A stretch of 25,090 nucleotides of DNA, taken from NCBI GenBank assembly GCA_022568195.1, contig JADFFS010000031.1, positions 1 through 25,090 of the forward strand, in the 5' to 3' direction. The position numbers and the translations under genes were made by a program. Each line of letters opens with the position of its first letter. The first letter of the stretch is position 1. Below the pieces are notes generated by a model. That model was not told the origin of the DNA. It worked only from the letters and a program-made list of their open reading frames with translations, and did no database searches. This DNA is from Chloroflexota bacterium. Lineage in GTDB: Bacteria > Chloroflexota > Dehalococcoidia > Lucifugimonadales > UBA3495. Below are positions 1-25,090 of the stretch, in pieces.

Positions 1-32
1 TTGCTTCAACCAAAGAATGCCTCTCGGACGGC

Positions 33-1238
33 TCAGGGTCCGAACTTATTCAGCTTGCCGGCGTGGGCCAGCGCCAGCAGCATAACTTGAGTGGCCTGGA
101 TCCGCCCGATGGACCCCATCGCGCAGGTCCGCTCGTTGAAGGCGTCGATCCCCTCTCCGGTGGTGAGCTTGGAGTTGAGCAGAAACGGGACGGGATGCCA
201 GCTATGGGCCGCCAAAACCGCGGGAGTCGCGTGGTCCCCAACCACCAGGAGCACGTCGGGCTCCAGTTCCTTGATCTGTGGGATAAAGGGGTCTAGCTCC
301 TCCAACCGCTGGACTTTGGCATCGAAGTCGCCGTCCTCTCCGGCAGCGTCGGCGGGTTTGTAGTGAATGAAAAAGAAATCGTGGTCGTTGAAATGTCGCT
401 GCAAAGTTTCAACTTCGTCGGCGAAGGTATGGCCGGTGGGGATCACCTCCATCCCGGCCACGGTGGCCAGGCCGCGGTACATGGGATAGGCGGCTATAGC
501 CACTGGATCGAGACGGTAGACCTTTCCCATGGCCGGCAAATCAGGCAACTGGGCAAACCCCCTGAGCATAACCATGTTGGCCCGCTCCTCCTCGGCCAGC
601 AGTTGCTTGGCTTGGTCGAGGAACCGGTTGACCACTTGGGCCGTTCCCACCGCTTCCGGGGACAGGGGTTGGGCCGGCAAAGGCGCCACGCCGGTGATTT
701 GAGGGTCGGTTTCCGAGACCAGTTCGGATAATGAGTCTCCCCTCAGGCGTAGCACGAAACGGTAGTCTTGCACGGGGAAGACGTCCAGTTGGACACCTTC
801 TAGCTCGATCTGGCCCAGCCTTTCACACAACGGGGCACTTTCATTGGTCGGAATGCGGCCGGCCCGCCGGTCCACCAGCAGCCCGTTACTGTCCACGGTG
901 CAGAAGTTGCCCCGGGCAGCCACGTCCCCCGGCCGCAGTTCGACGTCGATGCCAAGGGCTTCCAGAGCGCCGCGGCCTATCATGTGCTTCAAAGGGTCGT
1001 AGCCAAACAGCGCCAGATGTCCCGGACCGCTGCCAGGAGTTATCCCAGGCAACACCGGGGTGGTCAGGCCGCAAGCGCTCTTCCGAGCTAGAGCATCAAG
1101 GTTGGGGATGCGGGCGGTCTCCAACTCGGACAGACCGCTGTTGGGATGGGCCATCCCGCCTAGTCCGTCAACCACCAACATGACGATCTTGGATGGTGTA
1201 GTAACGTAGCAGTCTCTCAACTGTTCCAGATCGATCAT
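33..1238 (-). CDS. apgM: 2,3-bisphosphoglycerate-independent phosphoglycerate mutase, archaeal-type (ApgM family)
   Basis: 401-aa ORF. N-terminal 'KIVMLVVDGLGG' metal/phosphoserine-site motif and overall length fit the ApgM family as I remember it. It lies immediately downstream of pgk in the same orientation, as a glycolytic pair. Confidence 0.75.
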   Translation of the reverse strand: MIDLEQLRDCYVTTPSKIVMLVVDGLGGMAHPNSGLSELETARIPNLDALARKSACGLTTPVLPGITPGSGPGHLALFGYDPLKHMIGRGALEALGIDVELRPGDVAARGNFCTVDSNGLLVDRRAGRIPTNESAPLCERLGQIELEGVQLDVFPVQDYRFVLRLRGDSLSELVSETDPQITGVAPLPAQPLSPEAVGTAQVVNRFLDQAKQLLAEEERANMVMLRGFAQLPDLPAMGKVYRLDPVAIAAYPMYRGLATVAGMEVIPTGHTFADEVETLQRHFNDHDFFFIHYKPADAAGEDGDFDAKVQRLEELDPFIPQIKELEPDVLLVVGDHATPAVLAAHSWHPVPFLLNSKLTTGEGIDAFNERTCAMGSIGRIQATQVMLLALAHAGKLNKFGP

Positions 1239-1302
1239 GTTTTGACCCTCACCCGGCCGATGATATCAGCGTTCGTTTCTTTCTACGACAGTATCGCGGC
1301 CA

Positions 1303-2499
1303 TCAAGCATCCGGCAAAGCGGCGATTCCGGGCAACTCCTTGCCTTCCAGAAACTCCAGGGAGGCCCCGCCACCGGTGGAAACATGGGTCATATCGTCCA
1401 TCAGTCCCAGTTCTTCAACAGCCTCGGCGGTGGAGCCACCACCCACCACGCTGGTGACTCCGTCCATTCCGGCGATGGCCTGGGCCACTACGCGGGTGCC
1501 TTGGCTGAACCTGGGCATCTCGAAGACCCCCATGGGCCCGTTCCAGATGATGGTCCGGCATGCTTGGAGACCCTGGGAAAACTCCTGGGCGGCGCAATCC
1601 CCAATGTCCATGATAAACCAGTCTTGGGGGACCTGGTCCGAGGGAACATTCCGCACGCAGGAAGGATCGGGGGCGAACTGGTTGGCCACCACCAAGTCTT
1701 GTGGCAGGTGGACTTGCACATTGCGTTCCCGGGCGCGGCCCAGGATTCCGTTGGCAAAGTCCAAGCGGTCGGTTTCCACGCTGGAGGCTCCGGTGTCCTT
1801 CCCCAGGGCATGCAAAAATGTAACTGCCATGCCGCCGCCGATGAACAGGTGGTCCAGCTTGTCCAGCAAATTTTCCAGCACCAGAATCTTGTCGCTGACC
1901 TTGGCGCCCCCCATGAGCGCCGCCAGAGGACGCCGGGGGGAATCCAAGGCCTGGCCCAGGGCCTCGACTTCTTTTTGCACCAGCAACCCCATGGCCGAGG
2001 GCAGATGCTGGGTCATTCCCACCGTGGAAGCGTGGGCGCGGTGGGCCACCGCAAAGGCGTCCATAACGAAACAGTCGGCCAGTCCGGCCAATCCCTGCAC
2101 AAAAGCAGGATCGTTGGCCTCCTCCCCAGGGTGGAACCGGAGGTTTTCCAGCAGGACAACATCGCCGGGCGCCATGGACGCGGCCGCGGCTTCCACCGAT
2201 GGGCCGACGCAGCCGTCAAGACTCCGCACCGGATGGCTCAAGAGCAAGCCCAGCCGGTCGCCCACGGGAGCCAGCCGCAGAGAGTCCGCCACTTTGCCTC
2301 CGGGCCTGCCTAGATGAGAGCACAATATGACCCGGCAACGGCGGTCCAGCAAATACCGAATAGTCGGCAAGGTGGCCCGGAGGCGTTGGTCGTACTGGGC
2401 AATGGCCTCGACACCTTGCTCAATGGGTATATTGAAGTCCACACGGACGAGAACCCGTTTGCCCTCCACGTCCAGGTTATCCAGGGTACGTTTACCCAT
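1303..2499 (-). CDS. pgk: phosphoglycerate kinase
   Basis: 398-aa ORF. It carries the classic PGK N-terminal signature 'KRVLVRVDFNIP' and C-terminal hinge/ATP-binding motifs ('GGGASLEFLEGKELPG'). Confidence 0.95.
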   Translation of the reverse strand: MGKRTLDNLDVEGKRVLVRVDFNIPIEQGVEAIAQYDQRLRATLPTIRYLLDRRCRVILCSHLGRPGGKVADSLRLAPVGDRLGLLLSHPVRSLDGCVGPSVEAAAASMAPGDVVLLENLRFHPGEEANDPAFVQGLAGLADCFVMDAFAVAHRAHASTVGMTQHLPSAMGLLVQKEVEALGQALDSPRRPLAALMGGAKVSDKILVLENLLDKLDHLFIGGGMAVTFLHALGKDTGASSVETDRLDFANGILGRARERNVQVHLPQDLVVANQFAPDPSCVRNVPSDQVPQDWFIMDIGDCAAQEFSQGLQACRTIIWNGPMGVFEMPRFSQGTRVVAQAIAGMDGVTSVVGGGSTAEAVEELGLMDDMTHVSTGGGASLEFLEGKELPGIAALPDA

Positions 2500-3514
2500 G
2501 GGTCCCGCCGTCCAACTCTTGCTGGCACAATAGACGCAGCGGTGTTAGCCGTTCCTGGGCCAAGCCGCTGCCGTCCAATCGTTCGATGGCCTGTTGGGCC
2601 AGCTCCCTGGCTTTATCCAGAGAAAATTGCCGGGAGCCGCTCTCATCCAAAATCGTGATAATCTGGGCAACATCCTCCGGCTGGAGCACTCGCTTCATGT
2701 ATATGTTGCCCAGCGCTCGTTTGGAAGAAACGGGAGCGTTCTCCAGAGCATGGATCAAGGGCAGCGACTTCTTCTTGTCAAGCACGTTGCTGGGTGTCAT
2801 TCCATCGCCGTGCTGTCCCCACAGGTCGGCAACGTCCTGGTTGATCTGCCAGGCCATGGCAAGAGTGGCGCCGATCTCGCGGAACGCCTCGCAAACCCCA
2901 TCATCCCCACCGGCGGCTATCGCTCCCAGTTCCGCCGAGCACTCCGCCAGCGCGGCGGTCTTGCGGCGGATCATGTCGTAGTAGGCGTGGCTGGTGACCA
3001 TTAGCTGGTCCTGGAATTCCAGGTCCATGTACTGGCCTTCGCACATAGTTAGGCAGGCCCGGTCCAGGGACGCCACGGCGCGTAAGACCCGGTCAGCGGG
3101 CACGTCCCGCTGGGCCAGGCGCATTATAGTTGTGCGTCCCAGGGCGTGTAAGCCATCTCCGGCGTTGATTGCCTGGGCAGGGCCCCATATCCACCAAACG
3201 CTGGGCCTCACTGCTGCTTGCAAACGGGCGGATTGGACATCGCTGTGCACCGCGACGAAGTTCAGCACCAGTTCGATGCCGGCGGCGCTGGGCAGCGCGG
3301 CATGGAAATCTCCGGAAAGGGCTTCGCATGTGAGCAGGGCCAAGACCGATTGGAAATGAAAGGGTAACGGCGTATCTTCGGCGGCTCCTTGCTGATCGAT
3401 CCAACCCATGTGATAGCGTAGTACGTCGTAGAGAAAGCCTTCCCGGGGCGCGAACACCTCTTTCAGTTCCGCCTCCAGAGCCTTCAGGTAGGGGTCATAG
3501 AAGGAAAGGGACAC
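2492..3514 (-). CDS. polyprenyl synthetase (trans-isoprenyl diphosphate synthase) family protein with degenerate first and second Asp-rich motifs
   Basis: 340-aa ORF. It carries the family landmarks 'KTAAL', 'EGQYMDLEF' and the C-terminal 'KKSLPLIHAL' lysine motif. The expected FARM DDxxD reads 'HSDVQS', and the SARM DDxxD reads 'QINQDVAD'. Confidence 0.6.
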   Translation of the reverse strand: MSLSFYDPYLKALEAELKEVFAPREGFLYDVLRYHMGWIDQQGAAEDTPLPFHFQSVLALLTCEALSGDFHAALPSAAGIELVLNFVAVHSDVQSARLQAAVRPSVWWIWGPAQAINAGDGLHALGRTTIMRLAQRDVPADRVLRAVASLDRACLTMCEGQYMDLEFQDQLMVTSHAYYDMIRRKTAALAECSAELGAIAAGGDDGVCEAFREIGATLAMAWQINQDVADLWGQHGDGMTPSNVLDKKKSLPLIHALENAPVSSKRALGNIYMKRVLQPEDVAQIITILDESGSRQFSLDKARELAQQAIERLDGSGLAQERLTPLRLLCQQELDGGTHG

Positions 3515-3628
3515 GGCTCTGCAGCCTCCCGGAAATGTTTTTAAAGGAAAGTATTTATATTGGGGAGTCGAGGCATAGGGCTCCGGCCGCCCATGGCTCC
3601 TGTCGCGCTAAGGCCGACCTAAACCCAC

Positions 3629-4267
3629 TCAGGAGCGGGACCCCAAGACCTCCTCAAAGGGAAGCGCTCCTTGTCGAATCAGCTTGGGGAATCCGGACGT
3701 TACGTCCACGATGGTTGAAGAAGTGCCCTGTGGAACGGGGCCGCAGCGGATTATGTAATCTACGAGGCCGCCCACTTGGGCTTCCACCTCAGCCAGGGTT
3801 AGGGGGTCCGGGCCGCCGCTGGCGTTTGCGCTGGTACCGGTGATCGGACCATCCAATCCTTCGGCCAGCGCCCGGGCAACCCGGTGGCCGGGCATCCGCA
3901 CCGCCACGGTGGGCCTGCCGGCGGTCAGCAGGTCTGGCACTCCGGAGGCTTTAGGGAGCACCAGAGTCAGGTTGCCGGGCCAGAACCGGCGGGCCAGCTC
4001 CAGCGCTTTATCGCTCAAAGGCTGGGCCACCATCTCCAGTTGCTCCCAGTTGCCCAGCAACACCGGCAGCGCCAGATCCTCAGGCCGTCCTTTGATCGCG
4101 AAAACCCGCCGCAATGCGGGCAACGAAAAAACATCCGCGCCCAACCCGTAGAGAGTATCGGTGGGAAAGACCACCACACCGCCCTCTTCGAGCAGGCGGA
4201 CCGCCTTTGCCACGCCCTGTTGGCACTCGGTGTCGTTCAACGATCGCCGCGGAGCCCGGTGCTCCAC
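3629..4267 (-). CDS. tsaC: L-threonylcarbamoyladenylate synthase (YrdC/Sua5 family, t6A biosynthesis)
   Basis: 212-aa ORF. It has the canonical YrdC motif 'VVVFPTDTLYGLGADVF' and 'AIKGRP', and the length is typical of a standalone YrdC domain. Confidence 0.8.
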   Translation of the reverse strand: MEHRAPRRSLNDTECQQGVAKAVRLLEEGGVVVFPTDTLYGLGADVFSLPALRRVFAIKGRPEDLALPVLLGNWEQLEMVAQPLSDKALELARRFWPGNLTLVLPKASGVPDLLTAGRPTVAVRMPGHRVARALAEGLDGPITGTSANASGGPDPLTLAEVEAQVGGLVDYIIRCGPVPQGTSSTIVDVTSGFPKLIRQGALPFEEVLGSRS

Positions 4268-4442
4268 TATACCTCCACCACACGCGCTCCCGCGTGCGCT
4301 GAGTATACCATAGTCACCCGGCCACCACTCTTGAAACCCCAGTTATGACAACCTGTACGCCCTGTGGTTTCCTGGTTATAATACTGGCACCACAACACTG
4401 GCACCAAAGGGTCCTCAGCCCCATGTTCCGGGCAAGGGAGGT

Positions 4443-6116
4443 GTGGCCACGACAGAAGGGAAGTTGCCCCGAGGGCGGCGCGTCGCCACCAGCGACGACC
4501 TGGAAGTTTCCGCGTATCTGGAGATTGCCAAGAACCTGGAGGGGGTGGGCGCAGAGGCGGAAGATGGTCTCCAGTCAGTCAACGAAGGCATCGTCGTCAT
4601 CGACTTTGGTTCCCAGTACAGCCACCTGATTGCCCGCCGGGTACGAGGGCACAAGGTCTACTCCGAAATCTTCCCCTCCACCTGCTCCTGGGAATCGGTG
4701 AGTCACATCAACCCCAAGGGGGTGATTCTGTCCGGCGGCCCCGCCAGCGTTTACGCTCCTGGCGCCCCTTCAATACCCGATTGGGTCTTTGAACGCCGGT
4801 TGCCGGTCCTGGGCATTTGCTACGGGATGCAGGCCCTGGTCCACCAACTGGGCGGCAAAGTGGAGCCGGGGGACAAGCAGGAATACGGCTCCGCCGTGTT
4901 GCATCAGAATGGCACCGACTCCCCTCTGTTTCAGGGGCTGCCACCGACATTCCCAGTGTGGATGAGCCACGGCGACCGGGTAACCTCGTTACCTCCCGGG
5001 TTCTCCAGCTTGGCCTACACCGAAAATTCGCCGGTGGCGGCATTGGGCGACGGCAACCTGATCTTTGGCCTCCAGTTTCACCCCGAAGTCAATCACACTC
5101 CCTTGGGACAGAACATCCTGGAAAACTTCCTGGTGCGCGCTTGCCAGTGCCGGCGCACCTGGACTGCCGGCAATTTCGTCACCGACTCCATTGCCCGCAT
5201 CCGGGACCAGGTAGGAGACGGCCGCGTGATTTGCGCCCTTTCCGGGGGCGTAGACTCGGCGGTGACCGCGGTGTTGTTGCAACAAGCCATCGGCGACCAG
5301 CTAACCTGCATCTTCGTGAACAACGGGCTGCTGCGCCTGGAAGAGCCCGAACGGGTGCAGGACACCTTCAAGCGCAACCTGGGCCTCAACCTGGTCTACG
5401 CCGACGCTTCCGACCGCTTTTTAAAGCAACTGGCCCAGGTAACCGACCCCGAGCAAAAGCGGAAGGTCATCGGCGAAGAGTTTATACGGGTCTTCGAGGA
5501 CACCGCTTCTGAGCTGGGCCACACCGACTTCCTGGCCCAAGGGACCCTGTACCCCGACGTGATCGAGAGCGAAACTCCGGAAAACCGGACTTCCGCGCGC
5601 ATCAAAACCCACCACAACGTGGGCGGCCTACCCGAACACATGCGCCTAAAGCTCGTGGAACCCCTGCGGTACCTGTTTAAGGACGAGGTACGGGAGGTGG
5701 GCTTGGAGTTAGGCCTTCCCCCCGAGATGGTCAATCGCCAGCCCTTCCCCGGTCCGGGGCTGGCCATCCGCATCATAGGGGAAGTGACCAAGGAAAAGCT
5801 GGACTTGCTGCGGGCCTGCGATTGGATCGTCATCGACGAAATCAAGAACGCCAACCTTTACGACCAACTGTGGCAGAGCTTCGCCGTGCTCACCAACACC
5901 CAAACGGTGGGCGTCATGGGCGATTTCCGCACCTACGGGTACGTCTGCGCAATCCGGGCGGTCTCCAGCGAAGATGCCATGACCGCCGACTGGGTACGCC
6001 TTCCCTACGATGTGCTGGCTAAAATGTCCACCCGGATCGTCAACGAGGTGCCGGGCGTGAACCGTGTGGTTTACGACATTACCAGCAAGCCGCCGGGCAC
6101 CATCGAGTGGGAGTGA
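4443..6116 (+). CDS. guaA: GMP synthase (glutamine-hydrolysing)
   Basis: 557-aa ORF. The GATase-1 domain ('[19 protein letters not shown]', catalytic Cys in 'LGICYGMQ') is followed by the ATP-PPase 'SGGVDSAV' P-loop and the C-terminal dimerisation domain ending '...PPGTIEWE'. About 45 aa precede the conserved start, so the true start may be a downstream GTG. Confidence 0.95.
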
Positions 6117-6159
6117 TGGGAGGACTCTGTTTATCTGGCAGGATAGTTAAGCTTCGCTT

Positions 6160-7497
6160 ATGAAAGTTCTGATCGTCGGTTCGGGAGGGCGGGAGCACGC
6201 CCTGGCCTGGCGGTTGCAGCAAAGCTCGGACCTAACCGGACTGTGGGTCGCCAGCGGCAACGCCGGCACCGCTGGAATCGCCACCAACATCGACGTTTCC
6301 CCCGATGACTTGGATGGTATATCTGCCGCCGCCCGGTCCCTGCGCATTGACCTGGTGGTGGTGGGCCCGGAGATACCCCTGGCCGCCGGGTTGGTCGACC
6401 GATTGGACTCTTTGGGGATACCCGCCTTCGGCCCCACCCAAGCAGCAGCCCAGATCGAGTCTAGCAAGAGCTTCGCCCTGGAAATCATGGAGGAAGCCGG
6501 CGTACCCTGCCCCCAGTTCCGGACTTTTCGGGATCAGCAACTTGCTTTGGATTTTCTGGGGTCCCATCAAGGTCCGGTGGTGGTCAAGGCCGACGGGTTA
6601 GCCGCTGGTAAAGGCGTCTTAATTTGCGACGACCGGGCTGCCGCGGTTTCGGCAGTCCAGGACTGCATGAGCCAACGGTTATACGGCGATGCAGGAGACA
6701 CCATTGTTATCCAAGAATTTCTGACCGGTCCGGAGCTCAGCGTCTTCGCGTTTACCGATGGCGAGCACCTTTCCCCCTTGGTGGCGGCATGCGATTACAA
6801 ACGGTTGGGTGAAGGCGACCATGGACCCAACACCGGCGGCATGGGCGGCTTCTCGCCTCCTGAATTCTGGACCGATGATCTGGCCATGGAAGTTGCCGAC
6901 CGCATTATGCAACCGGTTATCCAGGCCATGTCCCGCCGGGGTATGCCCTATCGGGGTGTGCTGTACGCAGGGCTGATGTTAACGGCCGAGGGTCCCAAGG
7001 TGCTGGAATTCAATTGCCGCTTTGGCGACCCCGAAGCCCAGATAGTCCTCCCCAGGCTGGCCAGCGATCCCTTGGAGCTGATGGCGGGCTGCGTCGAAGG
7101 CCGGTTGTCTGCGGTCCCGGTCCTTTGGGACGCGCAGGACTACGTGGGGATAGTAATGGTCTCCGGTGGGTACCCCGGCAATTACTCCGTGGGGTTCGAG
7201 ATCGCCGGGTTGGACGCCGGCTTGGATGCCAGGTTTAATAAGGAAGAAAGAGGCACGATCGTATTCCATGCCGGCACCCGCGTGGCCCCGGATTCGGACC
7301 AGCCAACGGTGGTTAGTAGCGGGGGGCGAGTGCTGACCGTGGTGGGCCGGGGCGGCTCCTTGGCGGAGGCGCGGGCAACGGCGTATCATAGGGTCGAGGA
7401 AATCAGCTTCCAAGGAGCTTACTACCGCACCGACATCGCTGCGGTGGAGGGCAGGTCAGCAGTATGGGTTCCGGGCCCAGCGACTCCGGCAGGATAG
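6160..7497 (+). CDS. purD: phosphoribosylamine--glycine ligase
   Basis: 445-aa ORF. It has the PurD N-terminus 'MKVLIVGSGGREHALAW' and an ATP-grasp core ('VVVKADGLAAGKGV'). Confidence 0.95.
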   Translation: MKVLIVGSGGREHALAWRLQQSSDLTGLWVASGNAGTAGIATNIDVSPDDLDGISAAARSLRIDLVVVGPEIPLAAGLVDRLDSLGIPAFGPTQAAAQIESSKSFALEIMEEAGVPCPQFRTFRDQQLALDFLGSHQGPVVVKADGLAAGKGVLICDDRAAAVSAVQDCMSQRLYGDAGDTIVIQEFLTGPELSVFAFTDGEHLSPLVAACDYKRLGEGDHGPNTGGMGGFSPPEFWTDDLAMEVADRIMQPVIQAMSRRGMPYRGVLYAGLMLTAEGPKVLEFNCRFGDPEAQIVLPRLASDPLELMAGCVEGRLSAVPVLWDAQDYVGIVMVSGGYPGNYSVGFEIAGLDAGLDARFNKEERGTIVFHAGTRVAPDSDQPTVVSSGGRVLTVVGRGGSLAEARATAYHRVEEISFQGAYYRTDIAAVEGRSAVWVPGPATPAG

Positions 7498-8060
7498 CGC
7501 TACAGGAAGCCTACCGGCAGGCGCTGGCCAGTGGGGTGCTGGATAGTTACAGAACGCGGCGCTGGCAGCGCGGTCCGGAGTTCGCAAGCTGGCTCACCCA
7601 GGACCAACTGGCTGTCCTGACCGAAGAGCAGGCCCTGGCCCTATATCGGGCATCAGGAGGCAGGCGAAGCCGCGAGTTCGGGAGCAACCCCATTGAGGAG
7701 ATACGCGACTCTGTGGATTTCCTTCTTTTCGACACCATAAAGCTGGAGGGCCGGTTCGACGAATGCGCTTCTGCCGGCGGCGGGTTTAAACTTGAGGGTG
7801 CGGGCAAGGAGTTTGTGTCGTATTTATTATGTCTCAAAGACCCGAACCTTTTCGCCCTTTGGAATCCCCATTCTGATAGGATTTTGCGGCGTATGGGGAT
7901 TTACCCCCGTGGCCTGGGGAAAGGTAACCTGGGGATGGCCTACATGGATATTCTGGAGGCGCTGCAGAGAGTGCGCCAACTAATGGGCTTGTCCGACTTC
8001 CGCGTGGTGGACGAATTTGCTTACGCGGTTACCCGGCCGGTCAAAGCTCTCGCGGGATAG
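7464..8060 (+). CDS. hypothetical protein
   Basis: 198-aa ORF preceded by GGAGGG. It overlaps the purD 3' end by 34 nt. I recognise no family. An uninterrupted ORF in a high-GC genome is only weak evidence. Confidence 0.35.
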   Translation: MGSGPSDSGRIALQEAYRQALASGVLDSYRTRRWQRGPEFASWLTQDQLAVLTEEQALALYRASGGRRSREFGSNPIEEIRDSVDFLLFDTIKLEGRFDECASAGGGFKLEGAGKEFVSYLLCLKDPNLFALWNPHSDRILRRMGIYPRGLGKGNLGMAYMDILEALQRVRQLMGLSDFRVVDEFAYAVTRPVKALAG

Positions 8061-8129
8061 GCTCATGGCCTACGTGCAAACTTCTACGACTAACAAACGG
8101 CACTGACAAACAGGCCAGGGGAGAGGAAC

Positions 8130-8582
8130 ATGGCGTGGCAAGACACCCTGTTGGAATTGCGTGAAGAGTTGGCCGAAGCACGGGCTGACCGGCTCCAGCG
8201 CGCCTCGGAGGAAGCTGCCGAAATCGGCAAGCAGCGGGATGAGTTGACCCAACTAGCCGCCTCCCTTGGCATTTCCGATGTGCTGTCTGACATGAACCGC
8301 ACCCTACTGGATGGCAAGGGAGAGCTCGAGACCATAGTGTCCTGGGAACCGGGAGAGCAGGACGACGATCCTTCCCCGGATGACGATGAAGACGAAGAAG
8401 AGGCCGACGGCATTTCGGCTTTTCTAACCTGGGAAGAGGGTGAGGAGAGAGAGATAGCGGTGGACTTGGGATTGGCCGAAGATGGGATCTACCTCCAGGT
8501 AAACGGCGTGGACATACGCCGGGAACGAGAGGCGTTGGAGGTGGCCCTGATAGAAGCCTTTCGGGATGAGCTGGATATTTAA
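8130..8582 (+). CDS. hypothetical acidic protein (D/E-rich central segment)
   Basis: 150-aa ORF with the SD 'GGAGAGG' 6 nt upstream. It contains a striking poly-acidic run 'EQDDDPSPDDDEDEEEADG'. I recognise no family. Confidence 0.45.
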   Translation: MAWQDTLLELREELAEARADRLQRASEEAAEIGKQRDELTQLAASLGISDVLSDMNRTLLDGKGELETIVSWEPGEQDDDPSPDDDEDEEEADGISAFLTWEEGEEREIAVDLGLAEDGIYLQVNGVDIRREREALEVALIEAFRDELDI

Positions 8583-8620
8583 CCCGGATTTTAACGTAGA
8601 ACTCCGATGAGGAAGTTGCC

Positions 8621-9079
8621 TTGCCGTTAGTGGGTGTTATCATGGGAAGCGCCAGCGATGAGCCGGTGGTCCAAGAAACGGTTGATACCCTGGAGCAGCT
8701 GAACATCGACTACGAGGTCCGGGTTATGTCGGCCCACCGGACCCCGGAGAAGGTCCAGGAATATGCCACCACAGCCCGGGACCGTGGCATTGAGGTGTTG
8801 ATTGCCGCCGCTGGAGGGTCGGCTGCTCTGGGGGGCGTCCTGGCCTCATGGTGCACCCTGCCCGTAATCGGCATACCCCTGGCGTCCAGCGAGCTGAAGG
8901 GTATTGACGCACTGTTGGCCACGGCCCAGATGCCACCGGGAATACCCGTGGCCTGCATGGCCGTGGGGGTATGGGGCGCCCGCAACGCAGCTTTCTTCGC
9001 CGCGGAGATCCTGGGACTCAAACACGAAAGCATAAGGGAATCTTATGAGGAGTACCGGCGCCAACTCCGGGAGCGCTAG
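8621..9079 (+). CDS. purE: N5-carboxyaminoimidazole ribonucleotide mutase
   Basis: 152-aa ORF carrying the PurE signature 'VGVIMGSASD' and 'RVMSAHRTPE...AGGSAALGGV'. It uses a TTG/GTG start region preceded by GAGGAAG. Confidence 0.9.
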   Translation: MPLVGVIMGSASDEPVVQETVDTLEQLNIDYEVRVMSAHRTPEKVQEYATTARDRGIEVLIAAAGGSAALGGVLASWCTLPVIGIPLASSELKGIDALLATAQMPPGIPVACMAVGVWGARNAAFFAAEILGLKHESIRESYEEYRRQLRER

Positions 9080-9818
9080 CCACTCGCCGGCGGTGCTTAC
9101 GGACTTCGACGACACCGCCGCCGTGGAAAATGTGGCGGAGCTTCTCTTAACCCGGTTCGGCGACCCAACGTGGCACGACGTTCGCAGCCGGTTTCGCGCC
9201 GGCGAGTTGACCCTAAACGACTACCAGGAGATTACCTTCCGCAACATCCAGGCCGACCGGGAAACCATGCAAGGTTATGTCAAAGAACACGCCCACCTGA
9301 GGCCCTATTTCAAGGAGCTGCAGGGCTACTGCGCGGACCACGGGATTCCCCTGGCCATAGTCAGCCAGGGACTGGATTTTTACATCGAAGCCTTGCTGGA
9401 CAAAGAGGGGGTTTCCCATGTGCCGGTCCACGCGGTCAATACCCACTTTACCGGCCAGGGCATTGCCTACGAGTACCGCTACGCTCGCCCAGGCCAAGAA
9501 CGCCTGGGTAACTCCAAAGGGCTGGTGGTGGAGGGCTACAAGGACAGAGGCCATCAGGTAATCTACGTGGGCGACGGGATGTCCGACTTCGAGGCCGCCA
9601 CCAAGGCGGACCTGCTTTTCGCCCACCGGGTCCTGGCGGAAGAGTGCCAGCGGCGCCAGATTCCCTACCGGCCATTTAAAGACTTCCGGGACGTTCTTTC
9701 AGCCCTGCAAGAGTTGTCCCAGGACGGATACGTTGACGGGCACGGCCCGTCCGACGAAGGTCATGCGCCAACCGGCCCGTTGGCCTATCCCGGAAAAGGT
9801 GAGGATGAGGAGCCGTGA
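9045..9818 (+). CDS. HAD-superfamily hydrolase (PSP/MtnX-like subfamily IB)
   Basis: The nucleophile motif 'VLTDFDDT' and the C-terminal motif 'YVGDGMSDFEAATKADLLFA' are typical of HAD phosphatases. The real start is probably the GTG at ~9093 (V17) rather than 9045. The stop overlaps the purB start (GTGA). Confidence 0.6.
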   Translation: MRSTGANSGSASHSPAVLTDFDDTAAVENVAELLLTRFGDPTWHDVRSRFRAGELTLNDYQEITFRNIQADRETMQGYVKEHAHLRPYFKELQGYCADHGIPLAIVSQGLDFYIEALLDKEGVSHVPVHAVNTHFTGQGIAYEYRYARPGQERLGNSKGLVVEGYKDRGHQVIYVGDGMSDFEAATKADLLFAHRVLAEECQRRQIPYRPFKDFRDVLSALQELSQDGYVDGHGPSDEGHAPTGPLAYPGKGEDEEP

Positions 9819-11125
9819 TAGACCGTTACTCTAGGCCTGCCATGAAGCGGGTCTGGTCAGAGGAAAACAAATGCCAGAAATGGCTTGAGGTGGAGTTGGC
9901 CGTCTGCGAGGCCTGGACCGAAGAGGGCGTTATCCCCTTGGAGGACATGGTCCTGTTGCGCTCGGCTAAATACAACCACCAGAGAATGACGGAGATCCTG
10001 GTCACCGTGCGCCACGAGACCAACGCTTTCCTCACCTCCATCACCGAGCAGATCGGGCCCGAGGGGCGCTGGCTCCACCTGGGGCTGACCTCCTCGGACA
10101 AGTTGGATACCGCCATGGGACTGCAATTTGTGGAGGCCGGCGACCTGCTGCTCCAGGACATGGATGAAGCCATCGAAGCCCTGCGCGGCCAGGCGGTGCG
10201 GCATAAAGACACCATCATGATGGGGCGCACCCATGGGGTTCACGCCGAGCCGATAACCTTTGGCCTCAAGGTTGCCCTGTGGTGGGAGGAGCTCCGGCGA
10301 CAGCGCGCCCGGCTGGTGGAAGCCTTGGCTACGGTACGCGTCGGCAAAATCTCCGGCGCCGTGGGCACCCACGCCACAGTCCCTCCCTCGGTTGAGGACA
10401 GGGTGTGCCAGCGGCTGGGCCTGGATGTAGCCACCGTGTCCAACCAGGTGGTGCAGCGGGACCGCCACGCCCATTTCATCCTGACCCTGGCCCTCATCGC
10501 GGCGTCTTTGGAGAAGTTCGCTACGGAAATTCGCTCCCTGCAGCGCACCGAAATCCACGAGCTGGAGGAGCCCTTTGACGAAGGGCAGAAGGGCTCTTCC
10601 TCCATGCCCCACAAGCGAAACCCAGAGTTGTCCGAGCGCATCTGCGGGCTAGCCCGCTTGGTCAGGGGCCACAGCGTAACGGCCTTGGAGAACGTGGCTC
10701 TCTGGGGAGAGAGGGACATCAGCCACTCCTCCGCCGAGAGAATCATAATTCCCGACGCTTGCCTGGCCGTGGACTACATCCTGAGCATCTTCACCCGTGT
10801 CATCAAGGACCTGCGGGTGTACCCAGAGCGGATGTGGGCCAACATCGAGAGCAGCCTGGGGCTAATCTTTAGCCAGCGAGTTCTGTTGGCCTTGGTGGAC
10901 AAAGGGATGGCTCGCGAGGACGCCTACCAGATCGTCCAGCGCAACGCTGCCCTGGGGTGGGACAACCACGAGGACTTCCGGCAGCTTCTCAAATCCGACG
11001 CCGAAGCCACGGCGTACCTTTCAGTCGAGGAGCTTGAAGAGCTCTTTGACTACAGTTACTACACGCGTTACGTCGACGACACATTTCAACGCTTGGGGCT
11101 GTTGCCAGCCAAGGTAGCAGTATAA
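9815..11125 (+). CDS. purB: adenylosuccinate lyase
   Basis: 436-aa ORF with the PurB N-terminus 'RYSRPAMKRVWSEENK', the fumarate-lyase signature 'GSSSMPHKRNP', and a GTG start preceded by GAGGAG. Confidence 0.95.
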   Translation: MIDRYSRPAMKRVWSEENKCQKWLEVELAVCEAWTEEGVIPLEDMVLLRSAKYNHQRMTEILVTVRHETNAFLTSITEQIGPEGRWLHLGLTSSDKLDTAMGLQFVEAGDLLLQDMDEAIEALRGQAVRHKDTIMMGRTHGVHAEPITFGLKVALWWEELRRQRARLVEALATVRVGKISGAVGTHATVPPSVEDRVCQRLGLDVATVSNQVVQRDRHAHFILTLALIAASLEKFATEIRSLQRTEIHELEEPFDEGQKGSSSMPHKRNPELSERICGLARLVRGHSVTALENVALWGERDISHSSAERIIIPDACLAVDYILSIFTRVIKDLRVYPERMWANIESSLGLIFSQRVLLALVDKGMAREDAYQIVQRNAALGWDNHEDFRQLLKSDAEATAYLSVEELEELFDYSYYTRYVDDTFQRLGLLPAKVAV

Positions 11126-11140
11126 AGAGCCCTAACCGTC

Positions 11141-11160
11141 ACACCGGCTTTAGCCGGTGT
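11141..11160 (+). terminator. candidate intrinsic terminator hairpin downstream of purB (8-bp perfect stem ACACCGGC/GCCGGTGT, loop TTTA, no U-tract)
   Basis: The inverted repeat is seen directly 16 nt after the purB stop. The missing U-tract lowers confidence. Confidence 0.25.
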
Positions 11161-11309
11161 CCAGGCACGAAGACCATGCAAACGTTCCATAAATTCCGGC
11201 CTTCGCCGGAACGACGAAATCTTAACTAATACATTATCGAGTAACGGCAGGGGTGAAGTGAGACTCCTCGTATCTATTAAATGTCTCACTGAGGGAGGGG
11301 ACCGAGCGA

Positions 11310-12206
11310 ATGTTGATTGAAACGCAGCTTCCCGATTTGCTACACCGGGGCAAGGTCCGGGACACCTATCAGATCGATGCAGATTTGCTGCTCATGGTGA
11401 CCACCGACCGAATCTCGGCATTTGACGTGGTCTTGCCCACGGGCATTCCTGAAAAAGGCCGGATTTTGAATAAAATGTCCGGATTCTGGTTTGACAAAAC
11501 CAAGCACTTAATCCCCAATCACCTGGTTGCTTTGGCCGACGATCCGGACGTGGCCGGCAAGTTCAGCGACAGCGAGCTAATGAGAAACCTGCCGACGCAA
11601 GTGGCGCGTCAGGCGATGATCGTCAAAAAAGCGGAGCGAATAGACATCGAGTGCGTGGTCCGGGGCTATATCACCGGCTCAGCATGGTCCGAGTACCAGA
11701 AGCAGGGAACGGTATCGGGCCAAAGAATGCCGTCGGGAATGGTGGAGGGCGACGCTTTCCCGGAACCGTTGTTCACCCCCACCACCAAAGCAGAGCAAGG
11801 CCACGACGAGAACATGACCGCCGATGAAGTGATTGCCATTGCCGGCGCCGATCTGGCCCGGCAGTTGGAGGAGGTCACCAAGACCGTGTACCGTTTCGGC
11901 CACGATTACGCCCGAGAGCGAGGTATCGTGCTGGCCGACACCAAATTGGAGTTCGGCCTGCTTCACGGCGAGTTGATTCTCATCGACGAGCTTTTTACCC
12001 CGGATTCCAGCCGTTTCTGGGACATGGACGGCTTCAATCCGGGCCGGTCTCAGCCCAGCTTCGACAAACAGATCGTCCGAGATTGGCTCATTGAACAGGG
12101 GTGGGACCGGGAGCCGCCGGCTCCCGAGCTTCCCCCGGACATCGTCGCCAGGACCTCGGAACGCTATCTAGAGGCCTACCGCCGCCTTACCGGCGCGGGC
12201 CTGTAA
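11310..12206 (+). CDS. purC: phosphoribosylaminoimidazole-succinocarboxamide synthase (long form)
   Basis: 298-aa ORF with 'GKVRDTY...DRISAFD' SAICAR synthetase motifs and a strong SD 'GAGGGAGGGG'. Confidence 0.95.
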   Translation: MLIETQLPDLLHRGKVRDTYQIDADLLLMVTTDRISAFDVVLPTGIPEKGRILNKMSGFWFDKTKHLIPNHLVALADDPDVAGKFSDSELMRNLPTQVARQAMIVKKAERIDIECVVRGYITGSAWSEYQKQGTVSGQRMPSGMVEGDAFPEPLFTPTTKAEQGHDENMTADEVIAIAGADLARQLEEVTKTVYRFGHDYARERGIVLADTKLEFGLLHGELILIDELFTPDSSRFWDMDGFNPGRSQPSFDKQIVRDWLIEQGWDREPPAPELPPDIVARTSERYLEAYRRLTGAGL

Positions 12207-12221
12207 TCGGAGGTACCTACA

Positions 12222-12881
12222 TTGCCCGTGTCAAAACACCGCCGGAGCCGTGGCCGAGCCTCTCAGCGAGGGGAGCGCCCTGCGGCAGACCTATCGATTC
12301 CCAAGCCTAAGAAGAAGAAAACCAACAAGCTGTACGTGGCGGCCTCAGCTATCATCGCCGTGCTGGTCATAGGCGGATTTGCCATAGGCGGCACCAATTT
12401 CCAGCGTGGCGCCCAGACGGGCAGGAGCCAGGAGTACGTCGAAGGAGTGGGGGTACGACAAGATTTCATGCCCGTGGGTCCCAGGGGCCTTAACGCTCAC
12501 GTCCCCAGAAACCAGACGGTTTCCTACAACACAAATCCGCCTACATCCGGGGACCACTGGTCCACACCGGAGAGATGCGGCTTTTTCGAGGACGGCTTGA
12601 CCGACGAGCGTATCGTGCACAACCTGGAGCACGGCAACATCGTGGTCAGCTACAATCTGGCCACCCCCGAAGAAGTCGACCAGCTCGAGGACGCCGTGGG
12701 CAGCATAGGCCTGAATCCAGTCTGGGGGGTTACCCGTTTTTACGACAAGATCCCTGCGGGAACGGTGAGCGTGGCCGCTTGGGGCGTTCTGGACCAAATG
12801 GACGGCGTCGACAGGGAGAGGATTAACCGGTTTTTCGAAACCTACGCGGGCAGCCTGGGCCCGGAAACCATCATCTGCTAG
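12222..12881 (+). CDS. membrane-anchored DUF3105-like protein
   Basis: 219-aa ORF with a basic N-terminus (KPKKKK), one TM helix ('LYVAASAIIAVLVIGGFAIGG'), then a domain carrying a 'HNLEHGNIV' motif. This resembles what I recall of DUF3105 proteins. The assignment is from memory and was not searched. Confidence 0.45.
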   Translation: MPVSKHRRSRGRASQRGERPAADLSIPKPKKKKTNKLYVAASAIIAVLVIGGFAIGGTNFQRGAQTGRSQEYVEGVGVRQDFMPVGPRGLNAHVPRNQTVSYNTNPPTSGDHWSTPERCGFFEDGLTDERIVHNLEHGNIVVSYNLATPEEVDQLEDAVGSIGLNPVWGVTRFYDKIPAGTVSVAAWGVLDQMDGVDRERINRFFETYAGSLGPETIIC

Positions 12882-12943
12882 GGCCGCCAGGGTCAGATGA
12901 ACCGTTAAGCTTCCTATCGTCCTTATCCTTCCGTATCCTTATC

Positions 12944-12974
12944 CTGCCGTGGGGATATACCAACTCGACGGCAG
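12944..12974 (+). terminator. candidate terminator hairpin downstream of the DUF3105-like gene (7-bp stem CTGCCGT/ACGGCAG)
   Basis: The inverted repeat is seen in the 150-nt gap before purS. It is followed by 'CCGCCGTTTAG'. Confidence 0.2.
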
Positions 12975-13032
12975 CCGCCGTTTAGCCCGGTAACCACACA
13001 AACCCGGGCATCAACTACCCTATCTTTGCGGG

Positions 13033-13290
13033 GTGTGTCCATTGTACCTGGCCAAGGTGTACGTGACCCTCAAACCCACGGTCAACGACCCTCAAGGGCG
13101 GACGGTGTTGGCTACCTTGCACAACCTGGGCATCAACGCCGCGGCGGACGTCCGAGTAGGCAAGTACCTCGAGGTCAAGGTCGAAGGTGAGGACCGTTCC
13201 CAGGCGGAAGCTCTGGTCAATGAAATGTGTGAAAAGCTGCTGGCCAACCCGGTCATTGAAGAGTATCGTTTCGACTTGGAGAGACTATAG
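13033..13290 (+). CDS. purS: phosphoribosylformylglycinamidine synthase subunit PurS
   Basis: About 80-aa PurS-like sequence ('VYVTLKPTVNDPQGRTV...LGI..AADVRVGKYLEVKVEGE...EMCEKLLANPVIEEYRFDL'). The likely start is the GTG at ~13066. No purQ or purL is adjacent. Confidence 0.85.
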   Translation: MCPLYLAKVYVTLKPTVNDPQGRTVLATLHNLGINAAADVRVGKYLEVKVEGEDRSQAEALVNEMCEKLLANPVIEEYRFDLERL

Positions 13291-13325
13291 CCTGATAGCT
13301 GACGACTGATAGCTGATAGCTCAAA
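13291..13325. repeat. short tandem direct repeats of CTGATAGCTGA in the purS / BNR-protein intergenic spacer
   Basis: 'CCTGATAGCTGACGACTGATAGCTGATAGCTCA' carries three copies of TGATAGCTGA-like units between the purS stop and the SD of the next gene. Confidence 0.5.
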
Positions 13326-13339
13326 CAGAGGGAAGCACA

Positions 13340-14335
13340 ATGACTTCAGGGACTAACAACACCTACGTGTACGTGGGGGCCGAAGCCACCGGCCTGTACC
13401 GATTGTCACCCGGTTCGGACCGGTGGGAAGAGCTTACCAACGGCCTGCCCCAGGACCCGGTGGTCCCCGGCGTAGCCCTGCACCCAGACGATCCCGAGGT
13501 AGTCTTCGCGGGTACTCAAGACGGCCCCTACCGCAGCACCGACCGGGGCAATCATTGGGAACGGCTGGACTATCCCAGAAGCGGCGCTCCGGTGTGGTCC
13601 TTCCTTTTTCGGCCCGGTGACCCCACCACCATGTACCTTGGAACCGCGCCGGGAGAGATTTACCGCAGCGTCAACGCCGGCGACTCATGGCAAAAGCTCA
13701 ACGCGAGCATGGGCTCCAACGAGTGCGCCATGGCCTTCCCGACCCGGGTGATTGCCCTGACCGCCGACCCCAGCTCTCCCGACGACGTTTACGCTGCCTT
13801 GGAGGTTGCCGGCGTCATTCGCAGCACCGACGGCGGCGACACCTGGGAAGAGATCACCGGCTCCCTGGCGCCCAGCGAGGGCACTCTGGACCTCCACGGC
13901 ATCCAGTGCAGCGCCGCGTCGCCCCACACCGTGTTCCTCACCACCCGGCAAGGTCCCTTCATCGGCCCCGACAAGGGGCGGGAGTGGATACCCGTGGAGT
14001 TCGGCAAGTTCTCCCCCATTGGCTACACCAGGGACCTAAGAGTGGCGCCCCATGACCCCAACACCCTGTATATATCCATCGGGGCGTCGGCTCGAAGCTC
14101 ACAGGGCGCGCTATATCGCAGCCGCGACCTGTTCCGCACCTTCGAAAGAGTGGACCGGGGTATAACGGCCAACGCCACCATGATGTCGGTATCGGTGGAC
14201 CCGCGTGCGCCCAGCCATATCTTCTGCAGCGCTAGGGACGGCCAGGTGTTCGGCACCTTGGATGATGGAGCCACCTGGACCACCTACGAGCTGCCAGATA
14301 AGGCTAAAGAGTTGCGCGCTCTGGCCGTGGGCTGA
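13340..14335 (+). CDS. BNR/Asp-box repeat beta-propeller protein (Ycf48-like/sialidase-like fold), cytoplasmic or secreted unknown
   Basis: 331-aa ORF with the SD AGAGGGAAG. It contains repeated S-x-D-x-G-x-T/S-W motifs: 'YRSTDRGNHW', 'YRSVNAGDSW', 'IRSTDGGDTW', 'TLDDGATW'. Confidence 0.7.
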   Translation: MTSGTNNTYVYVGAEATGLYRLSPGSDRWEELTNGLPQDPVVPGVALHPDDPEVVFAGTQDGPYRSTDRGNHWERLDYPRSGAPVWSFLFRPGDPTTMYLGTAPGEIYRSVNAGDSWQKLNASMGSNECAMAFPTRVIALTADPSSPDDVYAALEVAGVIRSTDGGDTWEEITGSLAPSEGTLDLHGIQCSAASPHTVFLTTRQGPFIGPDKGREWIPVEFGKFSPIGYTRDLRVAPHDPNTLYISIGASARSSQGALYRSRDLFRTFERVDRGITANATMMSVSVDPRAPSHIFCSARDGQVFGTLDDGATWTTYELPDKAKELRALAVG

Positions 14336-14383
14336 CCAGTTATAATTTGGGCGGCCGGCGTGGCCTAATGGAGGGATTCCTTC

Positions 14384-16801
14384 ATGCCCAACTGCCCAGG
14401 TTGTGGTAGACAGGTCCAGGCGGAGTGGCGGTTCTGCCGCACCTGCGGGCAGGCGCTGACTGAAGACGCGCCCTCCCAGACCACGTCCGTGGGCGACTTG
14501 GTTGCACCGGAATTCCTGGCCCGCCTCATACGCCTCGACGAGATGTCCGGTTTGCTGACCAAGACCCTTCAGATAGACGAAGGGCAGGCAGCCTTGCTTT
14601 TCCTGGGGGGCCGGCACGACGTGACCCTGGGTCCAGGCAGCCATTCCATAAGTGCCCTGTCCTCCCGAGGGCGAGACGCCAGTGTCGTCCTCTTCCGTAC
14701 CGCCGACGTGACTATGCCCCTGTCCGTCGCTGGACTATTTACCTCGGACCCGCTCCCGGTCACCCTGGACAGCCACCTGGTGGTCAAAGTCGAGCGGCCG
14801 CTGCTCCTGTGGACCAACCTGGCGGCCGGCGCCGATTCCTACACGACGCAGAATCTGGCCGGCTCCCTGTACCCTCTGGCGGAAGAGGGGTGCGAGGGCT
14901 TCTTCAAGACCCGCTCCATCAGGGATGTGGCGGCCGACAGTTCCTTGAGCCGCGACCTGCAACTGGCCCTGTCCTCCCAGTTGGACCAGCCCCTGAGCAG
15001 GTGGGGAATCCGCCTTGTATCGCTCCAAGGTGTGAGCATAAGCTGCCAGGCCTGGGATGAAGTCACAAAGTCGCGGACGGACTACTTCGTCACCGCCTCC
15101 GAGGAACGGGCCGGTCTGGAAGGGCGCAAACGCCTGTTCGACGTGTACCAGGAGTCCGAGCTCCAGACCATGGCTCAGGAGACGGCGGAGGTCGCCGCCG
15201 TGGAGAAGCGGGTCTCATTGTGGGCGCGGCTGCGGCAGGCCTTGCTGTCCAACGCGCGGGGCGAGCTCGAGTCTCAAGCAGAGATGGAAGACCTGGTGCG
15301 ACGCGGAGACAAGGACCGCCTGCTTAAAGACGATGAGCGGGACGCCTTGGTCCGGGCCATGGGTGAAGCCAAAGAGGACCACCATAAAGCCCGGATATTC
15401 GCCTTGCGCCGGGTGGAGTCGGAAGGTGAACACGAGCTCCAAAAGCTGGACCTATGGCACCGGTACGGTCTGGAGCAAGAGCGCCTGACCATGGAAATCT
15501 CGGCCGCTAGGGAAGAAATGGAGCGCCGGTGGGACATGGAGCTTCGTCGCCTGGGCGCGGAGATAGAGCAGCAACGCCGCCGCGAGAATTTCCGGCGGGA
15601 GCAGGAAACCGAAGAACTGGCCCTCAGGTCCCGTTCCCAGTTGGGGCAGGCTCGGACAGCTGCTTCCATAGCGGACTTGGAACGGGAACAGGACCGCGCC
15701 GACATGGAAATGGGGTTGGACATCTTAGACCGGTTAAAGCGTGAGCAAATCGACCGGGAGTGGCAGCAACGGCTCCATGCACTGGAGGAAGCCGAGAGGC
15801 AACTGAACATGGAGCTGGACGCCGAGTCGCAGCGGATGGAGATGCGGCTCAGAGAGGCCCGGGAAGAGCATGGCCATGAGATAACCCGCATACAGACCCT
15901 GTCCACCGCCGGCATCGAGACCCTGATCGCTGTGTCAGGGCCGGAACAAAGCCAGCTACTGGCTCAACTGGCACGAACCAGGGCCTTCGCCGGCTGCACT
16001 CCCGAAAAGATTCTGGCGATGCAGGCCGCCGATAGTCCCCAAGTCGCCGACGCCCTGAAAGAGATACTAACTGCCACCGCGGCCACCGGCCAGCTAGAGC
16101 AGTACGAGCGGTTGGTTACCCAACTCAAGGACAGCGCCCAAACCAGCCGGGAGGACTACCAGCACAACCTCACGGTCATGCACCAGATGTTCGACAAAGC
16201 CCTGGACAGCGTCAAGGAAACGGCCGTGGCCTTCTCCGCCGTCTCCGCTCCGGTGGCCCCCCCTCAGCCCGACCTGCGCTCCCACACCTCGCCCGACGGT
16301 ATCGTCACCCTGTTCTTTAGCGACATCGAAGGGTCCACAGCCATGACCGAGCGGTTGGGAGACCAACGGGCTCAGCAGGTGCTGCGAGACCACAACGAGA
16401 TCGTTCGCCTGCAAGTTGCCAACCACGACGGATTTGAGGTCAAGTCCATGGGGGACGGCTTCATGCTGGCTTTTTCCAGCGCCCGAAACGGCATCCGGTG
16501 CGCCATTGATGTCCAGCGGAACCTGGCTGTCTACAGCAACGAGCATCCCGAACAGCCACTGCGGGTGCGTATCGGAATCCACACCGGTGAGGCTATCAAA
16601 GAGTCCGAGGACTTCTTTGGCAGAAACGTCATCATGGCCGCCCGAATATCCTCCAAGGCCCAAGGCGGGCAGATCCTGGTTTCTTCCCTGGTGAAAGAGC
16701 TTACCGAGAGCTCCGGCGACATCCGATTTGACGATGGCCGGGAAGTGGAGCTGAAAGGGCTGGCGGGACTCACCAGAGTCCACGGGGTTGAGTGGGAGTA
16801 G
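14384..16801 (+). CDS. multidomain protein: N-terminal zinc ribbon, SPFH/flotillin-like (YdjI/COG4260-like) domain, ~350-aa E/R-rich coiled coil, and C-terminal class III adenylate/guanylate cyclase (CHD) domain
   Basis: 805-aa ORF with the SD GGAGGG. N-terminal 'CPGCG...CRTCG' zinc ribbon. SPFH-like strand motif 'LQIDEGQAALLFLGGRHDVTLGPGSH'. Long EA/ER-rich heptad region. C-terminal cyclase motifs 'VTLFFSDIEGSTAM' (metal Asp), 'EVKSMGDGFMLAF' (Lys plus second Asp) and 'GRNVIMAARIS' (Asn/Arg). Confidence 0.8.
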   Translation: MPNCPGCGRQVQAEWRFCRTCGQALTEDAPSQTTSVGDLVAPEFLARLIRLDEMSGLLTKTLQIDEGQAALLFLGGRHDVTLGPGSHSISALSSRGRDASVVLFRTADVTMPLSVAGLFTSDPLPVTLDSHLVVKVERPLLLWTNLAAGADSYTTQNLAGSLYPLAEEGCEGFFKTRSIRDVAADSSLSRDLQLALSSQLDQPLSRWGIRLVSLQGVSISCQAWDEVTKSRTDYFVTASEERAGLEGRKRLFDVYQESELQTMAQETAEVAAVEKRVSLWARLRQALLSNARGELESQAEMEDLVRRGDKDRLLKDDERDALVRAMGEAKEDHHKARIFALRRVESEGEHELQKLDLWHRYGLEQERLTMEISAAREEMERRWDMELRRLGAEIEQQRRRENFRREQETEELALRSRSQLGQARTAASIADLEREQDRADMEMGLDILDRLKREQIDREWQQRLHALEEAERQLNMELDAESQRMEMRLREAREEHGHEITRIQTLSTAGIETLIAVSGPEQSQLLAQLARTRAFAGCTPEKILAMQAADSPQVADALKEILTATAATGQLEQYERLVTQLKDSAQTSREDYQHNLTVMHQMFDKALDSVKETAVAFSAVSAPVAPPQPDLRSHTSPDGIVTLFFSDIEGSTAMTERLGDQRAQQVLRDHNEIVRLQVANHDGFEVKSMGDGFMLAFSSARNGIRCAIDVQRNLAVYSNEHPEQPLRVRIGIHTGEAIKESEDFFGRNVIMAARISSKAQGGQILVSSLVKELTESSGDIRFDDGREVELKGLAGLTRVHGVEWE

Positions 16802-17113
16802 CCCGGCTTGCTTGGAAACAGTCCATCTGCTAGGATTTGGAGGTTTCATACCAATACGACACATAAGTAGTAGAAAAATCCGCATCATTACTACACCGAG
16901 TAGGAATCCGTGCATCTTCAGCAGGCGGACGGTCTCATCGCAAAGACCGCCCCCAAGGCTGCAAGAGCCGCACGGCGATTCCCACGAGTTGGAATGAAGC
17001 CTCGAATATAGCAAAGTTAGCCGCCCTGTCGGGCGCAAGACCTCCGGGCGCACCCAAAGGACATCAGGTAGGCCGGTGCATGGTATCGGTTAACTGAAAC
17101 AAGGAGATGACTT

Positions 17114-18667
17114 ATGAGCACGCCCCGGGATCAAGCCGCCAGCGGCTCCTCCGATTCGGACGGAGACGGCTCCCTCCTTATAGCGGAAAGTATTCGCGTC
17201 CCCGACCTGCCGGGTCTGGTAAAGAAGACGGTGGTTCTGGGCACCGATGAGATTGGTTTTCTAACATCCAAGGGCAACGTTATCTCCAATCTAGGGTCCG
17301 GGACACATAGAGTTGGATGGTCCTTCCTTGGTTGGGGGGCAGGTGGGCGGGAGGTGATGCGAGTGCACAACCGCCCTTTCCGGTTGCGGCTTTCCTACAC
17401 CAGCCTTCTCTCCAAGGGATACGAGACCCTGGACGCACTCATTCACGTCACGGCCTCTGTAACGGTGCCGTCCCTCTTCTACACCACGGTGTTGCGAGGC
17501 CAAGGCCGTACCTACACATCCCGGTTGGCCTCGACCATCGCCGCCAGCGTCGACGACCTGATCCAAGTGAAGGTCGCCGAGACCGACGGGCAGGCTCTAC
17601 GTCACGATCAGGATACCCAGCAAAAGATGATTACGGAACTGGAACCACATCTAAGCCGGGCCATGAGCGAGCGAGGGCTCCAACTGGAGAGCGTGGACCT
17701 GTTAGCCTTCCAGAATCCGGGTGAGAGCGAAGAGCTTCTGGACGAGTTGGAAGAGGCGGAACGGATGATCGCCTCGGGAGTTAAACCCGGCCGGGAGGAT
17801 ACCCAGCGGGTACTCAACCGGCTGCGCACAGCGGGTCTGGCCACACCCGAGATGGCGGAGAGGGCCAACTTGCTGTTTGATGGAGGTACCGACGAAGCCT
17901 TCTTCGCTGTACTGCGGGACATCAGCCGGTCAGCCCGGCGGCGGCTGGAAACCCAGGTGGCCGACCGCTCGGAACGCTTAACTCAGATGATGGACGGTCA
18001 GAGTTCCTCGGGTTCTCGCAGAGGCATTCCCGGCATGGAGCATGTGTTCAAATTTGTCGGCCCCATCTGCGGGGTAGCGGGCCTGATCTACAAAGTGATA
18101 CCCGACCTGCTCTTCGGCTGGTATGCTCTGGCCGGTGGATTGGCCGCTGGCGCACTGTTTATTCTTGGATACCTTCTGGTCCGGGCCAAGCGCCTTCTCG
18201 GCATACGGCGGCAGGACGAGATCGTGATTCGCCTGGACCGGTGGGCCAAACGTGACAGCATGGCCACCGACGACCTGATCCGCCGACAGATGGGCAGGGA
18301 GTTTTCCAACAGCTTGGCCGACGTTAAAGACGCCAAACTAGCTGCCTTCCGGCAAGATAAGAAATCCGTGGCCGACTCCCTGACCGACGTGGAAAACCGG
18401 ATGGACCTGATACGCACCGAGGTAGAGTCGGCGCCGGCCGCTTCCACCATCGTGTCGACCAAGAACTTTCCCACCCGGCGCATCGTCCGCATGGTGACCT
18501 TCGAAGAGGATCTGCTGCGCCAGGCGCGAAACCTGTCCATCAGGGCCCAAACAGCCAAGACATCTCTGGACGACGAAGACGTAGCAGCTTTGAGCACCGG
18601 CCTGCACCATTTCCAGCGGACTTTCTCCAAGCGGCTCGGTCTATTGGAAGGGTTCCGGGACCTGTAG
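17114..18667 (+). CDS. SPFH/flotillin-like paralog with internal transmembrane hairpin
   Basis: 517-aa ORF with the SD AGGAG. N-terminal 'KKTVVLGTDEIGFLTSKGNVISNLGSGTHRV' mirrors the SPFH-like starts of the neighbouring genes. Hydrophobic segment 'FVGPICGVAGLIYKVIPDLLFGWYALAGGLAAGALFILGYLLV'. Acidic and charged helical regions. Confidence 0.6.
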   Translation: MSTPRDQAASGSSDSDGDGSLLIAESIRVPDLPGLVKKTVVLGTDEIGFLTSKGNVISNLGSGTHRVGWSFLGWGAGGREVMRVHNRPFRLRLSYTSLLSKGYETLDALIHVTASVTVPSLFYTTVLRGQGRTYTSRLASTIAASVDDLIQVKVAETDGQALRHDQDTQQKMITELEPHLSRAMSERGLQLESVDLLAFQNPGESEELLDELEEAERMIASGVKPGREDTQRVLNRLRTAGLATPEMAERANLLFDGGTDEAFFAVLRDISRSARRRLETQVADRSERLTQMMDGQSSSGSRRGIPGMEHVFKFVGPICGVAGLIYKVIPDLLFGWYALAGGLAAGALFILGYLLVRAKRLLGIRRQDEIVIRLDRWAKRDSMATDDLIRRQMGREFSNSLADVKDAKLAAFRQDKKSVADSLTDVENRMDLIRTEVESAPAASTIVSTKNFPTRRIVRMVTFEEDLLRQARNLSIRAQTAKTSLDDEDVAALSTGLHHFQRTFSKRLGLLEGFRDL

Positions 18668-18721
18668 CCAGCCCGCAACGTTACCAACCTGGCGCCGCCG
18701 GAGCGAACGAGAGGAGACATC

Positions 18722-25090: not shown

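Follow-up and report, generated by a model that had tools for sequence, protein, structure and literature searches.

Neighbouring SPFH-family genes, one of them fused to a class III cyclase domain, adjoin an E2/E1/JAB cassette in a marine SAR202 bacterium

The DNA analysed here (the window, 25,090 nucleotides) comes from an uncultured marine SAR202 bacterium and carries three neighbouring SPFH genes, A, B and C. They correspond to the plus-strand open reading frames of 805, 517 and 649 aa named in the original prediction, and each is preceded, as was claimed, by a GGAGG-type Shine-Dalgarno sequence 6-9 nt upstream. The genes at the locus are as follows.

13340..14335, plus strand: BNR/sortilin-type propeller protein without signal peptide or transmembrane segment (Pfam, tblastn)
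14384..16801, plus strand: gene A, 805 aa; zinc ribbon, SPFH domain, long helical region, flexible linker and class III adenylate cyclase domain (ORF, Pfam)
17114..18667, plus strand: gene B, 517 aa; SPFH domain (residues 22-200), helices, transmembrane hairpin and helical C-domain
18722..20671, plus strand: gene C, 649 aa; SPFH domain (residues 16-215), long helices (including 343-406 and 413-485) and C-terminal zinc ribbon
20718..22310, plus strand: gene D, 530 aa; N-domain (residues 1-108), transmembrane segment (112-135), Pro/Thr linker and BNR/sortilin-type propeller
22710..23522, minus strand: Prok-JAB (JAMM) peptidase, the last gene of a convergent E2-E1-JAB cassette
23761..24999, minus strand: ThiF-type E1 (Pfam ThiF, E=3.8e-34; PADLOC E1-E2 model, E=2.6e-42)

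The rest of the window consists of housekeeping genes (pgm, pgk, guaA and purD/B/C/S). In SAR202 genomes (the window and loci L002, L004 and L005) the module lies at one fixed chromosomal site by the purine operon, and the A proteins of these four loci are 55-100% identical. A tblastn search with C gave no match among 72,556 plasmids and 50,697 phages; on these negative results and the housekeeping surroundings, an origin from a mobile element, plasmid or phage was rejected. The gap between A and B is 312 bp long. It contained no regulatory RNA matching Rfam at the gathering score, and promoter- and terminator-like sites were no commoner in it than in shuffled sequence. The propeller gene ahead of A is a variable neighbour, detected by tblastn at L005 and absent from L002 and L004, and it is uncertain whether it is part of the module. 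IS insertions and decay were observed at L002, L003 and L004.

SPFH N-domains had been predicted for all three proteins, and they were found by Pfam Band_7 (PF01145) in A and C and by hhalign and Foldseek in B. The Band_7 match of A was clear (E=1.9e-8, 35.0 bits against a gathering cutoff of 23.6), that of C was at the cutoff (E=5e-5, 23.8 bits against 23.6) and that of B was under it (E=5e-3, 17.3 bits against 23.6). When their profiles were compared by hhalign, B and C matched with a probability of 98%, and the predicted structure of B (AF2, pLDDT 75) matched HflK/C in Foldseek with E=3.7e-8. All three proteins thus have the SPFH alpha/beta fold; for A this follows from homology to C, where the fold was confirmed. 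As had been proposed, A and C are paralogues: they share 31% identity over 598 aa with few gaps (E=3e-80). The best explanation of these data is that A, B and C all belong to a single SPFH family that has not been described. The features outside and within the SPFH domains are given below.

14390..14455, plus strand: N-terminal zinc ribbon of A, residues 3-24 (Cys4, 7, 18 and 21; weak Pfam DZR/Zn_Ribbon_1 matches)
14570..15028, plus strand: SPFH/Band_7 domain of A, residues 63-215 (Pfam)
15071..16234, plus strand: E/R/A/L-rich helical region of A (composition and invariant columns; aligns with C with few gaps)
18044..18187, plus strand: transmembrane hairpin of B, residues 311-358 (hydropathy scan; AF2 helices 306-328 and 335-361)
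20579..20647, plus strand: C-terminal zinc ribbon of C, residues 620-642 (weak Pfam DZR match)

Alignment of A with its 24 full-length homologues (50-83% identity; alignment A1) showed that all four Cys residues of the ribbon are invariant, and the ribbon of C follows a consensus conserved across the family (CRRCxQES..KFCPNCG; alignment A2). The mirror-image placement of the two ribbons, claimed from the window alone, is borne out. The helical region of A retains the conserved blocks GRKRLFD, DRLLKDDE, IETLIAVSG..LAQLARTRA and MFxKALD. The expected transmembrane hairpin of B was located at residues 311-358, C-terminal to the SPFH domain rather than N-terminal. The very long coiled coil that had been assigned to B as well was not seen; the AF2 model of B consists of the SPFH domain, short helices, the hairpin and a helical C-domain. 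The hydropathy scan detected no transmembrane segment in A or C, the sole hydrophobic stretch of C being a beta-strand within its SPFH domain, and none of the three proteins has the N-terminal membrane anchor or hairpin of the SPFH superfamily.

The labels 'flotillin' and 'YdjI/COG4260-like', under which the genes were first described, had to be abandoned. The C-terminal Flot domain of Pfam gave no match at E<=1 to A, B or C, and in structure comparison flotillins matched no better than HflK/C or stomatin. Band_7_1 (PF13421), the YdjI/COG4260 model, likewise had no match at E<=1 among the window proteins; it matched 11 of 65 relatives weakly (best E=2e-5), while Band_7 matched 39 of the 65. 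Bacillus subtilis YdjI, a Band-7 protein with a C-terminal zinc ribbon, resembles C in combining an SPFH domain with a C-terminal ribbon, but about 380 aa of helices separate the two in C, and in A the ribbon is N-terminal instead. YdjG, which has a small alpha/beta domain and one transmembrane helix, is a putative counterpart of D as a partner protein. In B. subtilis, YdjI shares an operon with PspA, YdjG and YdjH; here the absence of PspA was confirmed, since neither PspA nor a TPM domain was found among the window genes scanned or in the neighbourhoods of L002 and L004. A protein encoded in archaeal 'Meth_adaptin' ESCRT loci has the same three-part architecture of SPFH domain, coiled coil and zinc ribbon (PMC10936438) and is likened to the present proteins by architecture only; unlike the module here, it adjoins Vps4/ESCRT genes and no cyclase. 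The ESCRT systems surveyed in the same study include ubiquitin-type machinery, ubiquitin and E2 variants being among the domains named in its key.

The wider SPFH family comprises about 360 clusters at 50% identity (E<=1e-30) from several phyla. The order A-B-C is kept at L001, L002, L004, L005, L020, L021, L023, L026, L035, L036 and L038. At L007, L008, L017, L019 and L024, which are Anaerolineae-type and other loci, a B-like gene is followed by a single SPFH gene with zinc ribbons at both ends, and at L012 and L015 a B-like fragment at the contig end precedes such a gene. The B-like protein of L008 matches Band_7 with 42 bits. Between distant lineages the pair of B and an SPFH protein has persisted at identities of 20-35%, and all of the about 60 homologues of B adjoin A/C-type genes wherever the contig permits. 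The occurrence of the pair in Anaerolineae-type and other loci shows a functional coupling that extends beyond one lineage. The conserved clustering anticipated for the genes was thus observed in many contigs and across phyla, although the triad itself is not the basic unit: ancestrally, a single SPFH/coiled-coil protein bearing a zinc ribbon at either end was paired with a membrane-anchored SPFH protein of the B type. This core is found in several phyla, and A and C are the products of a Chloroflexota duplication in which each kept one ribbon. These results define a new SPFH pair, composed of a B-type anchor and a double-ribbon coiled-coil subunit. Gene D and the E2/E1/JAB cassette had also been overlooked. 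A protein with an HExxH motif is encoded ahead of the pair at L007, L017 and L024, which recalls SPFH-protease partnerships, and genes for CHAT, VWA and kinase proteins adjoin distant relatives.

The C-terminal part of A was assigned as follows.

16301..16783, plus strand: class III cyclase domain of A, residues 640-800 (Pfam, Ma1120 alignment)

The domain matched Guanylate_cyc (PF00211) with E=1e-21 (77.8 bits against a gathering cutoff of 21.9) and is attached by a variable, Pro-rich linker of about 25 residues. It shows 46% identity to Mycobacterium avium Ma1120 (PDB 4wp3; E=1.4e-47, 165 bits), a small (about 29 kDa) class III adenylate cyclase whose activity has been demonstrated experimentally (PMC4215837). 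In A, by contrast, the domain makes up the last 20% of an SPFH protein of 805 aa. Both metal ligands are present (Asp647 in FSDIEGST and Asp691 in MGDGFM), and Lys687 and Asp743 align with K101 and D157 of Ma1120, which specify adenine (PMC4215837). The claim of a complete catalytic set stood for the two metal Asp residues, Lys687 and Arg754 and failed for the canonical transition-state Asn, at whose position A has Ile750, with Asn748 two residues upstream. The same loss within D-x-F-G-R-N-V occurs in Ma1120/LipJ-type cyclases, which share the Lys/Asp pair, the metal Asp and the Arg. Ma1120 carries Ala164 at the Asn position and is nevertheless active, and its A164N substitution abolishes activity (PMC4215837). 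Within the clade of the window, 24 homologues with identities as low as 56% have kept the catalytic residues, which argues for selection on catalysis. Judged from these residues, the cyclase of A looks active and its product would be cAMP; a pyrimidine substrate (CTP/UTP) is not predicted, the Lys/Asp pair being the adenine-specifying one of Ma1120. Neither the window nor the L002 and L004 neighbourhoods encode a receptor or effector for cAMP.

The cyclase is a rare, lineage-limited add-on, degenerate or absent in sister clades. It is present in only 2 of the 65 longest family representatives, triads without it exist (including in SAR202), and in the sister clade P0025/27/30 the second metal ligand has been lost by replacement of Asp691 with Gly. 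Since many triads have no cyclase and one clade has lost a metal Asp, the family cannot have cAMP as its core function. L025 represents a second, very divergent SPFH-cyclase lineage, which has an intact cyclase and neither B nor C. Literature searches retrieved no SPFH-cyclase fusion, the matches being bacterial two-hybrid uses of adenylate cyclase; the statement that no flotillin-cyclase fusion had been described thus still holds.

Gene D encodes a conserved cytoplasmic N-domain, a single transmembrane helix and a variable outer domain, in the window a BNR/Sortilin propeller (Pfam) outside the cell. The N-domain had no Pfam match and no PDB sequence match. An HMM of this domain detected D in the window and at L002, L004, L005, L006 (two copies), L009 and L010 (four copies), and tblastn added L020/21, L022, L034 (three copies), L036 and L041. 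As D adjoins the module at 11 or more distinct loci with varied outer domains, it is likely a transmembrane partner of the SPFH assembly. At some loci D genes are multiplied in tandem with hypervariable outer domains.

The cassette is the most informative neighbour of the module. Its proteins match accessory models of type II CBASS in PADLOC; in the JAB protein the HxHx7Sx2D motif is intact, and an E2/UEV-like extension is present at the C-terminus (PADLOC CBASS JAB model, E=1.8e-27). The gene for the E2 partner (zinc ribbon/E2-CBASS) lies past the window end and was found at L002, L004, L020, L021, L025 and L037-39. The cassette adjoins 9 of the 10 cyclase-clade loci with enough flanking sequence, one of which (L025) is without B or C, and none of the cyclase-less loci; this link represents only about three independent lineages and is a small sample, and the metagenome scan covered 20 loci, most of them short. 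It lies beside the cyclase in three arrangements, at L020/21 between C and D. The cassette is always convergent to the module, which indicates a separate transcript. No convincing ubiquitin-like open reading frame adjoins it, nor was an obvious conjugation target recognised.

These results suggest that an SPFH assembly at the membrane tethers an adenylate cyclase and is probably controlled by its assembly state, with ubiquitin-like conjugation by the E1/E2/JAB cassette as a second layer; we propose this tentatively, as a reading with somewhat less than an even chance of being correct. B would be held in the membrane by its hairpin. A and C, paralogues that are predicted to be soluble and have SPFH and helical parts of nearly equal length, would join B in a ring- or cage-shaped oligomer at the cytoplasmic side of the membrane, by analogy with the HflK/HflC and flotillin-1/2 pairs. 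As A and C have no anchor, their proposed membrane location depends on the hairpin of B and on this analogy. D, which spans the membrane once, is probably a partner of the assembly, and A carries its Ma1120-type adenylate cyclase on the Pro-rich linker. Class III cyclases need to dimerise in order to function; the degree of pairing between cyclase domains, and with it the cAMP output, would accordingly depend on how the scaffold is assembled. The cassette probably acts by conjugation and deconjugation on the cyclase protein, or on one of its partners, in the manner of Cap2/Cap3 on the type II CBASS cyclase, and the trigger may be a perturbation of the membrane or envelope, possibly infection. 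Compared with the cages of Escherichia coli HflK/HflC, flotillin-1/2, prohibitin-1/2 and erlin-1/2, A and C have no N-terminal anchor. Further differences from HflK/HflC-type cages are a third SPFH protein with an internal transmembrane hairpin, terminal zinc ribbons, a fused enzyme domain and the absence of an FtsH-type protease partner.

To our knowledge, work on SPFH proteins (flotillins, HflK/C, stomatin and prohibitin) has until now treated them as passive scaffolds or cages. A cyclase borne by the scaffold on a flexible tether would make cAMP a direct, measurable read-out of the SPFH assembly state, and the arrangement may link the state of the membrane, or infection, to a second messenger. 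With the cassette as a consistent neighbour, ubiquitin-like control of nucleotide cyclases would reach beyond CD-NTases to an adenylate cyclase of class III and be tied to a membrane scaffold. An extended version, immune or stress signalling by about seven genes in which the SPFH cage and D, with its interchangeable outer domains, sense, the tethered cyclase transmits and E1/E2/JAB primes and resets by covalent conjugation, is unlikely in our estimate; if true, it would be the first instance of a nucleotide second-messenger pathway that senses through an SPFH scaffold, and the first of a class III cyclase under ubiquitin-like control.

Whether the module serves physiology or antiviral defence, both of which we entertain, bears on the analogy to Pycsar drawn in the original prediction. 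The defining feature of Pycsar-like-4 cNMP cyclases, for which a preference for ATP is predicted, is their E2/E1/JAB neighbours (bioRxiv 10.64898/2026.08.12.744502); the module resembles Pycsar-like-4 in having a cyclase next to E2-like, E1-like and JAB genes, a likeness of neighbours and not of cyclase phylogeny. Unlike Pycsar-like-4 and type II CBASS, the cyclase here is fused to an SPFH protein, there is no recognisable effector, and the cassette is convergent rather than co-directional. The best PADLOC PycC match to the cyclase (29.8 bits, E=7.6e-8) reflects generic class III similarity, and an adjacent cNMP-binding effector of the PycTIR or PycTM kind was found neither in the window nor in the L002, L004, L020 and L025 neighbourhoods. 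Membership of Pycsar is rejected on the absent effector and the weak PycC scores, and type II CBASS is rejected because no CD-NTase (SMODS) was found and the cyclase is of class III, the accessory genes alone matching. Type II CBASS cyclases have Gly/Ala tails, which the C-terminus of A (..VEWE) does not resemble. The analogy thus lost the effector that defines Pycsar, whereas conflict-type regulation of the module is plausible through the cassette. The module is neither a flotillin, a YdjI-family member nor a Pycsar system.

A dedicated antiviral system of the abortive-infection type, related to Pycsar-like-4 or type II CBASS but built on a membrane scaffold, in which the SPFH assembly or the surface domains of D sense infection, is the alternative that survives best, and we regard it as doubtful. 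E1/E2 would prime the cyclase, JAB would reverse this, and the cyclic nucleotide would fire an effector that is either unrecognised, namely B, C and D themselves, or encoded elsewhere. The CBASS accessory matches of the cassette and its tracking of the cyclase in three arrangements agree with this, as do the neighbours that define Pycsar-like-4, the weak PycC matches, the IS insertions and decay at L002, L003 and L004, the tandem D copies with hypervariable outer domains, the clade with a degenerate cyclase, and the CHAT, VWA and kinase genes by distant relatives. However, no cNMP-binding TIR or TM effector was found in the window or the 22-kb neighbourhoods, and B, C and D have no PADLOC match. 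The fixed site by the purine operon at 55-100% A identity looks vertically inherited, and no plasmid or phage relatives were detected. Moreover, the cyclase is much nearer to Ma1120 (165 bits), for which no defence link is described in PMC4215837, than to the PycC models (30 bits).

A membrane assembly of an essentially structural or quality-control kind, comparable to HflK/C, stomatin or YdjI, in which the cyclase is incidental or decaying, at most a dimerisation module, and cAMP has no role, is distinctly unlikely. It would account for the wide occurrence of the core pair without a cyclase, the cyclase-less SAR202 triads, the metal Asp lost in one clade and the HExxH protein before the pair at L007, L017 and L024, but not for the catalytic residues kept in 24 homologues or for the intact cyclase of the divergent L025 lineage. 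Lineage-specific SPFH paralogy among chance neighbours without functional coupling, to which the 312-bp A-B gap and the lack of a detected shared regulatory element in it would point, is hardly credible, being already contradicted by synteny: the order is conserved at more than 10 loci, and the pair of B and an SPFH protein is kept at 20-35% identity in distant lineages.

None of the names given to family members in the ten representative clusters looked up was informative. The proteins are annotated as 'hypothetical' or under mislabels such as 'ribosomal protein L40E', which are due to the zinc ribbons.

Three neighbouring plus-strand ORFs, A, B and C, were found at the positions and lengths of the original prediction, each preceded, as had been proposed, by a tightly placed ribosome-binding site of the GGAGG type. 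A fourth gene, D, started 46 bp after C.

14384-16801, plus strand: A, ORF of 805 aa
17114-18667, plus strand: B, ORF of 517 aa
18722-20671, plus strand: C, ORF of 649 aa
20718-22310: D, N-domain, transmembrane (TM) helix and BNR propeller

Pfam detected Band_7 in A (E=1.9e-8), in C right at the curated cutoff (E=5e-5) and weakly in B (E=5e-3), as well as Guanylate_cyc in A (E=1e-21). Similarity of B to A and C was confined to the SPFH domain in sequence comparison, and this relation is secured because the B and C families matched each other in profile-profile comparison (probability 98%, E=1.2e-13, 179 columns). Fold and HMM evidence thus place all three proteins in the SPFH superfamily, in agreement with the SPFH N-domains predicted. 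A and C are indeed paralogues (31% identity across 598 residues, E=3e-80), and the mirror-image ribbons ascribed to them were recovered as weak matches to zinc-ribbon models at the N-terminus of A and the C-terminus of C. A hydropathy scan revealed no TM segment in A or C and located in B, at residues 311-358, the hairpin expected there instead of a ribbon. The very long coiled coils proposed for all three proteins do not extend to B, in which the SPFH domain is followed by short helices, the hairpin and a helical C-domain. The labels flotillin and YdjI/COG4260-like were rejected, the former for want of a Flot domain, the latter because there was neither a Band_7_1 HMM match nor PspA. The A-B gap (window 16802-17113; 312 bp) is unusually long and of lower GC, with no Rfam match and no clear terminator. 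Among the loci with relatives, which we denote by L-numbers (L001 being the window module), it measures 66 bp in L020 and ~420 bp in L005, and its L010 counterpart contains two D-type genes.

The best solved relative of the cyclase domain of A was Ma1120 of Mycobacterium avium (PDB 4wp3; E=1.4e-47, 46% identity), an adenylate cyclase of demonstrated biochemical activity in which K101 and D157 specify the substrate (PMC4215837). Their equivalents in A are Lys687 and Asp743. Both predicted metal-binding Asp residues (Asp647 and Asp691), the Lys and Arg754 are in place, but the predicted Asn is not, since Ile750 occupies the canonical transition-state Asn position. Ma1120 has Ala164 there, and replacing it by Asn costs the enzyme its activity (PMC4215837). 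Both cyclases contain a D-x-F-G-R-N-V motif. Across 24 full-length A homologues, Asp743, Asn748 and Arg754 were invariant and Lys687 and Asp647 almost so. The cyclase of a three-member clade of homologous proteins (P0025, P0027, P0030) is probably inactive because Gly replaces the second metal Asp. In the same alignment the linker from the helical region to the cyclase was short, Pro-rich and variable, which suggests that it tethers the cyclase flexibly and is not a rigid signalling helix. As judged from the sequence, A has a Ma1120-type class III cyclase with the residue set of an active adenylate cyclase.

When 1.84 billion representative proteins were searched with the C-family profile, 362 clusters were matched at E<=1e-30 and 1280 at E<=1e-3. 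Typical members have 600-800 aa and a zinc ribbon at each end, and a cyclase was present in only 2 of the 65 longest representatives. Ten representative clusters checked had few named members, which were hypothetical proteins or Zn-ribbon mislabels, and no informative name. Homologues of A, B and C came from SAR202/Chloroflexota MAGs, such as SAR202 cluster bacterium Io17-Chloro-G7 (PKB72747.1, PKB72749.1); a tblastn search with C through 72,556 plasmids and 50,697 phages found no relatives. In our sample of 45 loci, drawn from a one-genome-per-species scan and contig look-ups, the A-B-C order was retained in SAR202-type Chloroflexota wherever the contig permitted, so the anticipated synteny is conserved. 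Anaerolineae-type and other loci encode a single SPFH/coiled-coil protein bearing both ribbons. Directly upstream of it lies a B-like gene (hmmsearch E-values 6e-19 to 7e-5), full length in L007, L008, L017, L019 and L024 and as a fragment at the contig end in L012 and L015. The core unit is therefore B plus one double-ribbon SPFH subunit and not, as originally predicted, the triad. No separate B-like gene was detected in the other single-gene loci (Acidobacteriota, Planctomycetota, Kiritimatiellae), but one may have been missed, since the ORFs screened in two of them (L011, L016) were antisense. The duplication that gave A and C took place before the SAR202 and groundwater Chloroflexota lineages diverged; one ribbon was retained per paralogue, hence the mirror image. 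The cyclase was added later. The window clade has it intact, as does the very divergent lineage L025/P0302, with 28% identity in the SPFH part and 55% in the cyclase. In the L020/L021 clade it is degenerate, and it is absent from L009 with L006, from L022/L023, and from L010 and L029, which have both A/C paralogues.

In D, a conserved N-domain of ~100 residues is joined by one TM helix to a BNR propeller outside the cell. The N-domain is predicted to be cytoplasmic because the positive charges of the TM helix sit on its N-terminal side; it had no match in Pfam or PDB. Its HMM matched beside the module in the window, L002, L004, L005, L006 (twice), L009 and L010 (four times), and tblastn added D-type genes in L020/21, L022, L034 (three), L036 and L041. 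Among these genes the outer domain is interchangeable (BNR, PPC, fn3/CARDB/PD40, PsbP/DcrB, RDD). The public gene call for D (L001:7562-8998; 478 aa) begins ~50 codons too far downstream and so lacks the first part of the N-domain; the ATG at window 20718 agrees with the D N-termini of homologues (MAED..). GC falls to 0.53 in window 21001-23000, which covers the D outer domain and the D-JAB spacer, versus ~0.60-0.63 elsewhere. Among the D-type genes of L022, upstream of a cyclase-less A, stand genes for a protein with a T6SS Tle1-like lipase domain (1486-2508, minus strand) and an LRR protein (3336-3803).

Convergent with these genes is a cassette for ubiquitin-like conjugation, all members of which matched PADLOC CBASS type II accessory models.

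22710-23522, minus strand: JAB (1.8e-27)
23761-24999: ThiF E1 (2.6e-42)
beyond the window end: Zn-ribbon E2, E2-CBASS (7e-24)

The HxHx7Sx2D motif of JAB is intact, and the catalytic Cys of E2 lies in the context ...HLCLF.... The ~130-aa C-terminal extension of JAB contains 'YPVSPPEVAIYD', which resembles the YPxxPP motif of E2/UEV domains, so an inactive E2-like module may be fused to JAB. In L004 (17089-18195, minus strand) and L020 (8951-10036, minus strand), E2-CBASS has a short N-terminal Zn ribbon akin to those of A and C, then a Cys-rich stretch in which several CxxC pairs occur. A ubiquitin-like gene was not found next to the cassette. The cassette follows D in the window, L002 and L004, and directly follows C in L020, L021 and L037-39, with a D-type gene beyond E2 in L020/21. 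In L025 the genomic setting is another one (48% GC, SpoIIM upstream), and the cassette directly follows a lone divergent SPFH-cyclase without B or C, which argues against mere inherited synteny. It was present in 9 of the 10 cyclase-clade loci with >3 kb of flank, L037 and L039, whose A is off the contig, being assigned via C and the cassette genes; the sole exception was L003, an IS-truncated copy. None was found in the cyclase-less triads, in the sequence examined, or in ~17 single-gene loci. The cassette thus accompanies the cyclase, in a small sample of perhaps three independent lineages with uneven flanks. In an August 2026 preprint, E2/E1/JAB neighbours define a cNMP cyclase subclade, Pycsar-like-4, whose cyclases are predicted to use ATP; SPFH goes unmentioned there (bioRxiv 10.64898/2026.08.12.744502).

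Three SPFH proteins, one of them membrane-anchored, an equal-length paralogue pair and a conserved single-pass partner form the basis of a possible mechanism. HflK/HflC and flotillin-1/2 are paralogue pairs that alternate in a ring or cage, and A and C may by analogy do the same. B would attach this assembly to the membrane, where it would touch the D N-domain. Since class III cyclases are obligate dimers, the scaffold could gate activity by bringing the tethered cyclase domains together, leading to cAMP. Cap2 and Cap3 act on the cyclase of type II CBASS; likewise, a covalent modification added by E1/E2 and removed by JAB might tune the cyclase. Candidate triggers are membrane or envelope perturbation and infection. 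We hold the core of this mechanism tentatively, as falling just short of an even chance.

A dedicated antiviral system is supported by the E2/E1/JAB cassette, by IS-associated decay (L003, and L004 with its frameshift and IS), by D genes that are hypervariable and multiplied, and by the clade with a degenerate cyclase. It is nevertheless unlikely, as a cNMP-activated effector is nowhere nearby, B, C and D have no PADLOC match, the module keeps a stable location next to the purine operon, and the cyclase is far nearer Ma1120 than PycC. A scaffold of purely structural function, its cyclase vestigial, agrees with the cyclase-less majority of the family, but it is quite improbable given that two divergent lineages conserve the catalytic residues. 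Chance neighbours are ruled out by the conserved synteny of A, B and C.

In working mode the proposed A/B/C assembly is closest to hetero-oligomeric SPFH cages, although these have an N-terminal anchor that A/B/C lacks. The cassette link parallels Pycsar-like-4 and type II CBASS, whose effector or CD-NTase is missing here. Proteins that combine SPFH, coiled coil and Zn ribbon are known from archaeal ESCRT-linked loci (PMC10936438) and from YdjI-type operons. A literature search turned up neither an SPFH-cyclase fusion nor the pair of B and a double-ribbon SPFH protein nor the D N-domain. The architecture is real, conserved and unusual and yields testable predictions; its hosts are uncultured and the mechanism is inferred.

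IS elements interrupt the module in L003 (10001-14047), where a DDE transposase truncates the cyclase of A and B and C are missing, and in L004 (6435-8221), where the A cyclase reading frame is split and the IS lies between A and B; in L002 (17410-18524) the IS lies after D. In Anaerolineae-type loci the B-like gene is directly preceded by a conserved gene whose ~450-510-aa product contains an HExxH motif (VAHEKLGHGF) and has no Pfam or PADLOC match (L007:6617-8146, L017:6929-8257, L024:3658-5127); by analogy with SPFH-protease pairs, this product may be a metalloprotease partner. In several phyla the double-ribbon SPFH gene is directly followed, or surrounded in tandem arrays, by genes for Ser/Thr protein kinases that have a TM helix and outer domains (L008:11998-14241, L014:7104-9179; also L011, L013, L016, L017, L019), which may reflect kinase-rich lineages. 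A CHAT (caspase-like) protein is encoded upstream in Rhodopirellula (L014:2515-4713). In two Anaerolineaceae loci (L012:3010-4212, L013:1491-2726) a downstream gene encodes a VWA protein that has a TM helix and, at its C-terminus, a Zn ribbon. The DUF3105 gene between purC and purS (window 12222-12881) is a conserved purine-operon member in the genomes of the window, L002, L004 and L005. Two ORFs of ~200 aa had no Pfam match (window 7464-8060, plus strand; 8041-8706, minus strand). The latter overlaps plus-strand ORFs 8130-8582 and 8621-9079, one of which is probably purE (AIRC, per the L002 annotation), and is itself probably spurious.

Follow-up and report, generated by a model that had tools for sequence, protein, structure and literature searches.

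RESULTS

Genes of the locus

The window, by which we mean the whole 25,090-nucleotide stretch of Chloroflexota DNA analysed here, carries three genes for SPFH-type proteins, A, B, and C, on its forward strand. They lie between two genes for beta-propeller proteins, and two genes of an E2-E1-JAB cassette follow on the reverse strand; the E2 gene of this locus falls beyond the window end. The features are as follows:

13340..14335, + strand: BNR/Sortilin-type beta-propeller gene directly upstream of A (Pfam Sortilin-Vps10/BNR; tblastn map)
14384..16801, + strand: gene A, 805-aa Zn-ribbon/SPFH/helical protein with a predicted class III adenylyl cyclase (ORF, Pfam, homolog clusters, AF2 model)
14387..14458, + strand: N-terminal C4 zinc ribbon of A, aa 2-25, with C4, C7, C18, and C21 (weak Pfam, invariant Cys)
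14516..15043, + strand: SPFH (Band 7) alpha/beta domain of A, aa about 45-220
15047..16234, + strand: E/R-rich helical region of A, aa 222-617, homologous over its length to paralog C (AF2, BLASTP)
16235..16300, + strand: Pro-rich flexible linker of A with conserved PDL..PDG lead-in to the catalytic core, aa 618-639 (AF2, alignment)
16301..16792, + strand: class III cyclase catalytic domain of A, aa 640-803 (D647, D691, K687, D743, R754; Ile750; invariant N748)
17114..18667, + strand: gene B, 517-aa SPFH-fold protein with a hydrophobic helical hairpin and a C-terminal helical bundle (hydropathy, AF2, Foldseek)
18722..20671, + strand: gene C, 649-aa paralog of A with a C-terminal zinc ribbon (aa 621-641) replacing the cyclase (BLASTP, Pfam)
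20718..22310, + strand: single-pass membrane protein with a cytoplasmic N-module of ~105 aa, a TM segment, a P/T-rich linker, and a BNR propeller (translation, hydropathy)
22710..23522, - strand: JAB/JAMM isopeptidase with a C-terminal RWD/UEV-like tail (Pfam Prok-JAB; PADLOC JAB, 94 bits)
23761..24999, - strand: E1-like (ThiF/MoeB-fold) adenylyltransferase (Pfam ThiF, 118 bits; PADLOC E1-E2, 143 bits)

The flanks consist of housekeeping genes (pgk, apgM, guaA, and the pur operon). As the pur operon is likewise syntenic in SAR202, part of the conservation of this neighborhood could be plain synteny. A mobile or viral origin was rejected on the basis of these flanks and because no relatives were found on IMG/VR viral contigs. 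Related loci mark the site as an insertion hotspot, with an SMC-like ATPase gene in L001 and a transposase gene in L002. The upstream propeller gene is variable, being found in L001, L007, and L019 and missing from L002. The N-module of the single-pass protein has no Pfam match; it is conserved and recurs on other triad-adjoining genes in many loci. Promoter and terminator scans of the window stayed at background level, Rfam gave no matches in it, and Pfam and PADLOC detected no effector-type or cNMP-sensing domain and no cNMP receptor among its genes.

Gene A joins an SPFH scaffold to a cyclase

The first-pass annotation of this DNA had described gene A as a zinc ribbon, an SPFH domain, a coiled coil, and a cyclase in one polypeptide. 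The domains and their order stand, with reservations about the coiled coil. The Pfam matches of the product are Band_7 and Guanylate_cyc, the architecture and fold of all domains are supported by Pfam and the AF2 model, and the arrangement is shared by some 30 homolog clusters. At the N-terminus, several zinc-ribbon Pfam models match weakly, every one below cut-off, and the four Cys residues are invariant in 24 homologs. SPFH proteins typically have an N-terminal membrane anchor; in gene A the zinc ribbon occupies that position, and hydropathy analysis found no membrane segment (no 19-residue window with KD >1.5). The domain that follows belongs to the SPFH/Band 7 superfamily by both profile and fold.

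The fusion is rare. The scaffold family comprises 1,124 representatives at E<=1e-3, and an SPFH-cyclase fusion occurs in 3 of the best 149 of these. Gene A is named "hypothetical protein" by NCBI and "class 3 adenylate cyclase" by JGI, neither name conveying the fusion, and no description of an SPFH protein fused to a class III cyclase appeared in the literature searched. The architecture is as unusual as the first reading supposed, and it is unannotated. We regard it as confirmed that the joining of an SPFH/flotillin-like scaffold to an enzyme predicted to make cAMP is real in SAR202-type marine Chloroflexota.

The "~350-aa coiled coil" of the earlier description corresponds to long helices, though to about 395 aa of them in at least six segments, of which the longest measure 68, 58, and 88 aa. 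The region is rich in Glu (17%) and Arg (14.5%). AF2 places helices at residues 222-289, 333-361, 365-422, and 430-517 with pLDDT 80-90, and models the amphipathic stretch 520-617 with low confidence. In a crude Fourier test, heptad (3.5-residue) periodicity across residues 222-517 did not rise above shuffles (z -0.6); the sole positive stretch was 520-617 (z 3.5). On this crude test, most of the helical region of gene A lacks support as a canonical coiled coil, and we did not retain that assignment. Residues 602-632 have pLDDT <50, and the QPDLRSHTSPDG stretch of the linker aligns with the N-terminal segment of the full-length cyclase Ma1120 (4wp3). Since the cyclase is attached through a flexible Pro-rich linker and not a continuous coiled coil, proximity or tethering is favored over rigid helical signal transmission, which is unlikely.

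Predicted activity of the cyclase domain

By fold and profile, the C-terminal domain matches the class III nucleotidyl cyclases (PF00211), and five of the six canonical catalytic residues are present, bearing out the first-pass assignment. Both metal-binding Asp residues, D647 and D691, are retained (in 22/24 and 21/24 homologs, respectively), as is the substrate pair K687/D743 (23/24 and 24/24), which aligns with K101/D157 of Ma1120. The transition-state Arg, R754, is invariant in the 24 homologs and aligns with Ma1120 R168. The sixth residue, the canonical transition-state Asn four positions before the Arg, is absent, its site being occupied by Ile750 in 24/24 homologs. The Asn of the "GRN" motif is a different residue: it is N748, invariant but six residues before R754.

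Ma1120, with Ala164 at the Asn position, is an active adenylyl cyclase (AC) whose activity is lost once that Ala is changed to Asn (PMC4215837). Ile750 is therefore no argument that gene A is inactive. The two proteins have the same GRNV.MAAR motif, and Rv1900c, an adenylyl cyclase, has His aligned at the canonical Asn position. Rv1900c is catalytically active. By the earlier criterion, under which substitution of the metal Asp, the Asn, or the Arg would mark a pseudo-cyclase, the Asn site would count against gene A; the active Ma1120, however, is substituted there too, and the Asp and Arg residues of gene A are intact. The alignment of K687/D743 with K101/D157 predicts adenylyl, not guanylyl or pyrimidine, specificity. 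This agrees with the purine substrate suggested earlier from the Lys of EVKSMGDG, and the partner residue D743, to which the choice between AC and guanylyl cyclase had been deferred, points to AC. Sequence comparison thus predicts that the cyclase is catalytically competent and, as a member of the Ma1120 subtype, specific for ATP, from which it would form cAMP. In the clade P0025/27/30 the second metal Asp is lost while triad and cassette are retained, so cyclase activity is dispensable for the role of the module.

Genes B and C

The hydrophobic hairpin of gene B (aa about 305-361, then RAKRLLG) is kept in 10 orthologs, and we consider B the candidate membrane anchor of the assembly. In a Foldseek search, its AF2 model matched HflK/C, stomatin, erlin, QmcA, flotillin, and prohibitin (prob 1.0, with E values as low as 1.5e-6). 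The scaffold profile, searched against PDB sequences, gave marginal stomatin matches only (E about 0.1), so a comparison of folds was required. Gene C is 31% identical to gene A over 598 aa (BLASTP, E 3e-80), with Pfam matches to Band_7 (23.8 bits) and DZR. The zinc ribbons of A and C lie at opposite ends of the two proteins, neither of which has a membrane segment, and the hydrophobic hairpin occurs in B only.

In SAR202 loci gene B always follows gene A, and the order A-B-C is kept, at one chromosomal position behind the pur operon, in every locus with enough sequence, over a range of 50-100% identity. The A-B gap is unconserved (313 bp in the window, 67 bp in L005). In three loci (L015, L032, and L033) the A-like cyclase has neither B nor C beside it; the cyclase can therefore occur outside the triad. 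In two of them, L032 and L033, the cyclase gene is adjoined by genes for a cNMP_binding-HisKA_3-HATPase kinase and a LuxR-type response regulator.

The E2-E1-JAB cassette

The PDB matches of the E1-like protein are MoeB, ThiF, UBA5, and Cap2. Against family-level defense models the scores are low: the JAB protein reaches 37 bits with NCBIfam Cap3 (cut-off 200), and 6A-MBL cap2_3 scores 46-58 bits (cut-off 320). An E2 gene (PF26395, Pfam E2-CBASS) follows E1 in L002, L005, L015, L017, L029, and L031-33. An A-type gene has E2/E1/JAB genes no more than 10 kb away in the window and in L001, L002, L005/6, L015, L017, L029, L031, L032, and L033. Three placements occur: downstream and convergent, upstream and co-directional, and in one operon. 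The opposite strand carries the cassette in most loci; the one in L031 runs the same way as the A-type gene, with gaps of 27-143 bp. The flanks differ among cassette-bearing lineages (SpoIIM in L015, a rib operon in L031, T2SSE/kinase in L032/33).

The reverse test gave the same association: 4/4 newly examined E1 relatives (>=41% full-length identity) adjoin an A-type SPFH gene. The distant E1 relatives in L035 and L036 have no SPFH neighbors, which makes the association clade-specific and not universal. Within the flanks available, L022 has the triad without the cassette, and in L034 a related E2-JAB-E1 cassette stands beside a Band_7-CHAT protease fusion. No conserved Ubl-sized ORF or Ubl Pfam match was found by the E2/E1/JAB genes of the window, L005, L015, L031, or L032; a cryptic fused beta-grasp domain may be present. 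The combination of A-type SPFH genes with E2-E1-JAB was not found described in the literature searched.

At one point the cassette appeared to track the cyclase domain (cyclase-bearing 6/6, cyclase-less 0/5). This was overturned by L031 and L029, whose A-type genes lack the cyclase and are accompanied by E2-E1-JAB; the link is therefore to the A-type scaffold clade. Cyclase-less A-type proteins are P0038/39 and those of L022, L029, and L031, and the A-type proteins of L031 and L022 fall outside the cyclase-bearing crown in 200/200 bootstraps. A secondary loss of the cyclase in P0038/39, seen in the first NJ tree, is unsupported (nested in 25/200 bootstraps, outside in 113/200). The cyclase is a later addition to the module, as basal A-type lineages without it already share an operon with E2-E1-JAB, which still adjoins the cyclase-bearing genes; in the A-type lineage the cassette is older than the cyclase. 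Other odd or cyclase-less sequences, P0028, P0034, P0037, P0042 (SBP_bac_5), and P0043, proved to be frameshifted or chimeric gene calls.

DISCUSSION

Relation to known systems

The closest solved homolog of the gene A cyclase is Ma1120 of Mycobacterium avium (PDB 4wp3, 4wp8, 5d0e). Ma1120 is a small stand-alone cyclase and Rv1900c/LipJ a cyclase fused to a lipase; in contrast, the gene A domain forms the C-terminus of an SPFH scaffold protein of 805 aa, with Ile at the Asn position where Ma1120 has Ala. In Rv1625c/Cya and the receptor guanylyl cyclases, helices likewise precede a dimerizing catalytic domain (coiled-coil/CTE coupling), whereas gene A has a Pro-rich linker of ~22 aa and mostly no heptad signal. 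To the SPFH cage pairs (HflK/HflC, flotillin-1/2, prohibitin-1/2, erlin-1/2, stomatin, QmcA) the sequence similarity is marginal (E about 0.1). Unlike them, A and C have zinc ribbons and no N-terminal anchor, the hairpin of B follows the SPFH domain, the helices extend over a far greater length (about 400 aa), an enzymatic output domain is present on one member, and an FtsH or NfeD partner is absent.

The locus resembles type II CBASS in having a nucleotide cyclase gene by E2, E1, and JAB genes, in its E2, which falls in E2-CBASS, and in that no separate Ubl gene was detected. It differs in that the cyclase is class III and not a CD-NTase (PADLOC gave no CD-NTase match), E2 and E1 are separate genes and not a fused Cap2, no NCBIfam score comes near its cut-off, an effector gene was not found, gene A lacks a free flexible C-terminal tail, and the cassette predates the cyclase. 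Pycsar pairs a PycC pyrimidine cyclase with a cNMP-binding effector, a combination that the window locus does not contain. As in Bil and Bub operons, E1, E2, and a JAB-type peptidase are encoded separately (PMC11601603); no Ubl gene, however, was found in any of the loci, and the partners here are SPFH proteins, which the literature searched does not report for Bil or Bub.

Proposed mechanism

We favor, at a probability of about one half, a reading of the gene A locus as a scaffold-tethered, proximity-activated cAMP signaling module. Through the Pro-rich linker the cyclase would be held at the C-terminus of a divergent SPFH scaffold, and by analogy with the HflK/HflC, flotillin-1/2, prohibitin-1/2, and erlin-1/2 pairs, A, B, and C would most likely form a hetero-oligomeric ring or cage attached to the membrane. 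Class III cyclases are active as dimers only, so the local concentration of the catalytic domains, and how they pair, would depend on scaffold assembly or rearrangement, and cAMP synthesis would be switched accordingly. The known rings and cages of SPFH relatives make such a switch plausible. In the sister lineages L032 and L033 the cAMP may be read by the adjoining cNMP-binding histidine kinase and LuxR-type response regulator, which would make transcriptional signaling the output.

Several observations count against this mechanism: A and C are without an N-terminal anchor, the heptad signal is missing from most of the helical region, Ile750 replaces the Asn, and no cNMP receptor is seen in the window. 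The A-like cyclases of L015, L032, and L033 without B or C, the loss of the second metal Asp in P0025/27/30, and the synteny of the pur operon weigh on the same side.

A wide range of sensor domains is known for class III cyclases, and in eukaryotes the organization of membrane signaling is ascribed to SPFH proteins (flotillin, stomatin, prohibitin, HflK/C); to our knowledge, direct enzymatic outputs are rarely hard-wired to SPFH proteins. A cAMP signal would offer a simple readout for what SPFH assemblies sense and for how assembly state becomes signal. If functional, the link between SPFH proteins and the cassette would extend bacterial ubiquitin-like conjugation past CBASS, Bil, and Bub to membrane scaffolds. 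SAR202 are abundant deep-ocean Chloroflexota in which we know of almost no experimentally characterized signaling, and the triad module is a conserved, chromosomally fixed feature of theirs.

Alternative explanations

A defense role is a live rival for the triad locus, if an improbable one. In such an anti-phage or conflict system, similar to CBASS or Pycsar, SPFH proteins would sense infection or membrane damage, the cyclase would raise a cyclic-nucleotide alarm, and E2/E1/JAB would prime or restrain it, acting as Cap2/Cap3 do on CD-NTases; the effector would be B or an unlinked protein. The matches of E2 to E2-CBASS and of E1 and JAB to PADLOC CBASS-derived models (and, weakly, to NCBIfam Cap3 and 6A-MBL cap2_3) are consistent with this, as are the insertions of an SMC-like ATPase and a transposase at the hotspot and a weak PycC match of the cyclase (29.8 bits, PADLOC). 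So is the Band_7-CHAT protease neighbor of the related cassette, a CHAT protease fusion being a typical conflict-system effector. However, the vertical conservation of the triad at a single site behind the pur operon is unlike patchy defense islands, and no relatives were found on viral contigs; PADLOC does not include a model for the SPFH proteins, neither a recognizable effector nor a Ubl gene was found, and the K-D pair points to ordinary cAMP and not a pyrimidine cNMP. Moreover, gene A ends ...V-x-W-x right after its last beta-strand, with neither a flexible tail nor a conserved terminal Gly, so CBASS-like conjugation of its own C-terminus is unlikely. The kinase and response regulator of L032/33 suggest regulation over abortive infection.

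Two further alternatives keep the scaffold and remove the switch. The cyclase might be constitutive, with the SPFH protein merely localizing cAMP to a membrane microdomain and the cassette an unrelated neighbor retained by synteny. The equally syntenic pur operon, the mostly opposite strand of the cassette, the more distant E1 relatives without SPFH genes, and the cassette-free triad in the available flanks of L022 all fit, but the cassette adjoins A-type genes across three arrangements and differing flanks, and in L031 it is co-directional, with gaps of 27-143 bp; we judge this account unlikely. Still harder to credit is a pseudo-enzyme, in which the domain would bind nucleotide or dimerize and gene A would be purely structural. 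Ile750 in all homologs, the sub-clade without a metal Asp, and the cyclase-less A-types (P0038/39, L022, and L031), whose scaffold evidently works without the domain, argue for it. Against it, the window protein and 21-24/24 relatives have kept the metal Asp residues, the K-D pair, and the Arg, which indicates purifying selection on these catalytic residues; Ma1120 is active with Ala at the Asn site and damaged by A164N, the adenylyl cyclase Rv1900c has His there, and a cNMP-binding kinase adjoins the sister-lineage genes.

A broader and tentative reading, which we think doubtful, takes the loci as a bacterial class of membrane scaffold not described so far: multi-paralog SPFH rings or cages with zinc ribbons, together with single-pass N-module proteins and functionally coupled to a Ubl-less E2-E1-JAB cassette, would sense envelope damage or infection and respond through interchangeable output domains, the cyclase here and the CHAT protease in L034. 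If this surveillance reading were true, the cyclase fusion would be the second-messenger output of the scaffold.

Domain architecture of A

The ORF listing of the window places the 805-aa reading frame of A, with its ATG start, exactly at 14384 to 16801 on the forward strand. Pfam finds a Guanylate_cyc domain (aa 640 to 792; 77.8 bits) and a Band_7/SPFH domain (aa 63 to 215; 35 bits, above the 23.6-bit cut-off), and several zinc-ribbon models match aa 2 to 25, every one under its own cut-off. We take this N-terminal ribbon as real because none of its cysteines, C4, C7, C18 and C21, varies across 24 full-length homologs. The AlphaFold2 model, computed from the alignment of these 24 sequences (mean pLDDT 71), shows an alpha/beta SPFH domain (aa 45 to 220), helices spanning aa 222 to 617 (the longest being 222 to 289, 365 to 422 and 430 to 517; pLDDT 80 to 90), a Pro-rich, low-confidence segment at aa ~602 to 632, and a confident cyclase fold at aa 640 to 803. 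The Pfam matches, the invariant cysteines and the model thus bear out the first-pass annotation of zinc ribbon, SPFH domain, helices and C-terminal cyclase in one ORF. Its ~350-aa coiled coil stands only as a long helical region: this is E/R-rich, ~395 aa long and broken into several segments, and a crude Fourier test detected heptad periodicity only for aa 520 to 617 (z 3.5), the signal over aa 222 to 517 not exceeding that of shuffles (z -0.6). Also differing from that description, scaffold and enzyme are joined by a flexible linker and not by an unbroken helix.

Catalytic site of A

The cyclase motifs quoted in the first-pass annotation lie at aa 645-652, 685-692 and 741-756. Among PDB sequences, phmmer matches the cyclase best to Ma1120 of M. 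avium (E 1.2e-47) and then to Rv1900c/LipJ (2.8e-19); the enzyme part of A adds a member to the Ma1120/Rv1900c-like group of class III cyclases. Residue roles were assigned from the phmmer alignment and the Ma1120 mutagenesis paper (PMC4215837). Alignment of the six canonical residues, the check proposed for A, recovered both metal aspartates (D647, D691), the substrate pair K687 and D743 (Ma1120 K101 and D157), which predicts ATP as substrate, and the transition-state arginine R754 (Ma1120 R168). Four residues ahead of this Arg, where the canonical Asn is expected, A has Ile750; the Asn of the "GRN" motif (N748) is two residues out of register. Ma1120 itself has Ala164 at this position, yet is an active adenylyl cyclase, and the A164N change costs activity (PMC4215837). 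D743, N748, I750 and R754 are each conserved in 24/24 homologs, K687 in 23/24, D647 in 22/24 and D691 in 21/24. By homology, A most likely works as an adenylyl cyclase.

In the three most divergent of the 24 homologs (P0025, P0027 and P0030; loci L005 474-2900 and L006 445-2871), Gly replaces D691, the second metal Asp, so that "KSMGDGF" becomes "SM[RNI]GGF". These cyclases are probably inactive, and probably represent a natural pseudo-cyclase lineage. Despite the lost metal Asp, B, C and the adjacent E2-E1-JAB genes are all kept beside them.

The triad and the E2-E1-JAB cassette

The window holds the following features:

Left half: housekeeping genes apgM, pgk, polyprenyl synthase, tsaC, guaA, purD, purE, HAD gene, purB, purC, DUF3105, purS
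17114-18667: B, after A
18722-20671: C, after B
20718-22310: downstream BNR gene (530-aa protein), with a cytoplasmic N-module of ~105 aa at 20718-21032
22710-23522, reverse strand: JAB gene
23761-24999, reverse strand: E1 gene

C and A are paralogs, alignable over ~600 aa at 31% identity (E 3e-80), and where A bears the cyclase C has a C-terminal zinc ribbon. B matches no Pfam family; its model has the SPFH fold, with Foldseek matches to HflK/C, stomatin, erlin, QmcA, flotillin and prohibitin (prob 1.0, E to 1.5e-6). A hydrophobic helical hairpin in B, followed by RAKRLLG, is kept in all orthologs. The B C-terminal helical bundle (aa 384-516) is confidently modelled, and the motif "...LLEGF(K/R)(D/E)L" is conserved in 29 orthologs to the last, invariant Leu. 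Every SAR202-type locus whose sequence reaches far enough shows A-B-C synteny.

The E2 of the window's cassette lies beyond the window end; at loci with A-type genes (the scaffold clade of A, with or without cyclase) it is PF26395, "E2-CBASS". The cassette is downstream and convergent in L001, L002 and L005/6 (129 bp from C in L005/6), and upstream and co-directional in L017. In L031 a cyclase-less A-type gene, B, C and then E2-E1-JAB lie on one strand with gaps of 27-143 bp. The cassette accompanies an A-like cyclase with no B or C in L032 and L033, a distant cyclase-bearing relative in L015 (again with no B or C, and a different upstream gene), and the cyclase-less P0039 clade in L029. It is absent from the available flanks of the cyclase-less Anaerolineae loci L009, L010, L012 and L013, and of L022. 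In a reverse test from the window E1, all four newly examined relatives (>=41% full-length identity) adjoin an A-type SPFH gene, as do none of three more distant, partial matches. Two of these have TPR/MoxR or kinase/FHA surroundings. The third, L034, adjoins a Band_7-CHAT protease fusion, an SPFH scaffold fused to a protease and not to a cyclase; the order there (8242-17621) is related E2-JAB-E1, CHAT protease, Band_7(SPFH)-CHAT fusion, Pepco-domain protein and Band_7 protein.

The cassette matches neither Cap2/Cap3 nor Bil nor any NCBIfam family at the equivalog level, and no Ubl gene was found with it. At its C-terminus the JAB protein carries an RWD/UEV-like tail ("GDYPVSPPEV"). The E2 N-terminus is cysteine-rich with several CxxC pairs (E2 at L005 8980-10062 and L015 5866-7035, both reverse strand); in L015 it gives one double-zinc-ribbon match below threshold (DZR, 21.5 bits vs GA 27.3).

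Distribution and order of events

A word-indexed search returned ~30 full-length clusters joining Band_7 to Guanylate_cyc (50-100% identity), nearly all from marine metagenomes; one, named from "SAR202 cluster bacterium Io17-Chloro-G7", is labelled hypothetical protein. Several odd-looking architectures in the first match list were rejected as frameshifts or chimeras. Among 185,579 GTDB species representatives there are 8 loci only, in Chloroflexota except for one Geobacteraceae, and no relative was found on viral contigs. An exhaustive HMM search with the scaffold alone gave 1,124 representatives (355 with E<=1e-30). Within the top 149, only P0015, the fragment P0152 and the distant P0167 carry a cyclase, and the usual order of domains is (Zn ribbon)-SPFH-helices-(Zn ribbon), the ribbon being N-terminal in 82, C-terminal in 117 and at both ends in 72. 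The literature searched yielded no description of an SPFH-cyclase architecture, and cyclases come up nowhere in a 2009 survey of SPFH proteins from prokaryotes.

An NJ analysis of the scaffold region with 200 bootstrap replicates recovers the C-type proteins as a single clade in 197/200 and, for the most part, the A-type proteins too (157/200). A crown of all cyclase-bearing proteins plus P0038/39, which have no settled place inside it, leaves out the cyclase-less L031_A and L022_A in 200/200. The A/C duplication and the E2-E1-JAB link are therefore older than the cyclase, which was joined to the A paralog at its C-terminus.

Proposed mechanism and alternatives

To our knowledge, all solved SPFH relatives form membrane-attached rings or cages. 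A, B and C, among which B alone has a membrane segment, may likewise co-assemble into such a structure, whose assembly or rearrangement would control how the tethered cyclase domains pair and, through that, the synthesis of cAMP. The cAMP would feed transcriptional regulation, and the cassette would modify the scaffold or be recruited by it. We give this composite reading a probability of about 0.5. At L032 (12075-16701) and L033 (4093-8796) the distant A-like SPFH-cyclase gene lies in divergent orientation beside genes for a cNMP_binding-HisKA_3-HATPase_c histidine kinase and a response regulator of LuxR/GerE type; the two are candidates for a two-component system that senses cAMP.

The literature names three known families of bacterial E1/E2 operons (PMC11601603): type II CBASS, Bil and Bub. 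None of them is reported to involve SPFH proteins, unlike the locus here. Its likeness to type II CBASS is limited to a cyclase near E2/E1/JAB, and it lacks the features that define CBASS. Tentatively, the SPFH-E2/E1/JAB module could be a system of a new kind. The E2/E1/JAB and CHAT parallels would suit a CBASS/Pycsar-like defence role, but the fixed chromosomal synteny, an ordinary ATP-type site and the failure to find an effector make it rather doubtful. It is unlikely that the scaffold merely localises a constitutive enzyme beside an unrelated cassette. A pseudo-cyclase in A itself, for which Ile750 might speak, is improbable beside the intact metal, substrate and arginine positions.

Variation around the triad

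BNR/Sortilin-type propeller genes lie on both sides of the triad in the window and vary in other loci. The ~105-aa N-module, which has no Pfam match, recurs on other membrane proteins beside the triad at many loci. A TM helix follows it, and the extracellular parts vary: a BNR propeller or, in other loci, PPC or Cu-binding-like domains. As a set, these genes resemble a repertoire of receptor type that is attached to the SPFH cluster.

Table. Copies of the N-module at other loci
L001: 16765-17124
L002: 16514-17053
L003: 525-815, 2896-3201
L005: 10228-10542
L011: 3529-3888, 5169-5627
L017: 8401-8829
L028: 3 copies
L031: 762-1292, 12077-12625

The locus is an insertion hotspot: L001 (6979-9652) has gained two genes between BNR and A, one of 62 aa and one for an SMC_N/AAA_23 ATPase of 827 aa, and L002 (17410-18524) has a DDE_3 transposase and an HTH gene between C and JAB. 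GC in the window falls to 0.53-0.54 at 21001-23000, against 0.59-0.63 in most other parts (one further 1-kb bin, 11-12 kb, has 0.55); the dip takes in the 3' part of the BNR gene, 400 bp of intergenic DNA and the JAB gene. The DUF3105 gene (12222-12881) lies between purC and purS, as in L001 and L002, and a 198-aa ORF with no Pfam match (7464-8060) between purD and purE. Instead of the cassette, Anaerolineae SPFH pairs have Ser/Thr kinases beside them. In L009 (3988-16998) and L013 (4030-18135) the pair is a B-like and a Zn-ribbon-SPFH-helical protein, and the genes flanking it include, in both, a Pkinase-FGE-sulfatase fusion.
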